Positions 1 to 64,000 of a DNA stretch of 64,000 bases are shown here, piece after piece. The notes beneath the pieces were generated by a model that saw nothing but the letters and a program-made list of their open reading frames with translations, did no database searches and had not been told where the DNA came from. The stretch comes from a bacterium. GTDB taxonomy: Bacteria > Patescibacteriota > Minisyncoccia > Minisyncoccales > UBA10102. Both the position numbers and the translations under genes were made by a program. The first letter of the stretch is position 1, and each line of letters starts with the position of its first letter. Location of the stretch: assembly GCA_030647485.1 (NCBI GenBank), contig JAUSJT010000003.1, positions 9,092 to 73,091 on the forward strand. Reading direction: 5' to 3'.

Positions 1-953
1 CACAGGCGCAAGAGATAACTACGACAACCGTGGCATTGCCCGCAGAAGACATGAAGGGCAAAATCATAGGGAAAGAAGGAAGAAACATCAGGGCATTGGA
101 GCGTGCTACCGGAGTTGAGGTTATTGTGGACGAAACCCCTGAAGCCGTGGTTATCTCTGGGTTTGACCCATTGCGAAGGCACATTGCAAAGGTTGCCCTA
201 GAGCGCCTTATCAAAGACGGCAGGATTCATCCTGCCCGTGTGGAAGAAGAGGTGGCAAAGGTGCAAGCGGAGATTGAGCAGCAGATGAAAGAGGCAGGAG
301 AAACTGCGGTGTTTGACGCTGGCATAGTGGGGCTAGACCCCAAGCTCATTCAGATTTTGGGGCGCTTGAAGTTTAGAACTTCGTATGGCCAGAACGTGCT
401 TATGCATTCTATTGAGGTTGCGCATTTGGCTTCTGCATTAGCTTCAGAGATCGGGGCCAACGCTACAATAGCCAAGAAGGCAGGTTTGTTCCATGACATT
501 GGGAAAGCACTGGACTATCAAGTGGAAGGATCTCATGTGGATATTGGCGTGAGAATTCTAGAGAAGTTCGGAGTTGAGCAGGCAGTGATTATTGGCATGA
601 AGTCTCACCACGAACAGTATCCGTATGAGTCCATTGAAGCAATTCTCGTTCAGGCAGCAGACGCAATTTCAGCTTCCAGGCCAGGGGCAAGAAAGGATTC
701 CCTGGAGAATTATCTAAAGCGCATTGGAGAATTGGAAAACGTAGCCAATTCCTTTGAAGGCGTGGAAAAGACCTATGCCATTCAGGCAGGAAGAGAAATA
801 CGGGTGTTTGTGAAACCCGAGGTTATTTCAGACCTACAGGCGCAGACACTTGCTAAAGACATTGCAAACCGTATTGAAGAAGATCTGCGCTATCCTGGAG
901 AGATCAAGGTCACTCTTATCCGGGAGAATAGATTCGTAGAATTTGCACGCTAA
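1..953 (+). CDS. rny: Ribonuclease Y, C-terminal part (KH + HD domains); 5' end lies outside the window
   Basis: KH motif IGKEGRNIRALE and HD motif HSIEVAHLA...FHDIGK in the translation. The reading frame is already open at the window start. Confidence 0.85.
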   Translation, partial: QAQEITTTTVALPAEDMKGKIIGKEGRNIRALERATGVEVIVDETPEAVVISGFDPLRRHIAKVALERLIKDGRIHPARVEEEVAKVQAEIEQQMKEAGETAVFDAGIVGLDPKLIQILGRLKFRTSYGQNVLMHSIEVAHLASALASEIGANATIAKKAGLFHDIGKALDYQVEGSHVDIGVRILEKFGVEQAVIIGMKSHHEQYPYESIEAILVQAADAISASRPGARKDSLENYLKRIGELENVANSFEGVEKTYAIQAGREIRVFVKPEVISDLQAQTLAKDIANRIEEDLRYPGEIKVTLIRENRFVEFAR

Positions 954-960
954 AAGAAAG

Positions 961-996
961 CCGTCCTGAGTTTATCGAAGGACGGTTTTCTGTTTG
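961..996 (+). terminator. Rho-independent terminator after rny
   Basis: Hairpin ccgtcctgag...aggacgg followed by ttttctgttt. Confidence 0.7.
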
Positions 997-1067
997 AGCG
1001 GGTGAGGGGAATCGGACCCCTGGCTTTAGCTTGGAAAGCTAAGGTATTGCCATTATACGACACCCGC
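997..1067 (-). tRNA. tRNA-Gly(TCC)
   Basis: Manual cloverleaf: acceptor GCGGGTG/CACCCGC, anticodon loop TTTCCAA, T-loop GGTCCGATTCC, discriminator U. Confidence 0.85.
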
Positions 1068-1090
1068 ACTTCTGCCCTCTGGCCTCAGTG

Positions 1091-1161
1091 TCGGGGTACT
1101 CAGATTCGAACTGAGACTACATCCTCCCAAAGGATGCGTGCTGCCGTTGCACTATACCCCG
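1091..1161 (-). tRNA. tRNA-Pro(TGG)
   Basis: Manual cloverleaf: acceptor CGGGGTA/TACCCCG, D-arm GTGC-AACGGCA-GCAC, anticodon loop TTTGGGA, T-arm CTCAG-TTCGAAT-CTGAG. Confidence 0.85.
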
Positions 1162-1400
1162 AATTGTATGTTCGCCTTAGGCGAACCCCGGGGAGACCTT
1201 CGATATGCCGTCCTTCGGCAAGCTCAGGACATGGCATATTAAGGTAGGTCTCCCGCAAAGACTCAAGTAGTTGAGTCTTTGCCCCAAAGCACGTGTATCC
1301 CGATCCCGACTGCTGTCGCGGATCGTGGATCCTCGGTCACGATAGCAATCGGACCGGGACTGCCGGTATACGACACCCCGTTTTGCATCTTCTTGTGTAT
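1162..1400 (-). ncRNA. Structured ~240-nt region 5' of the tRNA-Pro/Gly pair. Candidate leader or unclassified ncRNA. It contains a duplicated tRNA-Gly 5' fragment.
   Basis: Several extended hairpins on the minus strand, including a perfect 12-bp one (GCAAAGACTCAA/TTGAGTCTTTGC) and a ~65-nt imperfect one (GGGAGACC...GGTCTCCC). The 12-mer GGGTGTCGTATA repeats the 5' end of tRNA-Gly. Confidence 0.3.
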
Positions 1401-1443
1401 CATTTTTGGTGACTCTGGTCAATGCGTATGATATAGTACATGA

Positions 1444-2436
1444 ATGGTGATTCGAGAGATTGTATCTGAGTTTAATATTATTGAACAAGCCAAGAAATAC
1501 GGCATTCCCTGGTGGCAGCATCCCCAGTTTCTGTTCTTGGTCTTAGGGTCTATCATCGCGTTTTCCAGCATCCTCTCGTATGTGTTAGGAAGGCGGTACA
1601 TTGAAGATCCCCAGGTAGTAGCTCTTCTCATCATTATCTTCACTGGGATTTCTCTTGTCGTGTCTTTTCTTATCACACGGAGCTTTGAACGGCTTGCCCA
1701 GGCAGCAAGAATCAAGTCAGAGTTCGTGAGTATTGTATCCCATCAGCTCCGTTCTCCCCTTTCAAACCTTGTGTGGGGGTTGGAGTTCTTAATGTCAGGC
1801 AGGGCAGGAGAGGTCAAAGAAGCCCAGCTAGAGTATTTCCAGATTTTGAAAGAAAACTCAAGTCGCATGCAAGAATTGGTGAACGACCTTCTTGTGGTGT
1901 CCCGCATTGACGAGGGAAGCCTACCCTGGGAGCAGCAAGAGTTTTCTTTTGAGGAATTGCTGAACACTGTTCTCGTAGAGTATGAGCCGTATATGAAGGC
2001 TTCCAATATTCAGTTCCAGGTGCAGGGGCAAAAGGATCTCCCGAGGGTTCTGGGAGATGCTTCCCAACTTCGCCATGTGATTTCCAATCTTTTGGAAAAC
2101 GCAGTACGATATTCCGGGAAAGAGCATGCGAGCGGGGTTCTGATACAAAAGAAAGAAAACAGGATTCAGATTCGCTATCAGAAAAAAGGGAAGAATCTAT
2201 TTTTTGAAATCACAGATAATGGAGTAGGAATCCCCAAGGAGGATCAGCGGTACATATTTCAGAAGTTCTTCCGTTCCTCCAATATCTTGAGGCACGAAAC
2301 CCAAGGGTCAGGCTTGGGCCTGTACATCGCCAAATCCATTATTGAACGGGGAAAGGGATCTATTGGGTTCCATTCCCAAGAACACGCAGGGTCGACATTT
2401 TGGTTTACTATGCCATGTAGAACACGTACGCAGTAA
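1444..2436 (+). CDS. Sensor histidine kinase (membrane; HisKA + HATPase_c)
   Basis: H-box SHQLRSPL, N-box NLLENAVRYS, G-boxes DNGVGI and GSGLGL, two N-terminal TM segments. Confidence 0.85.
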   Translation: MVIREIVSEFNIIEQAKKYGIPWWQHPQFLFLVLGSIIAFSSILSYVLGRRYIEDPQVVALLIIIFTGISLVVSFLITRSFERLAQAARIKSEFVSIVSHQLRSPLSNLVWGLEFLMSGRAGEVKEAQLEYFQILKENSSRMQELVNDLLVVSRIDEGSLPWEQQEFSFEELLNTVLVEYEPYMKASNIQFQVQGQKDLPRVLGDASQLRHVISNLLENAVRYSGKEHASGVLIQKKENRIQIRYQKKGKNLFFEITDNGVGIPKEDQRYIFQKFFRSSNILRHETQGSGLGLYIAKSIIERGKGSIGFHSQEHAGSTFWFTMPCRTRTQ

Positions 2437-2445
2437 CGCATTATT

Positions 2446-2808
2446 ATGAAAACTATTTTACTCATTGAAGACGAGTCTGCTCTCCAAAAAACCATTGGAG
2501 ACGCGTTGAGCCAGGAGGGATTCTCTATTGCTTCAGCGCTTGACGGAGAAACAGGATTACGACTTGCGAAAGAAAAGCGCCCAGACGTCATTCTTTTAGA
2601 CCTCATATTGCCCAAGGCAAACGGGTTTGATGTGTTAAAATCCCTCAAAGAGCAGGAAGAAACAAAGGACATTCCAGTTGTGGTGCTCACAAATCTAGAG
2701 AGCATGGAAGACATTCAAAAAGCCCTGGATCTGGGAGCCATGACCTATCTTGTGAAGTCAAACTACACGCTTGAAGAAGTCGTGGAAAAAGTGAAACAAG
2801 CATTATGA
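2446..2808 (+). CDS. Stand-alone response regulator receiver domain (CheY-like)
   Basis: Receiver signature LLIEDE...DVILLDLILP...VVLT...K in a 120-aa protein. Confidence 0.85.
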   Translation: MKTILLIEDESALQKTIGDALSQEGFSIASALDGETGLRLAKEKRPDVILLDLILPKANGFDVLKSLKEQEETKDIPVVVLTNLESMEDIQKALDLGAMTYLVKSNYTLEEVVEKVKQAL

Positions 2809-4559
2809 GGGTTGAAGACCAACAATTAATGGCGTTTCTGCTGGATGCGGGGCTCGTGGGCATGCAGGAATTGCGGGACGCAGAGAAAAAATCCAAGAAG
2901 CTGCAAAAGCGCTTGGCAGATGTGCTGGTTGCAGATAATCTCTTATCCCAAGAAGAGCTTATTAAAATGGAGGCGTACATTCTGGGCATTCCGTTTGTCA
3001 ATCTGGAAAAAGAGACCCTAGATCCCGAAGTGTTAAAAATAGTCCCAGAGCCGATTGCCAGGTCTCACAATATTGTGGCATTCCGGAAAAAGGGCCAGGA
3101 TTTGGAAGTTGCCATGCTGGATCCAGAAGACCTTGCCACCATCGATTTTATAAAAAAGAAGTCAGATTTAAAAATTCTCCCCCGGCTTACTACTCCTGCA
3201 AGTATGACTCAGGTGCTGCGTCAGTACTCCAAGACCCTGGAGGCAGAATTCGGAGACATTATCCAACAAGAGGTGGGAGGAATAAAGACTCGAAAGGAAA
3301 GCGACGGAACAGAAAAGAATGCGAAAGAAGAGCTTGAAAAGGCCGCAGAAGAGCTTCCTATCATACGAATAGTAGATACCCTGCTCAAGCACGCAATTCT
3401 GCAGCGTTCGTCCGATATTCACATTGAGCCCACGGAAAAAGAAGTGATTGTGCGCTATCGTATTGACGGAGTGCTCCGTGACGCTATGGTTCTTCCCAGG
3501 GCCGCTACCTCTGGTATTGTTGCAAGGATTAAGGTACTTTCAAATTTACAGCTTGATGAGCACCGCCTGCCTCAAGATGGGCGCTTTAAGGTAGAAACAG
3601 ATGAGTATAAATATTCTATCAGGGTTTCTATACTCCCCGTGTTTGACGGAGAAAAGATCGTTATGCGCTTGCTGGCTGAAACCGCAAAGGCGTTTACCCT
3701 AGAACAGATAGGGTTGCGGGGAGAGGCGCTAGAAGACGTGCAACGAGCATTGAAAAAACCAGTTGGCATGCTCTTGGTCACGGGTCCTACGGGGTCTGGG
3801 AAAACCACAACCTTGTATGCCATGATGGAGATACTTTCCACTCCCCAGGTGAATATCTCTACCGTAGAAGATCCCATAGAGTACCGCATGCCCAGGGTGA
3901 ACCAGACTCAGGTGAATCCTAAAATAGGGTTTACCTTTGCAACGGGATTGCGCTCTTTGGTGAGGCAGGACCCAGACATCCTTATGGTAGGAGAGATTCG
4001 AGACGAGGAAACCGCTTCCCTGGCTATAAACGCTGCTTTGACGGGACATCTTGTGCTTTCCACTTTGCATACCAATAGCGCGGCTGGCGCCATACCCCGC
4101 TTGATTGATATGGGAGCCGAACCGTTTCTCATTTCCTCAACGTTGAATGTCATAGTTGCCCAGCGTCTGATACGCCGTCTCTCTGAAGAAAAAGGTGCGT
4201 ATAATCTTTCTGACAAAGAAATCGCAGACCTCTCTTCATACTGCAACGTAGAGAAGGTCACAAGCATTCTGAAAGATGAGAAGCTCTTAAAGCCAAAACA
4301 AAACCTTGGAGATATTTCTTTCTGGCGGCCGAAAGCCACCAAGGAAAATCCTGACGGGTATAAGGGAAGGATGGGAATTTACGAAGTGCTGCCCGTGACA
4401 GAAACGATCAAGAACCTCATCATCCAGCGCACGGACGCAGACGCAATCGGAGAGCAAGCGCAGAAAGAAGGCATGAGAACCATGGTGGAAGACGGATTTA
4501 TAAAAGCTGCCCAAGGCATTACTTCCATTGAAGAGGTGCTCCGCGTCATCACTGAATGA
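2805..4559 (+). CDS. pilB: Type IV pilus assembly ATPase PilB/GspE (locus 1)
   Basis: Walker A GPTGSGKTTT, Asp box, His box, N-terminal GspII domain. Confidence 0.9.
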   Translation: MRVEDQQLMAFLLDAGLVGMQELRDAEKKSKKLQKRLADVLVADNLLSQEELIKMEAYILGIPFVNLEKETLDPEVLKIVPEPIARSHNIVAFRKKGQDLEVAMLDPEDLATIDFIKKKSDLKILPRLTTPASMTQVLRQYSKTLEAEFGDIIQQEVGGIKTRKESDGTEKNAKEELEKAAEELPIIRIVDTLLKHAILQRSSDIHIEPTEKEVIVRYRIDGVLRDAMVLPRAATSGIVARIKVLSNLQLDEHRLPQDGRFKVETDEYKYSIRVSILPVFDGEKIVMRLLAETAKAFTLEQIGLRGEALEDVQRALKKPVGMLLVTGPTGSGKTTTLYAMMEILSTPQVNISTVEDPIEYRMPRVNQTQVNPKIGFTFATGLRSLVRQDPDILMVGEIRDEETASLAINAALTGHLVLSTLHTNSAAGAIPRLIDMGAEPFLISSTLNVIVAQRLIRRLSEEKGAYNLSDKEIADLSSYCNVEKVTSILKDEKLLKPKQNLGDISFWRPKATKENPDGYKGRMGIYEVLPVTETIKNLIIQRTDADAIGEQAQKEGMRTMVEDGFIKAAQGITSIEEVLRVITE

Positions 4560-4603
4560 CGCGAAATCCGAAGCACGAAGCACGAAATCCGAAACAAATT
4601 CAA

Positions 4604-5935
4604 ATGGCTGAAATTCAAATCTCTCAAATAAATACGAGAATCAATCAGTCAAGAGTTCTTTATTTTGAGAGTAATATTATTGCATTGTTTAATGGTATTA
4701 AGGTTGATCCCTCATGGTCTTTTTCTGATAAAACAAGAAAAGACACGGCGTACATTACTCATGGTTATCATCGATACCCTGCAAAGTTTATTCCTCAAAT
4801 CGTTTCCCGCTTAGCTGATAAATATACAAGCGAGGGCGATTTAATTGTTGATCCATTCGGTGGGTGCGGGACAACACTTGTTGAATCAAAAGTAATGGGG
4901 CGGTTATCAGTGGGCGTTGATATAAACCCCGTTGCTGTGCTTATCACAAAAGCTAAAATTACGCCGCTTGACCCAGCAAAAATTGAAGAAGTATTTACAG
5001 CACTGGAAGAGAAATTAGGCAGTTATAGTAAGAATACAAAAGTGAAAGCTCCAGAACACGAACGGATTGATTATTGGTTTAAGCAGGAAGAAAAGAGGAA
5101 ACTTGCTTTCATCTTTGCCGAGATTTCAAAAATAAAAGATCGGGATGTGAAAGATTTCCTTTATTGCGGGTTTTCAAACATTCTAAAAAATTGCTCTATT
5201 TGGCTGCAGAAAAGCAACAAACCAACAAGGGATTTTGCGAAAAAGCCGTCTGACCCGATACCAACATTTTTCAGACAAGTAAAAATGATGATGAGGGGCA
5301 ACGCAAGATTTTATGAGTTGTTAAAGCAGAAAAATCACCTTGAAGTGCCAAGCCAAGTTTACTGTACCGACGCAAGGACGATTCCTGTCAAAAATAATTC
5401 TGTTAGCTTAATTGTTACTTCGCCGCCATATGTTACTTCCTACGAATACGCCGATTTGCACCAGCTCACCGCTCTGTGGTTAGAATACACAAAAGATTTA
5501 AGTGATTTTCGCAAGCGTTTTATTGGTACTTCTTATCACAACAAAAAAGATTTGACTCTCAATAGCACACTCGCAGAAAATATCAGAAAATACTTGCTAG
5601 AAAAGGACAAGAAAACCGCCGAGGAGGTTTCTACATATTTTAGCGAGATGAACCAAGTATTTATTGAAATGAAAAGAATGCTAAAAAAAGGTGGTAAAAC
5701 TTGTATTGTTATCGGTAATACGAGCCTGAAAGGCGTTGAGATACTCAATGCGGAAGTTTTTGCTGAACAATTGCAAAACTTGGGGTTAAAGATCGCCGAT
5801 ATTGTTAAAAGAGAAATACCATCAAAAAATTTACCGTCTGTTAGAGATGAAAAAACTGGCAAGTTTGCAAGTATAACCGACAAAAACAGAGTTTCTGCTT
5901 ATCCGACAGAATATATTTTAGTAATGGAAAAATAA
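4604..5935 (+). CDS. DNA methyltransferase (N6-adenine or N4-cytosine, alpha-like motif order). The ORF could start at 4556.
   Basis: Motif I DPFGGCGTT and motif IV TSPPY. The 4556-4603 extension is coded by the flanking repeat and looks non-native. Confidence 0.8.
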   Translation: MAEIQISQINTRINQSRVLYFESNIIALFNGIKVDPSWSFSDKTRKDTAYITHGYHRYPAKFIPQIVSRLADKYTSEGDLIVDPFGGCGTTLVESKVMGRLSVGVDINPVAVLITKAKITPLDPAKIEEVFTALEEKLGSYSKNTKVKAPEHERIDYWFKQEEKRKLAFIFAEISKIKDRDVKDFLYCGFSNILKNCSIWLQKSNKPTRDFAKKPSDPIPTFFRQVKMMMRGNARFYELLKQKNHLEVPSQVYCTDARTIPVKNNSVSLIVTSPPYVTSYEYADLHQLTALWLEYTKDLSDFRKRFIGTSYHNKKDLTLNSTLAENIRKYLLEKDKKTAEEVSTYFSEMNQVFIEMKRMLKKGGKTCIVIGNTSLKGVEILNAEVFAEQLQNLGLKIADIVKREIPSKNLPSVRDEKTGKFASITDKNRVSAYPTEYILVMEK

Positions 5936-5939
5936 AACT

Positions 5940-6608
5940 ATGACAATTAAAGATCTTATTAAAATTTACGAGACGAAAAAGAAAAAACACGGTGTACAAG
6001 CATACCGACATATTTCAAATGTTCTAAAAGAAGCAAAGGAACAACACGAAAAAGATTTTAAGGGAGATGACCACGAGCAATCTTGGCGAGCGTTCAAAGG
6101 TAAAAACCTGGAGAAGTTGATTGAATATATTATCACGGATGAAGTTAATGCTTTAGGCTTGCAAGTGGTAAATGGGAATATTCTTGAAAGAACAAATGGA
6201 TCAAATCTTTCAAAGGAGTTGAGTTTGGTAAAAAGAAATTTGATTATTGATTATGGCGAATTTGGTTCACATTTGCCAGATGTTGACTTGATTATTTATG
6301 ATCCCAAAACCAGCAAGGTTGTCGCTGTATTGTCTAGTAAAGTCACCCTGCGGGAAAGAATCGCCCAAACTGGTTATTGGAAAATCAAACTTGCTTCTGA
6401 TGAGGCGACAAAACACATTAAAGTTTATTTTGTAACCCCGGACGAGGATGGAACACTTACAATCAAAACCCCAACGAAGAAAGGACGTGCAATTGTAGAG
6501 GTGGATACGGATGGTAGTTATGTTCTAAGTGAGACGGACATTGAAGAAAGCGACAAGGTAAAAATGTTTGATAAGTTTATTGATGATCTGAAAAAACTTT
6601 TAAAGTAA
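5940..6608 (+). CDS. Putative type II restriction endonuclease (PD-(D/E)xK-like)
   Basis: Sits between two methyltransferases with short gaps. DVDLIIYD...VLSSKVTLRER resembles a PD-(D/E)xK core. Assigned from context. Confidence 0.4.
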   Translation: MTIKDLIKIYETKKKKHGVQAYRHISNVLKEAKEQHEKDFKGDDHEQSWRAFKGKNLEKLIEYIITDEVNALGLQVVNGNILERTNGSNLSKELSLVKRNLIIDYGEFGSHLPDVDLIIYDPKTSKVVAVLSSKVTLRERIAQTGYWKIKLASDEATKHIKVYFVTPDEDGTLTIKTPTKKGRAIVEVDTDGSYVLSETDIEESDKVKMFDKFIDDLKKLLK

Positions 6609-6620
6609 TTTTAAAAACAT

Positions 6621-8132
6621 ATGAAAAAACAAGATATGCAAAAATACGCAAAAGCATTAAAAAGAGGTCATTTAGCAAGCCTTTCAGTTGATGATATTGT
6701 TGAACTCATAAAAAGAGCGGATGGGAAATGTTATTTGTGTGAGGAAAAAATAGACCTTGACAATATCGGGAAGATTGATGGTGACAAGAAAAATTCAAAC
6801 GGTCCTCTTAGTGTTGAAAACTTATATCTGACACATAAAAAGTGTAATATTCAAAAAAGCAACGAACCCGTTTCGATAGTTAAAGCTAAATTAGCTTTCT
6901 CTAGGTTTTACGAAAAGAAAGATTCTGTTTCATTTAATGACTTTTTAGATGAGTATGTTCCGAATAATAGAAAAACCGTAAGATTTAAAATCACCAACGA
7001 TATCGCATATTTAAAGTTTGGAGAAGACGAAAAAAATACACCTATATTTACTGACCCTGCTACTAAAATACAGTATTTCTTTTATGAATTACCGATGGAT
7101 TACATATATAATGATGATGAGGTGCAACCAAGACCAATCGATAAATCTCACCTGTTTAAAATGATGGCCGATTTTCAAATCCATCCCGTACATGAGCCAT
7201 CAGATTGTCGTATTGTTGATAATAGTAGAATAGATGGTAATTATAAAGAAGCTAAGTTACTACAGTTTGATGGTCAACATAAAAGTGCTGCTCAGATATT
7301 AATAGGTCGGACGAAGTTACAATTTAAAATCTACATTGCACCATCTATAAAATTGATAAGAGAATTGGTTATTATCATTCAGAATGAAATTAAGAAAAAA
7401 GCTGTTTTGGAATCAATTGTGATAAAACGCATGAGCGCATCTTATATGGACAGATGGAATGAGTATATTGAATCGCCAGGAGAACATTCAGAGGCAGGCC
7501 TAATTGAATCTTTACCTAATCAAGAGAAAAAACTAGCTAAAAAAGAGCTAATGAATGCAGTTTATAGTAATATAATAGACAATAAAGAATTAGAGTTAAA
7601 GGAATTTGTTACCACGGGGCAAACTAGAAGTGAAAAAAATAGACCCATTTCTATTAATTTACTAAAGCAAATAATAAATAATTTTGTTTATAGTAAACCT
7701 AACGATGTTCCTGTTGGGGAAAAAGACTCAAGAGAAATTGAAGCAGAAAACACCACTAAGTTTTTAAACATTATCTCAGAGGCAATTTTTGGGGAACTTA
7801 CCCCAATCCAAAGGAATCGCCAAGATTTACCAGAAAAGATATTGAGGATTTGGAAATCTGGTTCTGTAAAATTTTGGGCAAATATATTAAAGAACCTAAT
7901 CAGTCACAGGTTGAATATTATTGCTGAAGATGACAAAGAAAGAATTTTTCAGCGTAAATTGACTGCAAATGATTGGGACGGAATCGGGAAAACCGTAAAT
8001 AGACTTTTTTCTCATTCGGTTTGGGGTAAAATTGATCAAAATTTAGACAAAATACTAAATTCAAACGATCTTAAGGCTGCAACAAGAGAGTTGGCTAAAA
8101 AAGGATTGGACACCGATTTCTTGATTAAATAA
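6621..8132 (+). CDS. 503-aa protein with N-terminal degenerate HNH-like motif; putative nuclease or specificity component of the R-M island
   Basis: CYLCEEK...IDGDKKNSNG...NLYLTHKKCNIQK matches the HNH CxxC...DH...N...CN pattern, but the catalytic His is replaced (DGD). Tightly packed in the operon. Confidence 0.4.
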   Translation: MKKQDMQKYAKALKRGHLASLSVDDIVELIKRADGKCYLCEEKIDLDNIGKIDGDKKNSNGPLSVENLYLTHKKCNIQKSNEPVSIVKAKLAFSRFYEKKDSVSFNDFLDEYVPNNRKTVRFKITNDIAYLKFGEDEKNTPIFTDPATKIQYFFYELPMDYIYNDDEVQPRPIDKSHLFKMMADFQIHPVHEPSDCRIVDNSRIDGNYKEAKLLQFDGQHKSAAQILIGRTKLQFKIYIAPSIKLIRELVIIIQNEIKKKAVLESIVIKRMSASYMDRWNEYIESPGEHSEAGLIESLPNQEKKLAKKELMNAVYSNIIDNKELELKEFVTTGQTRSEKNRPISINLLKQIINNFVYSKPNDVPVGEKDSREIEAENTTKFLNIISEAIFGELTPIQRNRQDLPEKILRIWKSGSVKFWANILKNLISHRLNIIAEDDKERIFQRKLTANDWDGIGKTVNRLFSHSVWGKIDQNLDKILNSNDLKAATRELAKKGLDTDFLIK

Positions 8133-8801
8133 ATGCAGATTGAATCAACAACGCTTTGGGATTTTCCGAGGCAGAATTATGGAGACAAGCCACACGGAGA
8201 TAATAAATATAGCGGCGTTACGCCGGCTTTTGTTATTTGGAATTTACTCCAACGATATACAAAAGAAGGCGATTTGGTAGTTGACCCAATGTGCGGGAGT
8301 GGAACTACTATTGATGTAGCAAACGAACTGAACCGAAAAGTGATTGGCTATGACTTAAACATTGTTCGCCCCGATGTAATCAAGAATGACTCTCGGAAGA
8401 TCCCGCTTCAAGACAATAGCATTGATTTCGTCTTTATTGATTCCCCTTATTCAGACAACATCAAGTATTCTGATGACGAAAAGTGTATTGGAAAAATATC
8501 TTGTGAGAAAACAGAGTTTTACGATGAATTAGAAAAAGTCGCCTCTGAAATCGCTCGGATTTTGAAACCTGAAAAAGCGATGGGTTGGGTTATTGCCGAT
8601 CAATGGATCAAAAGGAAATTCACTCCCGTTGCATTTTTGCTTTGGCAGAGATTAGAAAAGTATTTTAAGCCGATTGATATTGTGTGTCTTAGTCGACACA
8701 ACCAGACATCGAACACGCAAATTTGGCATAATAGAGCAAGACAGTTTAATTTTTATTTGAGAGGTTTCAAATATTTGTTTATTATGAGAAAATCAACGTA
8801 G
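8133..8801 (+). CDS. Small DNA methyltransferase (N4/N6 family)
   Basis: Motif I DPMCGSGTT and motif IV FIDSPY. Confidence 0.8.
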   Translation: MQIESTTLWDFPRQNYGDKPHGDNKYSGVTPAFVIWNLLQRYTKEGDLVVDPMCGSGTTIDVANELNRKVIGYDLNIVRPDVIKNDSRKIPLQDNSIDFVFIDSPYSDNIKYSDDEKCIGKISCEKTEFYDELEKVASEIARILKPEKAMGWVIADQWIKRKFTPVAFLLWQRLEKYFKPIDIVCLSRHNQTSNTQIWHNRARQFNFYLRGFKYLFIMRKST

Positions 8802-8882
8802 AATCCGATTTAAGTAATTTTTGAATTTGGATATTAAATATTGTTTCGAATTTCGATATTCGAATTTCGGATTTAAATACTG
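8801..8882. repeat. AT-rich repeat block at the right edge of the R-M island (gaatttcg/ttcggattt units), inverted relative to cgaaatccgaa repeats at 4562-4596
   Basis: Read directly: gaatttcgatattcgaatttcggattt here versus cgaaatccgaagcacgaagcacgaaatccgaaac at the left edge. Confidence 0.5.
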
Positions 8883-10106
8883 ATGCCCACGTACTTTTAT
8901 ACCGCAGCAACTATTCAGGGGGAGAAAGTCACGGGAAGTGAGAACGCAAAAAGCGAGCGGGACCTTGCGCGCTCTTTGCATGAAAAGGGGTATGTCCTTT
9001 TGAAGGTAGCTTCCGGAGAGCACGCAGATGCCAAGCGTACATTTGTACAAATGCTTGAGGGCCTGTTTTCCGTCCCCCTCTCAGAAAAACTGCTGTTTAT
9101 GAGAAATCTGAAGGTTATGGTGCAGGCCGGAGTGCCGCTCCCTAAAGCTCTTGAAATTCTTTCTTTGCAAACAGGATCAAAGCAATTAAAGAGTGCGATA
9201 GACGACATGCGAGAGAAGGTGATGCAGGGAGAAATGCTGTCTGTCGCTATGTCTCGGCATCCCGCAGTATTCTCTGATTTGTTCATAAATATGATCAGGG
9301 CGGGAGAGGAGTCCGGGACTATGGAGGGAGTCCTTTCTCACTTAACCCTGCAGTTAGAACGCGAGCATGATTTGAGGTCTAAGATCCAGAGCGCCTTGAT
9401 GTATCCTAGCGTTGTGGTGGTTGCGATGATCGGGGTTGGCACCATCATGTTGGTGAGCGTAGTTCCCAATCTGGCGAAAACCTTTAAGGAATTAGGAGTG
9501 GAATTGCCTCCGACTACCCGCTTTGTGATAGGTCTGGGGGAGTTTCTCTCGCATCAATGGTACATAGCTCTTCTTGTATTCTTAGCGGCTGGGTTTGCGC
9601 TGTATCGGGCCTTGAAAAGCAAGAAGGGAAAGTGGATTGTCGACGGACTCGTGCTGCGGCTTCCCCTATTTTCCTCCCTTATCCAGAAGATCAACTCCGC
9701 CTTTTTTGCTCGTACCCTTAGTTCTCTTATAGGGGCTGGTATCCCTATCGTGAAATCTCTTGAGATCACGAGCACGGTGTTGAACAACGGGCGTTTTCGA
9801 AAGGCCCTGGAGGATGCGGCAGAACAGGTGCGCAAGGGATCAAAGCTTTCCCAAAGCTTGAAGAGTTCTGGTAAGCTATATCCCTTGGTTGTACTCCAGA
9901 TGCTGGAAGTCGGAGAAGAAACAGGGAAAACAGGAGAAATCTTGGCCAAGCTTGCCGATTTCTTTGAGGAGGAGGTGAACGCCATCACCAAGAATTTCGC
10001 CTCTGTTATTGAGCCCGTGCTCATGCTGTTCATGGGGGCCATGGTTGGATTCTTTGCGGTATCCATGATCCAGCCCATGTACAGCGTGCTGGGGTCTATC
10101 AAATGA
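8883..10106 (+). CDS. pilC: Type IV pilus inner-membrane platform protein PilC/GspF (locus 1)
   Basis: Two T2SF repeats, three TM segments, 407 aa. Confidence 0.9.
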   Translation: MPTYFYTAATIQGEKVTGSENAKSERDLARSLHEKGYVLLKVASGEHADAKRTFVQMLEGLFSVPLSEKLLFMRNLKVMVQAGVPLPKALEILSLQTGSKQLKSAIDDMREKVMQGEMLSVAMSRHPAVFSDLFINMIRAGEESGTMEGVLSHLTLQLEREHDLRSKIQSALMYPSVVVVAMIGVGTIMLVSVVPNLAKTFKELGVELPPTTRFVIGLGEFLSHQWYIALLVFLAAGFALYRALKSKKGKWIVDGLVLRLPLFSSLIQKINSAFFARTLSSLIGAGIPIVKSLEITSTVLNNGRFRKALEDAAEQVRKGSKLSQSLKSSGKLYPLVVLQMLEVGEETGKTGEILAKLADFFEEEVNAITKNFASVIEPVLMLFMGAMVGFFAVSMIQPMYSVLGSIK

Positions 10107-10145
10107 AAGAGCTATGCTAAGTCAGGTGACCGAGGTACACGGCAC

Positions 10146-10174
10146 TTGACAGAGCTTGTTGGTATGTATATACT
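10146..10174 (+). promoter_or_regulatory. Consensus sigma70 promoter (TTGACA-17-TATACT) upstream of the antitoxin gene
   Basis: cTTGACAgagcttgttggtatgtaTATACT. Confidence 0.6.
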
Positions 10175-10204
10175 AAATGTATATACGTTAATCCGCCCTG
10201 CTTC

Positions 10205-10462
10205 ATGACCACAAAAATACAAAAATGGGGGAATAGTTTGGCAGTACGCCTGCCAAAGAAACTCATAACCCGTCTTGGATTGAGAGCGGGAAGTGAAGTT
10301 ATGGTAGACGAGCGCGAGCAGACCGTGCTGATAAAACAGGTGGTTTTGCCAGTAAAGACAATGGGGAAAAGAGGATGGAAGCAGTTTTGCATACCAACGA
10401 ACAACAAAAAAGAGAATATAAGTGGGAAGATAGATGAGATTCTCTATGGCAAGTCTTATTGA
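10205..10462 (+). CDS. AbrB/MazE/SpoVT-family antitoxin
   Basis: KWGNSLAVRLPKKL swapped-hairpin motif. Confidence 0.8.
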   Translation: MTTKIQKWGNSLAVRLPKKLITRLGLRAGSEVMVDEREQTVLIKQVVLPVKTMGKRGWKQFCIPTNNKKENISGKIDEILYGKSY

Positions 10463-10820
10463 TAGTTCAGTATGGGTGGCCCTGTTCCTTGATTTTGATA
10501 CTCAGCATACAAAAGCGGAGCGTCTTTTTTCAAAACTCAAGGGGAAAATCTATCTTCCGTACTGTGTGCTTAATGAAGTAGCAACGGTTCTTGCGTACAA
10601 ACACTCAAAAAAACAAGCCAACCAGTTTTTGAGTTTTATCGAGGAAAACCACGATATTAACCTTCTGGAAGACAGCTCCACCGAAGAGGTATCATTTTAC
10701 AAGTCGCAAAGCGCAAGAATCTCTTTTAGCGATGCCGCGCTTCTCTTGTTCGCGAGAAAATTAAGTGTACGTTTTATTACGTTTGATAAACAACTTGAGC
10801 GTCTCGCACGAGAGATTTGA
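10434..10820 (+). CDS. PIN-domain toxin (VapC-like)
   Basis: LIDSSVWVALF...D at the N-terminus and FSDAALLLFARKL...FITFD at the C-terminus. Overlaps the antitoxin. Confidence 0.75.
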   Translation: MRFSMASLIDSSVWVALFLDFDTQHTKAERLFSKLKGKIYLPYCVLNEVATVLAYKHSKKQANQFLSFIEENHDINLLEDSSTEEVSFYKSQSARISFSDAALLLFARKLSVRFITFDKQLERLAREI

Positions 10821-11684
10821 ATGAAAGGGTTCACTCTTACAGAACTTATAGTCGTCATAGCGCTTGCAGTGCTTTTAGGAGGATTGGCACTGCCCGCGCT
10901 CCGCATTGCGCAGAAAAATTCAGAGCTTCAAGCCACTGTTGAATCGTTGGTTAGCGTACTGCGTCTTGCGCAAAACAGAACATTGGGATCCGAAGGGGCA
11001 TCGCAGTACGGAGTGTTCTTTGATACTGCAGCTTCTCCTGACCAGTATATTTTGTTTAAGGGAGCTACATATGCGACCAGGAATGTTGCGGCAGATGAGC
11101 CGCATGTCCTTCCCCAAAGCGTGGAAATGTCCACAGTCACCATACCGGGAAGCGCCGTCGTATTCGCACGTGTGACGGGAGCTGTCTTGAATGCAGGTGG
11201 AGTAACCCTTAGGCTTGTTGCGGATCCCGCGAAGGAAGAGTCAGTGTACGTGTCTACTTCAGGGAGTATTCAAAAGACAAGCGCATTCGTGGCTTCAGAC
11301 CAGAACCGCCAGAAAGATTCTAGGCACGTTCATGCAGACTATGCGGGGAGAACCATTGCTACCGAGACAGAGAGCGTGCGCCTCGTTTTCCTCTCCACGA
11401 CGTATGACATTCCTATCGCAAGCAATATGAAAGACGGGCAGATATTTTGGGAAGGAGATATTCTCGTGGACGGCGCGACCCAGACATTGCAAGTTCAAAC
11501 CCATCGTCTGAATGATCCTGCGCTAGGCACCCAATTCTCTATTGTTCGAGACAAGAGCAAAAATACAAAGGCGTTGAATATTGAGATAAGCGGAGATGGT
11601 ACTGGAGATATCGTGCGATATGATGTTCAAGGTCAAACAACCAAAGGGAGTTCTCTCTATGTTTCTCTCCCCCTCTGGCAGTAA
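10821..11684 (+). CDS. Prepilin-type minor pilin/pseudopilin (GspH/FimT-like)
   Basis: N-terminal KGFTLTELIVVIAL prepilin peptidase site. Confidence 0.75.
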   Translation: MKGFTLTELIVVIALAVLLGGLALPALRIAQKNSELQATVESLVSVLRLAQNRTLGSEGASQYGVFFDTAASPDQYILFKGATYATRNVAADEPHVLPQSVEMSTVTIPGSAVVFARVTGAVLNAGGVTLRLVADPAKEESVYVSTSGSIQKTSAFVASDQNRQKDSRHVHADYAGRTIATETESVRLVFLSTTYDIPIASNMKDGQIFWEGDILVDGATQTLQVQTHRLNDPALGTQFSIVRDKSKNTKALNIEISGDGTGDIVRYDVQGQTTKGSSLYVSLPLWQ

Positions 11685-12180
11685 CAAAGGAATCTCTATT
11701 ATAGAGCTTCTTGTGGGAGCGGGGATTTTAACGTTGAGTTTAAGCGCATTGCTTGGATTTTTGGCGTTTACCCTTACAACCTCTTCTTTTCTTAAGCAGC
11801 AGGCAGAAGCTACGGCATTGGCAGAGGAAGCGCTAGAGGCGGTTCGCAGTTTTAGAGATGGGACAAGTTGGAACGTTGACGACCCGCAGAATCAGTATGA
11901 CGGACTGGGGCAGGTGCAAACAGGAGTCCCCTATCACTTGGGATTGTCTCTTGATGTTCCTCCTAGATGGCAGCTACTCCGTGAGGCAGAGACCATAGGC
12001 ATTTTTGCAAGAACCATAGTGTTTGAGAATGTGCAGCGGGACGTAAATAGCAATATCGTGGCAAGCGGCGGGGTACAAGACCCCGACACGAGAAAGGTGA
12101 CAGTGACGGTATCATGGACAGCTAGAACAAAGGCGCATGAAGTTGTTGTCGTCAGCTACCTTACTAACTGGAAACAATGA
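11659..12180 (+). CDS. Prepilin-type minor pilin (PilV/GspI-like); ORF extends to 11596
   Basis: GISIIELLVGAGIL N-terminus; later start chosen to keep the prepilin leader short. Confidence 0.65.
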   Translation: MFLSPSGSNKGISIIELLVGAGILTLSLSALLGFLAFTLTTSSFLKQQAEATALAEEALEAVRSFRDGTSWNVDDPQNQYDGLGQVQTGVPYHLGLSLDVPPRWQLLREAETIGIFARTIVFENVQRDVNSNIVASGGVQDPDTRKVTVTVSWTARTKAHEVVVVSYLTNWKQ

Positions 12181-12686
12181 AAAAAGGATTCACTGTCATT
12201 GAGATTATAGCGTACGTGGCGGTACTGGGGATTATTGGAACCTCGTTCTCCGCGGTGTTGCTGTGGAGTATGAAAACGTACACAAAATCCCAGATTATGC
12301 AGGAAACCGCATGGAACGCGCAGCGGGCGATGGACATCATGGTGCAAGAAATACGGGAATCAAAACGCGTCTATACTCCCACAGCTTTAACCTCCCAGCT
12401 TTCTCTCGCAACTGCAAAGTACGCGCCCACAGGGCACATGGAGTCATTCATTGATTTCTTTGTATGCCAAGAGAAGCTCTGCCTGAAAAAAGAATCGCAG
12501 GATCCTGTGGCGTTGACTCTTGATAACGTACGCGTGACCTCGCTTTCTTTCTTGCGGGTTCAGAGTTCTCCTGCTACTGAATCGGTACGCATAACCCTGC
12601 AGGTTGAATATAAAAATCCGAATAACAGGCCAGAACTTATTTCATCCGTGGAGTTGAGCTCTGCCGCATCGGTGAGGAAACCATGA
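12177..12686 (+). CDS. Prepilin-type minor pilin (PilW/GspJ-like)
   Basis: MKKGFTVIEIIAYVAVL leader. Confidence 0.75.
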   Translation: MKKGFTVIEIIAYVAVLGIIGTSFSAVLLWSMKTYTKSQIMQETAWNAQRAMDIMVQEIRESKRVYTPTALTSQLSLATAKYAPTGHMESFIDFFVCQEKLCLKKESQDPVALTLDNVRVTSLSFLRVQSSPATESVRITLQVEYKNPNNRPELISSVELSSAASVRKP

Positions 12687-14074
12687 ACCCCGTTAGAAAT
12701 TTACAAAGGTATATACATGCGAAGCGCGAGTGGCGAATAGCCACATCTTTTCATGGGCGCAGCGCTTCGCCAATGACAGTATGCACCTATTCGGTGCGCG
12801 CACTGCGCTCTGTAATACACGGTAAATTTCTAAACGGGGTGAACCGCAACACTCAAAAAGGTTTTGCAACATTGTATTTCGTGCTTCTCGCGCTTTTTCT
12901 TGTTGTTTCTATAGCAGGAAGTTCGTTTCTCCTTGTATCCTGGCAGCAGCGCGTTGGGAGGAATACCCAGAATTCTGTCCAGGCGTATTGGGCAGCAGAG
13001 GCAGGGATAGAGGACGCACTCTTGCGTCTGAAAAAGGGAATGTCCTGGGTAAATCCCATTTCCTTTGCTGCGGGAGAAGGAGTGACAACCACTACCATTA
13101 TGGAAACTGCGCCTGGAACAAATCTTGTGGTAGCGCAAGGAGACGACTCATCCCGTGTTCGAAAGATCCAGGCGCTCCTTGAACTCTCTGGCATCACCCC
13201 CGTCTTTTTCTATGGCGCCCATATAGGAAGCGGAGGTCTGCAAATGGATAATCTGAGCAAGGTGATAGGAAACGTGTTTTCCAACGGGAATATTGCGGTT
13301 ACGTCAGGGCAGGCGGAGATTACCGAAACAGCTACGGTTGCGGGACTTGGAGGAAGCATATCGAGAGTAATTTCAAAGCATGCGTTCGCGGACATGTGTA
13401 CGGGTTCTAATATTGCGCAGGAGCTTCACGCAAATAACAAGGGAAACTGCACCTACGGCTCTTATATCCCTCTTGGAACTCCTCCAGCTCCCGTTCCTCT
13501 TCCCATCAGCGACGAGGGAATACAGCAATGGAAGGATGCCGCGCAGGCCGGAGGCGTGCACCCAGGGAATTATGAGCTTAGCGGAAGCAGCATTGCAACG
13601 CTTGGCCCCAAGAAAATTACAGGGAATCTCGAAGTTGAAGACAGCGCCATACTCACCCTCACGGGAACCTTGTGGGTTGCAGGAAACGTGGTAGTGCAGA
13701 ACAGCGCGCGGGTAAAACTTGCCAGCTCTTATGGGGCAACCAGTGGAGTCATTGTGGTAGACGGCACGATTACCCTGGGGAACAGCAGCATTTCTGAAGG
13801 GTCGGGCAACCCAGACAGTTATCTTATCTATCTTTCAACAAACTCTTCAAACCCTGCGCTCATCATTAAAAACAACGCCATAGCAGACATCCTGTATACT
13901 TCCCAAGGATGGATAGTAGTGGAAAATAACGCTCAGCTTGTTGAAGCAACAGGATATGGCATCCATTTAAAGAATAACGCCGTTATCCAGTATGAGACCG
14001 GCCTTCAGGATGCCAGATTTACTTCAGGTCCTGGAGCTTCGTGGGAGCTTTCTTCGTGGCAAGAAATTGAATAG
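12683..14074 (+). CDS. PilX-like minor pilin with beta-helix-like C-terminal region; start uncertain (possible GTG at 12839)
   Basis: QKGFATLYFVLLALFLV PilX-type N-terminus. Ser/Thr/Asn/Gly-rich repetitive C-terminal half. Confidence 0.6.
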   Translation: MNPVRNLQRYIHAKREWRIATSFHGRSASPMTVCTYSVRALRSVIHGKFLNGVNRNTQKGFATLYFVLLALFLVVSIAGSSFLLVSWQQRVGRNTQNSVQAYWAAEAGIEDALLRLKKGMSWVNPISFAAGEGVTTTTIMETAPGTNLVVAQGDDSSRVRKIQALLELSGITPVFFYGAHIGSGGLQMDNLSKVIGNVFSNGNIAVTSGQAEITETATVAGLGGSISRVISKHAFADMCTGSNIAQELHANNKGNCTYGSYIPLGTPPAPVPLPISDEGIQQWKDAAQAGGVHPGNYELSGSSIATLGPKKITGNLEVEDSAILTLTGTLWVAGNVVVQNSARVKLASSYGATSGVIVVDGTITLGNSSISEGSGNPDSYLIYLSTNSSNPALIIKNNAIADILYTSQGWIVVENNAQLVEATGYGIHLKNNAVIQYETGLQDARFTSGPGASWELSSWQEIE

Positions 14075-14093
14075 GGGGGTATAATGAAGCATT

Positions 14094-15215
14094 ATGCTTG
14101 AGTTTCTCAATATACATCCTTTGGCATTTGGGCTTGATATTTCAGACTTGTCTGTCAAAGTGGCTCAGCTCAAAAGGGGCAAGGGAGGATTTTTCTTGTC
14201 TTCGTTCGGAGAATTCCAAATTCCTGTGGGTGTTATAGAGCATGGGCAGATTAAAAAGGAAAAAGAATTAACAGAAATTCTAAAAGGGGTCAGAACCCAA
14301 GTTCAAGGGGAGAAGATCAAAACCCCATACGTGATTGCTTCCTTGCCGGAAGAGCAGGCATTCTTGCAGATTATTCAGCTTCCACGCATGAGTAAAGAAG
14401 ATCTTGAGAGCGCGGTGCGCTTTGAAGCGGAGAATTACGTCCCCTATTCCTTAGATACCATGGAGATAGATTTTGAACAGGTTGTCCCTGTTGTTGATCA
14501 TTTAAATCATGCTGACGTTCTTCTCGCCGCGCTTCCAAAAGCAACAGTAAGCTCGTATGTTGCCGTGCTGAAAGAGGCAGACTTTATTCCCCTTGCCTTG
14601 GAGATTGAATCTTCAGCGGTAACGAGGGCATTGATTCAGCAAGAGACGGCCCCGGTTCCCATCCTTGTAGTGGATTTGGGAGCGACGAGAACGAGTTTTA
14701 TCGTGTTTGCGGGGTATAGCTTGCGCTTCACGGCCTCTATTGCTGTTTCTTCCTCTCGATTCACGCAGTCCATTGCCGAGTTTTTGCATATAGGGTTCCA
14801 AGAGGCGGAATCCTTGAAAATCCAGTATGGGCTGGAAGATCAAACCTCCGCTTCCGGCAAGAAAGTGTTTGAAGCGCTTGTCCCTCCTCTCACTGATTTG
14901 ATTGAGCAGATTAAAAAGCACATTAATTACTATGAATCTCATGCTGGGCATGAGCATCTACAGCGCCCGATTTCAACCATACAAAAAATTATTCTGTGTG
15001 GAGGGGGAGCGAACCTGAAAGGCATTGCCCAGTTTCTTGTGGGAGAATTGCAAAAAGAGGTCAGCATTGGAAACCCGTGGGTGAATATCCTGCCCACTTC
15101 CCTCAAGGAACTTCCTCCCCTGTCTTTTGCAGAATCATTGAGGTACACCACTGCGTTTGGACTAGCCCTCAGGGCTGCACAATTATATGATCAATCTCCT
15201 TCCCCAAAAGGCTAA
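14094..15215 (+). CDS. pilM: Type IV pilus assembly protein PilM (actin-like ATPase fold)
   Basis: 373-aa PilM-like N-terminus; first gene of a pilMNO operon. Confidence 0.85.
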   Translation: MLEFLNIHPLAFGLDISDLSVKVAQLKRGKGGFFLSSFGEFQIPVGVIEHGQIKKEKELTEILKGVRTQVQGEKIKTPYVIASLPEEQAFLQIIQLPRMSKEDLESAVRFEAENYVPYSLDTMEIDFEQVVPVVDHLNHADVLLAALPKATVSSYVAVLKEADFIPLALEIESSAVTRALIQQETAPVPILVVDLGATRTSFIVFAGYSLRFTASIAVSSSRFTQSIAEFLHIGFQEAESLKIQYGLEDQTSASGKKVFEALVPPLTDLIEQIKKHINYYESHAGHEHLQRPISTIQKIILCGGGANLKGIAQFLVGELQKEVSIGNPWVNILPTSLKELPPLSFAESLRYTTAFGLALRAAQLYDQSPSPKG

Positions 15216-15750
15216 ACAAGAACTGCAGCAGGAAGAGAGATTCCGTCTCCTCTTAATTCTTCTGTTCATGTTCACGGTCGCTCTCGTGTGTTTTGCGTTG
15301 ATGCTTGGAGTTATCAAAGCGTATGTTATGGGGTCTCTCTTTGCGCAAGAATCCAAGATCGCGCTTCTTCAAGAGCGCTTTTCCAAGGATAATCCCGTGC
15401 TGACCGAAATCCAGGCGTTTAATGAAACAACCGCCCAGATTTCCCGCTCTATAAAGAGCAGTCGCTCAATTTCTTTGGTTCTAGAGTCGTTAGAGGATAT
15501 GCTTCCTGCCGGCATTCACCTCACTGCTTTTGATTATGATCCTCCTGGGGTTCAGGTGAAGGGTGGAGAAACGCAGCAGGTGCAGGCCCGGATTTCTGTG
15601 GCAGGGTTCGCGAAAACACGGGAGATTCTGTTTGCGTTTAGAGAGGGTCTTGAAAAGCACTCTCTCTTTTCCGAGCTTTCTTTCCCGGCTTCCAACTGGG
15701 TTCTGCCCCAGGATATCCGTTTTTCTTTTCAAATAAGCATTGCCCAATGA
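15187..15750 (+). CDS. pilN: PilN
   Basis: MINLLPQKAK...single TM; operon position. Confidence 0.75.
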   Translation: MINLLPQKAKQELQQEERFRLLLILLFMFTVALVCFALMLGVIKAYVMGSLFAQESKIALLQERFSKDNPVLTEIQAFNETTAQISRSIKSSRSISLVLESLEDMLPAGIHLTAFDYDPPGVQVKGGETQQVQARISVAGFAKTREILFAFREGLEKHSLFSELSFPASNWVLPQDIRFSFQISIAQ

Positions 15751-16268
15751 CATCGCATCAAAAAACAATTGCCGTACTAGCGGCTTCTGCAACCATTCTG
15801 TTGGTATTCGTTGCATTTATCCTCTTTCCTCTTATCCGAAGCATACAAGCCGACTCTGTAAGGGTGTTTGCCGCGCGGCAGGAATTAAACCAAATCAGCT
15901 TGTATGAGGAACAGATCCAGAAATTTGAGGATTTATCAAAAACGAGAGAGGGAGATGTAACTTTATTCCGTAATCTTTTCGTAGACCGCCATACGCCGAT
16001 TGCATTCATTGAGTTCTTGGAGAAGTACTCTCAGGATTCCCAGATTTCCCTGAAGATTACACCAGTCGAGTCTCTAAAAAAGGAGGAAGACATGTGGGAC
16101 TCCATAGATTTTGAACTTACTGGTAAAGGAACGTTTCCCCATGCATTGTCTTTTATAAAACAGTTGGAATATTCTCCGTATCTTCTTGAATTCAAAAACG
16201 TTATACTACAACGGTTGGCAACCGGCGAAGTCGACTTCTCATTTCTTATAAAGGTGTACACGAAATGA
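15747..16268 (+). CDS. pilO: PilO
   Basis: Single TM plus coiled coil; operon position. Confidence 0.65.
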   Translation: MTSHQKTIAVLAASATILLVFVAFILFPLIRSIQADSVRVFAARQELNQISLYEEQIQKFEDLSKTREGDVTLFRNLFVDRHTPIAFIEFLEKYSQDSQISLKITPVESLKKEEDMWDSIDFELTGKGTFPHALSFIKQLEYSPYLLEFKNVILQRLATGEVDFSFLIKVYTK

Positions 16269-16311
16269 CCCATTCGATTTCACTCAGGGTCATGGTGAAT
16301 AACATTGAACC

Positions 16312-16605
16312 ATGAAAAGAATCTCTTGGGGTACCATACAAAAAAGAGTCATGCGTCTTCCCTTGCTTGCCGCAGAGCATGCGTTCCCATTCACGTTGCT
16401 GTTGATGGGTATTGCCGGCATATTCTCTTTGATTATCTTTTTGTATGGGTTTTCCGTACAGACAAAACATGTGGAGCAGGGGGTATCCCTGTATGATGTT
16501 AAAGAGGAGCTCTTTTCGGATATGCTCGGATTATTAAAGGAACGCGAGCGCAATCTTGAGAGTGTAGACCAAAATACGTTTATAGATATTTTCAATCCAG
16601 ATTGA
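16312..16605 (+). CDS. Small membrane protein, hypothetical
   Basis: 97-aa ORF with one TM segment. Confidence 0.4.
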   Translation: MKRISWGTIQKRVMRLPLLAAEHAFPFTLLLMGIAGIFSLIIFLYGFSVQTKHVEQGVSLYDVKEELFSDMLGLLKERERNLESVDQNTFIDIFNPD

Positions 16606-16786
16606 AGAAAACGCACTTTTATGCTACAACACGCAGGTAGTTAGTTTAATCAGTTTACAATGATATCTGCTTTGAGAAAACGATGTGCGTTCCGCAGTTT
16701 TCTAAAGCAGACCCTGGGTTTGCAGTATTCGCCCCTCGGGGACTCGGGGCGCGCAAACCCGCAAAAAGCAAAGCAGTTTGCTTTTT

Positions 16787-16858
16787 GCCCCTGTAGCTTA
16801 ATGGATAAAGTAGCGCTCTTCTAAGGCGTTGATGTGGGTTCGATTCCTACCAGGGGCA
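16787..16858 (+). tRNA. tRNA-Arg(TCT)
   Basis: Acceptor GCCCCTG/CAGGGGC, anticodon loop CTTCTAA. Confidence 0.85.
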
Positions 16859-16878
16859 CAAGGTATGAACGTATGGAT

Positions 16879-16953
16879 GGAGGCTATGGTGTAATGGCAG
16901 CACAACACCCTGTGGAGGTGTCAGTACGGGTTCAAATCCCGTTAGTCTCCCCA
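16879..16953 (+). tRNA. tRNA-His(GTG) with encoded G-1 and CCA
   Basis: G-1:C73, anticodon loop CTGTGGA, 3' CCCA. Confidence 0.85.
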
Positions 16954-16959
16954 ATAAAT

Positions 16960-17466
16960 ATGGAACAAGAATTTATCACAATCGCAGAGGCAGTGCGCTT
17001 AACCGGACAGAGCGATGTTGATTTGATGCGCCTCTTGAAAGATCGCATGGAATCTAGTGGCCTTAGTATAGAAAGCATCACAAGAAAAGAGCAGAGGGGA
17101 AGCCGCATGATGTATTTAATAAGCAGGGAATTTCTATTGAGGGAGCTTGATATAGCGCAAAACCTTAAAGTGGATATTCCCCAAGAAGTCGTGAAAGAGC
17201 CAGAGCAAGAACAGCAAGTCCCTTCCACTGTTTTGCTTGCAGCAAAAGACGAGATGATTGGAACGTTGCAAAAGATTGTTGAAACGAAAGACAGGCAAAT
17301 GGATGACCTTTCAAAGAAAATAGATGAGCTTATAGAACGGGACCGCGAGACTAACTTTCTTTTACGGGGGCTTCAAGAGAAGATCTTTGCCCTAGAGGAG
17401 CCCAAAAGAGACATGCCTTCTGCAGAGAAGGATGAGGCAGTAAAAACAGAAAAGAGTAAAAAATAA
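16960..17466 (+). CDS. HTH (excisionase/MerR-like) DNA-binding protein with coiled-coil tail; ORF extends to 16834 over the tRNA
   Basis: ITIAEAVRLTGQS helix-turn-helix; charged coiled-coil C-terminus. Confidence 0.5.
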   Translation: MEQEFITIAEAVRLTGQSDVDLMRLLKDRMESSGLSIESITRKEQRGSRMMYLISREFLLRELDIAQNLKVDIPQEVVKEPEQEQQVPSTVLLAAKDEMIGTLQKIVETKDRQMDDLSKKIDELIERDRETNFLLRGLQEKIFALEEPKRDMPSAEKDEAVKTEKSKK

Positions 17467-17468
17467 AA

Positions 17469-17497
17469 ACCCCGGCTGTAGCCGGAGGTTTTTATTC
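17469..17497 (+). terminator. Rho-independent terminator
   Basis: ccggctgtagccgg hairpin followed by aggtttttatt. Confidence 0.65.
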
Positions 17498-17507
17498 TCT
17501 GCCTCCT

Positions 17508-17750
17508 CTACTTTTCTTCTTCTATTCCGAAATCATCGTCGAGGTCTTTGTCATCATCAGATTCTTTGGTTTCGTCTCCCTCGAGCTCGTCATCTTCAAG
17601 AGGATCTGACTCTTCTTCTCCTAGCTCCCTTCCCTCGTCTTCTTGAAAAGAAGGGAATAAAATCTCGTCTTCAAGTGCCATAGCCATTCTTTCGCATAAA
17701 AAGATCCAATAAGGACCGACCTTTTTAAGTACAAAACCTATTATAGACAC
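17508..17750 (-). CDS. Small highly acidic protein (possible start at 17687, MAMALEDE)
   Basis: C-terminus rich in D and E (EEESDPLEDDELEGDETKESDDDKDLDDDFG). Confidence 0.45.
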   Translation of the reverse strand: MSIIGFVLKKVGPYWIFLCERMAMALEDEILFPSFQEDEGRELGEEESDPLEDDELEGDETKESDDDKDLDDDFGIEEEK

Positions 17751-17994
17751 AAAGATTATCTTGTCAACCCCTTCTGGGGAAGTTCTCCACAGGCCTGCCT
17801 CGCCGAAGCTTTAGCGAAGGCGGGAGTTGAAGTGGGGGTGTTTTTGTGATATTCTTGAACGGTAGTTCTTTCTAGCTTTTTAGTGTATTCGCCTTTGGCG
17901 AACCCGGGCCGAGCCCTTGTATGTCGTTCCGTCTCATCGGCGGAACATGACAATTAAGGTTGCTCGGCCGACAAAAACCAAGCAGTTGGTTTTT

Positions 17995-18066
17995 GTCCCC
18001 GTAGCTTAACGGATAAAGCAATTTTCTCCTAAGAAATTGATAGGGGTTCGATTCCTCTCGGGGACA
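17995..18066 (+). tRNA. tRNA-Arg(CCT)
   Basis: Acceptor GTCCCCG/CGGGGAC, anticodon loop CTCCTAA. Near-identical D and T arms to tRNA-Arg(TCT). Confidence 0.85.
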
Positions 18067-18092
18067 CATGTTCAGTTGTACATTGAAATGAT

Positions 18093-18794
18093 TTGTGGTA
18101 CAATTATGTAATGTATTCACGGTATTATACGTTTAAACCCAAAGCTGTTAGGTTGCGTAAGGCTGGGAAAACATACGGAGAGATTAAGAAGATACTTAGA
18201 GAATCAATCTCAAAGAGTACCTTATCGCATTGGTTTCGGGATATTATACTTACTAAGATTCAGCAAGGACGGCTGCAGAAGCGAGTTTCCATAAACATAA
18301 AAAGGGCACAGATCAAGGCTTGGGCGGTTAATAAAAAAAGAAGAGAGGAATATATTCAGAATGTCCGAGATCGTGTGAGACATTTTCCGAATGAATTGCG
18401 TAGGAAAAAGAGTGCGAAGATTGCACTTGCGATGCTCTATCTAGGGGAGGGGGCAAAGACCAACGGTGGATCTTTAATGTTTGGTAATTCAGATCCCTCT
18501 GTTATATGCCTGTTTCTTCATTTATTACGGTATTGCTATGATATTGATGAAAAGAAATTTCGCTGTACGCTTCAGTGTCGTTCCGATCAAAATATTGAAA
18601 AGTTAGAGAAATTTTGGTCACGCATGACACAAATTCCTCCATCGCAATTTTATAAAGCAAGAGTTGATCCAAGAACAATTGGGAAACCGTCACGAAACCT
18701 TGAATACAAAGGGGTTTGCAGAATAGACTATTTTTCCGGTGAGATTTTTATAGAGTTGCAACAGATTGTAGAAGTGCTTTATACGGGCCGTTAG
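18093..18794 (+). CDS. Putative single-motif LAGLIDADG-type homing endonuclease
   Basis: ALAMLYLGEGAK LAGLIDADG-like motif, basic N-terminal region. Stop codon lies inside the tRNA-Ala 5' end. Confidence 0.5.
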   Translation: MWYNYVMYSRYYTFKPKAVRLRKAGKTYGEIKKILRESISKSTLSHWFRDIILTKIQQGRLQKRVSINIKRAQIKAWAVNKKRREEYIQNVRDRVRHFPNELRRKKSAKIALAMLYLGEGAKTNGGSLMFGNSDPSVICLFLHLLRYCYDIDEKKFRCTLQCRSDQNIEKLEKFWSRMTQIPPSQFYKARVDPRTIGKPSRNLEYKGVCRIDYFSGEIFIELQQIVEVLYTGR

Positions 18795-18856
18795 CGCAGT
18801 GGTAGCGCACCTCGCTGGCAGCGAGGGGGTCGGGGGTTCGAATCCCCCACGGTCCA
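18785..18856 (+). tRNA. tRNA-Ala(GGC)
   Basis: G3:U70 identity pair, anticodon loop CTGGCAG. Confidence 0.85.
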
Positions 18857-18867
18857 CATTGGCAAAG

Positions 18868-18955
18868 GGAGGGGTACCGAAGTGGTCATAACGGGACGGT
18901 CTCGAAAACCGTTTGCCCCGCAAGGGGCCCGTGAGTTCGAATCTCACCCCCTCCG
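18868..18955 (+). tRNA. tRNA-Ser(CGA)
   Basis: Long variable arm, anticodon loop CTCGAAA. Confidence 0.85.
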
Positions 18956-19021
18956 CACTTCGTCGCTTCCGCTCCTCAGTGCCTTCGGCCCATAATAGAG
19001 GCGACGAAGTCGCTGAGCGCA

Positions 19022-19417
19022 GTGAAGCGCTACATTAAATTTGCAAAGAATATGATTTCTTTTTTTAATCAAAACAAAAAAAGCCCGTCTGCCCTTTCAA
19101 AAGAATCTCAAAAGCGCGTTGAGCAGCTAGAGAAGAGGGTTGGGGAGCTTTCAAAAAGCCTTGAAGAGTTGAAACAAGGCATGAAAAAAGCGCTTGTGAA
19201 AGTGGGCGTGGTGAGGTTTAACCCGTTTCATGAGACCGGAGGCGACCAAAGCTTTGCCATTGCTTTGCTTGATGAGTACAACACAGGGTTTGTGATTATG
19301 AGCCATTATATGAAAGATTATAACCGTGTGTACGCGAAACCCATCATCAAGGGAGTTTCAGAGTATATGTTGTCTGAAGAAGAAAAGGAAGCAATGGAAA
19401 AAGCAATGAATCCATGA
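19022..19417 (+). CDS. Hypothetical protein upstream of infB (possible start at 19052)
   Basis: ORF with a coiled-coil N-terminus; no motif recognised. Confidence 0.4.
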   Translation: MKRYIKFAKNMISFFNQNKKSPSALSKESQKRVEQLEKRVGELSKSLEELKQGMKKALVKVGVVRFNPFHETGGDQSFAIALLDEYNTGFVIMSHYMKDYNRVYAKPIIKGVSEYMLSEEEKEAMEKAMNP

Positions 19418-20916
19418 ACAAAGAATCTGCGGTACAACAAAAAGTTCAGGTAAGACCCCCTGTGGTAGTGGTGCTGGGCCATGTTGATCACGGTAAGTCC
19501 TCTCTCCTAGAAGCCATACGAGAAGATTTTAAGATTACCTCAAAAGAATCAGGGGGCATAACGCAACATATGGGGGCGTACGTCGTTGAGTATCAGGGTA
19601 AATCAATTACTTTTCTTGATACTCCCGGCCATGAGGCTTTTTCTGCAATGCGGGCTCGCGGGGCAAATGTGGCAGACATAGCAGTGCTTGTGGTTGCGGC
19701 AGACGAGGGCGTGAAACTTCAAACCAAGGAAGCCATAGAGCAGGCAAAGAAGGCCGGTCTTCCCTTGATTGTTGCGCTGAATAAAATAGACAAGCTGGAA
19801 GCGAACCCAGAGCGCGTGAAGCAAGAGCTTGGCCAGGAGGAGATTTTTGTAGAGTCGTTTGGAGGGAAGGTCCCCTGCATAGAAACATCAGCCACAACCA
19901 AGAAAGGCATTTCAGAACTCCTTGAGATGATCCTGTTGATGGCAGACCTTGAACACAAGAACATAGATCCGGATAAAGCAGGAGAGGGAGTCGTGATTGA
20001 ATCGTCCATGGATTCAAGGCGCGGCCCTCTAGCAACCCTTTTAGTGCAGAATGGAAGCGTGAGGGCAGGAGATGTTATAGCAACCAAGTCAGCCGTGGGA
20101 AAAGTGAGGACGCTGCAGGATTTTCAGGGGGCGTCTGTGTCCTCGGGCCTTCCTGCAATGCCAGTATTAATAGTTGGGTTTGAGGCATGCCCTCAAGTCG
20201 GAGAAACTTTCCAGGTGTTTGAGAGTGAAGAAGTAGCACGGGCGCAGCTTGTAGTTTCTCCTTTGGGGCGGCCTGTGCAGGCCATTGCTATTCCCCAAGG
20301 AGCTAAGACACTTGACCTTGTATTAAAGGTAGACATGGCAGGATCTTTGGAAGTGCTCTCGCATGCGCTTCTTTCTTTACCTCAAGAAAATGTGTTTGTG
20401 CGTCTTGTTGACGCAGGAGTAGGGGTTATAGGGGACAAAGACGTGAGGTTAGCTCAAGGCACGCATGCCCGCATTATTGGATTCCGTACGCAGGTAGACC
20501 CTACCGCAGGAGATCTTGCGCAGCGAGAAGGTATTGTTATTGAAACATTTGACGTTATCTATGACTTGATTCAAAGGGTGCGAACGTGGATGGAACAAGA
20601 AATAGTGCAAGAGCTCGTCACCGTGGAGATAGGGGCTCTTTCTGTGCTTGCGGTATTCCTTACGGAGAAGAATAGGCAAATCATTGGCGGCAAGGTTACG
20701 GATGGCGAGGTTCGCAAAAAGAGCCAGATGAAGATTTTTCGTGGGGAAGCAGAATTAGGAACTGGGAAAATCATTAATCTTCAGAAAGATAAGAAAGACA
20801 CGGAGGTTGCGGTCAGAGGAGAGGAATGCGGTATTCTCTACGAGGGTTCCGTGAAGATTCAGCAAGGCGATATTCTTAAGTTTTCAATTCAGGAATTGCA
20901 AAATAAAGTATTGTGA
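19414..20916 (+). CDS. infB: Translation initiation factor IF-2 (compact form)
   Basis: G-domain [25 protein letters not shown]. Confidence 0.9.
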
Positions 20917-21254
20917 ATCCTCGTATCCCAAAGGTTAATCAACTTCTGCAAGAAGAGTTAGGAGAGATCCTTTTAAGGGAGCTCGATCTTCCAGACGGAG
21001 TGTTGGTTACGATTACTCGCGTGGATGCTTCGGGCAACTTGCAAGAAGCTAGGGTATATATTAGTGTAATGCCAGAGGCAAGGAGTGAAGAGGTAATGCT
21101 GGGCCTTGAGAGAGATATTTTTAGTATTCAGCAAGCGTTGAACAAGAGATTGCGCATGCGGCCAGTGCCCCGCATTAAATGGACTGTTGAAACAAAAACT
21201 TCTGAAGCCCAGAGGATAGAAGAGTTATTGGAAAAGACGAAGGAAGAAAAATAG
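20913..21254 (+). CDS. rbfA: Ribosome-binding factor A
   Basis: Size, position after infB, KH-like fold sequence. Confidence 0.8.
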   Translation: MNPRIPKVNQLLQEELGEILLRELDLPDGVLVTITRVDASGNLQEARVYISVMPEARSEEVMLGLERDIFSIQQALNKRLRMRPVPRIKWTVETKTSEAQRIEELLEKTKEEK

Positions 21255-21256
21255 CT

Positions 21257-21328
21257 GGCCGCGTAGTCAAGTGGTAAGACAAGGGACTGCAAATCCCTTA
21301 TACGGGAGTTCGATTCTCCCCGCGGCCT
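21257..21328 (+). tRNA. tRNA-Cys(GCA)
   Basis: Anticodon loop CTGCAAA, discriminator U. Confidence 0.85.
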
Positions 21329-21372
21329 CTAAAACTTAATGAGATTAAGTTTAACTTAGTTAAACTAAGTTT

Positions 21373-21455
21373 GCCGCGGTGATGGAAAGGTAGACATGAG
21401 GGGCTTAAAACCCCTTGCTCGAAAGGGCGTGTGGGTTCGATTCCCGCCCGCGGCA
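21373..21455 (+). tRNA. tRNA-Leu(TAA)
   Basis: Anticodon loop CTTAAAA, long variable arm. Confidence 0.85.
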
Positions 21456-21471
21456 CAACTATAGATACAAT

Positions 21472-22212
21472 ATGAAGAGGCATATCGACAAAGATTTTTT
21501 TAAGATCTGGACCGGAGAGATGAGCTATGTTCTAGGGTATATTGTTGCGGATGGCTGTATTTATAAAAGGAAAGATAGAAAGGATAGTTATATTTTAAAC
21601 ATCACATCTAAGGATCGAGACCACTTAGTGAGCATAAACAAAAGTTTACATTCTGACTACCCAATAAGCATAAAATATAATTCTCAGCGGATGCCCCATT
21701 CTCAAATCCAAATCTCCAACTTAGAGATTTGCAAAGATCTCATGAATTTGGGGATATTACCCAGAAAAACAATTCATCTAGAGCCCATTAGTGCCCCAGA
21801 TAAATACTTTTTCGATTTTGTACGTGGATTTTTTGATGGCGACGGTAGCGTTTATATCTATATAGTAAATGGAGTCTCACAAATTAAGGTAAATTTTGTC
21901 AGTACTAGCTATTCTTTTCTAGATAATTTTAATTCACATCTTTGCAGGGATCTGGGTATTTCTCAAAAATCTATACACAGATTATTACCAAAAGATGATC
22001 GAAGACTCATCAAATATTCTATTGATTTTTATATTAGTGATTGTGAAAAATTAGCAAAGTATCTCTACGAGAATGATCCAGCCCTCTATCTTACTCGTAA
22101 ACGAAGAATCTTTGAAGATTGGAAGTCAAAACCGCGTCGCCAGTATATTAAGAAAAATTATCCTTCAAAAGTTGGTTGGCATCTGAATCAACAAGTTTCT
22201 GTACTTAATTAA
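21472..22212 (+). CDS. Double-motif LAGLIDADG homing endonuclease
   Basis: LGYIVADGC and VRGFFDGDGSV motifs. Confidence 0.8.
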   Translation: MKRHIDKDFFKIWTGEMSYVLGYIVADGCIYKRKDRKDSYILNITSKDRDHLVSINKSLHSDYPISIKYNSQRMPHSQIQISNLEICKDLMNLGILPRKTIHLEPISAPDKYFFDFVRGFFDGDGSVYIYIVNGVSQIKVNFVSTSYSFLDNFNSHLCRDLGISQKSIHRLLPKDDRRLIKYSIDFYISDCEKLAKYLYENDPALYLTRKRRIFEDWKSKPRRQYIKKNYPSKVGWHLNQQVSVLN

Positions 22213-22223
22213 CAAACTTGTAG

Positions 22224-22257
22224 CAAGGCCATGCGAGTTCGACTCTCGCCTTGGGCA
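22224..22257 (+). other. tRNA 3'-half fragment (T-arm + acceptor 3' strand) right after the homing-endonuclease gene
   Basis: GCGAGTTCGACTCTCGC T-arm followed by CCTTGGGCA. No matching 5' half was found. Confidence 0.5.
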
Positions 22258-22265
22258 CTAAAACA

Positions 22266-22292
22266 AAAAGCGGGCTTGAGCCCGTCTTTTGT
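22266..22292. terminator. Bidirectional rho-independent terminator
   Basis: aaaagcgggcttgagcccgtctttt. Confidence 0.7.
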
Positions 22293-22306
22293 TTGTCCTA
22301 ATTGTC

Positions 22307-22795
22307 CTACCCTTCAATGACTTGGATATTGGTGTACTTTGCGCCAAAGTTTAATGCTTCAGAATAGCTGGGAAACCAAATGTCTACCACATATTTCTGC
22401 CTTGGGTGCATTCGGTCCTCTACTACAAAGATTTTGTCTCCGTATAAGTCAGGAAGCTTGATCCTGGTTCCTATAGGCAAGAAGTTTGCGGCAACCACTC
22501 CTTCTCGCACGGTAGTGCCTGAAGCTGTGATAAAGGGGCTATCGTCTGTCTGCCACGTTGTGGAAGAGTATGCTGTGACTACCACAGAAACGGTGCGCAA
22601 GACGTAGTCTGGGCCTTTGGGAGCGGCAATAGGGAGAAGGGCAGACCCTTGAGAAACCGCAAGCTCTTCAAAATCTGGAGCTTGGGTAAGGAAAGACCCT
22701 TGTTTCCCGTAGCTTTCATGGGCAAGATCAGGGAAAAGGCTGAATGTCAGTATGCCCAGGGTTAGGACAAGCAATGTTTTGTTTGGTGTTTTCAT
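22307..22795 (-). CDS. Secreted 3D-domain (MltA/RlpA-like) protein
   Basis: Signal peptide plus the three conserved Asp of the 3D domain. Confidence 0.6.
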   Translation of the reverse strand: MKTPNKTLLVLTLGILTFSLFPDLAHESYGKQGSFLTQAPDFEELAVSQGSALLPIAAPKGPDYVLRTVSVVVTAYSSTTWQTDDSPFITASGTTVREGVVAANFLPIGTRIKLPDLYGDKIFVVEDRMHPRQKYVVDIWFPSYSEALNFGAKYTNIQVIEG

Positions 22796-22995
22796 AAAAA
22801 GCCCCTTTTGAGGGCGCCTATAGTATATGCTAAAGGAGGGGAAAAGTCAAGGGGTTGCAGGCAAGGCACAATCAAGGAGTGGTATGGAGGAGGGGTACTT
22901 TTCCACAGATGGCTATTTGACAGCGTATGTTGCAGTGGTAGAATTCAATGTGCGATTGGGCTTTTTTTATTGTACAGTACTCTTGACATAGTATA

Positions 22996-23005
22996 CAATA
23001 TATTG
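22996..23005. promoter_or_regulatory. NrdR-box-like palindrome CAATATATTG in the nrdR-nrdJ promoter region
   Basis: Perfect 10-bp palindrome matching the core of the NrdR box consensus, ~15 bp upstream of nrdR. Confidence 0.4.
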
Positions 23006-23017
23006 ACTAGTTGAGGC

Positions 23018-23470
23018 ATGAAATGTCCTGTTTGTCAAAGTTCCACAAAAGTAACAAATTCAAGGGGGGCAGACCACGGAAGGGCCATTAAAAGAAGGCG
23101 CGTATGCCTGCAGTGCAAGAGACGCTTCACCTCCTATGAGCGCATTGAGCTGGTAGGGTTAACCGTGATAAAGCGCAACAGGTCAAAAGAGCCGTATCTG
23201 CGCCATAAGATAGAGTTAGGGCTTCGGAAAGCCCTAGAGAAGCGATCCGTCATAGAAGATCAGTTCCAGAAGCTTGTTTCTGCCATAGAAAATGACATTT
23301 TCAGCCTTGAAAAGGACACGGTTTCTTCCGAGCAGATAGGGCACATTGTACTTTCGCATCTCAAGGATTTTGATCAAGTTGCGTACCTTCGTTTTGCTTC
23401 CGTGCATAGGCATTTTAAGAGCGCACGGGCGTTTGAAAAAGAGATACAAAAATTAGAAAAGGCAAAATGA
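23018..23470 (+). CDS. nrdR: Transcriptional repressor NrdR
   Basis: N-terminal Zn ribbon CPVC...CLQC plus ATP-cone. Confidence 0.9.
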   Translation: MKCPVCQSSTKVTNSRGADHGRAIKRRRVCLQCKRRFTSYERIELVGLTVIKRNRSKEPYLRHKIELGLRKALEKRSVIEDQFQKLVSAIENDIFSLEKDTVSSEQIGHIVLSHLKDFDQVAYLRFASVHRHFKSARAFEKEIQKLEKAK

Positions 23471-26400
23471 TAACACTCACCAAAAAGGAGAAAGGGAGTA
23501 TCAATGGCAGATTTTCGGACAATGCGTTGCGCATGATGAAGAAGCGTTATCTCGCAGTAGACGAGAAAGGCAATCAGGAAACTCCGGCAGATATGTTCTT
23601 GCGCGTTGCAGCTTCTTTAGGTGAGGTGGAGAAAGAATACAAGAAAAGCCAAGCAGTCCAAGACAAGGTGACGCGGGATTTTTTTGACATCATGGCATCA
23701 AAAGAGTACACGCCAGCCGGCCGCACACTCACGAATTCCGGAGGGGATACTGCTTTGATTGCAAACTGCATTGTGCTTCCTATTCACGATTCCATGGAGA
23801 GCATCTTTCAGACACTGAAGGATGCTGCTTTGCTGCAGCAGGCAGGGTGCGGCTTGGGGTTTGACCTTTCTGAAATGCGGCCCGCCGACTTTGTCACCAA
23901 AAAATCACGAGGGCGGGCATCAGGTCCCGTCTCGTTTCTTAGGGTATATGACGCCGCATTCGCCACCATAAAACAGCAGGGCAGGCATGGGGCAAATATG
24001 GCCATGATGAGGGTGGATCATCCAGACGTTCTGGACTTTATTCATTCCAAGAAAAAGGAGGGAGAGATGCGAAATTTCAATATTTCCGTCACCATCACAG
24101 ACGAGTTTATGAAGGCCTTAGAGAAAACTCCCAATGCCCAGTGGATGTGCGAGTTTGGAGGTAAGAAGTATAAGCCCCACAACGTATTCCGCCATCCCAA
24201 CGGAGCTGTGTTTGGTTCGGAAGAAGTGGATATCACGGTAAAGCAGCTTTTTGACGAGCTGGTAGACTACGCGTGGTTGAACGGGGAGCCTGGCATTGCG
24301 TTTATTGATACGGTAAATAAAACTAATCCCCTGCCGGGCTTGGGCAAGATTGCGTCTTCTAACCCATGCGTGACGGGTGATACCCTTGTATCAACTAGTC
24401 ATGGCTTTCTTTCTATGGAGCGATTAGCTAAAGAATACGCTTCAGGCGGTCTTTACCTTGCCCAGGATTCTCGTACTCCTCGTGCGAGGTTTGTTCAAGT
24501 AGCAAAACTTGTTGCGGCGGGCGTATCCCAAGAAGATGTTGAGTACCAAAATATTCTTTCTTTTGAGAGGAGCGAGGAAGCGGTTCCAGGAACGCTGGTA
24601 AGGGCTTGGGAGACAGGGGTAAAGCCAGTGTATCGGCTTATTACTAATTCCGGGTATGAACTTGAGCTTACCAAAGATCACAAGGTGTTTACTCCTCAGG
24701 GGAAAACTCAACTTAAGGATCTTAAGCAAGGAGACAAGATTCTTCTTCAGTCTCAAGAAGGACTCTGGAGCAGTAAACACGAACTTTCCTTTGTTTCGCA
24801 GAATACCGTCAGAGGAAAGAATGGACATACCTACTCTTATAATTTTCCTTCTCGGTGGAGTCAGGAACTCGGTCAGGTACTTGGTTGGCTTATTGGAGAC
24901 GGCTGGATACGGGATATTCCAAAACAGTATATGGTTGGCTTTACTTTTGCACAGGAAGATAAGGAAGTTATGGAGTATCTCAAGCCAATCCTCAATGCGT
25001 GGTATAAAAACTCTGTTCGCAAGGAGATAAAGCGGGGGAACGGGGTGTATCATCTTGACTATGGCGCAAAGGAGTTTGTTCAATTTTTCAAAACACTCGG
25101 AGTAAAAGCAGTCAAGGCAGAAAACAAGGAAGTTCCTCTTGCTCTATGGACGGCTCCTCGAGAAGCGGTTACCGGTTTCCTGCAGGGTTTGTTTAGCGCC
25201 GACGGGACTATTAACATCTACGAAAAAAACCAGACGCGATACATCCGGCTTACTTCGAAATCAGAGAAGCTTTTGAAACAGACGCAAATTTTGCTTCTTA
25301 ATCTTGGTATTCGCTCCACTATTTACAATAGAAGCAGAAAGCCATCCGTGAAAATGGGGTACCAGAATGACGGTATCTGTTTTGAGTTGCAGATTGCGAG
25401 AACAAATATAGGGACATTTTTTGAAAAGATTGGATTTCTTGGCAATCACTATACACGAAAAGCAGAAACCCTCAAAGAGAAGAGATATTATGGAGAGTAT
25501 TTTGAGGACGAAGTGAAAGAAATAGAGTATGTAGGAATAAAAAAGGTGTATGATCTTACCGAGTCACTCACCCATTCTTTTATTGCTAATGGTATTGTTG
25601 TATCAAATTGCGGAGAACAATTCCTGCATGCGTATGACGAATGTAATCTAGGGTCTATTAACCTTGCAATGTTCGTGAAAGACAAGAAGATTGATTTCAA
25701 GAGACTGGGATTTGTGACGAGAACAGCAACCCGCCTCATGGACAACGTTATAGACCGCTTTGACTTCCCCGTTCCCCAGGTTACCCAAATGGCAAAGAGT
25801 AACAGAAGGATTGGTCTTGGCATTATGGGATTTGCCGACATGCTTTATCAATTGGGAGTTCAGTATAATTCCAAGGAAGGATTTGCAATGGGAGAAAGAG
25901 TCATGGGGTGTATCACAGACGAATCCCACAAAATGTCAGAAGTTCTTGCAAAAGAGAAAGGTGTGTTCCCCAATTGGAAAAAGAGCGTGTTTGCAAAAAA
26001 GAAAGTGAAGATGCGCAACGCGGCATTAACCACAGTTGCTCCCACGGGGTCTATTTCCATGATGTTTGACATTTCCTCCGGGATTGAGCCTAACTTTGCT
26101 TTAGCGTACATTAAGCAGGACAAAGACGGCCAGCAATACCGGTATCTCAACGCGCATTTTGAAAAAGCGCTGAATCAGCTGAAGATCGCAAAAGAAGAAA
26201 AGGAGAGGATTATGAAAGAGATTATAGAAAAAGGTACTATTCAGCATTTAACCACCTTGCCTCAAAAATTAAGAAATACCTTTGTGGTATCTATGGATAT
26301 CCCAGGGTTAGACCATATGGAAATGCAGGCTGCGTTCCAGCGGCACGTGGACAACTCTATTTCAAAGACCATTAACTTTGCAAACTCCGCAACAAAAGAG

Positions 26401-27102
26401 GAAATAGCCCAGAGTTTTGTGGCAGCGTGGAAGCTAGGATGCAAGAGCTGTACCGTGTATCGAGACGGAAGCAGGGTTATTCAAATACTCAATGTTGGGT
26501 CAGGAGAGAATATTATTGCTCCCACAGAGGCTCCGGTAAGAGAAGAAAAGAGAGAATTGCAGATAGCAAGCGCTGGGGGCATAGTGCCTCGCCGCAGGCC
26601 AGAGGTTATGGCAGGCAAGACCTATCGCGTGAAAACCGGCTACGGGAAACTTTACGTTACCATTAACAACGATGAAAAGGGCATGCCCTTTGAAGTATTC
26701 GCAACAATTGGGAGGAGCGGAGGGTTCTTCCAGGAGCAGTCAGAAGCAATATGCCGTTTAATGTCCCTTGCTTTGCGCGCAGGAGTAAAGGTGGAAGAAA
26801 TTTCAGACGAATTAAAAGGAATACGGGGGCCTATGCCAACCTTTACCGATAAGGGTACCATTCTTTCTCTTCCTGATGCGTTAGGGAAGATTCTAGAACA
26901 GCATGTTACCACAGCACTACAGATTGAAGATGTTATCGCTCGTCCAGAAAAACAAGAGGTGCTGCCCTTTGTCCCCAAGATAAAAGAAAAGTCTGTTGCG
27001 GACTTTGGATTTATGCCAGGATGCCCAGACTGCGGAGCGCCGCTTCTCATGCAAGAGGGATGTATTTCTTGTCAGGCGTGCGGATTCAGCAGGTGTTCTT
27101 AA
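23467..27102 (+). CDS. nrdJ: Class II (adenosylcobalamin-dependent) ribonucleotide reductase NrdJ, interrupted by an intein
   Basis: Extein motifs ...ASSNP|CGEQFL... and a C-terminal Cys cluster. 797-aa extein plus 414-aa intein. Confidence 0.85.
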   Translation: MITLTKKEKGSINGRFSDNALRMMKKRYLAVDEKGNQETPADMFLRVAASLGEVEKEYKKSQAVQDKVTRDFFDIMASKEYTPAGRTLTNSGGDTALIANCIVLPIHDSMESIFQTLKDAALLQQAGCGLGFDLSEMRPADFVTKKSRGRASGPVSFLRVYDAAFATIKQQGRHGANMAMMRVDHPDVLDFIHSKKKEGEMRNFNISVTITDEFMKALEKTPNAQWMCEFGGKKYKPHNVFRHPNGAVFGSEEVDITVKQLFDELVDYAWLNGEPGIAFIDTVNKTNPLPGLGKIASSNPCVTGDTLVSTSHGFLSMERLAKEYASGGLYLAQDSRTPRARFVQVAKLVAAGVSQEDVEYQNILSFERSEEAVPGTLVRAWETGVKPVYRLITNSGYELELTKDHKVFTPQGKTQLKDLKQGDKILLQSQEGLWSSKHELSFVSQNTVRGKNGHTYSYNFPSRWSQELGQVLGWLIGDGWIRDIPKQYMVGFTFAQEDKEVMEYLKPILNAWYKNSVRKEIKRGNGVYHLDYGAKEFVQFFKTLGVKAVKAENKEVPLALWTAPREAVTGFLQGLFSADGTINIYEKNQTRYIRLTSKSEKLLKQTQILLLNLGIRSTIYNRSRKPSVKMGYQNDGICFELQIARTNIGTFFEKIGFLGNHYTRKAETLKEKRYYGEYFEDEVKEIEYVGIKKVYDLTESLTHSFIANGIVVSNCGEQFLHAYDECNLGSINLAMFVKDKKIDFKRLGFVTRTATRLMDNVIDRFDFPVPQVTQMAKSNRRIGLGIMGFADMLYQLGVQYNSKEGFAMGERVMGCITDESHKMSEVLAKEKGVFPNWKKSVFAKKKVKMRNAALTTVAPTGSISMMFDISSGIEPNFALAYIKQDKDGQQYRYLNAHFEKALNQLKIAKEEKERIMKEIIEKGTIQHLTTLPQKLRNTFVVSMDIPGLDHMEMQAAFQRHVDNSISKTINFANSATKEEIAQSFVAAWKLGCKSCTVYRDGSRVIQILNVGSGENIIAPTEAPVREEKRELQIASAGGIVPRRRPEVMAGKTYRVKTGYGKLYVTINNDEKGMPFEVFATIGRSGGFFQEQSEAICRLMSLALRAGVKVEEISDELKGIRGPMPTFTDKGTILSLPDALGKILEQHVTTALQIEDVIARPEKQEVLPFVPKIKEKSVADFGFMPGCPDCGAPLLMQEGCISCQACGFSRCS
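24367..25608 (+). mobile_element. Intein (Hint domain + LAGLIDADG endonuclease) in NrdJ
   Basis: Begins CVTGDTLV after SSNP and ends IVVSN before C+1 of CGEQFL. Internal LGWLIGDGW and LQGLFSADGT motifs. Confidence 0.85.
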
Positions 27103-27111
27103 CCATCCTTC

Positions 27112-27654
27112 ATGGGACTCTTTTTTACTGGCAAGGGAGACAAAGGGTCTTCGCATATAGGGGGAAAAAAATATCCTAAAGATTCTCCCATTGTGGAAGC
27201 ACTGGGTGATTTAGATGAGCTGAATTCCCTGCTCGGAGTGGTAAAAACGCAAATACGAAAGCCCAGCCTTGCAAAAAAACTAGAGGACGTACAAGAGAAC
27301 CTGTTCATTATCCAGGCAAGAATTGCCTGGCTTATGTACCCAAAGTTTCCTTCTCCTCAAATGACGAAAGATAAGATTAAAGCGATGGAGCAGGAAATTG
27401 AAGCGATTGAGAAAAAAATAAAGCCAGAGCGCGGCTTTGTTATTTCAGGCTCTGATATTGTTGCGTCTTGGTTGGATATGCTTCGCGCAGTTTCAAGAAG
27501 GGTAGAAAGAAGGGTTGTGAAGCTTCATAAGACCCGCTTTTTTCCGCAAGAGATTATCACGTATCTCAACCGGCTCTCTTCATATTTGTACGCATTGGCT
27601 CGAGCAGAGGCTGCAGCAAAAAAGATTAAAGAATCTCGCCCCACCTATTTATGA
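27112..27654 (+). CDS. PduO-type ATP:cob(I)alamin adenosyltransferase
   Basis: N-terminal FTGKGDKGSSHIGG...PIVEALGDLDELNSLLG signature. Confidence 0.8.
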   Translation: MGLFFTGKGDKGSSHIGGKKYPKDSPIVEALGDLDELNSLLGVVKTQIRKPSLAKKLEDVQENLFIIQARIAWLMYPKFPSPQMTKDKIKAMEQEIEAIEKKIKPERGFVISGSDIVASWLDMLRAVSRRVERRVVKLHKTRFFPQEIITYLNRLSSYLYALARAEAAAKKIKESRPTYL

Positions 27655-28202
27655 ACACTCGTTTTCTCATCGGGTTCACATTCATTGCTTTGCTTGCTGC
27701 CGTGGCAATAAGGATTCTTCCGCATATCCCCAACTTTACTCCCCTAGGAGCTTTTGCGTTGTTTGTGGGGGTGTTTGTGGCAAGAAAACACTGGTGGGGA
27801 TTATTACTTCCTCTTTTCGCAATGTTCCTTTCTGATCTGTTTATTGGATTTTACGACTTGAAGTTAATGGCTGTGGTGTATGGAAGTTTTTTGGCGTATA
27901 CCGGCTTTGGCATGCTGGTTGCGAAAAGAAAGAGCATTGCCATGGTCTTTCTGGGAAGTATGGGGGGAGCAGTGCTATTCTATCTGACAACAAATTTTGC
28001 AGTATGGGCATTCTCTAGCTGGTATCCCCATACGGTTTCGGGCTTGCTGCTTTCTTATACGCTTGCGCTTCCTTTTTTTAAGTATACGATTCTGGGAGAT
28101 CTCTTTTTCACAAGTGTATTGTTCGGGGTATACGAGCTTGCCGCTCATCTTTTGCTTCAACGTCAGTTGAAACTTAGCCTGTCTAAGTTACAAAATAGAT
28201 AA
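27651..28202 (+). CDS. Polytopic membrane protein, possible vitamin (cobalamin) uptake component
   Basis: About six TM segments; function inferred only from the nrdJ-pduO context. Confidence 0.3.
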   Translation: MNTRFLIGFTFIALLAAVAIRILPHIPNFTPLGAFALFVGVFVARKHWWGLLLPLFAMFLSDLFIGFYDLKLMAVVYGSFLAYTGFGMLVAKRKSIAMVFLGSMGGAVLFYLTTNFAVWAFSSWYPHTVSGLLLSYTLALPFFKYTILGDLFFTSVLFGVYELAAHLLLQRQLKLSLSKLQNR

Positions 28203-28235
28203 CAAAAACCGCCGACGAGGCGGAGTTTTGTTTTA
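28203..28235 (+). terminator. Rho-independent terminator
   Basis: ccgccgacgaggcgg hairpin followed by agttttgtttt. Confidence 0.65.
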
Positions 28236-28249
28236 TACGCTTTTAGCAG

Positions 28250-28321
28250 AGCGGGCGAAGGGAGTCGGACCCTCATCTCGTCCTTGGCAAGGACGCATAA
28301 TAGCCGCTATACGACGCCCGC
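28250..28321 (-). tRNA. tRNA-Gly(GCC)
   Basis: Acceptor GCGGGCG, anticodon loop TTGCCAA, discriminator U. Confidence 0.85.
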
Positions 28322-28416
28322 AGCGTAATAATTCACTATCAGTGAATTAAACGCTGCTGGAACGTTGAACGTAAAATTTGCAGAGCAGATTAACGTTCTT
28401 ACGTTCCGCAACGCTG
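28322..28416 (+). repeat. tRNA-associated structured repeat, family B, copy 1
   Basis: gcgtaataa-[palindrome]-aaacgctg hairpin, then ggaacgtt...ttacgttccgc hairpin. Same architecture as the copies at 53204 and 53833. Confidence 0.55.
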
Positions 28417-28426
28417 TGCCGCGGGT

Positions 28427-28498
28427 CAGAATCGGACTGACGACCAATGGTTCTTCAGACCAATGCTCTACCACTGAGCTACCGCGGCATTATATTTT
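28427..28498 (-). tRNA. tRNA-Phe(GAA)
   Basis: Anticodon loop CTGAAGA, D-arm TAGCTCAGTGGTAGAGCA. Confidence 0.85.
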
Positions 28499-28891
28499 GT
28501 TGTTGTCGAGAAGCTCCTTGAAATATATATCTAAATCTTCAATATTTTTCAACTCCTCTTTTGTGAACCAGCGAAACTCGGTGTGGTCGTTGTCGAGCTT
28601 CGGTTCTCCTGCAATCGTGCCGACATAGGTCAATCGTACCACATGTTTTCCTGGTGCGCGAAGAATGTCTTGGGCGGCAACAAGCACTGGTTCTTCAGTT
28701 AGCTCAAGGGAAACTTCCTCCATGATTTCCCGCTTGAGATTCTCAAGAAGCGGGGAACCTGGTTCAATGCGTCCTCCAACAATGTCCCATTTTGCGCCGA
28801 CCTCTGGATACTTCTCAGAAGATCGCCGGACTAACAGGTATTTACCCCCATTATTTTTTAGGAAAGCTTTTACTCCAACTTGTAATTCCAT
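28490..28891 (-). CDS. NUDIX hydrolase
   Basis: Nudix box GGRIEPGSPLLENLKREIMEEVSLEL. Confidence 0.85.
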   Translation of the reverse strand: MELQVGVKAFLKNNGGKYLLVRRSSEKYPEVGAKWDIVGGRIEPGSPLLENLKREIMEEVSLELTEEPVLVAAQDILRAPGKHVVRLTYVGTIAGEPKLDNDHTEFRWFTKEELKNIEDLDIYFKELLDNNKI

Positions 28892-28895
28892 ATTT

Positions 28896-28972
28896 TGGTG
28901 GGCGGTATAGGATTCAAACCTATGGCCTACGCAGTGTAAATGCGTCGCTCTAATCAGCTGAGCTAACCGCCC
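28896..28972 (-). tRNA. tRNA-Val(TAC) with encoded CCA
   Basis: Acceptor GGGCGGT/ACCGCCC, anticodon loop TTTACAC. Confidence 0.85.
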
Positions 28973-28975
28973 GCG

Positions 28976-29090
28976 CTCACACGGTTCCCCCCGACCCCCC
29001 CTCTTTTAGAAACCCACGGTTTCTAACGTTCGCTTCGCTTACTGTTTTCCTTCACGGGGAGAACCGAATTTTGCTTTCGCAAAATTTCTC
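28976..29090 (-). repeat. ~105-nt structured inter-tRNA element, family A, copy 1
   Basis: Conserved hairpins ttagaaacc-cac-ggtttctaa and aattttgc-tttc-gcaaaatt, long-range pairing cggttcccc/ggggagaaccg. Similar to the copies at 30444 and 39494. Confidence 0.55.
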
Positions 29091-29091
29091 T

Positions 29092-29176
29092 TGGTGGGCA
29101 AGGAGGGATTTGAACCCTCAAGCCTTGCGGCATGCGCCCCTCAAACGCACGCGTCTGCCAGTTGCGCCACTTGCCC
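29092..29176 (-). tRNA. tRNA-Leu(GAG) with encoded CCA
   Basis: Class II tRNA, anticodon loop TTGAGGG, variable arm GCCGCAAGGC. Confidence 0.8.
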
Positions 29177-29180
29177 AGAT

Positions 29181-29630
29181 TTACTTTGTAGGTTCTGTTC
29201 TGGTGACCTCTTCTTTTATCTGATCCTCTTTTAATGGCTCTTCTGGCACCTCCAGGGAGAATTCCTTTGCCTTCAATCGGGCTTTCTTTCCCTTCAAAGA
29301 TCTTAAGTAATAGAGTTTGCTATGGCGGACTTTAGTTTTTCTTGCTACCTCTATTTTCTCAACCAGAGGAGAATGTAGGGGGAATACCCGTTCCACTCCA
29401 ATACCTTGGCTTATCTTGCGCACCGTAATGGTGCCACTCACCCCTTTCCCGTGCTTCTTGGCAAGCAAAACGCCCTCAAAGACCTGGATTCTTTCTTTGA
29501 CCTGCCCCGACTTCGCGGAAAGGTCCTGTTCTTTTACCTTCTGGTATACTCTCACAATATCTCCTGCCTGAAAATCAGGGGTCTTAGCCTTTAGATATTG
29601 TTTATTGAATGTCTCCATTTTTGTTTCCAT
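29181..29630 (-). CDS. rplS: 50S ribosomal protein L19
   Basis: GDIVRVYQKV...KLYYLR L19 signature. Confidence 0.85.
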   Translation of the reverse strand: METKMETFNKQYLKAKTPDFQAGDIVRVYQKVKEQDLSAKSGQVKERIQVFEGVLLAKKHGKGVSGTITVRKISQGIGVERVFPLHSPLVEKIEVARKTKVRHSKLYYLRSLKGKKARLKAKEFSLEVPEEPLKEDQIKEEVTRTEPTK

Positions 29631-30366
29631 GATCTTGAAGGTTATGTAGTATGCCTTTTAAATCTTCTGGGAGTTCTGAAGTAAATTCTTGTACGATGCC
29701 GTCAGGATATCCTATTTTTATAAAGCTTGCGTGGAGAAAGTGTCTTTGAAGCCCTGCCAGAGTTTTCTGGTTCTTAAACCCGTAGAGCTTATCTCCCACA
29801 ATAGGATGCCCCAGGGATGCAAGCTGTACTCTTAGCTGGTGCTTTCTTCCTGTTTTGGGGAACATTTCTAATAACGTGTATCTCTTCGAGTCTGAAGACT
29901 CATTAGAGTCTGAACGACCGGAATATCTTTCTCGCACCTGATATTCCGTAATCGCCTCCCTTTTTCCTGCAGATCCTGGTTCTCCTGGAAGATAAATCCT
30001 TTGTTTTCTCTTGTCGCCAGAAGACCTTCCAAGTAATGTTTCTATTCTTCCCTTCTCCTCTTTTACGTTTCCCTCTACGAGGCAGAGATACTTTTTCTGA
30101 ACGGTGCGGTCTTGGAATTGTTTTTGGGAAAAGGAGAATGCTTCGGCATTTTTTGCCACAAGCAGGATTCCAGACGTATCTTTGTCTAGCCTATGGAGTA
30201 TGCCGTATCTCCGTTCTTCCCCTAGGGCAAGTTGGGCAGGAAACTGCTCTGCAATGGCGTCTCCAACCGTCTTTCCTTCTCCCGGTCCTTCTTTCCATAC
30301 GGCCATTCCTGCAGGTTTTTCTACAACGAGCAGTGTATCATCTTCGTGGATAATGTTCAAGTTCAT
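29602..30366 (-). CDS. RluA-family pseudouridine synthase
   Basis: HRLDKDTSGILLVAK catalytic motif. Confidence 0.85.
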   Translation of the reverse strand: MNLNIIHEDDTLLVVEKPAGMAVWKEGPGEGKTVGDAIAEQFPAQLALGEERRYGILHRLDKDTSGILLVAKNAEAFSFSQKQFQDRTVQKKYLCLVEGNVKEEKGRIETLLGRSSGDKRKQRIYLPGEPGSAGKREAITEYQVRERYSGRSDSNESSDSKRYTLLEMFPKTGRKHQLRVQLASLGHPIVGDKLYGFKNQKTLAGLQRHFLHASFIKIGYPDGIVQEFTSELPEDLKGILHNLQDHGNKNGDIQ

Positions 30367-30371
30367 AATAG

Positions 30372-30443
30372 TGGGCCCAGTAGGAATCGAACCTACTGCC
30401 TCTTCGATGTCAACGAAGCGTTCTACCAGTGAACTATGAGCCC
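30372..30443 (-). tRNA. tRNA-Val(GAC)
   Basis: Anticodon loop TTGACAT. Confidence 0.85.
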
Positions 30444-30547
30444 ACGAGTCACACAGTTTCCCCCGACCCCCCTTCTTTTAACAACCTTCGGTTTTTAATA
30501 TTTTTCCACCACGGGGGAAACTGGAAATTTTGCTCGCACAAAATTTC
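30444..30547 (-). repeat. Family A inter-tRNA element, copy 2
   Basis: acacagtttcccccgacccccc...ttttaacaacc-ttc-ggtttttaa...cacgggggaaactgg...aaattttgctcgcacaaaattt. Collinear with copy 1. Confidence 0.55.
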
Positions 30548-30624
30548 TGGTGGGCGTGGATGGACTCGAACCATCGACCCTGGCTTTATAAGAGCCATGC
30601 TCTAACCAGCTGAGCTACACGCCC
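30548..30624 (-). tRNA. tRNA-Ile(TAT) with encoded CCA, an unusual UAU anticodon
   Basis: Anticodon stem TGGCT/AGCCA, loop CTTATAA. Otherwise a canonical cloverleaf. Confidence 0.75.
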
Positions 30625-32447
30625 TTCTTCTTCCCTATCAATTTCTCAAATTCTTCTCTTTCAATAGTTTCTTTCTCTATTAACACCTTGGCTATCTTTT
30701 CAAGGAGTTTTCTCTTTTGTTTTAAGATCTTTTCCGCAGTTTTCTGCGCACCAAATAGAAGCTGGGCAACCTCTTTGTCTATTTGTGCGGCAACCGCATC
30801 AGAGTAGTTTTGGTATTCTGCTCCTCCTTGATTCAGAAACATAAATTCTTCCCTTGTCCCAAACGTTACCGGGCCCAATTTTTCTGACATGCCGTATTCT
30901 TTCACAATGGCCCTGGCAATTTCAGATGCTTTTTCCAGATCGTTTGAGGCTCCTGTGGTGATATCCTTGAACACCAGTCGTTCTGCGCTGTATCCTCCCA
31001 AAAGCACCGCCATTTCATCAACAAACTCCTTGCGGGTTTTCAGGTGCTTGTCTTCGGTGGGAAGCTTTAGGGTGTATCCTCCTGCTCTTCCCCGAGAGAT
31101 AATAGATACCTTGCGAACGGGGTCTGTATGAGAAAGGGAAGCTGAAACCAAGGCGTGCCCTGCTTCATGGTATGCGGTGATCTCCTTTTCTTTCTTTGAG
31201 AGCAAATGGCTCTTTCGTTCAGGGCCCAGAAGAACCTTATCAATGGATTCTAGTAGTTCTTCTTGGGTGATGACAGTTTTGTTCTTGCGCGCCGCAAGTA
31301 TAGCTCCTTCGTTCATAAGGCTTTCTAGATCAGCTCCGGAAAACCCAGGGGTTCGCTCTGCGATCTCTCGCAGCCGCACCGCTTGAGTTAAGGGTTTTCC
31401 CCTTCCATGGATTTTCAGGATTTCTTCTCGGTCATTTACATCAGGAAGATCTAACACAATCCTTCTATCAAACCTACCGGGTCTCAAGAGCGCAGAATCA
31501 AGAACATCCGGTCTGTTTGTTGCGGCGCATACAATAACTGTTGAGTCTCTCTCAAATCCGTCCATTTCTACCAAGATTTGGTTCAGTGTTTGTTCTCGCT
31601 CTTCGTGGCCTCCTGTAAAGGCAAGACCGCGCGCCCTGCCAATTGCGTCAAGCTCATCAATGAAAATGATGCTCCGTTCAGCCTTCTTTGCGGTTGCAAA
31701 CAGGTCTTTAACCCTGGCTGACCCTACTCCCACAAACAGTTCTACGAATTCAGACCCCGAAGCAGAGAAGAATGGAACTCCTGCTTCTGAAGCAACAGCT
31801 CTTGCAAGCAAGGTCTTTCCACATCCAGGAGGCCCTACAAGCAATACTCCTCTGGGAATCTTTGCTCCCATTTGGAGATATTTTTTTGGGTTCTTTAAAA
31901 AGTCTACGACTTCTTCAAGTTCTTCCTTTGCTTCCTTGAGGCCTGCAACATCTTTGAAGGTAACAGTTTGCTTTGGATGTCCTTCTGCTCCGAATAGCTT
32001 GGCCTTTGCTTTCGTGAAGTCAAATGCTTGCCCAAGACCGGCTCGTGCCTGGCGGAACATAAGGAAAAAGAAGAAGACGAAAAAGAGCAAAGGGAAGATA
32101 ATAAAAGAAAGTGGGCCCAGCCAAGACATAATACCTGTTTCTTCTTTTGTTTCGATGTCTACTTTTGCTAACTTGTCTTTTTCTACCCCGTAGTTTACAA
32201 GCGATTCCCCAAGAGAAGTTTCAGGTTCTTTCCTGGATTGCCTCTCGCCATTCTCCCGATACAGAATCATGAGGTTGTTTCCTGAAACGGTAATCTTCTG
32301 CACCGTCCCCTCGTTAATATCCTGTACAAGCTTTGAGAGTGTGACCCTTTCAACCTGCTTGAAGGGTTCTGCAAACATCGAAAACAGGACCGATACGGCC
32401 AATAGGATGAGCACCACAGCTATAAAGTTCTTGGAAAGATTCTTCAT
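30615..32447 (-). CDS. ftsH: ATP-dependent zinc metalloprotease FtsH
   Basis: Walker A GPPGCGKT, SRH, HEAGH zinc site. Confidence 0.9.
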   Translation of the reverse strand: MKNLSKNFIAVVLILLAVSVLFSMFAEPFKQVERVTLSKLVQDINEGTVQKITVSGNNLMILYRENGERQSRKEPETSLGESLVNYGVEKDKLAKVDIETKEETGIMSWLGPLSFIIFPLLFFVFFFFLMFRQARAGLGQAFDFTKAKAKLFGAEGHPKQTVTFKDVAGLKEAKEELEEVVDFLKNPKKYLQMGAKIPRGVLLVGPPGCGKTLLARAVASEAGVPFFSASGSEFVELFVGVGSARVKDLFATAKKAERSIIFIDELDAIGRARGLAFTGGHEEREQTLNQILVEMDGFERDSTVIVCAATNRPDVLDSALLRPGRFDRRIVLDLPDVNDREEILKIHGRGKPLTQAVRLREIAERTPGFSGADLESLMNEGAILAARKNKTVITQEELLESIDKVLLGPERKSHLLSKKEKEITAYHEAGHALVSASLSHTDPVRKVSIISRGRAGGYTLKLPTEDKHLKTRKEFVDEMAVLLGGYSAERLVFKDITTGASNDLEKASEIARAIVKEYGMSEKLGPVTFGTREEFMFLNQGGAEYQNYSDAVAAQIDKEVAQLLFGAQKTAEKILKQKRKLLEKIAKVLIEKETIEREEFEKLIGKKKGV

Positions 32448-32584
32448 GGTGAGTTATTTATATCAGAATTTCAGAAAAAATCAATGGAAATGATAAGCGC
32501 CCTCTGGTGTGAACCTTGAGGGCGCCTTAGCAGTAGACAGGAACGAGTGAATCTCCGGCATCTTTTAGGTGGCCGGTACCACCA

Positions 32585-33706
32585 CTATGGATTGGTGCTT
32601 GCTGGCGGAAGTAATGCAGGTTGTCGAGGCCTGTTTTCCTGGGTGACACGCCACTGGATCAGGTGTTCTATACGCATCATGGCTTGATGCGTTTCCCGGT
32701 CCATGCGTGAGAGCCTTCCAAATGTGGCTCGGAGACCGCCGTCCCCCTTTGGTTCAAGGAAGATAGGTGGAATCTCATAGCAGTCGTCACCTTCTGCTGC
32801 TGTTGTTATGGCCTCAGGAAGTGGCGTATCTGCAATGACGCCCATGAGCACGATGGGCATGCTTGGGTCTGGAACGAACCTTCCTAGTAGCACCGCCAGG
32901 AAGCCCGTGTCTTGACCCCCGAACCTTGAGGCGTAGTCCGAGATGACGATAGTCCCCACAACCTCTCCCTGGAGCAGGCGAGTGAGCCCCCGCTCTTGAA
33001 GGTCTGTGGGAAGCGTGCCTTGCTCCAGCAAGGGTTCCAGGCGCGAGAGAAGCTCTTCCTCTTTGCGGCTCTGGTTGCGTACCCTGGAGATCGCCCTGAT
33101 CACAGATGGCCACCCCAGCATGCTTACCTGTAGGTTGCGTTTGGGGTAGTAGTAGGCGTTCTCCCAGTTGATGGCCCTCCATCTCGGCGAGATCCTGCTT
33201 CTCTCTATGTACCCAGTCGTCACAAGACGATCAAGGTACGGGCCCACCACGCTCTTGGTGCGCAGGAATCTGCAGGGCCGTTCAAACATGAACAGCACTT
33301 CCTTCAGCTGCATGGACAGCAGCTGATTTTCCTGGCAGACACCAATAATGTCCAGGATATGCTGGGCGATCGGAGCAACCCTTGCGTCTTGCTGTTTGGC
33401 AAGAGAGCTGATTTTCCCAGACCAGAACTCCCACGCCGCGCTAAAGGTTGCACCATATTGGAGCCACGGAGCAAACCATGCTCTCGTAGCCTCGGCCCTG
33501 CTTTTCAGGGCGATGGCAAGGAACTCAATGCCGAGAGCGTCTCCTTGGCGCACCGCGTCAAAGAACACGTCCGCCTGCCCGAGCGCCTCATCTGCCTCGG
33601 CAAACACCTCGGCTACCTTCGCGGCGACCCCGTTGGAGCTGCCGAGAGCGGCAAGCCTGTTGCCAAGACTGAACCCGGTCTTCTTAGGATCTGTCGACGA
33701 TGTCAT
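32585..33706 (-). CDS. Hypothetical protein, GC-rich (~60% versus ~45% background)
   Basis: Long ORF with normal amino-acid composition. The opposite-strand ORFs are Arg/Gly/Pro-rich, consistent with antisense artefacts. Confidence 0.55.
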   Translation of the reverse strand: MTSSTDPKKTGFSLGNRLAALGSSNGVAAKVAEVFAEADEALGQADVFFDAVRQGDALGIEFLAIALKSRAEATRAWFAPWLQYGATFSAAWEFWSGKISSLAKQQDARVAPIAQHILDIIGVCQENQLLSMQLKEVLFMFERPCRFLRTKSVVGPYLDRLVTTGYIERSRISPRWRAINWENAYYYPKRNLQVSMLGWPSVIRAISRVRNQSRKEEELLSRLEPLLEQGTLPTDLQERGLTRLLQGEVVGTIVISDYASRFGGQDTGFLAVLLGRFVPDPSMPIVLMGVIADTPLPEAITTAAEGDDCYEIPPIFLEPKGDGGLRATFGRLSRMDRETHQAMMRIEHLIQWRVTQENRPRQPALLPPASTNP

Positions 33707-33790
33707 GATTCTCCCTCCTGTATTTTCTGTGTCCTGTCTACTGCCCTACTGCCATTTTCTTTCTAGCATAAACCTCTTATTTTGTCAACC

Positions 33791-33819
33791 TTGACATTTT
33801 CTCTATTCTATTCTATAAT
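33791..33819 (+). promoter_or_regulatory. Perfect consensus sigma70 promoter TTGACA-17-TATAAT
   Basis: ccTTGACAttttctctattctattcTATAATtc, then SD GGAGGG and ATG at 33863. Confidence 0.65.
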
Positions 33820-33862
33820 TCATCTTAGCAAAATCGGCAAAGTCTGAATGGAGGGTAACTCT

Positions 33863-34345
33863 ATGTCTCGAACGTTCGTGTTTGGATACGGAAGTTTGTT
33901 GAATGAGTTGGAGGTTCAGCGAACCCTGCCCGGAAAAGCCATCTTCGGGCACGCTACTCTGATTGGATGGCGGAGGAAGTTCAACAAGGGAGGCCTTGAT
34001 CACCGATACCTCAATCTGGTGCCTGCCAATTCCGAGGTACGTCAGGTAGAAGGAACGTTAATAGAGGTTACGCCAGCGGAATTGGCGGCGTTGGCAAGGC
34101 GGGAACCAGGGTACGAGATGGTGGATGTCACGAGCCAGGTCGTAGCGCCGCCAGAAGACTCCGTAGTCCTCGCTTTCATAGCTCCCTCGTTTGAGAAGCT
34201 CCTCGTCCGCAGGAGCTATCTGGAAAGGATCCGTCCTGGCGTTCCTCCAGAAGAATGGGAACAGTGGCTCCAAGAAACGGATTTTTCTGGGATCTCGACA
34301 GAAGTAGTAGGCATAGAAAACGCCTCCATGGATGAGGAGGGTTAG
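33863..34345 (+). CDS. Gamma-glutamylcyclotransferase-like (GGCT/AIG2 fold) protein, GC-rich copy
   Basis: FVFGYGSL N-terminal motif. About 45% identical to the convergent neighbour at 34433-34891. Confidence 0.7.
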   Translation: MSRTFVFGYGSLLNELEVQRTLPGKAIFGHATLIGWRRKFNKGGLDHRYLNLVPANSEVRQVEGTLIEVTPAELAALARREPGYEMVDVTSQVVAPPEDSVVLAFIAPSFEKLLVRRSYLERIRPGVPPEEWEQWLQETDFSGISTEVVGIENASMDEEG

Positions 34346-34432
34346 TCTAGAACAGGAGCGTATGCTCAATGCCCTTGGATTGTTCTGGTATATCCAGAAT
34401 GCGTCCAAGGGTTTTAATTTATGAAGCGATGG

Positions 34433-34891
34433 TTATGCGTCTTCATCTATTTGAGCTCCTTCAAAATCGGTTTCTTGGATCCATTGCGCTTGTTTCTCAG
34501 GGGGTAGAGCCGCAAGCACAGTATCAAGGTATTTCCTGCTTACTTTTAACCCTCCAAGAGAAGATGCGGCGGCAGCAAAGGCATATACAGCCGTATTGCC
34601 CAAAGGCTTGCTTTCGAGTTTGTTTGTTACATCAATAGCGTTATATCCATGCTCTCTTTTTTTAAGTTCTTCAAATTCTTCTTGCGTGACCTCTACAAGA
34701 ACGCCCTCTACTTTTGAATTGGGTTCTTGCTTAATATTGAGATATCTGTGGTTTTTCCTCCCTGCCTTATTGAACGCGCGCTTGTATCCATTCAGAATGG
34801 CCCAGCTAGTACTATGTTTGCCAGGGAGAGTCTTTTGAAGACTTTCTTCGTTCATGAGGCTTCCATATCCAAATACGTATGTATGATCCAT
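34433..34891 (-). CDS. Gamma-glutamylcyclotransferase-like (GGCT/AIG2 fold) protein, low-GC copy
   Basis: YVFGYGSLMNE...HRYLN...QETDFEG, collinear with the GC-rich paralog. Confidence 0.7.
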   Translation of the reverse strand: MDHTYVFGYGSLMNEESLQKTLPGKHSTSWAILNGYKRAFNKAGRKNHRYLNIKQEPNSKVEGVLVEVTQEEFEELKKREHGYNAIDVTNKLESKPLGNTAVYAFAAAASSLGGLKVSRKYLDTVLAALPPEKQAQWIQETDFEGAQIDEDA

Positions 34892-34895
34892 ATGG

Positions 34896-36419
34896 TTAGA
34901 CCTCTTGTGCTTGCGGACCGAGTTCTTGATCTTGGGGAGACGTCTGGCCCTTCCTTAATGCGTTAGAGAGGTTGGTTATCAACTCTCCGATTTCTGGCTG
35001 TATCGCAAAAGAAGAGGTTGCAATTGACCGTGGAAAGATAAGTTTGAAAAGTCTTGGCACGTTCTGGATTATTCTTCCTCCGATTCGTGGAACGGAATCG
35101 ATGATAAGAAACTCAGAATCATCTTGAAGTTCCCATAAAAATGCTCCCTGCCGCTTATAAGTTAAGGCCTTCTTTGCAGGAGAATAAGAATAGATGCCGG
35201 GAACCAGGGGCAGTTTCATTTCGTAGGCGCCCTTTGGAGTGAGGGAGATATGGGAAACAGGAAGTCGTTGTTTCAATCCTTCATTTACTTTCTCAAAATC
35301 AAAGTTTTCTTTAATCCCAAGATGGGCCATAAGGTGGAAAAACTCCATAGGAGGCACTGTATTCTGTTGAAGAATCATAAAGGAATACACCGGAAGCGCC
35401 CCTGTAAATCTTGGGTTGCATTCTAAGGGTAAGACTTCTTCCGTTTTTGCATCGTACATGAAATCAATCCCAAAAATTCCAAGGAATCCTTTTTGAGCGA
35501 GAAACTCTCCCACTTTTTCTACAATAATTTGCGCTTCTTTTTGCTTCTTTTCTTCCCAAGGGTGAAATCCCCAGTCGTGCCCCAGAAAGACTCCTGTAGG
35601 AAGCTGGCCATGGAGCGCCTCTGGCACGTCAATGAGTTGGAGTTGTAGGGGAGACGTGAGAACACCCATATGCGTAATACAGCCGAGCATTGAAACAGAA
35701 TCCCCTTCTATAAAAGGAGACATCTGTATTTCTGTAAATCGTGTGTCGTTGGAAAGAATATTATGCATCGCTTCCCAATCCCCCTGAGTTTTTATAAAGA
35801 AAGTTCCTTGTTCTCCTGAAACATCAAAATCTGCCCGTTGCACCACCACAGGACGGTTCCAATGACTCAGGAGTTCTTCACATGTTTTTGAAAGAAATTC
35901 TTCCCGTCCTATGCGCCAATCTTCAAGATGCGGCAACCCCAGTTTTTTGATGACTTCGCGAAAGCTTCCCTTGAGGAATACTTCTTGAAAGCTCTCTGGC
36001 CTATTTCCAATCCACTCGAGATGTTGTTCCTCTAGCTTTTTTACAATGGGTGGAGTGGTTTGGTAGAACATAAGCTTGAAAGGGCTGCGCCGAGACTTTA
36101 AAAATGCCTGGAACGCATAGTTGCCAAGAAGATAATTCGTTGCGTGAATTTTAGGAGCTACTTTGGGGAATTTCTCCTCCAGACAAAAGATGGTTGCGTA
36201 TTTTCTAAGCACGTCAAGATCCGCAGTATCTTTTACAGAGTAGATTTGGTAGTTTTGCAGAAAAAGAGAAGGGATGATTCGGGTATATGGCGCAATTCCG
36301 ATGGCAATAATAGTCTTTTCCTGCATTCTTTTTAGGATTTCTTTTATTCCCGGGACCACTTTTTGCCAGGATTGTATAAAATTTGGTCTCATTTGGTTTA
36401 GTATAGGATAAAAATACAA
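34896..36419 (-). CDS. ATP-grasp domain ligase with ~200-aa N-terminal extension
   Basis: C-terminal half carries FGIDFMYDAKTEEVLPLECNPR (ATP-grasp ExN motif). Confidence 0.7.
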   Translation of the reverse strand: MYFYPILNQMRPNFIQSWQKVVPGIKEILKRMQEKTIIAIGIAPYTRIIPSLFLQNYQIYSVKDTADLDVLRKYATIFCLEEKFPKVAPKIHATNYLLGNYAFQAFLKSRRSPFKLMFYQTTPPIVKKLEEQHLEWIGNRPESFQEVFLKGSFREVIKKLGLPHLEDWRIGREEFLSKTCEELLSHWNRPVVVQRADFDVSGEQGTFFIKTQGDWEAMHNILSNDTRFTEIQMSPFIEGDSVSMLGCITHMGVLTSPLQLQLIDVPEALHGQLPTGVFLGHDWGFHPWEEKKQKEAQIIVEKVGEFLAQKGFLGIFGIDFMYDAKTEEVLPLECNPRFTGALPVYSFMILQQNTVPPMEFFHLMAHLGIKENFDFEKVNEGLKQRLPVSHISLTPKGAYEMKLPLVPGIYSYSPAKKALTYKRQGAFLWELQDDSEFLIIDSVPRIGGRIIQNVPRLFKLIFPRSIATSSFAIQPEIGELITNLSNALRKGQTSPQDQELGPQAQEV

Positions 36420-36510
36420 AAAGCGGAAACGAAGAAGAGCTCGGGGGAGTATGGCTTTTGGTTATTATGCCAACTCCCTCCGAGCTCTTTTTGCCCTAGC
36501 TTTTCGCCGT

Positions 36511-37278
36511 TTACTCCGTGGCGACGGGCTTGCAGCTACTCACCGAGATCCTGTGTGTCTTGGGGTCTTCCGTGAACCCCACCTCCACGGCGCTCATGGG
36601 CACGAGAACCTTCATGGGTCCTGGCCCCTCAATGACCGAGAAATGCACGAAGTATCTACTCTCGTGTACCCAGATGCTACCCGTCCCGGTGATCATATTG
36701 AAGTACAGGACGGTTGGTGTCCAAATTGGACGCCAGATGGCAGGATGCACATCGCCTGGGCCTTCTCCAAGGTCTTTGATGAGGGACCAGACAAAGGTCA
36801 TGACCTGGCCCATGCCACGCCAAATGCTGGCGTAGTCGGCGCCCGGATACGCGTGTTCCGGGGCAGATGGGATGAACTGGATCTCCTCAATGGAAGACCC
36901 CACGATCCATCCTTGCCAGATCTTCTGGGCGGTCAGGAAGAACTTTCCCCCTCGCACGACCACCCCAACCTGGATGTCCAGGAAGTGGCGGGTGTTGGGG
37001 TCCAGCAGGATGATGTCGACGTTATCGACACCTTTCTGCCGGGTCATGGGACCGTTGTCGGTCCACCTAACAGGCACCGAAAGGGTGAACCCATCCTGTC
37101 CCATGGTGTGGGGTCTGGACTCGAAGATGGCGAAGGCCTCCTCTCCAGCCGTAACCACAAGCTTAATGGGATCCCCTTGCTTTGGGGCAGAAATCCTCGC
37201 CCAGCTGGCGAATCCAGCTCCTTCCTGCGGACTCTCATTGAGTCCCTCGACCGTGACAGACACTCCCATGAATTCCAT
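36511..37278 (-). CDS. Hypothetical protein, GC-rich
   Basis: 255-aa ORF with balanced composition. The overlapping plus-strand ORF 36451-37305 is Arg/His/Gly/Pro-rich and is rejected. Confidence 0.55.
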   Translation of the reverse strand: MEFMGVSVTVEGLNESPQEGAGFASWARISAPKQGDPIKLVVTAGEEAFAIFESRPHTMGQDGFTLSVPVRWTDNGPMTRQKGVDNVDIILLDPNTRHFLDIQVGVVVRGGKFFLTAQKIWQGWIVGSSIEEIQFIPSAPEHAYPGADYASIWRGMGQVMTFVWSLIKDLGEGPGDVHPAIWRPIWTPTVLYFNMITGTGSIWVHESRYFVHFSVIEGPGPMKVLVPMSAVEVGFTEDPKTHRISVSSCKPVATE

Positions 37279-37340
37279 TGTGTCCTCCTCCCGCTTTTGC
37301 GGTGAATGCTGGGAGAGCTTCTGCTCTCTCGCTGAGCAAG

Positions 37341-37369
37341 ATTATAGCATCTTACCATTCTTTTGTCAA
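37341..37369 (-). promoter_or_regulatory. Perfect consensus sigma70 promoter TTGACA-17-TATAAT on the minus strand for 36511-37278
   Basis: Reverse complement reads TTGACAaaagaatggtaagatgcTATAAT, then SD GGAGGAGG and ATG. Confidence 0.65.
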
Positions 37370-37420
37370 TACCCTCGTAATGGTTCAATATCTTGTGATC
37401 ATTCCGTGATATACTAAAAT

Positions 37421-38323
37421 ATGAGAATACTTTTAGTGCTTGTGTTTCTCTTTCTTCCTCTTTCAGTATTTGCGCAGATTGCCATCATCAATGAAATCGC
37501 CTGGCCCGTAGAGTCTGCCTATGCGGCAGACCACGGGCTAAAGATGGGAACTGTGATTATTAATGAGGTTGCATGGATGGGGAGTCCAGTTGAAGGTGTG
37601 GACGCAAAGCAGTGGTGGAGATACGAATGGCTTGAGCTTTTCAATGCAAAGGACCAACCCTTGCAGATTGATGGGTGGGCTGTGGATCTGTATAGAGGTG
37701 AGGAACTTTACTTTAAAATTCCCTTAGTAGGGATAGTCCCTGCTTTTGGGTATTTTTTGGTTGGTGCTTCAGATAAGATTCTCCCGCTTCGCGGGATCTC
37801 GCGTAGCGAGACAGGAGTTGATGTGAACTACTCAAACCTCGGAGGTAAATTTTTGAATACTGGCCAGAGGGTTGTTCTATCCAATGCTTCAGGCGTGGTT
37901 GTTGATGAAGTTGATGCAACTTCGGGTTGGCCCGCAGGAGACAACAAAACCAAGCAAACTATGGAGAGGGCCGCAGGTTCTGAGGGCGTATCTGAAGAAT
38001 GGCAGACATCGGCTAAACCAGGGGGAACTCCAAAAGCTCAGAATAGCTCAGGGGTTACTAGAGAAACTGTCAGAGAAATTACAGGTCAAACTAAACCGAG
38101 TTTAGTTAAGGATGAAGTAAAACTTAGTCTGACTAAGGATGAAACAGAAAAAGACCTCTCGCGGTCTTTTCAGTCACGTGTCCCCCTTGTGAATCCTATT
38201 ACCCTTCTTGCGGGGCTTCTGGCTCTGGGGTTTTCTGGGGTTCTGCTGTTGGTGAAGCGCTCTCTGGCGTCTCGGCAGGAGCGTCAGAAGTTGAAACATC
38301 CCGAGAGGAATCTAAGGACTTAA
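37421..38323 (+). CDS. Secreted lamin-tail-domain (LTD) protein with C-terminal TM anchor
   Basis: Signal peptide; INEIAW...EWLELFN LTD signatures in duplicate; C-terminal hydrophobic helix. Confidence 0.65.
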   Translation: MRILLVLVFLFLPLSVFAQIAIINEIAWPVESAYAADHGLKMGTVIINEVAWMGSPVEGVDAKQWWRYEWLELFNAKDQPLQIDGWAVDLYRGEELYFKIPLVGIVPAFGYFLVGASDKILPLRGISRSETGVDVNYSNLGGKFLNTGQRVVLSNASGVVVDEVDATSGWPAGDNKTKQTMERAAGSEGVSEEWQTSAKPGGTPKAQNSSGVTRETVREITGQTKPSLVKDEVKLSLTKDETEKDLSRSFQSRVPLVNPITLLAGLLALGFSGVLLLVKRSLASRQERQKLKHPERNLRT

Positions 38324-39422
38324 GCCGTAAGCTCATGCGGTGTTCTATTGCGTTTATCTCTAAAACCTGGAAAGCGTAGGTTTCTCCTTGTTTTAACACT
38401 TCTTCCATTCTTTTTCTGGTGCCAAACTCGGAGATATGGCAGAGGCCCTGGATCTTAGGTTCAATCTCTATAAATGCTCCAAAAGGATTCAGTTTGGTTA
38501 CTTTTCCCTGCACCTCGTCAAGCTTTTTCCATCTCTTTTCTATTTCTTTCCATGGGTCTTCTTTCAGAGCCTTCAAAGACAAGGAAGCTCTTCCGTTAGA
38601 AAGGTCAATTATTTTGGCCTGCACCTTGTCTCCTATTTTCACAAAGTCTCCAGGATTCTCAATTATTTGCCAGTCTATCTCTGAAATATGGATAAGACCT
38701 TCAATCTCCTCTCCTTCTTTTCCAAACTTCACAAAAGCGCCAAAGTCCACAACGCCTGTAATTTCTCCTTCTACCATGTCTCCTATTTTGTACTGCCCGA
38801 GTATTTCCTTGATTTTCTTTCGTTCCTTGGAGCGCTCGGAAAGAATAATTTTCTGGTCTGTGGGGTCCAAGTCAAAGATCTGCACCTCCAGCTCTTTGCC
38901 CATGAATTTCTGCAAAGCCAAGAGTATTTTAGTTGAATCTCCGTCTTCTATCTTGGGATAATGCTCCTGGGAAAGCTGGGAAACAGGAAGAAACGCAGGA
39001 ACGCCCAATATCTCGGCAAGTAACCCCCCTTTGTTAGCTCCAATGACTGTCACCGACAGGAGTTCTTCGTTATCTTTCTTCTCTTGGAGTTTATCCCATG
39101 TGAGTTCTTTTCCTGCTTCTTTCAGGGATAGTTCTATATATCCTTCGTCATTCTCAAGTTCAATAATTTTGCCTGCTATGCGGTCTCCTATCTTTAGGGG
39201 CTTGAGGGTTCTTTTCTCATCTAAAAATTCCCTTCCATAGATAATGCCTGTTCCTTGGGGGCCCAAATCCAAATACACGGCAGACCTTCCAGTTCCAATG
39301 ACCGTGCCCTCAACAATATCCCCCATTTTAAGGGGTTTTTGAGTATCTGTTTTTTGCGTAGTGTCTTCTAACAGGGCTACTGGCATATCTTGCACTATAT
39401 GCTTGAACGTTGTGTGTGTCAA
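38199..39422 (-). CDS. rpsA: 30S ribosomal protein S1 (four S1 domains)
   Basis: Repeated S1 OB-fold motifs (GDxVxGxV...GLxHISE). Low-complexity P/E/A-rich tail. Confidence 0.85.
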   Translation of the reverse strand: MTHTTFKHIVQDMPVALLEDTTQKTDTQKPLKMGDIVEGTVIGTGRSAVYLDLGPQGTGIIYGREFLDEKRTLKPLKIGDRIAGKIIELENDEGYIELSLKEAGKELTWDKLQEKKDNEELLSVTVIGANKGGLLAEILGVPAFLPVSQLSQEHYPKIEDGDSTKILLALQKFMGKELEVQIFDLDPTDQKIILSERSKERKKIKEILGQYKIGDMVEGEITGVVDFGAFVKFGKEGEEIEGLIHISEIDWQIIENPGDFVKIGDKVQAKIIDLSNGRASLSLKALKEDPWKEIEKRWKKLDEVQGKVTKLNPFGAFIEIEPKIQGLCHISEFGTRKRMEEVLKQGETYAFQVLEINAIEHRMSLRLKSLDSSRDVSTSDAPAETPESASPTAEPQKTPEPEAPQEG

Positions 39423-39493
39423 CCCTTCACCTTAAGTTTAAGGTGAAGGGTCAATGGACTTTCCTTCTGTTTTGAGATATAATGGATACGATC

Positions 39494-39585
39494 ACACGGT
39501 TCCTCCCGACCCCACTCTTTTAGAACCTTGCGGTTCTAATATTTCCACCACGGGAAGAACCGAAATTTTATGTAATAAAATTTTA
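39494..39585. repeat. Family A structured element, copy 3 (not flanked by tRNAs)
   Basis: cacacggttcctcccgacccc...ttagaacc-ttgc-ggttctaa...cacgggaagaaccgaaattttatgtaataaaatttt. Confidence 0.5.
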
Positions 39586-39587
39586 TT

Positions 39588-40247
39588 ATGCAAATCTCTT
39601 GGAAGGGTCAAGCTTGTTTTTATATGGTTGTTTCTCGGGGAAAAGATTCCCAGGTAAAACTGGTGATTGACCCTTATGGGGAAGCAACGGGTTTGTCATT
39701 GCCTAGTATGGAAGCAGACGTGGTTTTGATTACGCATGACCATGAAGACCACAACAACAAGAAAGGGATAAAAGGAGAACCCTTTATTATCTCCAACCCG
39801 GGAGAATACGAGGTAAAGGGAGTATTTGTACAGGGTATACCCTCGTTCCATGATGATGCGTTAGGAAAAGAACGGGGCCAAAATACCATATATACCCTTA
39901 AGGGAGAGGGGATCAGGGTATGCCACCTTGGGGATTTCGGCCAAAAAGAGCTCACGCCCTTGCAGTTAGAGAGCATTGGGGATGTTGATATTCTCTTGAT
40001 TCCCGTTGGAGGAGTGTATACCATTAATGGGAAAGAGGCGCAGAAAGTCATAAGTCAGTTAGAACCCAAAATAGTAATTCCCATGCATTATGCTTTGCCA
40101 AAGTTAAAGTACAAGTTAAATCCGGTAGAAGACTTCTTGCGCACCATGGGAGCAAAGAAGGTAGAGGCCTTGGAAAAGCTTGTGATCAAGGAAAAGGATT
40201 TGTCAGCCGAGCGGGAAGAAACAGAAATTATGGTATTACAATCCTAA
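39588..40247 (+). CDS. MBL-fold metal-dependent hydrolase
   Basis: LITHDHEDH metal-binding motif. Confidence 0.8.
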   Translation: MQISWKGQACFYMVVSRGKDSQVKLVIDPYGEATGLSLPSMEADVVLITHDHEDHNNKKGIKGEPFIISNPGEYEVKGVFVQGIPSFHDDALGKERGQNTIYTLKGEGIRVCHLGDFGQKELTPLQLESIGDVDILLIPVGGVYTINGKEAQKVISQLEPKIVIPMHYALPKLKYKLNPVEDFLRTMGAKKVEALEKLVIKEKDLSAEREETEIMVLQS

Positions 40248-40378
40248 CGTGTGGATTCATAAACTTCAGCAACTGCCAGAAAAAAAGCGCAAGATTATCT
40301 TGTGGGGTATTCTCGTAGTGATTGCCCTTGTGATGATTGTGTGGTGGATAGATAACATCAGAGAAACATTTATTCGTT

Positions 40379-42886
40379 ATGGCGGACAGTAAAAAGGAAC
40401 AAGCGCTATCTCCCATAGGAAAGATAGAGGGCAGAGAAATCGTGGAGGAAATGAAGGCTTCCTACATTGACTACGCCATGTCTGTTATTGTTGCGCGGGC
40501 TCTCCCTGACGTGAGAGACGGTCTAAAGCCTGTACATCGGAGGATACTCTTTGTCATGCACGAAGAGGGGCTTACTCACGGAGCGAAATTCAGAAAATCA
40601 GCAACAGTCGTTGGAAATACATTAGGACGCTATCATCCGCACGGCGACATTTCTGTGTATGACGCTTTAGTGCGCATGGCGCAGGACTTTTCCATGCGCT
40701 ACCCCTTAATTGACGGTCAAGGAAATTTTGGAAGCGTTGACGGAGATCCTGCTGCGAGTATGCGCTACTCTGAAGCTCGCATGTCCCACATAGGAGAAAT
40801 AATGTTACAGGATATTGAGAGAGAAACAGTAGATCTCGTAGACAACTACGACGGCACAAGAAAAGAGCCTAGTGTGCTTCCTTCTCCCGTTCCCCAGCTC
40901 TTGCTAAATGGAACCCTGGGTATTGCGGTTGGCATGATGACCAACATTCCTCCCCATAACATGGGAGAGGTGCTTGACGCCCTTTTGTATATTATAGAAA
41001 ACCCGAGAGCAACCGTAGAAGACCTTTTTCAGTTTATCAAGGGGCCCGACTTTCCTACAGGAGGCATCATTTACAACAAGCAAGACATTATTGCCGCGTA
41101 TTCTCAAGGCAAGGGTCCTATTGTTATGCGCGGGAAGGCAGACGTTGTAGAAACCGAAAAGCACAACCAGATTATAATCACCGAGATTCCATACGAGGTG
41201 AACAAGTCCACGCTCGTGGAACAGTTTGCAAATCTTGTGCAAGAAAAGAAAATAGACGGTATTCGAGATATCAGAGACGAGTCTGACAAAGACGGATTGC
41301 GTATTGTCTTTGATTTGCAGAGAGACGCCCAGCCCCAGAAGATTCTCAATAGATTGTATAAGTTTTCAGATCTGCAAAAGACCTTCCATTTGAACATGCT
41401 TGCCCTGGTGGACGGCATACAGCCCAAGGTCTTGGCGTTAACCGAAGTACTCCTGTATTTTATAGAGCACAGGAGAAAGGTGGTGGGACGGAGAACGGCA
41501 TATGACTTAAAGAAGGCAAAGGAACGGGAGCACATCTTAGAAGGTCTGTACAAGTGCTTAGCCAAGATTGACGAAGTTATCAAAATAATCAGAGCTTCCC
41601 AGGACCGGGAAGATGCTCTGCGCAATTTGATAAAGCGTTTCAAGCTTACCGAGATTCAGACGAACGCCATATTGGATATGAGGTTGGCGCAGTTGGCAAA
41701 GCTTGAGCGAAAGAAGATAGAAGACGAGTTAAAAGAAATACAGGCAAAGATAAAAGAGCTCTCTGCTATTCTATCTTCTCCAAAGAGAATTGATGGGGTT
41801 ATTAAGAAAGAGTTTGCAGAAACCCGACAGTCATTTGGAGACGAAAGAAAAACCAAGGTTCAAATGCAGGGCATTGGAGAAATCGCGGAAGAAGACCTTG
41901 TCCCCCAAGAAGAGACTATTCTTACGCTTACGCAAGGTGGGTATATTAAGCGCATTAACCCTGCAACGTACAAGCTGCAAAAGCGCGGAGGCAAGGGCAT
42001 AATGGGAATGAAGACGGTTTCAGACGATATTGTGGAGCACTTCCTCTCTTGCAATACTCACGACTCTTTAATGGTGTTCACCGATTCTGGCAAGGTGTTT
42101 CAAACGCCAGTGTATGAAATCCCAGAGGGCACAAGAGTGGCAAAGGGCAGGGGGCTGTTGAACTTTATTGAGTTAAGCAGCCAAGACAAGGTTCTCTCTT
42201 TGTTTGCCTTTGGGAAGTCCGCCAAAGGCGGATCCGCCTTGGGCGGAAAAGACGCGGTACAATACCTAGTCATGATTACAAAAGACGGAATTATCAAGAA
42301 GACTCCCCTAGAGGATTTCAAGAACGCGAGAAAATCAGGACTCATTGCAATGTCTCTCAAAAAAGGAGATGTCTTGCGTTCTGTTCAAAAGAGCACTGGA
42401 GAAGATGAGTTAATAATCACCACAAGAAAGGGGCAGTCCATACATTTTAAGGAGAAAGACGTGAGGTCTATGGGAAGGCCTGCTGCCGGTACTCATGCCA
42501 TGCGTTTAAAGAAGGGAGACGAGGTGGTAGGCATGGACGTGGTGCAAGCTACAAGCTACAAGCTACAAGCTACAAAGTCAGCGTCCTTGTACCTTTTTAT
42601 TCTCATGGAGAATGGGTATGGCAAGAGAACGGACGTGAAGGAATATCGTCTTCAAACCAGGGGAGGGTCTGGGATTAAGACCGCCAACGTCACCCCAAAG
42701 ACTGGAAACCTTGTCTATGCCAAGGTGCTTGGAGGGGTTGAAGAGGATCTTATCGTAATCTCAAGAAAGGGCCAGGTTATACGCACTCCTGTGGACTCCA
42801 TACCCAAGATAAGCCGTTCAACGCAAGGAGTTCGTATCATGCGGCTTGACGAGGGCGATAAAGTTGTTTCTGCCGCATGCCTGTGA
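40379..42886 (+). CDS. gyrA: DNA gyrase subunit A
   Basis: [23 protein letters not shown] active-site region; GyrA box; C-terminal beta-pinwheel repeats. Confidence 0.9.
42545..42577 (+). repeat. Heptanucleotide tandem repeat (caagcta x4 + caaag) inserted in-frame in the gyrA C-terminal domain
   Basis: Encodes [11 protein letters not shown]. The same ctacaagcta motif flanks the gene at 61071-61436. Confidence 0.7.
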
Positions 42887-42900
42887 TACGATAGGTTAAG

Positions 42901-43347
42901 ATGAAAAAGATCCTTTGCGCAGTGTTCTTAGTAGGAGGGATAGCTTTCCTCGGATTTTCGTTTTCTCCTGTGTTTGCCGAACCAAAGGAAGCAGAAGATT
43001 GCCTGGATTATTGTACTTTTCTGGGGAAGAAAGAGATGAAAGAAGGTAAAGAGGTTGAGCTTTCGAAGGCACAGCCGAAAGATAAAACCTGCATTTGCAA
43101 CCCCTTGGGGCAGGGCACAAAGTTTACCGATGTGGTAGACAGAATTCTTAATATTCTCTTCTTTATTGCCATAGCCGTGGCCCCTGTCATGATCATTGTG
43201 GCAGGGTTTAAGTTTCTTACAGGAGGAGGAAACCCAGAAACTCTCCAGGGAGCGCGCCAAATGCTTATATGGACTGCGGTGGGGTTTGGTATTATACTGT
43301 TATCAAAGGGCATTGTGATGATCTTGAGGAGTATTATAGGGTTTTAG
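42901..43347 (+). CDS. TrbC/VirB2-like pilin-family small membrane protein (paralog 1 of 3)
   Basis: Signal peptide, two TM helices, conserved FLTGGGNPE...ARQMLIWTAVG. Confidence 0.45.
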   Translation: MKKILCAVFLVGGIAFLGFSFSPVFAEPKEAEDCLDYCTFLGKKEMKEGKEVELSKAQPKDKTCICNPLGQGTKFTDVVDRILNILFFIAIAVAPVMIIVAGFKFLTGGGNPETLQGARQMLIWTAVGFGIILLSKGIVMILRSIIGF

Positions 43348-43441
43348 TGTTTTGACACCATGATTAGCTTGTGGAACAATCAAGAAAGGTCGAATCTTTC
43401 AAAGTCGCATAACTAAATCAAAATATAAAGAATAACAACAT

Positions 43442-43816
43442 ATGAAAAAGTTTTTTGCAGTATTCCTTATGGCATCGGTTTTGGCGGTTCTTGCACTTCC
43501 CGTATTGGCGGCGGTAGATACCCCAGTAGGTCCCGGTGCAGGATATAGCTTGCCTGTCACCGCACCCATAAGTAGTACCGGAGGACTTATAAAGCTCTTC
43601 GAAGTTCTCACGAACTGGGTTTTTGCTCTCTTTACCTTTCTAGCCGTTATCTTCCTAGTTCTCGCAGCGCTCCAGTTTGTCACAGCAGGCGGAGATGCAG
43701 TAAAGGTTGGAGAAGCGCGCATGAAGCTCATCTGGGCTGCTGTAGGTATTATGGTAGCCTTGGCTTCAAAAGGGTTCATTCCTATAATAGAAAGTCTCCT
43801 TGGAGTAGTAGATTAG
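43442..43816 (+). CDS. TrbC/VirB2-like pilin-family small membrane protein (paralog 2)
   Basis: AALQFVTAGGDAVKVGEARMKLIWAAVGI. Confidence 0.45.
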   Translation: MKKFFAVFLMASVLAVLALPVLAAVDTPVGPGAGYSLPVTAPISSTGGLIKLFEVLTNWVFALFTFLAVIFLVLAALQFVTAGGDAVKVGEARMKLIWAAVGIMVALASKGFIPIIESLLGVVD

Positions 43817-43835
43817 TATAGAAGAATAAAGATGT

Positions 43836-44114
43836 ATGGAAGAAGCATTACCTGAGTTGCCTCTCATTGGCGAGACTCCCGAGAAATTGATGGCGATTAT
43901 CAATACCGTCACCGACTGGATTTTTGCCGGATTTGTTGTGGCTGCAGTCATCATGGTGATTCTTGCAGCCCTTCAGTTTGTAAGAGAAGGAGGTAATCCA
44001 GAGAAGATGTCTGAAGCACGAATGAAGCTCATCTGGGCTGCAGTGGGGATAGGAATAGCATTAATGGCAGAGGGATTTGTTCCGGTGGTTCGGAACATAT
44101 TGGGCGCCGACTAA
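43836..44114 (+). CDS. TrbC/VirB2-like pilin-family small membrane protein (paralog 3)
   Basis: AALQFVREGGNPEKMSEARMKLIWAAVGI. Confidence 0.45.
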   Translation: MEEALPELPLIGETPEKLMAIINTVTDWIFAGFVVAAVIMVILAALQFVREGGNPEKMSEARMKLIWAAVGIGIALMAEGFVPVVRNILGAD

Positions 44115-44141
44115 GTCTCGCTAAAGATTTCTGCTCAAACA

Positions 44142-44180
44142 CAGCCCCGCCTATGATTCATAGGCGGGGCTGTTGTTTTT
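44142..44180 (+). terminator. Strong rho-independent terminator
   Basis: cagccccgcctatgattcataggcggggctg followed by ttgttttt. Confidence 0.8.
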
Positions 44181-44209
44181 GAGGAAATTTATTGCTAAAC
44201 TTGTCGCAT

Positions 44210-44290
44210 GTCGGAGTGGCGGAATGGCAGACGCGCTGGCCCTAGGAGCCAGTGGGGCAACCCGTGAGAGTTCGACTCTCTCCTCCGACA
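44210..44290 (+). tRNA. tRNA-Leu(TAG)
   Basis: Class II tRNA, anticodon loop CCTAGGA. Confidence 0.8.
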
Positions 44291-44325
44291 CAAATAAAAA
44301 CTGCCCCTTCTGGGGCAGTTCTGTT

Positions 44326-44829
44326 TTAACTTCTAACTTTTATCTTTCGTAGTTTCTTGCGTTCTACCTTGGGAATCTTCAAGGTAAATATGCCATTTTT
44401 CATTGAGGCCTCTGCCCTGCCTCCGTCAACCTCCGAGGGGAGGACTATTTGCCGTGAAAAAGCTCCCCAATAGCACTCTTGGTAAAAGTAGTTCTTTCCT
44501 TCTTCCTCTTCGGTATTTTGTCGTTCCCCGGTAATAGTCACCACGTCATTCTCAATAGACACGTTAAGATCATCTGGGTTAACTCCTGCTATGGTTGCCT
44601 GTACGGTGATGTCGTCTCCTGTTTCATACACGTCTACCGCAAGCTCTCCTTCCGGCTCAAACCAATCATCTGGTTTCTCCTGCGTGACATGCGCTTCTTG
44701 TTTTGGGCTAGCCCCCTTCACAGGAATTTTGTTTACCTGTTTGCTTTCGGGATTCTTAGCGGAGGTTGGCTTCTCTTCCTTCATTTCAACGCCCATGCTG
44801 TTCTTTAACTTTTCGAAAAAGGATGCCAT
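44326..44829 (-). CDS. Hsp20/alpha-crystallin small heat-shock protein
   Basis: ACD motifs ...AVDVYETGD...GVNPDDLNVS...GIFTLKIPK. Confidence 0.85.
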   Translation of the reverse strand: MASFFEKLKNSMGVEMKEEKPTSAKNPESKQVNKIPVKGASPKQEAHVTQEKPDDWFEPEGELAVDVYETGDDITVQATIAGVNPDDLNVSIENDVVTITGERQNTEEEEGKNYFYQECYWGAFSRQIVLPSEVDGGRAEASMKNGIFTLKIPKVERKKLRKIKVRS

Positions 44830-45539
44830 CGTCTGTTAAATGTAAGTTTTTTTAATTTCTCAAAGAAGAAAGAAACAATTACTGCTAGACCCGCGAGCAA
44901 CGCAAGCGGGAAAAGAATTCTTGCCGTTCCTTCTAACTCCAGTATAGCGAAATTGAAAAGGGCGTGCAAGAGAGAAGAGGTAAGAAGGCCTATGGCAAAA
45001 TACTTGAATCTCTTTTGGGGTTCCAGGAGAGAGCGCGCAAGAAAGTATCCAAAGAGTCCAGAAGCTAACGCATGCAGGAGCGTTGCGCCCACAAGCCGCA
45101 CCGCGCTCAACGCTACAATGTTTGATACGGGCGAAAACGGGCCTAGGCCAGATAAGAGAAAGATGTTCTCCAGCGCGGCAAACCCCAGGCCGGAAACTAT
45201 CATATATATCATGACATCAACTGCTTCGTTGAGCTGGGGCTTGTAGAGAATAAAGGCCCGGACCACAATGTACTTTAACCATTCTTCCACAAGCGCAACT
45301 CCAAAGAAGAAGTAAAGGATAATTCTAAATTCGTCTTGGATGGGGATGTTGAGAATGAACGATTTTGCAGAGAGCTCAATGGCAATGGCAGGAATAGTGA
45401 TAAGCATGCCCCACAGAAATATCTTTCCTAAGATCCGTTTTGGTTCAGGGTGGCTGTCTTTGTGCAGGTAAAATAAAAGCCACAGGATGCTGGGCGCCAA
45501 GCCAAAGAAAAGAAACAAAGGATAGTTCATACTGGCCAT
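44805..45539 (-). CDS. PrsW-family intramembrane metalloprotease
   Basis: EEWLKY, FAALEN and HALFN motifs across several TM segments. Confidence 0.75.
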   Translation of the reverse strand: MASMNYPLFLFFGLAPSILWLLFYLHKDSHPEPKRILGKIFLWGMLITIPAIAIELSAKSFILNIPIQDEFRIILYFFFGVALVEEWLKYIVVRAFILYKPQLNEAVDVMIYMIVSGLGFAALENIFLLSGLGPFSPVSNIVALSAVRLVGATLLHALASGLFGYFLARSLLEPQKRFKYFAIGLLTSSLLHALFNFAILELEGTARILFPLALLAGLAVIVSFFFEKLKKLTFNRRWHPFSKS

Positions 45540-48046
45540 TGTTCAATCATTAACGATTCCTTTCTATTTTTTACGGGAAGCTGTTGGTAAAGTTCTTCTG
45601 TGACAAATGGGACAAAAGGATGGAGAAGCTTGAGGAGGTCGGCAAAGATTGTAAGTAAGACATACTGCCTTGAAGCTCTTGTTTTTTGGTTTTCAAGAAG
45701 TTTCTTGGATTCCTCTATAATCTTATCTGCAAAGGTATGCCAGGTGTAGTGGTAGAGCGTTTCTGCAGCTTGCGAGAGGCGAAAGAACCCTATGTTTTTG
45801 GTGACTTCTTTTGTGAGCTTTGAGAAGTCGTTGAGGAGTTTTTTGTCGCTGGCGCTCAATACTGGTTTTCTCTTTGAGGTAAAGTCCTGCGTATTCATTG
45901 CAAGGAACCTGGAGATATTCCATACTTTGTTCACAAAGTTTCGGTATCCCCGCACTTTGTCTTCTGAAATTTTAATGTCGTTTCCAGGAGCAGCCCCAAT
46001 AATTAAGGAAAGGCGGGTTGCGTCAGCCCCGTATTTTGTGATCATATCCAAGGGGTCAATGATATTGCCCAGGGATTTTGACATCTTTCTTCCTTTGTCA
46101 TCTCGCACAAGCCCGTGGAGGTATACCGTCTTGAAAGGTACTTGCCCTACAAGATACGTGGTCATTAAAATCATACGGGCAATCCAGAAGAACAGGATGT
46201 CATACCCTGTTTCAAGAACAGAGGTGGGATGAAAGGTTTTAAGGTCTTTGGTTTTCTCTGGCCATCCCAACGTGGAGAATGTCCAGAGCCCGGAAGAGAA
46301 CCAGGTATCCAAAGTGTCAGTATCTTGCGTCCATCTCTCCCCCTTAGGAGTCTCTGTCCCTACAAAGAGTTCTTGTCCATCTTTACCTGCAATCAAGCGA
46401 TAGGTGTAAACAAAAACCTCGGTTTTTGAGGTAACCTTTCTTTCCGGATAATGCCGTTTGAATGCAGCGATTAGCTCATCCTGTCGTTTATAGGTAGTAC
46501 CATGTAAGGGGTCTTTGAGATCGATTTTCTCAACCGTAGTAATCTGGATGTTTGTAATTTCTCCTCCGCCAAAGATTTCCCGTTGCTGGCTATTCTCAAA
46601 AAGGACTTTGTCGCCTATCTCGAATTCGTGGTCTCGGAGACGATAGGTTTTTGTCTTACCAGCAAAAACCTGGGGTACAACGTTTTCATGAAACCCAATC
46701 TTTTTTTCTGTTTTGAGTTCTCGATACCATACAGGGATTTGATGGCCAAACCAGATTTGGCGCGAAATACACCAATCCCGCAGGTTGTCTATCCAGTGGA
46801 AATAGGTTTTCTCAAAGCGTTTGGGGAGAATTTCTATCTCTTTCTTTTTTACGACCCTGGCCATAAGGTCTTTCAAAGAGATGAGTTCTCCTTTTTTAAC
46901 GGACTTGAATCCCGCATGAGGAAAAGTGAAAGGCTTGTTGACGTCAACAAACCATTGGCGCATTATTTGGGGCTCTATAATTCCCCCTCCTCTGGAGTTG
47001 GTGGCAATGCGATGGACATAGTTCTCGTCTATTTTTTTCACCAGTCCTTTCTCTTGGAGCTTTTGGATGATGAGGGGGCGGGCTTTGGTAATATGCATGC
47101 CCGCAAATTCTTTGGCAATAGGGAGGAGTTTTCCTTTCAGATCTATAATCTGCTCTTTGTCTAGATTGTGGCGCTCTGCAATCTCAAAGTCTGTGGTGTC
47201 GTGCCATGGCGTGATGGTCATGACTCCTGTTCCAAACTCCATATCTATTGCCTCGTCTTTAATGACGGTGGCTGTTACAGGACCGGTTATCCACTCTAGC
47301 TCTATCTTTTGTCCGTGGGTGTATTGTTTGTATCGTTTGTCTTTAGGATGCATGACCACGTATTTATCCCCAAACTTTGTTTCAGGCCGCGCAGTGCTTA
47401 TAACAAACGGCCCGTACTGGAGATAATAGAAAGATGCTTTTTCCTCTTTCCACTCTATTTCGTCGTCAGATACCGTGGTCTGCATTTTGGGGTCCCAGTT
47501 CACAATGCGGTTTCCTCGGTAAATGAGTCCCCCTTCGTGCATTCTTTTAAATGCCGTGCGTACGCTAAGGTTCCTTTCTTCGTCTAGGGTGTACGCTTCG
47601 CGACTCCAATCTAAAGAAGCCCCCATCTTTTTTATCTGGTGCAGGATGGCGTCATGAGATTCTTTGGCAAATTGCTCCACGCGCTCCAAGAACTCGGGGC
47701 GCCCAAGGTCATGCCGCGTTTTCCCTTCTGTTTTGTAGAGCGTTTGCTCTACCTTGGATTCCGTGGCAATGGCAGCGTGATCGGTGCCAGGGAGCCACAG
47801 AGTTTTGTAGCCCTGCATGCGATGGAAGCGAATAAGAATGTCTTCAATGGCGAGCATGGCAGCGTGCCCCATGTGCAGAGTTCCCGTTACGTTGGGCGGA
47901 GGAAGAACAATGGAAAAGGGCTTTGCGTCTTCCTTTGTGACTCCTTTTTTAACGCAGGTATCAGGATTAGCAAAATCACTCTTTCTCCATAAGGCCAAAA
48001 TCTTGTCTTCTGCCTCTTTAGGGCTATACGCTTTCGGGATTTCCAT
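45527..48046 (-). CDS. valS: Valyl-tRNA synthetase
   Basis: HMGHA and KMSKSLGN class I motifs; editing domain. Confidence 0.9.
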   Translation of the reverse strand: MEIPKAYSPKEAEDKILALWRKSDFANPDTCVKKGVTKEDAKPFSIVLPPPNVTGTLHMGHAAMLAIEDILIRFHRMQGYKTLWLPGTDHAAIATESKVEQTLYKTEGKTRHDLGRPEFLERVEQFAKESHDAILHQIKKMGASLDWSREAYTLDEERNLSVRTAFKRMHEGGLIYRGNRIVNWDPKMQTTVSDDEIEWKEEKASFYYLQYGPFVISTARPETKFGDKYVVMHPKDKRYKQYTHGQKIELEWITGPVTATVIKDEAIDMEFGTGVMTITPWHDTTDFEIAERHNLDKEQIIDLKGKLLPIAKEFAGMHITKARPLIIQKLQEKGLVKKIDENYVHRIATNSRGGGIIEPQIMRQWFVDVNKPFTFPHAGFKSVKKGELISLKDLMARVVKKKEIEILPKRFEKTYFHWIDNLRDWCISRQIWFGHQIPVWYRELKTEKKIGFHENVVPQVFAGKTKTYRLRDHEFEIGDKVLFENSQQREIFGGGEITNIQITTVEKIDLKDPLHGTTYKRQDELIAAFKRHYPERKVTSKTEVFVYTYRLIAGKDGQELFVGTETPKGERWTQDTDTLDTWFSSGLWTFSTLGWPEKTKDLKTFHPTSVLETGYDILFFWIARMILMTTYLVGQVPFKTVYLHGLVRDDKGRKMSKSLGNIIDPLDMITKYGADATRLSLIIGAAPGNDIKISEDKVRGYRNFVNKVWNISRFLAMNTQDFTSKRKPVLSASDKKLLNDFSKLTKEVTKNIGFFRLSQAAETLYHYTWHTFADKIIEESKKLLENQKTRASRQYVLLTIFADLLKLLHPFVPFVTEELYQQLPVKNRKESLMIEQWPV

Positions 48047-48053
48047 ATATGTA

Positions 48054-49130
48054 TTATAAGCTCAAATTGGGTTGAGCTTCAATGTGCTTGTGTTTTTTGA
48101 ACCCAGAACGCAGCCATGTTGCATATCCCGCAACCGCGATCATTGCCCCGTTGTCTGTGCAGAACTCCGGTGGCGCTACAAGAAAACGCATCCCAAACTT
48201 CTTTGTTTCCTTCAGGAGCGTGTTCCGCAACAGCTTATTTGCTCCCACACCTCCCCCAAGAATAATTGCTTTTGCAGAATATCTGTGCGCCGCTTTCAGT
48301 GTTTTTTGAACAAGCACTTCAATAATTGCTTTCTGGATTTCTTTTGCCATTTCTTGTGTATACACTGTCGATTCTCGTACTTTTTTTGATCTGGACTTCC
48401 AGTCATAGAGCACCGCCGTCTTTAATCCAGAAAAGCTAAAGTCATAATCTTTCGTGGAGATCATTGGCCGGGGAAGCCGGAGTTTATATATGTTTGTTTC
48501 GCATAATTGTGCTTGCTGGGATATGGCAGGACCGCCAGGATATGGAAGACCCAAAACCCTCGCTGTCTTGTCAAAGCATTCTCCTGCCGCGTCGTCTCGT
48601 GTTTCTCCCAAGAGTTTGTATTTTCCGAGCGCGGATACAAAAATAAGCTGAGTATGTCCTCCTGATACCAAAAGCGCTAAGGCAGGCAAGATGTTTCCTA
48701 AGCGAGGCTTAGGAATTCCTAAGCCTCGCTTAGGCGAACCCAAGAACAGGCTGATGAGGAGGTGCCCTTCCATGTGGTTTGTGGGAATAAGGGGAACGTT
48801 CCATTGTTTTGTAAGTTCTTGAGCTTTATTGAGACCTGCCCATAAGCACGGGGAAAGTCCAGGACCGTAGGTTATGGCAAGAGCATCTAGTGCAGGATGC
48901 AAAGGGTCTAGCTTTGCTTTTTTTAGTGCCTTGGAGACAACAATGGGCAGGTTAGTTTCGTGCTCTCTTTTTGCCATATTCGGGTACACTCCCCCATACT
49001 TTTGATGAATTTCAATTTGGGAAGCTATGTTGTTGGCGAGAATACGAAAAGAAGGGCTTTTTCTTCCCTTGGCTTCTATAATGCTTATCCCTGTGTCATC
49101 GCAGGATGTTTCAATGCCCATAATGATCAT
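48054..49130 (-). CDS. tsaD: tRNA N6-adenosine threonylcarbamoyltransferase TsaD (ORF extends to 49181)
   Basis: MIIMGIETSCDDTGISI N-terminus and the HxxxH/GGVxxN Kae1/TsaD family motifs. Confidence 0.85.
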   Translation of the reverse strand: MIIMGIETSCDDTGISIIEAKGRKSPSFRILANNIASQIEIHQKYGGVYPNMAKREHETNLPIVVSKALKKAKLDPLHPALDALAITYGPGLSPCLWAGLNKAQELTKQWNVPLIPTNHMEGHLLISLFLGSPKRGLGIPKPRLGNILPALALLVSGGHTQLIFVSALGKYKLLGETRDDAAGECFDKTARVLGLPYPGGPAISQQAQLCETNIYKLRLPRPMISTKDYDFSFSGLKTAVLYDWKSRSKKVRESTVYTQEMAKEIQKAIIEVLVQKTLKAAHRYSAKAIILGGGVGANKLLRNTLLKETKKFGMRFLVAPPEFCTDNGAMIAVAGYATWLRSGFKKHKHIEAQPNLSL

Positions 49131-49190
49131 GTGATTACTGTAGTCGAAGCATTGATTTTTTGCAATTTGTGGGGTATACAAAGGAGAGTT

Positions 49191-49266
49191 GGCCCTATCG
49201 TCTAGTTTGGTCTAGGACGTCGGGTTTTCATCCCGAAAATCAGGGGTTCAAATCCCCTTGGGGCCG
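49191..49266 (+). tRNA. tRNA-Glu(TTC)
   Basis: Anticodon loop TTTTCAT. Confidence 0.85.
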
Positions 49267-49270
49267 CCTC

Positions 49271-50818
49271 ATGTCTCAAGCATATTACGTGAATGTTTCT
49301 CGAGCTTCAGATCTTCAAGATCCGAAAGAGCGTTTCCTCTATCGGTTTTTTGAAATGCTTCCAGGATTGCTGTCTTTCGGCAGTCTGGGGATTATAGTAT
49401 TGTTCTCATGGCTTTTTCCCATGCTGGTTGCCTTTTTTGTCTTTGGATTCATCATGTACTGGTTGCTTCGCACCGTTTATTTCTCGTTCCATCTGCGTTC
49501 AGGGTACAAGAAGATGAGGGAGCATGAAAAGACAGATTGGATGAAAAAGCTCCTAGACATTCCAAACTGGCAGGATATTTGGCATCTTGTTGTGGTTGTT
49601 GCGTATAAGGAACCTTTCGAAATGGTGCAAGAGTCTCTCCGTGCGGTAGCGAGTTCAGAATATCCTGCAGACAAGCTTTTAGTGGTGCTTGCCCTAGAAG
49701 AGCGCGCAGGAGTTTTAGCAAGAGAAATGGGGGTCGCTCTTGAAAAAGAATTCAAGGATTCTTTCTTTAGATTTTTAGTGACCTCGCATCCTGCCAACCT
49801 TTCAGGAGAAATCGCGGGGAAAGGGTCAAACGAGGCATGGGCAACAAAGGAGGCAAAAGAAAAGATTATTGACCCTTTGAGAATTCCATATGCCCGCATT
49901 ATTGAAACCTCTTTGGACGCAGACACTATAATCTCTCCAGGATATTTGAGCTGTCTTGCGTATCACTATGGTACCGTGCCCAATGCTTCAAAAGCCTCAT
50001 TCCAACCAATCCCATTATTCATCAACAATGCATGGCAGGCAGGAGCCCTGTCTCGCATCTTTTCTTTTTCTGCAACCTTTTGGCAGACCATGAACCAAGA
50101 GCGTCCAGAAAAGCTTATTACTTTTTCCTCGCACTCTATGAGTTTTCAGGCATTGGTTGACGTAGGATTCAAACAGCGGAACGTGGTTGCCGACGATTCC
50201 CACATTTTCTGGCAGTGTTTTCTGCACTATAACGGAGATTACCGAGTGTACCCTCTGTATTACTCAATTCGCATGGATGCAAACGTGGGCAAGAATTTCT
50301 TGGAAACCATGAAAAATATGTACAAACAGCAGCGGAGATGGGCATACGGAGTGAGCGAGATACCCTATTTTTTATTTGGGTTTTTGAAAAACAAGAATAT
50401 ACCTCTTTCACGGAAGATGTCTCTGGCTTTTGAGTTTATTGAAGGGCACTGGTCGTGGGCAACAGCGCCCATTCTTATATTCTTGTCAGGATGGCTTCCC
50501 TTGCTGTTGGGCGGTCAGGCATTCTCTGCAACCCTGGTTTCGTACAACCTTCCCATTTTTACATCCCGTTTGTTAACCCTTGCCATGCTTGGGCTGGTGC
50601 TGTCCGCGTTCATTAGTATTCAGATACTCTCCCCCACAAGGCCGGAGTATAGGAAGTGGCGCTTCGCGGCCACCGCATTCCAATGGGCGCTGTTTCCATT
50701 TACCATGGTTTTCTTTACCGCATTTCCCGCGTTAGACGCCCAAATGCGTTTGCTCTTGGGCAAATACATGGGTTTTTGGACAACCCCAAAGTTCCGGCGT
50801 CCAATCGATTCTGCTTAA
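49271..50818 (+). CDS. Membrane GT2 family processive glycosyltransferase (cellulose/PNAG-synthase-like); ORF extends to 49160 over the tRNA
   Basis: D,D,D and QQRRW motifs; several TM segments. Confidence 0.75.
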   Translation: MSQAYYVNVSRASDLQDPKERFLYRFFEMLPGLLSFGSLGIIVLFSWLFPMLVAFFVFGFIMYWLLRTVYFSFHLRSGYKKMREHEKTDWMKKLLDIPNWQDIWHLVVVVAYKEPFEMVQESLRAVASSEYPADKLLVVLALEERAGVLAREMGVALEKEFKDSFFRFLVTSHPANLSGEIAGKGSNEAWATKEAKEKIIDPLRIPYARIIETSLDADTIISPGYLSCLAYHYGTVPNASKASFQPIPLFINNAWQAGALSRIFSFSATFWQTMNQERPEKLITFSSHSMSFQALVDVGFKQRNVVADDSHIFWQCFLHYNGDYRVYPLYYSIRMDANVGKNFLETMKNMYKQQRRWAYGVSEIPYFLFGFLKNKNIPLSRKMSLAFEFIEGHWSWATAPILIFLSGWLPLLLGGQAFSATLVSYNLPIFTSRLLTLAMLGLVLSAFISIQILSPTRPEYRKWRFAATAFQWALFPFTMVFFTAFPALDAQMRLLLGKYMGFWTTPKFRRPIDSA

Positions 50819-50858
50819 ACTCGGTTTAGGAGTGAAAACTAAACCGAGTTTAAGCAGA

Positions 50859-52976
50859 CTACTCGAGGTGGAGCTTTTCTCTTAGTTCTTGAACCCGTGC
50901 CCTTAATAGCGGGTATTGTTTTAATGCAATATCTTTTTCTAGGATTTCCTGCGCAGTGTTTCTTGCTTCTTGGACTAAGGCAAGGTTGGTGAGCTGCTCC
51001 ATGGCAAAGTCTGGAATGCCCCATTGCTTGGTGCCTGCAAAGTCCCCGGGACCGCGGAGTTTCAGATCTCGCTCTGCCAACAAAAATCCGCTGTCCAATT
51101 CCAATAAGGCGCGAAGGCGCTGGTTTGTCCCATGGGAATTTGATTCGGAAAAAAGAAAGCAGTACGACTGCACATCCGATCTCCCAACCCTTCCTCTGAA
51201 TTGATGGAGCTGGGCTAATCCAAAACGGTCTGCTCCCTCAATCATCATGACTGTTGCGTTAGGAATATCTACTCCAACTTCCACAACAGAAGTGGACACT
51301 AGGACATCTATTTTCTTGAACTTAAACTTTCTCATAACCTCTTCTTTTTCCTTCTGCGCCATTTTCCCGTGAAGCATGCCCACCTTGAGTTTTGGAAATA
51401 TTTCTTTTGAGAGCTTCTCATACTCTTCTTTTACCGCTTTTACTTCCGTTCCTTCGGGAGAATTCTCTGTTTTTTCAATCCTGGGGCAGATGACAAATAC
51501 CTGTTTGCCTTTTTCTACTTCCTTTTTTATAACGCCATAGGTTTGCGCTCGTTCTTGGGGCGCGACTATTTTGGTGATTATCTTTTTGCGCCCCTTGGGG
51601 AGTTCGTCAATGAGAGAGAGGTCAAGGTCTCCATATATAGTCATGGCTAATGTTCGAGGGATAGGGGTTGCAGACATAGATAAGAGATGCGGAATTAGCG
51701 CAGTGCGGTGCAGAAGTTTTGCGCGCTGTTTTACGCCAAAGCGGTGCTGTTCGTCTAATATAACAAGGGCGAGATTCCCGAATTTCACCTTGTCTTGTAT
51801 GAGTGCATGAGTACCAATAAGAATGTCTATGTGTCCTTCCCTTGTTTTCTCTAAAAGCTTTGCCCTTGAGATTTCAATAAAGTCATTGGGAAGTTTGGGG
51901 GAAGAAAAACGGTCTGTCTTTCCCGTCAGCAGCCCAATGGTAACCTTGAATGGAGCTAGCAAGGGCCCCATGGTTTTAAAGTGCTGTTGGACAAGGATTT
52001 CCGTGGGAGCCATACACGCTACCTGATACCCTGCTTTTACCACGGACAAGGCTGCCATTGTTGCCACCACTGTTTTTCCAGAACCTACGTCCCCTTGCAG
52101 CATCCTATTCATGGGACGGGGATTTTCCAGGTCTTTGAGAATATTCCACGCAGACTTCTTCTGGGCAGGCGTCAAAGTAAAAGGAAGCTTGTCAGTGAAT
52201 CTCTTCATAAGTTCTGTGCTTAAGGGAATAGGCGGAGCCTTCACTGACGCTATTTTTCTTCTTTCAGACAGGACAAAAAGCGAGATGAAGAGAAGCTCTT
52301 CAAATGCAAAGCGCTTTTGGGCAAGTTTTGCTGCATTCATGGAATCTGGAAAGTGGACTTGCCACAATGCCTGGGAAAGCGCGGGAAGCTTCTTTGCCTT
52401 TACAAGATCTTCTGGCAAGGAGTCTTTGATATCTTTTAAGCTTGCCAGTACCATTTTAATAATAGACCGCAGCCACCTAGAAGAAACTCCTGCGGTTTCA
52501 GCATATGTGGGAATGATTCTCCCTACGTGAGTGAACTGCCATGACGAAGAATTCGCGTCCTGCACCTTTTCATGCACAGGGCTTGCAAAATATATGCCGT
52601 CTTTGTCTCGGAGAACCTTGCCTGCAACGCATATGTGGTCTCCGGCTTTGAGCGAATCTGCAAGATAGGGTTGCTGGAACCACACGACTTTTATAGCTCC
52701 CGTGCTGTCTTGCAAAAGGGCTTCTGTTACTGAAAACCGTTTCTTAAAGGTTGTTTTTTGCTTTAAGTCTAAGAGCTTGCCTGAAGCGCAGTACGTATTC
52801 CCCTCCTGTATGGTTTTAATAGGGGTGATAACGGAAAGATCCTCGTAAGAACGGGGGAAATGGAAAAGGAGGTCACGTACTGTTGTGATCCCGAGGATTT
52901 GCAATCGTTTCTGATACACTGGTCCTACCCGGGGAACTTCGGAGAGAGGAGTCGTGAAATTCATCTTGGTTTGCAC
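50859..52976 (-). CDS. recG: ATP-dependent DNA helicase RecG
   Basis: Wedge domain plus DEQH helicase motifs. Confidence 0.9.
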   Translation of the reverse strand: MQTKMNFTTPLSEVPRVGPVYQKRLQILGITTVRDLLFHFPRSYEDLSVITPIKTIQEGNTYCASGKLLDLKQKTTFKKRFSVTEALLQDSTGAIKVVWFQQPYLADSLKAGDHICVAGKVLRDKDGIYFASPVHEKVQDANSSSWQFTHVGRIIPTYAETAGVSSRWLRSIIKMVLASLKDIKDSLPEDLVKAKKLPALSQALWQVHFPDSMNAAKLAQKRFAFEELLFISLFVLSERRKIASVKAPPIPLSTELMKRFTDKLPFTLTPAQKKSAWNILKDLENPRPMNRMLQGDVGSGKTVVATMAALSVVKAGYQVACMAPTEILVQQHFKTMGPLLAPFKVTIGLLTGKTDRFSSPKLPNDFIEISRAKLLEKTREGHIDILIGTHALIQDKVKFGNLALVILDEQHRFGVKQRAKLLHRTALIPHLLSMSATPIPRTLAMTIYGDLDLSLIDELPKGRKKIITKIVAPQERAQTYGVIKKEVEKGKQVFVICPRIEKTENSPEGTEVKAVKEEYEKLSKEIFPKLKVGMLHGKMAQKEKEEVMRKFKFKKIDVLVSTSVVEVGVDIPNATVMMIEGADRFGLAQLHQFRGRVGRSDVQSYCFLFSESNSHGTNQRLRALLELDSGFLLAERDLKLRGPGDFAGTKQWGIPDFAMEQLTNLALVQEARNTAQEILEKDIALKQYPLLRARVQELREKLHLE

Positions 52977-52992
52977 TGAGTTTATTGAAGTG

Positions 52993-53064
52993 TGTCCCCA
53001 TCCAGATTCGAACTGGAATTTCAGCCTTCGCAGGGCTGCGCTCTATCCATTGAGCTATGGAGAC
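52993..53064 (-). tRNA. tRNA-Arg(GCG), an unusual anticodon (ACG expected)
   Basis: Anticodon stem CAGCC/GGCTG, loop CTGCGAA. Confidence 0.75.
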
Positions 53065-53114
53065 GAGTAACCTACCTTGTATTTTACTCAAAACGAGATA
53101 TAATTCAAGTCATT

Positions 53115-53203
53115 GGAGAGGTGGCTGAGTGGTTGAAAGCGATACACCGCTAACGTATTAGGGGCTTTAAAACCCCTCGAGGGTTCGAATCCCTCCCTCT
53201 CCG
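53115..53203 (+). tRNA. tRNA-Ser(GCT)
   Basis: Class II tRNA; anticodon loop CCGCTAA (C33 is unusual). Confidence 0.7.
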
Positions 53204-53290
53204 CAACGTAATAAATTTGCTTTGCAAATTTAAACGTTGCTGGGACGTTTAATCTCTGAAAGAAATTATTACGTCCCGCCAATTAGGAAA
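53204..53290 (+). repeat. Family B tRNA-associated repeat, copy 2
   Basis: acgtaataaatttgctttgcaaatttaaacgttgctgggacgtt...ttacgtcccgcc. Confidence 0.55.
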
Positions 53291-53310
53291 AGATACTCTG
53301 CATAACGTAT

Positions 53311-53745
53311 ATGCCAGAAGAACAAGTCAATATTTTCAAGAGAGTCGCAGGGCCTATCATTCATAGATTTCAGATTAAGGATATGCTCCAAGTTATCATT
53401 GGAGCCACAATCCTTTCTATTCCGGTTGCATATACCGGAGAGGTTTGGCAACTGGCAGAGACACTGCCCATGCGCAATATTCTTGGTTTTCTTGGACTTT
53501 CGCTTGTATTCATTTCTCTCTTTGTATATCATCACTATCACCGCGAAGAAACGGAGATGAGGTGGGGAGAGTTTGCAAAGCGAGTACTCTCAACCTATAT
53601 CCTCTCTTTTTTGGTTGTAGCACTCATCTTAACTATGATTGAGCGAGCTCCCTGGGGCGCAGATTGGCTGCTTGCGGTAAAAAGAACAATTCTCGTAGCC
53701 TTTCCCGCTTCAATGAGCGCCGTGGTTGCAGACGTGTTGAAATAA
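53311..53745 (+). CDS. Small polytopic membrane protein, hypothetical
   Basis: 144 aa, three or four TM segments. Confidence 0.5.
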   Translation: MPEEQVNIFKRVAGPIIHRFQIKDMLQVIIGATILSIPVAYTGEVWQLAETLPMRNILGFLGLSLVFISLFVYHHYHREETEMRWGEFAKRVLSTYILSFLVVALILTMIERAPWGADWLLAVKRTILVAFPASMSAVVADVLK

Positions 53746-53748
53746 CGA

Positions 53749-53832
53749 GGAGGGGTCGGATAGTGGTTTATTCCACCAGTTTTGAAAACTGGCGTCCGCA
53801 AGGACTCGTGAGTTCGAATCTCACCCCCTCCG
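53749..53832 (+). tRNA. tRNA-Ser(TGA)
   Basis: Anticodon loop TTTGAAA, long variable arm. Acceptor and T arms identical to tRNA-Ser(CGA). Confidence 0.8.
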
Positions 53833-53990
53833 CAGCGTAATAAATTTTGCTTTAGCAAAATTTAAACGCTGTTGGAACGTTGAAATTTCAAGAGGAAATT
53901 TCTTACGTTCCGCCTTCAGATGATACGTTCAACGCTACTGAGACGTTTAAATTTTCACAGAAAATTTATTACGTCTCGCCTTCTTATGTT
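53833..53990 (+). repeat. Family B repeat, copy 3, with the second hairpin unit duplicated
   Basis: gcgtaataaattttgctttagcaaaatttaaacgctgttggaacgtt...ttacgttccgcc, then a second gagacgtt...ttacgtctcgcc unit. Confidence 0.55.
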
Positions 53991-54246
53991 TTATTACGTT
54001 TATATCATTGAAAGTTTGAAAAATAAATCATTGTATATCGGATATACTGTTGACTTGAAGAAAAGATTCAAAGAACATAACGATGGCAAAAGCTTGGCAA
54101 CAAAACCATTCAGACCATATAAACTTATCTTCTATGAAGCGTTTATTGATAGAAAAGATGCCAAGGCGCGGGAAGTATATTTAAAAAGCGGCTGGGGATT
54201 TAGGAGCATTAAGAAAATGATGGAAAATTATTTCAACGTAAGATAA
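53986..54246 (+). CDS. Small stand-alone GIY-YIG nuclease-domain protein (ORF extends to 53920)
   Basis: YVYIIES...LYIGYT...R..EHN GIY-YIG motif. Confidence 0.6.
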   Translation: MFYYVYIIESLKNKSLYIGYTVDLKKRFKEHNDGKSLATKPFRPYKLIFYEAFIDRKDAKAREVYLKSGWGFRSIKKMMENYFNVR

Positions 54247-54381
54247 GGGCAAAAGAAATTTTTTCATTCTGATTTTTTGACAATAGAAACTCGAAAGGAT
54301 TTCTGTTCCGCTTCAAGTTGACCACGCTTGATTTTCATGGTAGTTTTCCCTTAGCACTACTCAAAAGATGGAGGATTCGCT

Positions 54382-55227
54382 ATGAAGTTCATTCCGCTTG
54401 ATAAGTCGTGGATCATCCGCATGGGTGTGTTGGATCTAATCCACGGCTACTCCGACATTGTTCTTTTCCTTAACACCCAGACAACTTTGTCCGATGACCT
54501 GCTCGCGTTGAAACGAGCCTGCAACGCATGGAATACCGACAGCTCGATTGAAGTCGGCGAGTCTGGTACTCTCTACCGTTTTCTCCAATTTGCCTCTTGG
54601 AAACTCAATCTCAAAAAGAGATTCGTGACCGAAGGCACTTTGAGAGAAAGAAGAATTGGGCAAGACTCATCGATTGTTAACTTGACCCAGCGAGAACTGC
54701 TCGAGTTACCAGATGAGCCGACCTCTCAATGGGCGAGTGCTGCCGTGCTTCTTGGAGACGAGGAGCGCTTGATAGACGCACCCTACAAACTTCGAGTGAC
54801 CTACGAAGCTGTCGACCACTGGCGAAGCCGACGAAGTGAAGGAAAGACCTGGCAGCCAAGAGAAGACCCGACGATCCGTGTCCAAGCTGAAACCTTCGTG
54901 GAGTTGCTTCGAGGTGAAAGGCCGGACTTTGTTCCGCTTCAAGCCGAGGACTACTGCTTTGCACGCATATTCGGTTACATCAGCAGAGAAGAAGGTGCGC
55001 GAAAGTGGCCTAACCTCTCTGGCCACGAGAGCAACCGACTCGAGGAAATGGAGAAGGTGCTAGTAGATGCTTTAGCTGGGCAGGAGATCGCCTCCAGGGA
55101 TCATCGTGTCATCCACGCGATTGTCATGTGGGGATTGGTGAACAAAATCGTGATTAAAGTTCGCTATCCTGACGTGGTGCGTAAGAGCTGGCCGGAATTT
55201 TGGCAGTTCATCGACACGACGAACTAG
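54382..55227 (+). CDS. Hypothetical protein, GC-rich
   Basis: 281-aa ORF with balanced composition; strong SD AGGAGG. Confidence 0.5.
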   Translation: MKFIPLDKSWIIRMGVLDLIHGYSDIVLFLNTQTTLSDDLLALKRACNAWNTDSSIEVGESGTLYRFLQFASWKLNLKKRFVTEGTLRERRIGQDSSIVNLTQRELLELPDEPTSQWASAAVLLGDEERLIDAPYKLRVTYEAVDHWRSRRSEGKTWQPREDPTIRVQAETFVELLRGERPDFVPLQAEDYCFARIFGYISREEGARKWPNLSGHESNRLEEMEKVLVDALAGQEIASRDHRVIHAIVMWGLVNKIVIKVRYPDVVRKSWPEFWQFIDTTN

Positions 55228-55252
55228 CATTGAGCCCAATCGGTAACTTCGT

Positions 55253-55289
55253 GAGCCTCGCACTTCGTTTAGTGAGAGGCTCTTTTTCT
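55253..55289 (+). terminator. Rho-independent terminator
   Basis: gagcctcgcacttcgtttagtgagaggctc followed by tttttct. Confidence 0.7.
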
Positions 55290-55441
55290 AAAATTGAAAT
55301 TTTCATACCTTGCCACAATGTATTGCCTCCCAGTTACAATCTGTGCAAACCCCTTGCTCTAGACTGCTTTTTGTTTGGGTTTTTCAGTCATTTGGGGTAG
55401 TATAATAGTAACGCATTCTATTAATTTCTTGACATGATATA

Positions 55442-56503
55442 ATGAAACTACTTGGTTCTTTTAAATTCCTGCCTCGTAATTCCGTGGGCATTGACATTGG
55501 CACCTCTTCTTTAAAGGTAGTGGAGCTTTCACGATGGGGTTCAAGAAGAACTCTGAAGAATTATGGGGAGATTCAGGCATCTCGCCTCTATGATAAACCA
55601 TTTAGGACGTTTGAGAAAAACACCCTCATGCTTTCCAGTCAAGACATTGCGAGAGGGGTGCGCGCCATTTGTCAGGAAGCAAAGATAGAAACAAAAGAGG
55701 CGGTATTCTCCATCCCTGATTTTTCTTCCTTCTTCACCTACTTTGAGCTTCCTGCGATGAGTAAAGAAGAGCTTCCTCAGGCAGTGCAGTACGAGGCGAG
55801 AAAGCATGTGCCGCTCCCTTTTGCCGAAGTGACCTTTGACTGGCAAGTTATTGAGAAGCCTTCCCCTGGCGCAAAAACACCGCTCAAGATCCTTCTAGTT
55901 GCGGTGCCCAACGAAGTGATAAACCAGTACCAGGAGATTGCGCAGGGTTCGGGACTTCGGCTGTCCGCGCTTGAAGCAGAAGTATTCGGCTTGATACGGT
56001 CTTTTTTCAGAGAGGAGAAATCCCCTGCTGCCGTGCTGGATATCGGGGCGCAGACAACCACCATCAACGTTGTATGGAAAGGACAGCTGCGCAACTCCCA
56101 CGGCATAGATATTGCAGGAAACGGTTTCACAGAACGGATTTCCCAATCGTTGCTCATTGATTTTTCCAAAGCGCAGGAATTAAAAAGCCAAAAGGGGCTT
56201 TTGAGCCCCGATATCGTGAGCATCCTGTCTCCTCTTATTGATATGATTGTGATGGAGGTACAGAACATTGCGCAGAGCTTTGAAGAGCGGGAAGGAGCAA
56301 GGATAGAGAAGATTGTTCTAGGAGGAGGATCGGCAAGAATGCCAGGGTTGAAAGAATACTTTGAAAAAAATCTTGCAAAGGAGATTGAGATCCTAGATCC
56401 CTTCCGAAGCCTATTTGTTCCCCCTATCTTAGAGCAAACCTTAAAAGAGATGGGGCCTTCGTATGCCGTAGCAGTAGGTATGGCATTACGGGGATTAGAG
56501 TAG
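55442..56503 (+). CDS. pilM: PilM (locus 2)
   Basis: Actin-like PilM; homologous to 14094-15215. Confidence 0.85.
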   Translation: MKLLGSFKFLPRNSVGIDIGTSSLKVVELSRWGSRRTLKNYGEIQASRLYDKPFRTFEKNTLMLSSQDIARGVRAICQEAKIETKEAVFSIPDFSSFFTYFELPAMSKEELPQAVQYEARKHVPLPFAEVTFDWQVIEKPSPGAKTPLKILLVAVPNEVINQYQEIAQGSGLRLSALEAEVFGLIRSFFREEKSPAAVLDIGAQTTTINVVWKGQLRNSHGIDIAGNGFTERISQSLLIDFSKAQELKSQKGLLSPDIVSILSPLIDMIVMEVQNIAQSFEEREGARIEKIVLGGGSARMPGLKEYFEKNLAKEIEILDPFRSLFVPPILEQTLKEMGPSYAVAVGMALRGLE

Positions 56504-56507
56504 TTCT

Positions 56508-57050
56508 ATGGTAGAAATTATTCCAAAGCAAAAATTAGAGTATCCCGTCTGGACTCAAGCTCTCTTTTTTGGGTCCATGCTTTTCCTGTTGGTCGCGATA
56601 GGAGGGTTTTTCCTTACTCTCCAGCTCCAAGGCAGGGCGCAGAAAGAATTGGAAAGGATCCAGGGAGTTTTGGCGCAAGGAAAAACGCCAGAGGAGGTGC
56701 TCCAAGAGCAATCCATATTCCGCTACAAAGATAAGTTCAATGATTTTGCATCACTTGCGGCAGAGAGAAATGACGTGCGCCCCGTGTTTGAGTTTTTGGA
56801 AGCATACACGCATTACAGGGTTGTGTTCACGACGATTAATCTAGAACCAAAGCTTCGCACGCTCAAACTCGTAGGCGCCACCCAGGATTTCAGAACATTG
56901 CAAGAGCAGATGGCCATTTTCCAAAACAGGGAAGAACTTACGGGGCTGACCCTTTCCAATATCGTGCTGGGAGAAAAGGGGCAGGTCGTATTCCAGCTGG
57001 GAATGGGGCTTGCCTCAAGTCTTTTGACTTCCTCAATCTCAAACCCATGA
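56508..57050 (+). CDS. pilN: PilN-like (locus 2)
   Basis: Single TM; position in operon. Confidence 0.65.
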   Translation: MVEIIPKQKLEYPVWTQALFFGSMLFLLVAIGGFFLTLQLQGRAQKELERIQGVLAQGKTPEEVLQEQSIFRYKDKFNDFASLAAERNDVRPVFEFLEAYTHYRVVFTTINLEPKLRTLKLVGATQDFRTLQEQMAIFQNREELTGLTLSNIVLGEKGQVVFQLGMGLASSLLTSSISNP

Positions 57051-57559
57051 ACAGATTCTTTTTAAGTATTGTTCTTATCGGAAGCTCTCTCATCTTTGGG
57101 GTCTTTGTGGCTTTGCCGCGCTTTCAGGAATTTTCCGCGGTCTCCAAAGAGCTGAACGTGAAACGGGCAGAATTGGAAAGCAGAGAAAGCTATTTTGCCC
57201 ATCTCAAAGATCTTCAAGATCGCATCAATTCAGAAGAATTGGTTGCAAAGATTGACGCTGCAATACCTAACGACCCCCAGCTTCCCGCGCTCCACGATTT
57301 TCTGCAGTCTACAGCTGCAGGGTCTGGTTTGTCGTTGCGCTCTATTACGGCTTCACAGGGCGCTTTACCCCAGGGGGCACGCCTGCAGCGCGTTAGCGCG
57401 TCTTTGCAGCTCGGAGGATCATATGAAGGGTTAAAAGTGTTTCTTTCCAGCTTATTGCGCGCTTCCCGCATGACCGATGTAGAGTCTATCAATTTTTCCA
57501 GTCCCCAAGCAGGAACGGGATTCGTGTTTAACATTCGCACAAGCTCATATTCGTATTAA
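57047..57559 (+). CDS. pilO: PilO-like (locus 2)
   Basis: Single TM; position in operon. Confidence 0.6.
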   Translation: MNRFFLSIVLIGSSLIFGVFVALPRFQEFSAVSKELNVKRAELESRESYFAHLKDLQDRINSEELVAKIDAAIPNDPQLPALHDFLQSTAAGSGLSLRSITASQGALPQGARLQRVSASLQLGGSYEGLKVFLSSLLRASRMTDVESINFSSPQAGTGFVFNIRTSSYSY

Positions 57560-57564
57560 ATCAC

Positions 57565-57843
57565 ATGGCGTTCACCCTATTACAAAGAAAAAAAATGCAG
57601 CAGGGGCTTATCCTAGTCCTTATCGCAGTTCTCTTTATCACGGCTACCGTGCTTTGGTTAGGGTTCTTTCAGAAGGGGCCATCTCTTGCAGGGCCTCAGG
57701 GCACCATGAGACCCGCGCTCCAGCAAATTGAGATAAACTTTAATGTGCTGTCTCTTCCTCTGTTGCAAGAGTTGAACGCTCCTGCAGAACCGGTGCTGGA
57801 ACCTTTGATCAAGGGGAGAAATAATCCGTTCCTTCCTTTCTAG
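57565..57843 (+). CDS. Small membrane protein in the PilP position
   Basis: 92 aa, one TM; position in operon. Confidence 0.4.
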   Translation: MAFTLLQRKKMQQGLILVLIAVLFITATVLWLGFFQKGPSLAGPQGTMRPALQQIEINFNVLSLPLLQELNAPAEPVLEPLIKGRNNPFLPF

Positions 57844-57846
57844 CCC

Positions 57847-59598
57847 ATGAATATTATCCAGATATTAGTACAAAAGAATATTATCGATAAAGAAAAGGCT
57901 GGCCTTTTGCAGGAGGAAGCTCGGTCTTCTGGATTAAAGCCAGAAGAGGTTATCTTAAAAGAAAAGATTGTCGCAGAGGATTTTCTGTTTCAGCTTAAGG
58001 GCGAAGCGTTGAAGATGCCTCTGGTGCAAGTGGCGCCCAAGGATATTCCTTTAAAGGTGTTGGAGCTTATCCCTGAGGATTCTGCAAAGTACTACCGCAT
58101 GATTCCCTTTGCAAAGCAGGATGGTACCTTGGATATTGGCATGGTATATCCTGAAGACCCCAAGGCCCAGGAAGCCTTAAAGTTTCTTGCGAGGCAAGGG
58201 AATTTTTCTTCCAGGGTGTCTTTGATTTTGCCTTCTACCCTTGATTCTTTGCTCCGCCAGTACCGAACGCTCAAAGAGGGAGGCACTCAAGCCTTGCAGG
58301 AACTTGAAGAAGAGATCAAAAGGGGGTGGGAAGACCGTGCTCCTTCGGGACTGGCCGAGCTTCAGCGTTTGGTAGAGGAGGCGCCCATTACAAAAATGGT
58401 TGCGGTGATTCTTAGGAACGCGGTGGAAGGGAAGGCGTCCGATATCCATATCGAGCCCACAAAAGATAGCTTGAGGGTGCGCTTTCGTTTGCTCGGCGAG
58501 CTGTATTCTTCCCTTCTTTTGCCAAAGCGTATTCATGGCGCAATTATTTCTCGAGTTAAGATTCTAGCAAATCTGAAGATTGATGAGGCGAGGATTCCTC
58601 AAGACGGGAGATTCTCAACAACGATAGACGAGAAAGCTATTGACTTTCGCGTTTCAACCTTCCCGACTGCTTTGGGAGAGAAGGTTGCCATACGCGTTCT
58701 GGATCCTGACGTAGGATTGAAGAGTTTTGAGAAGTTAGGCCTGGAAGGAACAAACTTGTCATTGGTGAAGGAGGCCATACAAAGGGCGTTCGGCCTCATT
58801 CTTGTAACCGGCCCCACTGGTTCTGGGAAAACGACAACCCTGTATGCCATTTTGCGCGTGCTGAATAAAGAGGGGACGAACATTGTGAGCCTGGAAGATC
58901 CGGTAGAATACCTCATTGAGGGCATTAATCAATCTCAGGTAAGGCCGGAAATTGGGTATGATTTTCCTCAGGGACTGCGCCAGATCTTAAGGCAGGATCC
59001 AGACGTCATCATGGTAGGAGAGGTAAGGGACGAGGAAACCGCTTCCTTGGTTATTCACTCCGCGCTTACTGGGCATATCGTGTTTTCCACCCTGCATACG
59101 AATAATGTCATTGGGGTGATCCCAAGGTTGCTGGATATGGGGGTGGACAGGTACCTTATCTCTCCTTCTCTGGCTCTTGCCATATCCCAGCGATTGGTTC
59201 GGCGCCTGTGCGACCGGTGCAAAGAAAAGCAAGACCCCGCAAAAGGAATTGCAGATCTTATTGAGAAAGAAATGGAGAGGGCTCCCCTGAACGTTCAGAA
59301 GAGAGCGGCGCTTGTTCTTGGAGCTAAGGAAAAGGGAGTATCTATCTTTATTCCAAAAGGGTGCAAGGAGTGCGGAGGGTCTGGGTTCTCGGGACGCATT
59401 GGAATCTTTGAAATTTTGAAGATGACCCCAGAACTGCAGGAGATTGTCCTGAAAGATCCTTCGGAGACAAACATTGCAAAAGAAGCTAAAAGGCAGGGCA
59501 TGGCAACCATGCGCCAAGATGGCATTGTGAAGGTCTTGGACGGGGTCACCACCATAGAAGAGGTATTACGAGAAACAAGAGAAGAGCATAACCTATGA
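57847..59598 (+). CDS. pilB: Type IV pilus assembly ATPase PilB/GspE (locus 2)
   Basis: Walker A GPTGSGKTTT; C-terminal CxxC...CxxC zinc site. Confidence 0.9.
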   Translation: MNIIQILVQKNIIDKEKAGLLQEEARSSGLKPEEVILKEKIVAEDFLFQLKGEALKMPLVQVAPKDIPLKVLELIPEDSAKYYRMIPFAKQDGTLDIGMVYPEDPKAQEALKFLARQGNFSSRVSLILPSTLDSLLRQYRTLKEGGTQALQELEEEIKRGWEDRAPSGLAELQRLVEEAPITKMVAVILRNAVEGKASDIHIEPTKDSLRVRFRLLGELYSSLLLPKRIHGAIISRVKILANLKIDEARIPQDGRFSTTIDEKAIDFRVSTFPTALGEKVAIRVLDPDVGLKSFEKLGLEGTNLSLVKEAIQRAFGLILVTGPTGSGKTTTLYAILRVLNKEGTNIVSLEDPVEYLIEGINQSQVRPEIGYDFPQGLRQILRQDPDVIMVGEVRDEETASLVIHSALTGHIVFSTLHTNNVIGVIPRLLDMGVDRYLISPSLALAISQRLVRRLCDRCKEKQDPAKGIADLIEKEMERAPLNVQKRAALVLGAKEKGVSIFIPKGCKECGGSGFSGRIGIFEILKMTPELQEIVLKDPSETNIAKEAKRQGMATMRQDGIVKVLDGVTTIEEVLRETREEHNL

Positions 59599-59975
59599 GA
59601 ACAAAGATTGTGTTAGTTGAAGACGATCCGCTATTGATAGATATTTATTCCACCAAGTTCAAAGAGGCGGGCTTTGAGGTTTCAGTGGTAGACCGGGGAG
59701 ACGCGGCTCCGTCGTTCGTAGCAAAAGAAAAGCCGGATCTCGTGGTCTTGGATATTGTGCTTCCCCAGAAGGACGGTTGGGATATTTTGAGAATCGTAAA
59801 GTCCAATGAGAAGACAAAAAACGTCAAGGTTGTCATCCTGTCAAATCTTGGCCAGAAAGAGGAGATTGAAAAAGGCATGGCGCTGGGAGCCGCAGGGTAT
59901 CTTATCAAGGCGCATCACACGCCAAGCGAGGTCGTCAGGGAAATTAAGAAAATTCTTGCAGGACCCCAAGCATAA
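59595..59975 (+). CDS. Stand-alone response regulator receiver domain (paralog of 2446-2808)
   Basis: VLVEDD...DLVVLDIVLP...K receiver motifs. Confidence 0.85.
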   Translation: MRTKIVLVEDDPLLIDIYSTKFKEAGFEVSVVDRGDAAPSFVAKEKPDLVVLDIVLPQKDGWDILRIVKSNEKTKNVKVVILSNLGQKEEIEKGMALGAAGYLIKAHHTPSEVVREIKKILAGPQA

Positions 59976-61045
59976 TGGCAACCGCAACAACACCCATTCA
60001 AGAGCTTCTTGAGCTTTCTCTAAAAGAAAAAGCCTCGGATCTTCATTTGTCGGTAGGGCATCCGCCGGTCTTGCGCATTGCGGGACGCTTGGTGCCTTTG
60101 ATCAAGAAAGCCGTGTTCTCCCCGGAAGATATCCAGCAGTTAGTGTTCTCTTTGATGACCGAGGATCAGAAAGACCGTCTGGTACGGGAAAAGGAAGTTG
60201 ATTTTTCCTATAACTTTGACGAAAGGGCGCGCTTTCGCATCAACGTATTCTACCAGAAGGGAGTGTTGAGTGCTGCGCTCCGCCTGATTCCAGCCCAAAT
60301 AAAGACCATAGATGAGTTGAATCTTCCCCCAATACTGCATCAGTTCGCAAACGCAACCCAGGGATTCATTTTAATCACGGGTCCCTCGTCCCACGGCAAA
60401 TCCACTACCTTGGCTGCCATCATAGACGAGATAAACCATACGAGAGCCGACCACATCATTACGATAGAGGACCCCATTGAGTACGTGTTCACGGACGACA
60501 AAGCGATCATTGATCAGCGTGAAGTGCGCCAGGACGCCTTGAGTTTTCCAACAGCGCTCCGCGCAACGTTCCGCCAGGACCCGGATGTGATTATGGTGGG
60601 AGAAATGAGGGACGCTGAAACCATTGCTACGGCCATTACAGCGGCAGAAACAGGGCATCTCGTGTTTGCAACCCTTCATACTAACTCTGCCTCTCAGACC
60701 GTTCACCGAATAGTAGATTCTTTTGCCCCAGAACAGCAGGCGCAGGTGCGTTCACAGCTTTCAGGGTCTTTGCTGGGCGTGGTGTCTCAGCGTTTGGTGC
60801 CGCGCATCAAAGGAGGGCTTATCCCGGCAGCCGAGATCATGATTTCAAATCCTGCGGTAGCCAACCTTATCCGGGAAAACAAGATTCACGAGCTTCCCTT
60901 AGTTATTGAGACTTCAGCTGAGATAGGCATGATCTCGTTGAACAGGGCGCTGGCAAATTTGGTGCGCGCCAGGGAGGTTACCCTAGAGAACGCGCTCACC
61001 TATTCTTTGAACCCCGCAGAGCTTCGCGCGCTAGCGAGGAGTTAG
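59975..61045 (+). CDS. pilT: Twitching-motility retraction ATPase PilT
   Basis: Walker A GPSSHGKSTT; 356 aa with no N-terminal GspII domain. Confidence 0.85.
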   Translation: MATATTPIQELLELSLKEKASDLHLSVGHPPVLRIAGRLVPLIKKAVFSPEDIQQLVFSLMTEDQKDRLVREKEVDFSYNFDERARFRINVFYQKGVLSAALRLIPAQIKTIDELNLPPILHQFANATQGFILITGPSSHGKSTTLAAIIDEINHTRADHIITIEDPIEYVFTDDKAIIDQREVRQDALSFPTALRATFRQDPDVIMVGEMRDAETIATAITAAETGHLVFATLHTNSASQTVHRIVDSFAPEQQAQVRSQLSGSLLGVVSQRLVPRIKGGLIPAAEIMISNPAVANLIRENKIHELPLVIETSAEIGMISLNRALANLVRAREVTLENALTYSLNPAELRALARS

Positions 61046-61067
61046 GTTGTAGGTTGTAGCTTGTAGG
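61044..61067. repeat. Left tacaagcta-type repeat flanking the four-helix-bundle gene
   Basis: gttgtaggttgtagcttgtagg; the inverted copy lies at 61427-61460. Confidence 0.6.
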
Positions 61068-61070
61068 AAC

Positions 61071-61436
61071 ATGGGAATACAGAGCCACAGAGATTTAATA
61101 GTTTGGCAAAAAGCAATGGAGTTAGTGACTTTTGTATATGAAGCGACGAATGCATTTCCTAAATCAGAATTATATGGACTTACATCACAGATGAGGAGAT
61201 CGGCAGTCTCCATACCTTCTAATATTGCAGAAGGCAGAAGAAGAGGTTCTCGAAAAGATTTTCGAAACTTTCTCATAAATGCGTATGGATCTGGCGCAGA
61301 ACTTGAAACCCAAATTGAAATAGCAAAACGGATTCAGATTGCTCCAGATGCCGATTACAGGCATATTGATGAACTTCTTATGGAGTGTATGCGTATGCTG
61401 AATAAGATGATTTCAAACCTACAACCTACAAGCTAA
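61071..61436 (+). CDS. Four-helix-bundle protein (23S-rRNA-IVS/Avd-like family)
   Basis: 121-aa basic protein; LIVWQKAMELV...IAEG motif typical of this family. Confidence 0.6.
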   Translation: MGIQSHRDLIVWQKAMELVTFVYEATNAFPKSELYGLTSQMRRSAVSIPSNIAEGRRRGSRKDFRNFLINAYGSGAELETQIEIAKRIQIAPDADYRHIDELLMECMRMLNKMISNLQPTS

Positions 61437-61460
61437 TTCCTACAAGCTAGAATGAAGTTT
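61427..61460. repeat. Right tacaagcta-type repeat flanking the four-helix-bundle gene
   Basis: acctacaacctacaagctaattcctacaagctag. Confidence 0.6.
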
Positions 61461-62657
61461 AATTATCAGGCACGAAACAAAAAAGGAGAGACCCAGACAG
61501 GGGTTATTGAGGCTTCTTCAAGAGATGCTGCGGCCCAGCTTCTTTCTCGCCACGACTTATACGTGACGCTTTTAGACGAGGAAAGGGCAGCTCCCGTGTA
61601 CTCAAGGCGCCTGGCGTTTCTTGATCGGGTTGCGGTGCGGGACATCATGCTGTTTTCCCGCCAATTGTCCATTATGTTCCAATCAAGGGTTTCTCTGGTA
61701 GAGGCGCTGCAGGTGCTAGGGTCTCAGATGAAGAACGCGAATTTTAAAGAGAAAATCTTTGAAATCTCAGAGAGCGTGGAAGGGGGCACTGCGTTTTCTC
61801 AGGCCATTGAAAAGTATCCCTCTATTTTCTCTCTTTTTTATGTGAATATGGTGAAATCTGGAGAGGCTTCGGGAACTCTTTCCGGGGTTCTTGACTATTT
61901 GGCAGACCATTTGGAGCGTGAGTATTACCTGGCGAGCAAAATCAAGGGGGCGCTTGTGTACCCCATGTTCATTGTGTTTCTTGCGGTAGCCGTGCTGTTT
62001 CTTATGATGTATTTTGTTATTCCGAACCTGAGCCGTGTGTTAGAATCAACGGGAGCAGAGCTCCCTGGGATTACCAAGATGGTGCTGTGGCTTGCAGGAT
62101 TTACAAGAGCATGGGGGTGGCTATTGTTTCTTTTCTCTGGAGTCGCAGCATTCATGGTGTTTAGATATAGCAAGACCAAGGAAGGAAAAAGGTTTTTTAG
62201 TATATTGTCTTTGCAGACCCCTGCTTTAAAGCAGTTTCTCTCCATGGTTTATCTTTCCCGTTTTGCAGAGAACCTGTCTACTTTAATAGCCGGAGGCCTT
62301 CCTATTGTTCAGTGTTTGGACATCACGGCAAACATCATTGGAAACGATGTATACAAGGACATCATAGAAGAGGCCAGGGAAGAGGTGAAGAAGGGGAGCC
62401 GAATTAGCCAGGTGCTCCAAAAGTATCCTTCCAAGTTTCCTCCCGTGTTTACGCAAATGGTATTCGTAGGAGAGAAATCTGGAACTTTAGACAAGAGCTT
62501 GATGAGTATCGTGCGGTTTTACCAGAAGGAAGTAGAAGGGGCCGTAGAGAGATTATTGAGCGTTCTGGAGCCAGCCCTTATCGTGGTGTTGGGACTGCTT
62601 GTGGGAGGAATGATGGCTGCGGTCATGCTGCCCCTATATAACATGGCTTCATTTTAG
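61452..62657 (+). CDS. pilC: PilC/GspF platform protein (locus 2)
   Basis: Two T2SF repeats, three TM segments. Confidence 0.9.
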   Translation: MKFNYQARNKKGETQTGVIEASSRDAAAQLLSRHDLYVTLLDEERAAPVYSRRLAFLDRVAVRDIMLFSRQLSIMFQSRVSLVEALQVLGSQMKNANFKEKIFEISESVEGGTAFSQAIEKYPSIFSLFYVNMVKSGEASGTLSGVLDYLADHLEREYYLASKIKGALVYPMFIVFLAVAVLFLMMYFVIPNLSRVLESTGAELPGITKMVLWLAGFTRAWGWLLFLFSGVAAFMVFRYSKTKEGKRFFSILSLQTPALKQFLSMVYLSRFAENLSTLIAGGLPIVQCLDITANIIGNDVYKDIIEEAREEVKKGSRISQVLQKYPSKFPPVFTQMVFVGEKSGTLDKSLMSIVRFYQKEVEGAVERLLSVLEPALIVVLGLLVGGMMAAVMLPLYNMASF

Positions 62658-62677
62658 TTTTCCACATTGTACTTGAC

Positions 62678-63163
62678 ATGGGTTCATTGTATACTATGAA
62701 AATGCACGCTTCACGAGGTTTTACCCTGATTGAGCTTCTGGTTGTCATTGCGATTATCGGGATTTTGTCTTCTACCATATTGGTATCTTTGGGAGGAGCG
62801 CGCCAGAAGGCAAGGGATGCAAGGCGTCAGGCAGATTTGAGCCAGATTGTTCTTGCCATGGAGCTTGATTATTCAGACGATGAAAAATATTCCCAATATA
62901 CCGTTGATGAATGGAAAGTAGCAGAGATTCCTAAGGGCACGGGGACATATCTAGATCCCGCTCCCCAGGATCCTTTAGGTGTTCCGTATACCTGGATTAA
63001 TAATTCAATTGGAGCCACCACGGAATGTGGAGATCAGCGATATTGCGTGTATGCGGATCTGGAAGAGGCTGGATATTTTGCCGCGTCACCCAAGGGGGCA
63101 AGAAAGCTAGATTATAATCCTGCGACAGGAGGGCCAAACCCAGGCAAGTGTCCGTGCTGGTAA
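62678..63163 (+). CDS. Type IV pilin (prepilin leader + N-terminal hydrophobic helix)
   Basis: [17 protein letters not shown] leader. Confidence 0.8.
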   Translation: MGSLYTMKMHASRGFTLIELLVVIAIIGILSSTILVSLGGARQKARDARRQADLSQIVLAMELDYSDDEKYSQYTVDEWKVAEIPKGTGTYLDPAPQDPLGVPYTWINNSIGATTECGDQRYCVYADLEEAGYFAASPKGARKLDYNPATGGPNPGKCPCW

Positions 63164-63238
63164 TAACAAGAAAAACGTCGTAGAATATATATAGATACAT
63201 AATTCAAGGTCGATACATATAGTAGGAGATATAACGTT

Positions 63239-63739
63239 ATGGAACACATTTTTTTATCAAAATCAAAACAGAAGGGTTTTACGCTCATTGAGCTGTTGGT
63301 GGTTATTGCTGTTATTGGCATGCTGGCCTCCATTGTGTTGGTTTCTCTTGGGCCAGCAAGAGCAAAAGCAAGAGACGCAAAACGAATCGCTGATGTTAGT
63401 AGTTTAAAGCTTTCTATGGAAATGGAGGCAGCAAGCGGACTTTCAACGGCGATGACTGGATGTACTGCAGCAAACGCCAATATAAACTTATGTACTGGCT
63501 CCGCATTCACAATATTTGCCAATGTTAAAGATCCTTCTATTGCAGCAACTCCAGTTATGTGTGCTTCCGGTGGGGCCGCAGGCTGTCAGTACAGTATTTC
63601 AAAAGCTGATGGAACTCTTGGGGCAACGATTGATAACTACAGGATTTGCTTTTTCTTGGAGCAATCAACATCAGCACAGTTTACCGCTGGATTGAACAAA
63701 GTTATAAACGGAGGCGTATTTTCAGCTGGCTGTCCGTAA
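63239..63739 (+). CDS. Type IV pilin
   Basis: [18 protein letters not shown] leader. Confidence 0.8.
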
Positions 63740-63811
63740 TGAAAGAAGGGTAGGGAGAGATTGAATCACCACCTTTAAAGGTCGGGTAAACATATCTTGA
63801 ATCTTTAATAT

Positions 63812-64000
63812 ATGTTCCAAACAAAACAAAAAGGATTTACGTTGATTGAATTATTGGTGGTTATTGCCATTATTGGTATCTTGGCAGGCATTGTGCTTGT
63901 TTCTCTGGGAGGAGCAAGGGCAAACGCGAGGGATGCAAGGAGAAACGCAGACATGCGCCAGTTTAGCACGGCAATGGAGCTGTGCTATGACGACCAGATC
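63812..64000 (+). CDS. Type IV pilin, 5' part (runs off the window)
   Basis: [24 protein letters not shown] leader. Confidence 0.75.

What the first reader, a model, noticed from the sequence alone, without database searches (positions are those of the whole stretch)
4556..8882. Low-GC restriction-modification island inserted between pilB and pilC
A ~4.3-kb, visibly AT-rich block holds four tightly packed genes. These are an alpha-type methyltransferase (DPFGGCGTT...SPPY), a 222-aa PD-(D/E)xK-like protein, a 503-aa protein whose N-terminal HNH-like motif has the catalytic His replaced (IDGDKK), and a second small methyltransferase (DPMCGSGTT...DSPY). The block splits what is normally a contiguous pilB-pilC pair. 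It is bounded by short inverted repeats, cgaaatccgaa at 4562-4596 and ttcggattt/gaatttcg at 8801-8882. Two methyltransferases with two nuclease-like proteins, one carrying a degenerate HNH, is not a textbook Type II layout. It could be a Type IIS-like or otherwise atypical defence module.
Basis: partly seen in the sequence, partly recalled or inferred. Interest (0 to 1): 0.7.

Follow-up and report, generated by a model that had tools for sequence, protein, structure and literature searches.

The report
Restriction-modification cassette lodged between pilB and pilC
A foreign, AT-rich restriction-modification gene cassette that is common in tiny CPR bacteria has landed between two pilus genes, inside a pre-existing hairpin-like repeat, and it carries one extra, undescribed gene whose nuclease domain looks inactivated.

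Summary
Four co-oriented genes (4604/4556-8801) form the lowest-GC block of the window (0.32-0.38 vs 0.46), between pilB and pilC. These two genes are adjacent in 56 of 64 related genomes, and none of those carries these genes.

The interpretation needs revision in three ways.
1. The conserved unit is a three-gene cassette: M1 (alpha-class N4/N6 methyltransferase), R (BsaWI/CCGG-family PD..K endonuclease) and M2 (small methyltransferase). It is widespread in Patescibacteria, with about 4000 R clusters, many 88-94% identical, in unrelated chromosomal contexts. It is Type IIP-like, not Type IIS.
2. ORF3 (503 aa) is an extra gene inserted exactly in the R-M2 spacer. It belongs to a family absent from Pfam, NCBIfam and PADLOC, with 273 clusters. 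Its parts are an N-terminal HNH, a ParB/sulfiredoxin fold with an invariant FDGQHK motif, and a helical tail. Relatives with an intact HNH are solitary genes. Only the cassette-associated subclade has lost the catalytic His, yet it is under purifying selection (dN/dS about 0.1).
3. The border inverted repeat is real, but it is not the cassette's own. It is the two arms of a dispersed palindromic element that normally encloses a 23S_rRNA_IVP gene. That element occupies the pilB-pilC junction in several relatives with other cargo.

Overall this is an ordinary R-M insertion with two moderately novel side features.

The parts
2805..4559 (+). pilB (GspE/PulE-type type IV pilus assembly ATPase); upstream flank of the insertion
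   Evidence: PF00437 T2SSE 3.6e-126 and MshEN 2e-15. NCBI MDO8474146.1. 80 relatives at 61-76% identity.
4560..4637 (+). Left arm of a dispersed palindromic '23S_rRNA_IVP-type' element. Its inverted-repeat core is 4564-4597, and it supplies the ATG at 4604 used by M1.
   Evidence: Inverted repeat. Exact 24-nt core in 59 metagenome contigs, and a 21-nt core in 6 viral contigs. Nearly identical sequence lies right after the pilB stop in L046/L118, L098/L121/L156, L134 and L150. Homology to those copies ends at about 4620-4637.
4604..5935 (+). M1: alpha-class N4/N6 amino-DNA methyltransferase (443 aa; the ORF is also open from 4556)
   Evidence: PF01555 3.4e-21 and PADLOC MTase_II 7e-62. Motif I at aa 83 and SPPY at aa 273, about 185 aa apart. 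81% aa identity to M1 of L011/L015, dN about 0.115. The 443-aa form is MDO8474147.1.
5940..6608 (+). R: BsaWI/CCGG-family PD..K Type II restriction endonuclease (222 aa)
   Evidence: PF18643 RE_BsaWI 3.1e-34. D114, K134 and R138-E139-R140 have the same spacing as BsaWI D145, K165 and R169-D170-R171. About 4000 homolog clusters, with the listed top 120 at 88-94% identity. NCBI names it 'BsaWI family type II restriction enzyme', MDO8474148.1. dN 0.037 with saturated dS.
6621..8132 (+). ORF3 (503 aa): HNH-like domain lacking the catalytic His (about aa 35-85), a ParB/sulfiredoxin-fold domain with QPR (169-171) and FDGQHK (216-221), and a helical C-terminal region (about aa 264-503). It is an insertion into the R-M2 spacer.
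8133..8801 (+). M2: small (222 aa) N4/N6 amino-DNA methyltransferase. Motifs I and IV are only 50 aa apart, so it looks like the M1 core without the inserted target-recognition region.
   Evidence: PF01555 2.7e-22 and PADLOC MTase_II 2e-30. Motif positions. M1 vs M2: 31% identity over the motif-I region, 3e-12. 84-87% aa identity to M2 of L011/L015. MDO8474150.1.
8815..8882 (+). Right arm of the palindromic IVP-type element (inverted-repeat core 8841-8874), ending at the pilC start codon
   Evidence: Inverted repeat. The 22-mer TTAAATATTGTTTCGAATTTCG is identical to the right arms of L122, L134 and L150, which enclose IVP genes. 85-88% identity to the right arms of L149 and L108 from about 8815-8820. 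The joined arms fold at -41 kcal/mol, against -22.9 +/- 3.4 for shuffles.
8883..10106 (+). pilC (T2SS F-family platform protein); downstream flank
   Evidence: PF00482 T2SSF 1.7e-58. MDO8474151.1. pilC directly follows pilB in 56 of 64 relatives in which it was found.

Best explanation
The block is a composite of three layers.

(1) Resident element. In this lineage a long palindromic, low-complexity element sits between pilB and pilC. In relatives it encloses a 23S_rRNA_IVP (four-helix-bundle) gene.

(2) The R-M cassette. In the window, the element's interior is occupied by a horizontally acquired three-gene Type II restriction-modification cassette that is very widespread in Patescibacteria. 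It consists of M1 (alpha-class amino-methyltransferase with an SPPY motif), R (a BsaWI/CCGG-family PD..K endonuclease) and M2 (a small methyltransferase lacking the inserted recognition region). Inferred: R cuts unmodified DNA at a CCGG-core palindrome, which it reads with its R-E-R motif. M1 and M2 protect host DNA by N4-cytosine and/or N6-adenine methylation of that site. The cassette is co-oriented with the pil genes and has no convincing internal terminator. M1 uses the start codon in the element's left arm, so the cassette is probably transcribed together with pilB-pilC.

(3) ORF3. This gene was inserted precisely into the 9-32-bp R-M2 spacer. It derives from a family of solitary HNH + ParB/Srx (FDGQHK) + helical proteins. 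By architecture, these resemble NTP-dependent stand-alone nucleases such as GmrSD, with the domain order reversed. In the cassette-borne subclade the HNH general-base His is lost, while the ParB-like motif and the rest stay under purifying selection. So here ORF3 most likely acts as a non-cleaving, nucleotide- and DNA-binding accessory or regulator of the cassette, not as a second nuclease.

Shown: gene identities, insertion boundaries, synteny, composition, family distribution, loss of the His, and selection. Inferred: recognition site, methylated base, co-transcription, and the role of ORF3.
For: Insertion:
- pilB and pilC are adjacent (gap -1 to 215 bp) in 56 of 64 relatives, and none has the cassette genes there.
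- The cassette genes have GC 0.32-0.38, against 0.48-0.50 for the flanking genes.

Three-gene unit:
- M1-R-M2 is contiguous in all 8 places examined, which fall into three different contexts: Nramp|BipA, LexA|BipA, and recombinase-rich mobile regions with Rep, DUF87 or other genes.
- The cassette is also low-GC there (0.34-0.37), against 0.51-0.52 for the flanking host genes Nramp and BipA in L011.
- Window DNA aligns to it over 4672-6611 and 8136-8791 at 76-81%.

R identity:
- PF18643 at 3e-34.
- The D114-K134 and K-x3-RER spacing matches BsaWI.
- The best, though weak, fold hit is AgeI.

ORF3:
- Exact insertion into the spacer.
- The 71% homolog is flanked by the R C-terminus and the M2 N-terminus. 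The 60% homolog lies directly after an M2 gene.
- HNH-intact relatives are solitary, with housekeeping or mobile-element neighbours.
- The His is lost only in P0001-P0003 and four scattered others; DGQHK is present in 207 of 211.
- dN 0.175 against dS about 1.8.

Border arms:
- The arms belong to a dispersed element.
- The IVP gene is confirmed (1.3e-12; 1e-23 in L079).
- The same arms flank other cargo at pilB-pilC in L046/L118, L156, L134 and L150.
- The cassette lacks these arms in other genomes.
Against: - No direct evidence for the recognition site or the methylated base. CCGG is only mildly depleted in the window (107 observed vs 137 expected, z = -2.6, similar to several other palindromes).
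- The residue aligned with BsaWI's second catalytic acid D175 is T144.
- The ORF2 structure model was poor (pLDDT 59).
- Why the cassette keeps two methyltransferases is unexplained.
- ORF3's role is inferred only from domain content and context. A different residue might substitute for the lost His.
- ORF3 has no sequence-level link to GmrSD, DndB or ParB families.
- How the cassette entered the palindromic element is unknown. No target-site duplication or recombinase was seen.
Confidence: 0.72

Rival explanations
1. All four genes form one integrated, atypical (e.g. Type IIS-like or two-nuclease) defence module. ORF3 would be an obligatory subunit.
For: - The genes are tightly packed. ORF3 starts 12 nt after the R stop codon, and its TAA abuts the M2 ATG.
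- The ORF3 subclade is found with this cassette in three independent contigs.
- ORF3 is under purifying selection.
Against: - All 8 places examined for other cassettes (three different contexts) have M1-R-M2 without ORF3.
- There are about 4000 R clusters but only three ORF3-subclade sequences.
- R is a single-domain CCGG-family enzyme.
- ORF3's relatives are solitary.
- The ORF3 homolog is at a different position (after M2) and split in L006.
Confidence: 0.1
2. ORF3 is a selfish, homing-endonuclease-like HNH gene that invaded the R-M2 spacer and is now decaying. It has no function for the cassette.
For: - Its HNH is closest in sequence to the group II intron maturase En domain and to Cas9/IscB HNH domains.
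- The insertion is precise and intergenic.
- It has the lowest GC of the block (0.322).
- Family members appear as single genes between housekeeping genes and on mobilisable elements.
- The catalytic His is lost.
- One relative is split.
Against: - dN/dS is about 0.1 across 29% amino-acid divergence, with an intact reading frame.
- The same His-less motif is kept in the 71% homolog at the same position.
- FDGQHK and about 400 non-HNH residues are conserved family-wide.
- No intron or intein context is present.
Confidence: 0.15
3. The inverted repeats are terminal repeats of a transposon-like element that carries the R-M genes and moved into pilB-pilC as a unit.
For: - The arms are highly significant.
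- They occur in 59 or more dispersed contigs and in some viral contigs.
- They flank variable cargo, including an IS200-like Y1 transposase in L046.
Against: - The cassette's borders in L011, L014 and L015 lack the arms.
- The same junction carries the same arms with IVP, NOV_C or IS200-like cargo in relatives with 58-75% PilB identity. About 22 copies are empty hairpins. So the arms were most likely already at this site.
- No transposase lies inside the window's copy.
Confidence: 0.12
4. ORF3 is still an active, stand-alone (Type IV-like or NTP-dependent) nuclease that adds a second, independent restriction activity to the island.
For: - HNH + ParB/Srx NTPase-like architecture, analogous to GmrSD/BrxU/SspE.
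- The HNH fold, the structural Asn67 and the C-terminal Asn are kept.
- ParB/Srx domains themselves can have nuclease activity (PMC4619093).
Against: - The general-base His, kept in 177 of 184 relatives, is replaced, and there is a 3-residue deletion.
- PF01844 scores only E = 0.07 in the window protein, against down to 6e-11 in relatives.
Confidence: 0.15

Closest known systems
BsaWI / AgeI-type CCGG-family Type IIP restriction-modification systems
   Same: - R hits the RE_BsaWI Pfam family strongly.
- It shares the PD..K spacing and a continuous K-x3-R-(D/E)-R CCGG-reading motif.
- It has adjacent amino-methyltransferase genes.
- NCBI already names it 'BsaWI family'.
   Different: - It is shorter (222 vs 272 aa) and too divergent for sequence hits to the BsaWI or AgeI chains.
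- The position aligned with the second acidic residue (D175) is Thr.
- It has two methyltransferases (one large alpha-class, one minimal) instead of one.
- Its specificity is untested.
GmrSD / BrxU / SspE family (DUF262 ParB-like NTPase + DUF1524 HNH-like nuclease; Type IV restriction)
   Same: - The ORF3 family combines a ParB/Srx-fold domain carrying a DGQ(H/Q)(R/K) motif with a His-Me/HNH nuclease domain and a long helical region.
- Members are solitary genes, often on mobile or variable DNA.
   Different: - The domain order is reversed (HNH first).
- There are no PF03235, PF07510 or PF14072 hits.
- The HNH is of the intron-maturase/Cas9 type.
- In the window copy the HNH His is missing.
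DndB (DGQHR-domain regulator of the dnd phosphorothioation operon)
   Same: - A ParB/Srx-superfamily protein with a DGQH-type motif, encoded inside a DNA-modification operon.
- It offers a precedent for a regulatory, non-nuclease role (from general knowledge of DndB; not tested here).
   Different: - No hit to PF14072/TIGR03187.
- The motif is DGQHK with QPR rather than DGQHR with QR.
- ORF3 has an extra HNH domain and a different C-terminal region.
23S rRNA intervening sequences encoding 23S_rRNA_IVP (four-helix-bundle) proteins
   Same: The border arms belong to long-stem palindromic elements whose loop commonly encodes a PF05635 protein. This is the same arrangement as an IVS stem plus ORF. 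The family is known from rRNA insertions in CPR bacteria (PMC11270868).
   Different: - Here the element lies between protein-coding genes (pilB and pilC), not in rRNA.
- Its arms are low-complexity (CGAAATCCGAA-type) repeats.
- In the window the IVP gene is replaced by an R-M cassette.

Membership tests
CCGG-family / BsaWI-family Type II restriction endonuclease (ORF2) | Match to the family profile (PF18643) above the curated cut-off | tested here: met
   117.6 bits against a cut-off of 26.2, E = 3.1e-34, profile positions 2-105 of 105
CCGG-family / BsaWI-family Type II restriction endonuclease (ORF2) | Catalytic PD...K core and a continuous R-(D/E)R CCGG-recognition motif 4 residues after the Lys | tested here: met
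   P113-D114, K134 and R138-E139-R140. The D-to-K distance is 20 and the motif is K-x3-RER, as in BsaWI D145, K165 and R169-D170-R171. These residues are invariant in 20 homologs.
CCGG-family / BsaWI-family Type II restriction endonuclease (ORF2) | Second acidic catalytic residue (BsaWI D175 / NgoMIV E201) | tested here: inconclusive
   By spacing, the equivalent position is T144. The structure model was too poor to locate an alternative (pLDDT 59, residues 133-207 below 50).
CCGG-family / BsaWI-family Type II restriction endonuclease (ORF2) | Fold similarity to solved CCGG-family enzymes | tested here: inconclusive
   The top Foldseek hit is AgeI (5dwb), but with E = 0.29 and probability 0.44, from a low-confidence model. 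There are no sequence hits to PDB chains.
CCGG-family / BsaWI-family Type II restriction endonuclease (ORF2) | Cleavage at a CCGG-containing site; cognate methylation protects | not testable with these tools
   Site-avoidance in 64 kb is uninformative (CCGG 107 observed vs 137 expected). This needs methylome data or enzyme assays.
N4/N6 amino-DNA methyltransferases (M1, M2) | AdoMet motif I (FxGxG) and catalytic motif IV ((S/D/N)PP(Y/F)); PF01555 match | tested here: met
   PF01555 at 3.4e-21 and 2.7e-22. M1 has DPFGGCG and SPPY. M2 has DPMCGSG and DSPY, a variant with Ser in place of the first Pro.
Type IIS restriction-modification system | Asymmetric site with a separate cleavage domain in the endonuclease; two methyltransferases, one per strand | tested here: not met
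   R is a 222-aa single-domain CCGG-family enzyme with no additional cleavage domain. Two methyltransferases are present, but strand specificity could not be tested.
GmrSD-type Type IV restriction enzymes (ORF3) | N-terminal DUF262 (PF03235) and C-terminal DUF1524 (PF07510), in that order | tested here: not met
DGQHR / DndB domain family (ORF3) | DGQHR pentapeptide, QR pair and FxxxN motif; PF14072/TIGR03187 match | tested here: not met
   The motif is FDGQHK (207 of 211 members) and QPR. There is no PF14072 or NCBIfam DGQHR hit at E <= 1. A profile-profile test against DndB could not be run.
ParB/sulfiredoxin fold (ORF3 middle domain) | Structural similarity to ParB/Srx domains | tested here: met
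HNH (beta-beta-alpha-Me) nucleases (ORF3 N-terminal domain) | HNH fold plus the general-base His | tested here: not met
Palindromic 23S_rRNA_IVP-type element (border repeats) | Two complementary low-complexity arms enclosing a PF05635 gene | tested here: inconclusive
   The arms are present and match other copies almost exactly. The enclosed gene here is the R-M cassette, not an IVP gene; PF05635 genes are found in 12 other copies. This element type is defined here, not by a published definition.

The most novel reading that the evidence does not exclude
Two readings remain open.

(a) The His-less ORF3 subclade is a domesticated, nuclease-dead HNH-ParB/Srx nucleotide-binding protein that has become a functional accessory of a Type II R-M operon. 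It could act as a DndB-like regulator, or as a ParB-like clamp or targeting partner for R or the recognition-domain-less M2. That would be a new kind of R-M accessory. Its HNH-intact, solitary relatives (about 270 clusters) would then be an undescribed family of stand-alone NTP-dependent defence nucleases with reversed GmrSD-like architecture.

(b) The palindromic IVP-type elements act as reusable 'cargo slots' or vehicles that place defence and mobile genes at conserved operon junctions in CPR and other bacteria.
Probability: 0.2. Interest if true: 0.7.

Novelty: new variant of a known kind. Interest (0 to 1): 0.42.

Why it matters
The R-M cassette itself is ordinary and already annotated. 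Three points could still matter.

- The same M1-R-M2 unit is kept at about 90% protein identity despite saturated synonymous divergence across many Patescibacteria lineages. Restriction enzymes usually evolve fast, so this suggests a core defence or DNA-uptake filter in organisms that depend on pilus-mediated DNA uptake.
- ORF3 points to a protein family of about 270 clusters (HNH + ParB/Srx FDGQHK + helical) that is absent from Pfam, NCBIfam and PADLOC. It is a candidate stand-alone defence nuclease family, with one branch recruited into an R-M operon after losing its catalytic His.
- The border repeats reveal a dispersed palindromic element family that recurrently occupies the pilB-pilC junction and can hold very different cargo. 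This bears on how foreign genes enter streamlined CPR genomes without disrupting operons.

Tried and rejected
- The AFDB50 fold library was unavailable, so there are no annotated AlphaFold neighbours for ORF3.
- ORF2: no PDB sequence hits with the single sequence or with a shallow family profile. The AF2 model from a 20-sequence alignment at about 90% identity was poor (pLDDT 59), so the AgeI top hit (E = 0.29) is only suggestive.
- Palindrome-avoidance analysis of the 60 kb of host DNA did not single out CCGG or WCCGGW.
- tblastn of ORF3, of an HNH-intact relative (P0057) and of R against the annotated collections found nothing: ORF3 and P0057 against phages and plasmids, R against plasmids only.
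- Rfam found no family for the border element or for anything in the island.
- The promoter and terminator scans were at background level.
- A 2026 preprint on CPR methyltransferases does not mention this cassette.

Rejected ideas:
- The arms are the cassette's own terminal repeats. Other cassette copies lack them.
- The arms are halves of a conserved native pilB-pilC hairpin present in all relatives. The spacers are not conserved, and the arms occur at many unrelated loci.
- ORF3 is a GmrSD or DndB family member.
- ORF3 is a pseudogene (dN/dS about 0.1).

Full report
**1. What is there**

Window 4556-8882 holds four co-oriented ORFs.
- ORF1/M1 runs from 4556 or, more likely, ATG 4604 to 5935.
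- ORF2/R is 5940-6608.
- ORF3 is 6621-8132.
- ORF4/M2 is 8133-8801.

They lie between pilB (2805-4559; T2SSE 4e-126) and pilC (8883-10106; T2SSF 2e-58). The block is the lowest-GC stretch of the 64-kb window. GC is M1 0.371, R 0.360, ORF3 0.322 and M2 0.383, against pilB 0.481, pilC 0.498 and the window 0.457. The NCBI record of this MAG names the six genes in turn:
- GspE/PulE family protein
- DNA methyltransferase (the 443-aa form starting at 4604)
- BsaWI family type II restriction enzyme
- hypothetical protein Q7S62_01185
- DNA methyltransferase
- T2SS F family protein

**2. It is an insertion**

A scan of one genome per species returned 80 loci with PilB relatives (61-76% identity), all Patescibacteria-type MAGs.
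- A pilC homologue was detected downstream in 64 of them. In 56 of these the gap is -1 to 215 bp, and mostly under 40 bp.
- None of the 80 carries M1, R or ORF3. The only hit to any of the four, a weak 25% M2-like match in L093, lies on the opposite strand several kb upstream of pilB.
- The metagenomic contig L121 is collinear with the window from rny through the histidine kinase, response regulator and pilB, then diverges exactly after pilB.

**3. The conserved unit has three genes, not four**

ORF2 hits PF18643 RE_BsaWI at 3e-34. It has about 4000 homolog clusters, and the top 120 are 88-94% identical. They come from Kaiserbacteria, Nomurabacteria, Taylorbacteria and other Patescibacteria.

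In all eight places examined, the gene order is M1 (423-435 aa), R (222 aa) and M2 (223-225 aa), with spacers of about 3-10 nt. These places fall into three different contexts: Nramp|BipA, LexA|BipA, and recombinase-rich mobile regions that carry Rep, DUF87 or other genes.

The cassette is low-GC there too (0.34-0.37), while the flanking host genes Nramp and BipA in L011 are 0.51-0.52.

Window DNA aligns to these cassettes over 4672-6611 and 8136-8791 at 76-81% identity. The 1.5 kb in between, which is exactly ORF3, corresponds to a 9-32-bp spacer elsewhere.

Synonymous sites between cassette copies are saturated, while proteins stay 81-92% identical. dN is 0.037 for R, about 0.115 for M1 and 0.08-0.115 for M2. 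The cassette is therefore old and strongly constrained, not a recent sweep.

**4. What the cassette most likely does**

*The endonuclease.* BsaWI (W/CCGGW) uses E92, D145, K165 and D175 for catalysis. It reads CCGG with a continuous R169-D170-R171 motif (PMC4652773). ORF2 has P113-D114, K134 and R138-E139-R140, with identical D-to-K (20 residues) and K-x3-R spacing. All of these are invariant in 20 homologs. The position equivalent to D175 is T144. The AF2 model was too poor to find a substitute, and its best hit, AgeI (A/CCGGT), is weak. I therefore assign R to the CCGG family and infer a CCGG-core palindromic target. The exact site is unknown.

*The methyltransferases.*
- M1 has motif I at aa 83 and SPPY at aa 273, which is the alpha-class order with about 185 residues between them.
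- M2 has motif I at aa 51 and DSPY at aa 103.
- M2 aligns to M1 on both sides of M1's insert (31% identity, 3e-12). It looks like the M1 core without the target-recognition insert.
- PDB sequence hits are limited to the AdoMet-binding region of N4C and N6A enzymes, so the target base is not resolved.

Why two methyltransferases are conserved is unexplained. Possibilities are different bases in the same site, a heteromeric enzyme, or a DpnA-like role on incoming single-stranded DNA. None was testable here. Nothing supports a Type IIS arrangement.

**5. ORF3**

*Structure and family.* No Pfam, NCBIfam or PADLOC model covers more than the N-terminal roughly 60 residues, which give weak HNH and PtuB hits. 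A word-indexed search found 69 homologs of about 490-540 aa. An exhaustive profile search found 273 clusters (50% identity) at E <= 1e-30. The alignment shows an N-terminal canonical HNH ('C..C...DHIxP...N...CN/HH'). It also has an invariant QPR and an invariant F-D-G-Q-H-K. An AF2 model (pLDDT 89) has three parts:
- a ParB/sulfiredoxin fold (PadC 11.6, Srx 10.5, KorB 9.3)
- a helical C-terminal region

The family profile reaches PDB sequences only through the HNH domain (group II intron maturase 1.6e-11, Cas9, IscB, Gme HNH, McrA).

*Comparison with known families.* The composition (ParB/Srx with a DGQ-type motif, plus HNH, plus a helical region) is that of GmrSD-type Type IV enzymes (PMC4619093). 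The domain order is reversed, however, and there is no PF03235, PF07510 or PF14072 match. So ORF3 may work like GmrSD, but it is not a member.

*Genomic context.* HNH-intact members are solitary. They sit next to housekeeping genes or on an integrase/Mob element, with no DNA methyltransferase partner.

*The window copy.* The window protein and its two closest relatives read 'DGDK' where 177 of 184 relatives have the general-base His. DGQHK is kept in 207 of 211. These three proteins are exactly the cassette-associated ones.
- P0002 (71% identity) is flanked by the C-terminus of R and the N-terminus of M2.
- P0003 (60%) lies directly after an M2 gene and is split into two ORFs.
- Window ORF3 against P0002 gives dN 0.175 and dS about 1.8.

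I conclude that ORF3 is a secondary but maintained acquisition by a minor lineage of the cassette, and that it has probably lost HNH cleavage. Its retained ParB-like nucleotide-binding motif suggests an accessory or regulatory role. This last step is inference (about 0.3 confidence). A decaying selfish HNH gene and a still-active nuclease remain rivals.

**6. The inverted repeats**

The arms 4564-4597 and 8841-8874 are real and highly non-random. They are not the cassette's ends, because other cassette copies lack them.

The 24-nt core GAAATCCGAAACAAATTCAAATGG occurs exactly in 59 metagenomic contigs. A 21-nt version occurs in 6 viral contigs. These give 58 distinct contexts.
- About 22 are 'empty' long hairpins, with the partner arm 54-141 nt away and folding at -45 to -60 kcal/mol.
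- In 12 contexts the ATG inside CAAATGG starts a roughly 120-aa gene that is PF05635 23S_rRNA_IVP (1.3e-12), with the partner arm about 400-990 nt away.

The window's right-arm 22-mer is identical to that of three IVP-bearing copies.

The same element sits directly after the pilB stop codon in several other lineages, with different cargo:

| Locus | PilB identity | Cargo |
|---|---|---|
| L098/L119/L121/L155/L156 | 75% | IVP + a NOV_C PD-(D/E)xK-like ORF |
| L134 | 68% | IVP |
| L150 | 58% | IVP |
| L046/L118 | 72% | IS200-like Y1 transposase with its own hairpins + a P-II-like ORF |

L079 has another IVP gene at this junction, with differently sequenced low-complexity arms.

Homology to the element ends at about 4620-4637 and restarts at about 8815-8820. 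Cassette homology spans 4672-8791. So the R-M cassette fills the interior of a resident IVP-type element, and M1's annotated start codon (4604, 'MAEIQ...') comes from the element's arm. No Rfam family matches the element, and I found no description of it in the searched literature.

**7. Expression**

All genes share the pil strand. No convincing terminator lies inside the block, and the promoter-like hits are at background level. Read-through from pilB to pilC is therefore plausible, but it is untested.

**8. Verdict**

The core finding is a known kind of system, a CCGG-family Type II R-M cassette that is already annotated, inserted at an unusual but explicable place. Two elements are moderately novel:
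- the undescribed HNH-ParB/Srx family, with a His-less branch embedded in the R-M operon
- the palindromic IVP-type element acting as a recurrent cargo site at pilB-pilC

Noticed in passing
window 10205-10820: A MazE-type antitoxin (PF04014, 1e-10) and a PIN-domain toxin (PF01850, 9e-13) overlap by 29 nt. They sit between pilC and the pseudopilin genes, in a mild GC dip (0.42-0.45). This is a second small insertion in the pil operon.
   Followed up: partly
L098-L162 (e.g. L125 675-870, L147, L129, L148): A dispersed family of long low-complexity palindromic elements, with left arm ...AAATCCGAAGCACGAAATCCGAAACAAATTCAAATGG... It occurs as empty hairpins or around 23S_rRNA_IVP genes, also in GC-rich contigs and in six viral contigs. 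It is not in Rfam.
   Followed up: partly
L046 5985-7243 (= L118): At the same pilB-pilC junction and within the same arms lie an IS200-like Y1 transposase (PF01797, 3e-9) flanked by its own hairpins (GTGCTTAACCAGGTTAAGCAC) and a 108-aa P-II-like ORF.
   Followed up: partly
L156 9097-10011: A possible ancestral-like state of the locus: pilB, left arm, IVP gene (121 aa), a 140-aa NOV_C (PD-(D/E)xK-type, 4.7e-9) ORF, right arm, pilC.
   Followed up: partly
L011, L014, L015 vs window 5940-6608: The restriction enzyme R is unusually conserved: 90-92% amino-acid identity with saturated synonymous divergence (dN 0.04-0.06). It is more constrained than either methyltransferase, which is atypical for restriction enzymes.
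   Followed up: partly
L109 (arms about 4.2 kb apart; original coordinates about 500-4680): Another copy of the palindromic element, in a GC-rich contig, has arms about 4.16 kb apart. The cargo size is similar to the window's. The contents were not identified.
   Followed up: no
L006 2014-3513: Downstream of the split ORF3 homolog that follows an M2 gene lies a 499-aa GHKL ATPase (HATPase_c_3, 1.4e-8). This suggests a defence-island context.
   Followed up: no
L083 9825-12485; L066 9747-11813; L085 and L082 pilB-pilC spacers: Other interruptions of the pilB-pilC junction in relatives: an unknown 572-aa ORF plus a Bro-N protein (L083), and an inverted recG (L066). Differently sequenced low-complexity hairpins also occur in otherwise short spacers.
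   Followed up: partly
window 996-1161 and throughout: There are 20 tRNA genes in 64 kb, several in clusters. A second GC dip at 21001-22000 (0.399) coincides with tRNA-Cys and tRNA-Leu.
   Followed up: no

Follow-up and report, generated by a model that had tools for sequence, protein, structure and literature searches.

NrdR often regulates its own transcription, and the nrdRJ operon of S. coelicolor is a studied case (PMC9110341). NrdR boxes usually overlap promoters (PMC9110341), and the published arrangement comprises two boxes separated by a linker of 15-16 bp (or 26-27 bp); in vitro, E. coli NrdR needs two boxes and shows no binding to one on its own (PMC13584703). At the E. coli nrdAB promoter, DnaA boxes and NrdR boxes both exert control (PMC8203912; PMC13584703). 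[quoted passage not shown] It is used by contiguous inteins, and the split intein NrdJ-1, known from metagenomes, likewise interrupts the active-site loop of a class II RNR (PMC2677866).

This work examines a locus of the same kind within a 64-kb stretch of DNA (the window) from a groundwater CPR bacterium that is Wildermuthbacteria-like (Paceibacterota). In the reading we prefer, which we hold at a probability of roughly 0.85 as a whole, the region forms a four-gene operon for deoxynucleotide supply (nrdR, nrdJ, pduO, and a DUF6580 gene), probably co-transcribed, and the insertion in nrdJ is an in-frame class 1 intein with a LAGLIDADG homing-endonuclease domain, predicted both to splice and to cleave DNA. 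An operon that joins a repressor to a B12-dependent RNR is of a textbook kind. Since the intein occupies the commonest RNR site and nrdRJ is the best-studied NrdR operon, the finding is correct but ordinary: the NrdR-box operon and the NrdJ intein are standard features, and the intein of the window is itself a new sequence variant. Coordinates are collected in Table 1.

Table 1. Features of the nrdR-nrdJ region (window positions)
Feature	Position	Strand	Basis or remark
DnaA-box-like 9-mer TTTTCCACA	22899..22907	+	fits TTWTNCACA; 9 nt 5' of the -35 hexamer
Predicted sigma-70 promoter P1	22917..22944	+	TTGACA, 16 nt, TGgTAGAAT (extended -10)
Degenerate "box 1" position	22960..22975	+	right half TTGTAC (22970-22975) alone conserved; 17-bp linker to full box
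NrdR box ATACAATATATTGACT	22993..23008	+	16 bp; core is the perfect palindrome CAATATATTG at 22996-23005
nrdR (150 aa)	23018..23470	+	Zn ribbon and ATP-cone
nrdJ (1211-aa ORF)	23467..27102	+	
nrdJ N-extein (residues 1-300, ending ...SSNP)	23467..24366	+	ORF, Pfam, junction and orthologue alignment
Intein (414 aa, residues 301-714)	24367..25608	+	junctions, Pfam, motifs, AF2 model
Intein Cys1	24367..24369	+	
Intein block B TKDH (T102-K-D-H105)	24670..24681	+	
LAGLIDADG motif 1 (D178)	24868..24909	+	
LAGLIDADG motif 2 (D279)	25168..25212	+	
Intein blocks F/G VYDLTESLTHSFIANGIVVSN	25546..25608	+	penultimate Ser413, terminal N414
nrdJ C-extein	25609..27102	+	first residue is the Cys of NPCGEQFL (+1 nucleophile)
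PduO-type cob(I)alamin adenosyltransferase	27112..27654	+	Pfam Cob_adeno_trans, E 4e-42; TIGR00636 above cut-off
DUF6580 membrane protein	27651..28202	+	Pfam DUF6580, E 7e-45
Terminator-like hairpin CCGCCGACGAGGCGG, then T-rich tail	28209..28233	+	

Gene identities and comparison with nrdRJ

The nrdR product (GenBank MDO8474170.1, which carries the NrdR annotation) contains a zinc ribbon (Pfam Zn_ribbon_NrdR, E 6e-16), with C3, C6, C30, and C33 as two CxxC pairs and a basic KRRR motif at residues 25-28, followed by an ATP-cone (E 1e-17); its score against the NCBIfam equivalog TIGR00244 is 147.3 bits, for a cut-off of 124.65. The start of nrdJ overlaps the end of nrdR by 4 bp (ATGA). A Pfam Ribonuc_red_lgC match covers the RNR barrel over residues 100-998, with the intein domains inside it, and the C-extein holds a TSCPD domain and a Cys-rich C-terminal tail (CPDC...CISCQAC). 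Family assignment and the adjacent PduO gene point to NrdJ being an adenosylcobalamin-dependent (class II) RNR.

As in S. coelicolor (PMC9110341; PMC13584703), nrdR comes first and a class II RNR gene second, presumably as one transcript here; the repressor combines a Zn ribbon with an ATP-cone; the promoter region contains a 16-bp partially palindromic box with C4, A6, A8, T9, T11, and G13; and autoregulation is implied. Here the predicted operon runs on into pduO and the DUF6580 gene. The gene order of the nrdR-nrdJ locus is conserved in relatives.

The NrdJ intein

The junctions read ...IASSNP/CVTGDTLV and ...GIVVSN/CGEQFL (slashes mark the splice points), so the insertion lies just before the CGEQFL cysteine, the +1 nucleophile, as originally predicted; the predicted coordinates and length were also exact. 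When the 414 residues are removed, the remaining 797 aa align without gaps to T. maritima NrdJ (1xje; E 6e-106), contiguously over NPCGE and across INSTNPCGEIGL / IASSNPCGEQFL, and 10 intein-free orthologues are uninterrupted at precisely that codon boundary. In the closest relatives, NrdJ is exactly 797 aa long, 86-91% identical, and free of any intein, with the identical junction peptide GLGKIASSNPCGEQFLHAYD. The expectation that excision would restore a contiguous NrdJ is thus borne out.

GenBank names the nrdJ product (MDO8474171.1) "LAGLIDADG family homing endonuclease," as would suit a 1211-aa ORF that is a plain homing endonuclease, or an nrdJ inactivated by insertion. We regard either as very improbable, given that the frame is intact for 1211 aa with every splice-site residue present, that the exteins pass the NrdJ equivalog (TIGR02504, NrdJ_Z) at 610 bits against a cut-off of 400, that no other RNR gene was met in the examined parts of the window, and that the downstream cofactor genes are retained.

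An intein with the class 1 splice residues complete (C1, T102, H105, N414, and C+1) fits better with these observations. Pfam detects both of its parts (Intein_splicing, E 2e-13; LAGLIDADG_3, E 6e-23), and T102, H105, D178, and D279 are each at least 90% conserved across the intein family. The usual penultimate His of block G is replaced by Ser413; since many inteins at the NP/C...N/CGE site share the SN ending, the substitution counts as a tolerated variant and gives no reason to leave the element out of class 1. The AF2 model (pLDDT 90.8) is a confident HE-intein fold. The PDB entries that match it best in fold are the TliVMA and PhoVMA inteins (7qsu, 7qss, 7qst), PI-PfuI (1dq3, a P. furiosus RNR intein), PI-PkoII (2cw7), and PI-SceI, which share the bipartite Hint and double-LAGLIDADG fold (Foldseek E 4e-24 to 1e-12) at a sequence identity of only 10-19% and differ from the window intein in hosts or insertion sites. 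Lodged between Pro300 and the thiyl-radical cysteine of NPCGE, the intein would split the active-site loop until excised. It would excise itself after translation by means of Cys1, the block B TxxH, the terminal Asn, and Cys+1, joining NP to CGE.

Contiguous RNR inteins (PMC2677866) share the insertion site, the Cys1/Cys+1 chemistry, and the embedded LAGLIDADG endonuclease. At the same site, NP/CVTGDT... and/or ...N/CGE can be read in more than 50 bacterial and archaeal NrdJ fragments in the databases, some with a penultimate Ser. NrdJ of Omnitrophica, Levybacteria, Aenigmarchaeota, Nitrosopumilus, and other groups contains intein relatives at 26-50% aligned identity. The present intein differs in its sequence, which is 85-89% identical only to fragments from one other MAG, and in its penultimate Ser instead of His, common to a subset of allelic inteins. 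NrdJ-1, on the other hand, is a split intein that comes with a free-standing endonuclease gene, and its insertion point lies one residue closer to the C terminus. A free-standing LAGLIDADG ORF is also present in the window (21415-22212), which makes it fair to have called the intein a second class of LAGLIDADG element.

Mobility and selection

By sequence comparison, the intein appears younger than its host gene. Its copy in a more distant relative is 85-89% identical, although the exteins there are only ~75% identical, which indicates recent horizontal homing. Its absence from the closest relatives and the presence of a near-identical copy in a distant one could be explained if, as we propose, the endonuclease domain enables the element to invade nrdJ alleles that lack it. 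In comparisons of the window with loci L001 and L003, the intein gives dN/dS values of 0.07-0.09 at a dS of 0.88-0.99, and the extein dS is saturated (nucleotide identity of 69-70% for the extein versus 83% for the intein). The intein is under purifying selection.

Many HE-inteins carry decayed endonucleases, and activity is not revealed by sequence. As such, the element could be a fixed, nonmobile relic that still splices but whose endonuclease is inactive, and one copy in a related locus (L004) does show an in-frame TGA within its HE domain, close to the end of a contig. We consider this unlikely, although less so than the other alternatives weighed for the intein, because both LAGLIDADG motifs keep the catalytic Asp (D178 and D279), the dN/dS is low, close relatives are polymorphic for its presence, and the resemblance to the copy in a more distant host is greater for the intein than for the exteins.

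Redox-trapped inteins have been described in other proteins, and a DnaB intein is reportedly an oxidative stress sensor, to judge by the title of PMC6195587. In the same manner, splicing here could be conditional, with, for example, a reversible Cys1-Cys+1 disulfide delaying reductase maturation under oxidizing conditions as a posttranslational switch; Cys1 and Cys+1 do flank the splice junction, the latter being the thiyl-radical cysteine itself. We give this idea little weight: the closest relatives have no intein, so regulation in this lineage can do without it.

The control region upstream of nrdR

The full box has all six critical positions (6/6; C4, A6, A8, T9, T11, and G13, by the criteria of PMC13584703) and is the sole match in the window to ACACWATATATWGTGT at three or fewer mismatches. 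Its palindromic core, for which ~0.1 exact matches per 64 kb are expected under a base-composition model, occurs once in the window. The perfect palindrome that had been noted upstream of nrdR is present, as the core of a 6/6 box conserved in relatives; the gap to the nrdR ATG (23018), which had been put at about 15 bp, is exactly 12 nt from the core and 9 nt from the end of the box. In the Wildermuthbacteria/Paceibacterota promoters covered, the box is conserved 5' of nrdR (14 GTDB or related loci and 4 closer metagenome loci). All six critical positions are retained in 11/14 related nrdR promoters, and conservation spans the entire 16-mer, including C4, G13, and the right half ATTGAC. By analogy with the S. 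coelicolor and E. coli proteins, NrdR would bind this box at high dATP and repress the entire operon; as nrdR is the first gene, the operator would control it too, and autoregulation is predicted.

The second NrdR box suggested ~31 bp away was not found in canonical form. No upstream 16-mer at a linker of 13-19 bp exceeds 3/6, which is background, and visual inspection, both at 26-27 bp and on the downstream side, gave nothing convincing. What is present, at a centre-to-centre distance of 33 bp (17-bp linker), is a 16-mer in which only the TTGTAC half is conserved (as TTGTAY). A half-site of the form (T/C)(T/A)GTA(C/T/G), with GTA invariant, lies 16-18 nt 5' of the full box in 13/13 clade members, and its equivalent in L072 is TTGCAT. 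Two more distant relatives have paired boxes in the same place, one with two 6/6 boxes and a 17-bp linker (L018) and the other with 5/6 and 6/6 boxes and a 16-bp linker (L017). One full box plus a half-site at 17 bp thus departs from the published two-box arrangement.

The half-site could equally be a -35-like element, as a promoter scan returns TGTACA-17-TACAAT at 22971-22999 (9/12 positions). Taken further, the palindrome might be a promoter element only and no NrdR operator, with TTGTAC as a -35-like hexamer and TACAAT as a -10 at a spacing of 17-18 nt; the missing canonical second box, given that two were needed in published in vitro work (PMC13584703), would agree with this. We nevertheless find it improbable, since the whole 16-mer is conserved, including C4, G13, and the ATTGAC half that a -10 would not need, the 64 kb contain no second match to the box, which lies immediately 5' of nrdR, and two good boxes stand at that location in each of L017 and L018. 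Because NrdR boxes usually overlap promoters, the two roles are not exclusive, and part of the conservation of an operator that overlaps a possible -10 (TACAAT) could reflect promoter function.

Further upstream, predicted promoter P1 matches 11/12 consensus positions plus the TG, and TTGACA-N16/17-TGaTAAAAT is conserved in relatives. The DnaA-box-like 9-mer is not above chance in the window alone, where TTWTNCACA-type matches number 5, versus 5.5 expected. Across relatives, TT(A/T)TCCACA starts 17-20 nt 5' of the TTGACA -35 in 9/15 related nrdR promoters (in 6 of those 9 as the perfect TTATCCACA). L068 and L072 have the motif, L066/L067 a one-mismatch form (TTCTCCACA), and L017 and L018 matches at other positions. 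The layout resembles that of E. coli nrdAB in having such a 9-mer 5' of the -35 and an NrdR operator downstream at an RNR promoter. It differs in RNR class and phylum, and DnaA binding here is suggested by motif conservation alone.

Downstream genes and an extended reading

PduO would make the adenosylcobalamin cofactor. Its gene is syntenic at related loci, and the PduO search at these loci gave no match in L009 and L013. The DUF6580 gene is kept 3' of nrdJ, and in most loci after pduO. For the DUF6580 protein (AF2 model, pLDDT 95.9), the nearest folds are S components of ECF transporters, a weak match (E 0.57, probability 0.95, TM ~0.6) that makes it a candidate cobalamin uptake component.

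A more speculative reading, which as a whole we hold only tentatively and think rather unlikely, is that this clade combines noncanonical RNR control with a new cofactor-uptake protein. The operator may comprise a single full box and a half-box at a 17-bp linker, and may act in combination with the conserved DnaA box 5' of the -35; the DUF6580 protein may be a previously unrecognized S-component-like cobalamin importer. If so, the operator would imply a binding mode unlike the two-box tetramer model, and the importer would feed a B12-dependent reductase in organisms presumably unable to make B12. The hairpin that follows the DUF6580 gene likely marks the end of the operon.

Operon architecture and gene identities

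The genes of the nrdR-nrdJ operon were assigned using curated protein family models. NrdR passes the TIGR00244 equivalog model of NCBIfam (147 versus 125 bits), and the 1211-aa open reading frame (ORF) that overlaps nrdR by 4 bp (ATGA) passes the NrdJ equivalog, TIGR02504 (610 versus 400). Within this ORF, the match to the ribonucleotide reductase (RNR) barrel spans residues 100-998, with LAGLIDADG_3 and Intein_splicing domains inside it and the TSCPD domain after it. Identical proteins are deposited in GenBank as MDO8474170.1 to MDO8474173.1, from a MAG labelled "bacterium," and the 1211-aa NrdJ (MDO8474171.1) carries no name there other than "LAGLIDADG family homing endonuclease." This label is a misannotation of the reductase, and annotation-based metabolic reconstructions of the MAG would therefore miss an RNR that may be the only one it has. 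The nearest named relatives are from Candidatus Wildermuthbacteria and other Paceibacterota, and the gene order nrdR-nrdJ-pduO-DUF6580 is kept in about a dozen Paceibacterota loci. A Pfam domain search found no ATP-cone in NrdJ, so sensing of dATP/ATP is presumably left to NrdR. Scanning the whole window with Rfam models at their gathering thresholds returned tRNAs only; neither a cobalamin riboswitch nor any other leader RNA was found. In one related locus (L001, positions 3806-5153; assembly GCA_030698465.1), two extra ORFs of 124 and 323 aa, with weak Pfam hints only, lie between nrdR and the intein-containing nrdJ and break the overlap seen elsewhere.

Features of the nrdR-nrdJ locus and its surroundings (window numbering)
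Feature	Position	Strand	Remarks
tRNA-Cys	21257-21329		adjoins the LAGLIDADG ORF region
tRNA-Leu(taa)	21373-21456
Free-standing LAGLIDADG ORF	21415-22212	+	double motif; immediately 3' of and overlapping tRNA-Leu(taa)
162-aa protein gene	22307-22795	-	secreted-looking product
DnaA-box-like TTTTCCACA	22899-22907	+	motif match
Sigma-70-like promoter	22917-22944		TTGACA-16-TGgTAGAAT
Rejected second-box candidate CAATgtgcgATTG	22946-22958		wrong C-G spacing
Half-site TTGTAY	22970-22975		17 nt 5' of the full box
Full NrdR box ATACAATATATTGACT	22993-23008		6/6 critical positions
Palindrome CAATATATTG	22996-23005		ends 12 nt from the nrdR start codon
nrdR	23018-23470	+	Zn-ribbon and ATP-cone Pfam domains
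1211-aa ORF (nrdJ and intein)	23467-27102	+	RNR barrel, intein, and TSCPD domains
Intein	24367-25608		414 aa; residues 301-714 of the ORF
PduO-type cobalamin adenosyltransferase	27112-27654		family match; downstream of nrdJ
DUF6580 membrane protein	27651-28202	+	4-bp overlap with pduO
Terminator-like hairpin	28209-28223		3' of the DUF6580 gene

The predicted nrdR operator

The original prediction placed a palindrome, the core of an NrdR box, upstream of nrdR, and this was confirmed to the base: the palindrome occurs once in the 64-kb window, where about 0.1 exact matches are expected under a base-composition model. [quoted passage not shown] The 16-mer surrounding the palindrome is the sole match to the box consensus in the window at ≤3 mismatches. 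Since 0.4 such matches are expected, a single match is not significant in itself, and position and conservation bear the argument. A box of the form ATAC(A/T)AtATATTGAy lies upstream of nrdR in 14 of 14 promoters from related GTDB genomes and in four closer metagenome loci. Most of these boxes end 9-10 nt before the ATG (the extremes are 7 and 45 nt; in locus L008 the box abuts the mapped start), and the spacers around them vary among relatives. NrdR often controls its own gene, and the nrdRJ operon of Streptomyces coelicolor provides a paradigm (PMC9110341). NrdR has been characterized in that operon, and the operon described here is of the same well-described kind. Predicted binding of NrdR to the conserved box, and the autoregulation of nrdR-nrdJ that would follow from it, fit this paradigm.

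A search for a second box ~31 bp away had been suggested as a check. No canonical partner was found among upstream 16-mers with linkers of 13-19 bp: the top scorer retained 3/6 critical positions, equal to the background median; the 26-27-bp linker and the downstream positions, inspected by eye, gave nothing above background. A half-site, TTGTAY, is conserved across the clade at a distance of 16-18 nt 5' of the full box, and the box centres in the window are 33 bp apart. Two loci from more distant Patescibacteria carry two well-matched boxes at this position (L018, 6/6 and 6/6 with a 17-bp linker; L017, 5/6 and 6/6 with a 16-bp linker). We read the half-site as a putative decayed box 1, the upstream partner position of the full box; it could also be a −35-like element that pairs with TACAAT as the −10. 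The operon and operator interpretation is supported, with one full box and a half-site in place of a canonical tandem.

Upstream of these elements lies a strong sigma-70-like promoter that is kept across the clade. In 9 of 15 related nrdR promoters, the motif TT(A/T)TCCACA starts 17-20 nt 5' of the −35 hexamer, and 6 of these 9 instances are TTATCCACA, the perfect DnaA-box consensus. The same offset as in the window is found in L005, L006, L009-L013, L016, L068, and L072, while L017 and L018 have matches at other positions, that of L018 overlapping box 1. Within the window, the relaxed motif occurs no more often than expected by chance; the evidence for a DnaA-like box lies in its conserved position. 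In E. coli, DnaA is an established regulator of RNR promoters, and a similar role has been proposed in Bacillus subtilis and Caulobacter (PMC8203912); the conserved placement suggests DnaA input into RNR expression here, as in E. coli nrdAB. We also asked whether the motif could be what is left of an NrdR half-box and rejected this reading for the Wildermuthbacteria clade: 16-mers that begin at the motif score poorly, and the 9-mer is an exact match to TTATCCACA. The only Shine-Dalgarno-like sequence before nrdR, GAGG, is 2 nt from the ATG (23012-23020), and relatives are similar; translation of nrdR may start atypically or be leaderless from a proximal promoter.

Structure of the NrdJ intein

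The intein had been predicted to lie immediately before the cysteine of CGEQFL. Its junctions, read from the ORF, are IASSNP/CVTGDTLV and GIVVSN/CGEQFL, in exact agreement with the predicted coordinates and length. Removing the intein restores a contiguous NrdJ: the spliced 797-aa product aligns with Thermotoga maritima NrdJ (PDB entry 1xje; E value, 6e-106) ungapped across INSTNPCGEIGL / IASSNPCGEQFL. Related genomes supplied ten orthologues, 62-77% identical across the extein segments, and none of them is interrupted at this codon boundary. In the closest relatives found (L066, L067, and L072), NrdJ is exactly 797 aa long and 86-91% identical, with the junction peptide GLGKIASSNPCGEQFLHAYD common to all; the empty site in L072 reads GCGTCTTCTAACCCG/TGCGGAGAACAATTT.

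The residues required for splicing are present, namely, Cys1, T102-K-D-H105 of block B, VYDLTESLTHSFIANGIVVSN of blocks F/G, the terminal Asn414, and Cys+1. At the penultimate position the intein has Ser in place of His, a substitution seen in many inteins inserted here. The acidic residues of the two LAGLIDADG motifs (LGWLIGD178G and LQGLFSAD279G) are retained, and T102, H105, D178, and D279 are each at least 90% conserved among 25 intein family members. A sequence search of the PDB gave weak matches only (including DnaB mini-inteins, PI-PkoII, and V-ATPase inteins), and a fold search was needed. The confident AlphaFold model built from the 25-member alignment (pLDDT, 90.8; pTM, 0.89) had as its best solved structures the homing-endonuclease inteins TliVMA, PhoVMA, PI-PfuI, PI-PkoII, and PI-SceI, and the endonuclease domain by itself matched the fold of I-DmoI.

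Distribution and mobility of the intein

The junctions NP/CVTGDT and/or N/CGE recur in >50 NrdJ fragments, whose sources are CPR bacteria, Omnitrophica, Chloroflexi, DPANN, and other archaea; judged from these junctions, inteins of this family are widespread at exactly this NrdJ position. Among RNR intein sites, this insertion point is the most common, a feature of a well-described kind, and RNR ranks second in frequency among bacterial intein hosts (PMC4760082). The locus leaves the current understanding of NrdR or inteins unchanged. Our literature search found no paper treating inteins, the candidate phyla radiation, and RNR together.

Within the local clade, the intein is patchy: absent from the closest relatives and present in GCA_030698465.1 (L001/L003) and L004. 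Between the window and L001/L003, the inteins share 83% nucleotide and 85-89% amino acid identity (dS, 0.88-0.99), and their dN/dS of 0.07-0.09 indicates purifying selection. The flanking exteins share 69-70% and 75%, respectively, with saturated dS and dN/dS not computable. As the inteins are closer than the exteins, the intein is younger than the divergence of its hosts, as expected from horizontal homing. With the closest relative empty and a more distant one carrying a near-identical copy, the locus offers a clean natural case of intein homing among CPR bacteria.

The L004 copy has an in-frame TGA at about 91-93, near the contig end (RYIRLS-stop-KSE versus RYIRLTSKSE in the window), and the contig ends of L001, L002, L003, and L004 reflect breaks inside the intein in three independent assemblies. 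Together, these observations suggest strain-level presence/absence heterogeneity or assembly error. In two related genomes, L005 (4351-5583) and L006 (7031-8026), nrdJ is interrupted at another site, after residue 171 of the N-extein, by a different intein that is only 22-24% identical to that of the window.

DUF6580 and genomic surroundings

In the window and in L003, L004, L005-L014, and L066-L072, the DUF6580 gene is always last after nrdJ, and in most of these loci it follows pduO. Its product is modelled with very high confidence as an all-helical membrane protein (pLDDT, 95.9) whose nearest solved folds are S components of ECF transporters (4huq_S, RibU, PanT, FolT, and ThiT), although the match is weak (TM score, about 0.6; Foldseek E value, 0.57; probability, 0.95). 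This match and the synteny make DUF6580 a candidate cobalamin uptake protein; we regard a role as cobalamin importer as a possible lead, not a finding. No paper mentioning DUF6580 was found in our literature search. The leads from this locus are a putative clade-specific 1.5-box operator with a DnaA-like box, the homing polymorphism of the intein among CPR relatives, this possible B12 importer, and the misannotation of the reductase in GenBank. How Patescibacteria regulate RNR and obtain B12 could be tested from the clade-wide degeneracy of box 1, the DnaA-like box, and the linkage of nrdJ, pduO, and DUF6580, all of them modest leads.

The conserved gene for the 162-aa protein and nrdR are transcribed divergently in almost every relative (protein identity, 44-69%), and the protein has no match in Pfam or NCBIfam. 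The free-standing LAGLIDADG protein is 24% identical to the endonuclease domain of the intein, and with both LAGLIDADG proteins as tblastn queries the window yielded self matches only. Relatives have other cargo where the window has this ORF, between rbfA and the 162-aa gene: an HNH ORF in L066 and an MscS channel in L072. With such different cargo, the interval looks like a variable insertion spot.

Follow-up and report, generated by a model that had tools for sequence, protein, structure and literature searches.

The hairpin pairs that stand against tRNA genes at three places in this stretch of DNA raise the question of what such a structure does there: does it act in the tRNA transcript, does it serve as a site for a protein, or is it a piece of DNA that moves? 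The window (the whole stretch of 64 kb that was analysed) contains 20 tRNA genes as called by ARAGORN and Rfam. Its proteins, among them RecG, FtsH and an intein-containing ribonucleotide reductase, are bacterial, and their closest relatives are found in Parcubacteria/Paceibacteria-type CPR MAGs. The large subunit of the ribonucleotide reductase (23467-27102) is split by this intein, which has a LAGLIDADG endonuclease domain. Most tRNA genes in the window encode N73-C74 without CCA, the full CCA being encoded by the Val-tac, Leu-gag and Ile-tat genes.

An inverted dimer at three tRNA loci

A covariance model was built from 67 copies of the two-hairpin module and run unfiltered over the whole window. 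It matched at 28320-28411 (locus 1, 72 bits), at 53203-53281 (locus 2, 82 bits) and at 53832-53981 (locus 3), where a full module (53832-53915, 82 bits) is followed by a degenerate second module (53922-53981, 48 bits). No further match above 15 bits was present in the 64 kb, with the next best scoring 14.8 bits (E 0.2), and an earlier note on this DNA, which had proposed one two-hairpin element at three loci, is borne out in this respect. The element is thus present at 3 of the 20 tRNA genes. The opposite strand scores almost equally well in the model, with the plus strand giving the higher score at each locus. Shuffled sequences fold much less stably than the elements (z = -5.2 to -7.8 for the latter), and the motif CGTAATAA occurs eight times against 1.13 expected.

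All hairpins share one design: a 7-bp outer stem that includes ACGT, then a small, conserved internal loop of asymmetric form, and finally a variable, A/T-rich inner stem of 8-10 bp closed by a 3-5-nt loop, giving units of 36-49 nt and a whole element of approximately 70-95 bp. The consensus strings given in the earlier note are correct for both hairpins. Hairpin 1 reads CGTAA(T/G)AA..TT(A/C)AACG and hairpin 2 reads CGTT(T/G)AA..TT(A/C)TTACG, so that hairpin 2 is the hairpin 1 unit inverted (internal loop T/TT versus AA/A). The module as a whole is accordingly one imperfect palindrome present twice, as a pseudo-symmetric inverted dimer.

At locus 1, the element fills the spacer between two minus-strand genes, tRNA-Phe(gaa) (28416-28488), which is the upstream partner in a Phe-element-Gly unit, and tRNA-Gly(gcc) (28249-28321), the 5' end of which adjoins the element; a canonical terminator follows this unit after tRNA-Gly (28209-28223). 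Hairpin 1 (28320-28357, plus strand) reads GCAGCGT-AA-TAATTCACT..AGTGAATTA-A-ACGCTGC, its first two bases being the complement of C2 and G1 of tRNA-Gly(gcc), and hairpin 2 (28359-28407, plus strand) reads GGAACGT..ACGTTCC and has one more ACGT-boxed stem nested inside it; GC-AA comes next (28408-28411). The CGCCCGC sequence which had looked acceptor-like at this locus corresponds to the 5' end of tRNA-Gly read on the complementary strand, and hence the element is antisense to the tRNA transcript here.

The other two loci are on the same strand as their tRNA genes. Locus 2 follows tRNA-Ser(gct) (53115-53204, plus strand, with a TATAAT -10 box at 53097-53102): hairpin 1 (53203-53240, plus strand) begins at the discriminator base G73 and at C74 of the tRNA, and hairpin 2 (53242-53277, plus strand; GGGACGT..ACGTCCC) is followed by GCCA at 53278-53281. 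An ORF for a DUF2391 membrane protein (53311-53745, plus strand) lies between this gene and tRNA-Ser(tga) (53749-53833, plus strand), with locus 3 beginning at G73 and C74 of the latter. This locus consists of hairpin 1 (53832-53872, plus strand), hairpin 2a (53874-53911, plus strand; GGAACGT..ACGTTCC, then GCCT) and the degenerate second module on the same strand, which combines a remnant of unit 1 (53925-53938) with a full hairpin 2b (53940-53977, plus strand; GAGACGT..ACGTCTC, then GCC). The duplicated second unit reported earlier is therefore present, together with the unit 1 remnant. Two further descriptions apply to loci 2 and 3 only: a GCC follows hairpin 2 there but is GCA at locus 1, and the position after an acceptor 3' end is that of the tRNA-Ser genes (gct and tga), with the complement of a tRNA-Gly 5' end taking its place at locus 1. 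The inner stems differ among the window copies, so none of these is a recent copy of another.

No terminator-like or promoter-like site and no U-tract was found inside the elements at the window loci, in agreement with the earlier view that they are not classic terminators. Readings as an intrinsic terminator or as a promoter were both considered and rejected, as the elements have no G+C-rich stem with a U-tract and no promoter-like sites were found in them. There is also no promoter or terminator between the tRNA-Ser(gct) promoter and a gene for a GIY-YIG nuclease (86 aa, UPF0213/Slx1-like; 53986-54246, plus strand) downstream of locus 3, so this region is probably a single transcript as judged from its sequence signals. 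At another place in this DNA (49191-49273), 2 nt separate tRNA-Glu from the ATG of a downstream ORF (approximately 515 aa), which is glycosyltransferase-like in relatives and has no Shine-Dalgarno sequence; this tRNA-ORF junction is conserved in relatives and suggests tRNA-punctuated, nearly leaderless mRNAs.

Distribution in the CPR and constraint on the stems

We expanded the search to 185,579 species genomes using an exact-pattern scan for unit 2 plus YYCGC, which gave at least 118 loci, against a chance expectation which by our own estimate is a few tens. Approximately 110 of these are in CPR MAGs of many classes; the groups among the matches listed include Levy-, Gottesman-, Shapiro-, Davies-, Roizman-, Woyke-, Portnoy-, Staskawicz-, Nealson-, Andersen-, Berkel- and Peribacteria, Saccharibacteria and Paceibacteria. 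Some matches are labelled as 'Gammaproteobacteria' or 'Oligoflexia' MAGs, yet have a CPR-type context, and approximately eight of the at least 118 lie within genes of unrelated bacteria and were discarded as chance matches (L013, L024, L063, L072, L080, L085, L096). Among the matches listed there were one to four strict matches per MAG, and one or two per megabase-scale CPR chromosome. The unit 2 pattern had no match in the IMG/VR viral contigs. In Rfam 15, only tRNA was found at the gathering threshold and nothing covered the element at E ≤ 1, the weak Rfam matches being tRNAs or tRNA-derived only. A description of the element was not found in the literature searched on GIY-YIG proteins, CPR tRNA loci and MITE/REP repeats, and it is apparently undescribed.

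As in the window, the copies mark tRNA gene ends: in 73/126 of the matches listed, unit 2 is located 35-45 nt past a tRNA gene on the same strand, with hairpin 1 filling the gap, and in such same-strand copies hairpin 1 starts exactly at G73-C74 and is paired with both. Of the nearby tRNAs among these matches, 59/92 are tRNA-Ser, with Asp, Gly, Arg and Trp next, and the genes directly followed by the element are mostly those for tRNA-Ser, Asp, Arg or Trp. Counted by gene within the same set, a unit is present downstream of 64/119 tRNA-Ser, 10/12 tRNA-Asp and 10/46 tRNA-Arg genes, and of none of the Ala, Cys, Glu, Ile, Leu, Thr or Val tRNA genes. Attachment to tRNA 3' ends, as described in the earlier note, breaks down at locus 1 and at approximately 14 other copies among the matches listed, which are antisense in the same way and adjoin genes for tRNA-Gly, Pro, Gln or Asp at the 5' end. 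In these copies the tRNA is on the opposite strand, and the element directly follows the complement of its first bases (..CCCGC/AACGT..). Some of the listed copies do not have a tRNA nearby and are still preceded by ..CGC.

The tRNA genes in these loci include eight called as tRNA-Ser with anticodon ACT (CPR loci L005, L007, L029 and L081), an anticodon which is unusual for bacteria. At least three of these genes (L005, L029, L081) are directly followed by the element and a GIY-YIG gene, while L007 has seven tRNA genes (six Ser, one Arg) within 3.5 kb. In L050 and L099, the sequences upstream of the elements resemble the 3' half of a tRNA into which an additional G+C-rich hairpin has been inserted, within the T arm or just past it; ARAGORN does not call these sequences.

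Selection on the stems was assessed with an alignment of 67 distinct full modules from many CPR lineages. Standard pairs make up 98.6% of the pair cells in this alignment, compared to 81.8% in shuffles and 35-46% in slid controls, and 17 of the 30 pairs have changes on both sides. The number of compensatory cells (double changes) is 312 in the 67 sequences versus 85±11 in shuffles, consistent with the earlier description of compensatory variation, and the stems are thus kept in the copies elsewhere. The covarying pairs include those between tRNA positions 75/76 and their partners (AA/TT, AG/CT, CA/TG), as well as the pair beside the internal loop (U-A, G-C, A-U). These data support a real, selected and structured repeat rather than a chance arrangement, and the alignment and genome scan together establish, at sequence level, a discrete structured element across the CPR. 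With regard to the molecule under constraint, G·U is expected to be far better tolerated than A·C in a one-stranded RNA. The 1980 cells contain 18 G·T mismatches, as many A·C mismatches (18) and 10 of other kinds, a comparison of small counts in A/T-rich stems which is supporting rather than decisive. G·T is as rare as A·C, and copies run either way with respect to transcription; taken together, this suggests that both strands are equally constrained, and points to the DNA, or to both strands, as what is under constraint.

Gain and loss at tRNA ends and a linked GIY-YIG gene

All three window loci have empty counterparts in close relatives. In the contigs L126 and L127, the NUDIX protein is 85% identical and the full Val-Leu-Val-NUDIX-Phe-Gly synteny is retained, while the distance from tRNA-Phe to tRNA-Gly is only 14 nt and the element is absent; NUDIX homologues below about 80% identity have lost synteny and were of no use for site comparison. 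Similarly, no copy occupies the sites of loci 2 and 3 in relatives that keep the synteny and have a RecG 85-86% identical, in which tRNA-Ser(gct) and tRNA-Ser(tga) are separated by 6 nt (TTTCGA) or 10 nt (AACGTAAAAA) with no element, DUF2391 ORF or GIY-YIG gene. Downstream of tRNA-Ser(tga) the relatives differ among themselves. The difference between the tRNA-Ser genes is a 541-bp segment (53205-53745, element plus DUF2391 ORF) which is absent in relatives L135 and L139. There is no CCGC at its right junction, and hence this is not a simple single insertion. A metagenome search with the DUF2391 protein gave one distant match (55% identical) on an unrelated, non-syntenic contig. L135 retains AACGTAAAAA between its tRNA-Ser genes, with 7 nt in common with the left end of the element, and this may be an excision footprint.

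At the tRNA-Glu gene the situation is inverted. Its 3' end is empty in the window and in four relatives (..GGGGCCGC/CTCATGTCTCAAG, the part after the junction starting CTCATG), while in L142 (RecG 87% identical) the site is filled and reads ..GGGGCCGC, then AACGTACAAAATCAACGATTTTTACGTTGCTGGAACGTAAAATTGAGAAGCAATTTGTACGTTCCGC, then CTCATGTCTCAAG. This is a precise insertion of a 69-bp module with a direct repeat of CCGC and otherwise collinear flanks. In a comparison of flanks, C stands directly ahead of the element in 98/98 copies, which was not demanded by the search, the next base out is C in 84%, and the right end YYCGC is followed by C in 70% of the 98 copies. The CCGC repeat is seen at all three window loci, only 3-4 nt (CCGC) are repeated at the element ends, and the orientation of the element is fixed relative to the flanking CCGC and goes both ways relative to tRNA transcription. 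From these comparisons of alleles and junctions, both the insertion next to CCGC, with CCGC or CGC repeated at the far end, and the gain and loss of the element at tRNA gene ends next to CCGC are clear. No integrase gene adjoins the loci in the window.

Copies within one genome are also more alike than copies from different genomes. When two loci within a genome are compared, the inner sequence is identical in 7/25 pairs for unit 1 and 5/25 pairs for unit 2, against 9/4728 and 8/4728 pairs between genomes, and there is no sequence constraint on these inner parts. Sometimes only one unit is common to two same-genome copies, a pattern of sequence sharing that indicates modular exchange.

Other tRNA spacers of the window contain different repeats. 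A second spacer family occupies the gaps from Leu-gag to Val-tac (28973-29091) and from Ile-tat to Val-gac (30444-30547), with a AAATTTTGC..GCAAAATTT hairpin directly after the encoded CCA and then a GGGGGGTCGGGGG box. The Leu-gag/Val-tac gap is only 13 nt in the syntenic L126, and this family is therefore also an insertion. Terminator-like hairpins (AAAAAGCAAAgcagTTTGCTTTTT) at 16762-16786 and 17972-17994 adjoin the 5' ends of tRNA-Arg-tct and tRNA-Arg-cct, and in L135 a block of approximately 60 nt with three small hairpins, absent from the window, is found beside the 5' end of tRNA-Arg-gcg.

The GIY-YIG gene (PF01541, E 5.8e-18) starts with an ATG 6 nt past the GC after the last hairpin of locus 3, without a Shine-Dalgarno sequence, and a GIY-YIG start was found 1-34 nt after the module, or in one case 67 nt after it, in 31/120 elements among the matches listed. 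In the fetched loci, 45/48 homologues at least 55% identical have an ACGT-boxed hairpin within 110 nt upstream, and close variants of this hairpin are present in the remaining 3/48. For homologues below 55% identity this was 1/20, and for random windows 2.7%. Most loci in this association had been picked for containing the element and only five are independent; in all 5/5 genes picked by protein similarity alone, a tRNA gene (Ser or Asp) is followed by hairpin modules and the ATG. The adjacency in these loci shows a link between the element and one GIY-YIG subfamily. The paralogues below 55% identity have other hairpins upstream, either CCGCC..GGCGG or a minimal GAAACGT-nnn-ACGTTTC, often after tRNAs (L035, L038, L051, L055, L067, L070, L076, L089 and others), which as a sequence pattern hints at several nuclease/hairpin pairings.

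The gene lies outside the hairpin pair, on its downstream side and in constant order, and nothing was found to be conserved 3' of it when a second transposon end was looked for; for these two reasons the arrangement is not a classical transposon with two ends. Several GIY-YIG copies are frameshifted or truncated, gene-less and gene-bearing alleles form a presence/absence polymorphism among relatives, and the gene was present in none of the antisense solo copies at tRNA-Gly 5' ends among the matches listed. The family itself, for which 649 homologues were detected, is highly conserved and retains the catalytic residues (invariant Y17, I18, G19, R27, H31, E51 and E63). An AF2 model of the 86-aa protein is a single domain (pLDDT 90), without a separate DNA-binding domain. 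It is closest to UPF0213 protein BH0048 and the Slx1 nuclease domain (rmsd ~2 Å, 28-30% identity), UPF0213 proteins also being its nearest solved relatives, while the I-TevI catalytic domain is a far weaker structural match and the TIGR01453 match is below the cut-off.

A proposed mobile element with a candidate nuclease, and its alternatives

Family B, as we refer to these repeats, is not a member of any named family, and is best classed by kind as a palindromic non-autonomous element with a candidate cognate nuclease. By analogy it would work most like the REP/REPIN-BIME elements with their RAYT transposases (PMC3116915, PMC2817692, PMC3733652) or like IS200/IS605-type hairpin elements, while differing from both in their defining features. 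In common with REP/REPIN, it consists of short imperfect palindromes (36-49 nt, in line with palindrome units of ~20-40 nt) with an asymmetry that gives orientation, arranged as inverted dimers, and it is extragenic, non-autonomous, subject to compensatory change and linked to one nuclease family. However, REP palindromes have a GTAG (or CGTC) tetranucleotide tag at one end (PMC3733652), whereas Family B has no conserved GTAG, has ACGT arms on both sides and contains CGTC only when the variable stem base is C. The inner stems of its dimer units are unrelated, its three loci in 64 kb, all at tRNA ends, contrast with the high dispersed copy number of REPs, insertion is strictly at tRNA gene ends, the host group is the CPR, and the adjacent gene encodes a GIY-YIG protein flanking one side rather than an HUH/Y1 transposase. 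It resembles IS200/IS605 in having a hairpin to be recognised near each end, no usual terminal inverted repeats and a fixed tetranucleotide target resembling the distal end (CCGC and YCGC here), but its hairpins are opposite and directly adjacent with no cargo or ORF between them, no TnpA or TnpB is associated, and both strands appear equally constrained.

Likenesses to integron attC sites are the folded single-strand site, the conserved basal boxes, the polarity set by unpaired bases, the variable centre and the adjacent promoterless ORFs; the differences are that no integrase or attI was seen, the hairpins precede the ORF and the target is a tRNA gene end. Integrative elements that target tRNA genes have an integrase and duplicate a longer part of the tRNA 3' end; the repeat observed here is of 3-4 nt. 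On the protein side, Slx1, YhbQ and YazA belong together in a family of structure-selective nucleases (PMC7017083), which acts on branched or folded DNA and is the best match in both sequence and fold. Unlike Slx1, the protein encoded here has no RING/PHD domain and no Slx4-like partner, and unlike the family in general it is encoded in several copies, some of them degraded, and goes together with a repeat, which suggests a selfish role rather than one in repair.

Our preferred explanation, to which we assign a probability of approximately 55%, is that Family B represents mobile DNA of the CPR, a small element of low copy number which is located at CCGC at tRNA ends and mobilised by a nuclease, with the GIY-YIG protein as the candidate. 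The feature recognised would be the hairpins folded from single-stranded DNA or extruded as a cruciform, and the adjacency of the genes makes the small Slx1/UPF0213-type GIY-YIG nuclease the putative cognate enzyme. Copies with the nuclease gene downstream (about a quarter) may be regarded as 'autonomous', expressed by read-through from the tRNA promoter, and the remaining copies as solo, non-autonomous elements. Staggered cuts by GIY-YIG enzymes are established for I-TevI, and by analogy a staggered cut of this type at CC/GC would leave the short target repeat. CCGC is far too frequent to account alone for the specificity for tRNA ends, and we assume selection against other sites: copies would survive only where insertion is harmless, which may be exactly the termini of tRNA genes, where RNase P and 3' processing would strip the element from the transcript. 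The permitted sites would then be those after G73-C74 of tRNAs ending in ..CC-G73, or antisense before tRNAs beginning with GCGGG, and the restriction to tRNA termini would reflect survival and not target choice alone. We favour a mobile element over a functional RNA because of the empty sites, the 69-bp insertion at CCGC, the identical inner sequences within genomes, the strand-symmetric mismatches and the tight link to one GIY-YIG subfamily. The earlier suggestion of a functional RNA or protein-binding structure can accordingly be retained in part: the element is structured and selected, and protein binding is plausible with the nuclease as likely partner, while it is probably not a dedicated RNA.

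The main rival is a role at the RNA level, which we consider rather improbable as the primary explanation. The hairpin pair would act in the tRNA co-transcript, where the cut at G73 leaves a downstream RNA that begins flush with a very stable stem; this could protect or insulate the downstream mRNA (GIY-YIG, DUF2391, NUDIX, HD), or form an RNase III-type site that splits tRNA from mRNA. Such a role fits the sense copies well, in which hairpin 1 starts exactly at G73 and takes up G73-C74 in its stem, as it does the very stable RNA folds, the probable single transcript running into the GIY-YIG gene, and the downstream ORFs that start 1-34 nt past hairpin 2 without a Shine-Dalgarno sequence. However, in locus 1 and the other antisense copies the same structure is antisense to the adjoining tRNA and would compete with its acceptor stem, G·U is tolerated no better than A·C, the same tRNAs are without the element in close relatives, the empty tRNA-Glu allele already has its ORF start 2 nt past the tRNA, and there is no Rfam family. 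A mobile element can have such side effects on RNA as well.

A second alternative, which we think unlikely, is that a free-standing homing GIY-YIG gene enters the 3' flanks of tRNA genes, with the hairpins as part of its cassette or as an autoregulatory operator, and the solo pairs as remains after decay or deletion of the gene. A precedent exists in phage T4, in which SegB is a free-standing GIY-YIG homing endonuclease encoded in a tRNA gene cluster (PMC13096335). Like SegB and I-TevI, the gene linked to Family B appears to be a selfish GIY-YIG gene in an intergenic slot beside tRNAs, with presence/absence variation among relatives, read-through expression and the conserved catalytic Y, Y, R, H/N and E residues of homing endonucleases. 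The tight adjacency in constant order and the existence of degraded copies agree with this, and the high conservation of the protein across distant CPR classes suggests horizontal spread. Homing endonucleases differ, however, from a bare catalytic domain of 86 aa that lacks a DNA-binding domain and is nearer to Slx1/UPF0213 than to I-TevI, and the gene comes with a hairpin-pair element that also moves alone. The solo copies keep perfectly compensated stems, are found antisense at tRNA-Gly 5' ends without the gene, and insert precisely by themselves (the 69 bp at tRNA-Glu), and so look like independent units. Finally, an immobile host site, for example a terminator or attenuator of unusual type, or a place where a nucleoid or replication protein binds, would be in keeping with the strong conservation of the ACGT and AA/A loop boxes across CPR classes and the constant position beside highly transcribed genes, but is very improbable given the absence of a U-tract, the canonical terminators elsewhere in the window (including that after Phe-element-Gly), the empty orthologous sites, the identical same-genome copies and the 17 of 20 window tRNA genes without an element.

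Returning to the mobile element, we tentatively extend it to a possible new class of hairpin elements found throughout the CPR, in which a minimal Slx1/UPF0213 GIY-YIG enzyme would recognise folded DNA and cut at CC/GC, with elements parked at tRNA termini and promoterless genes (GIY-YIG, DUF2391 and others) recruited behind tRNA promoters in an integron-like manner. Should the nuclease and the hairpins indeed belong together, this would be the first partnership of the REP/RAYT kind to involve a GIY-YIG enzyme. The abundant small GIY-YIG proteins of the CPR would gain a concrete, testable candidate substrate, and the short defined target (CCGC beside a folded element) offers a simple in vitro test. 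The element may also explain why genes are sitting directly behind tRNAs in the CPR. These are ultra-small bacteria forming an uncultured radiation, with tiny, streamlined genomes and few recognised mobile elements, and if our reading is true it would provide a new handle on their genome dynamics and horizontal exchange.
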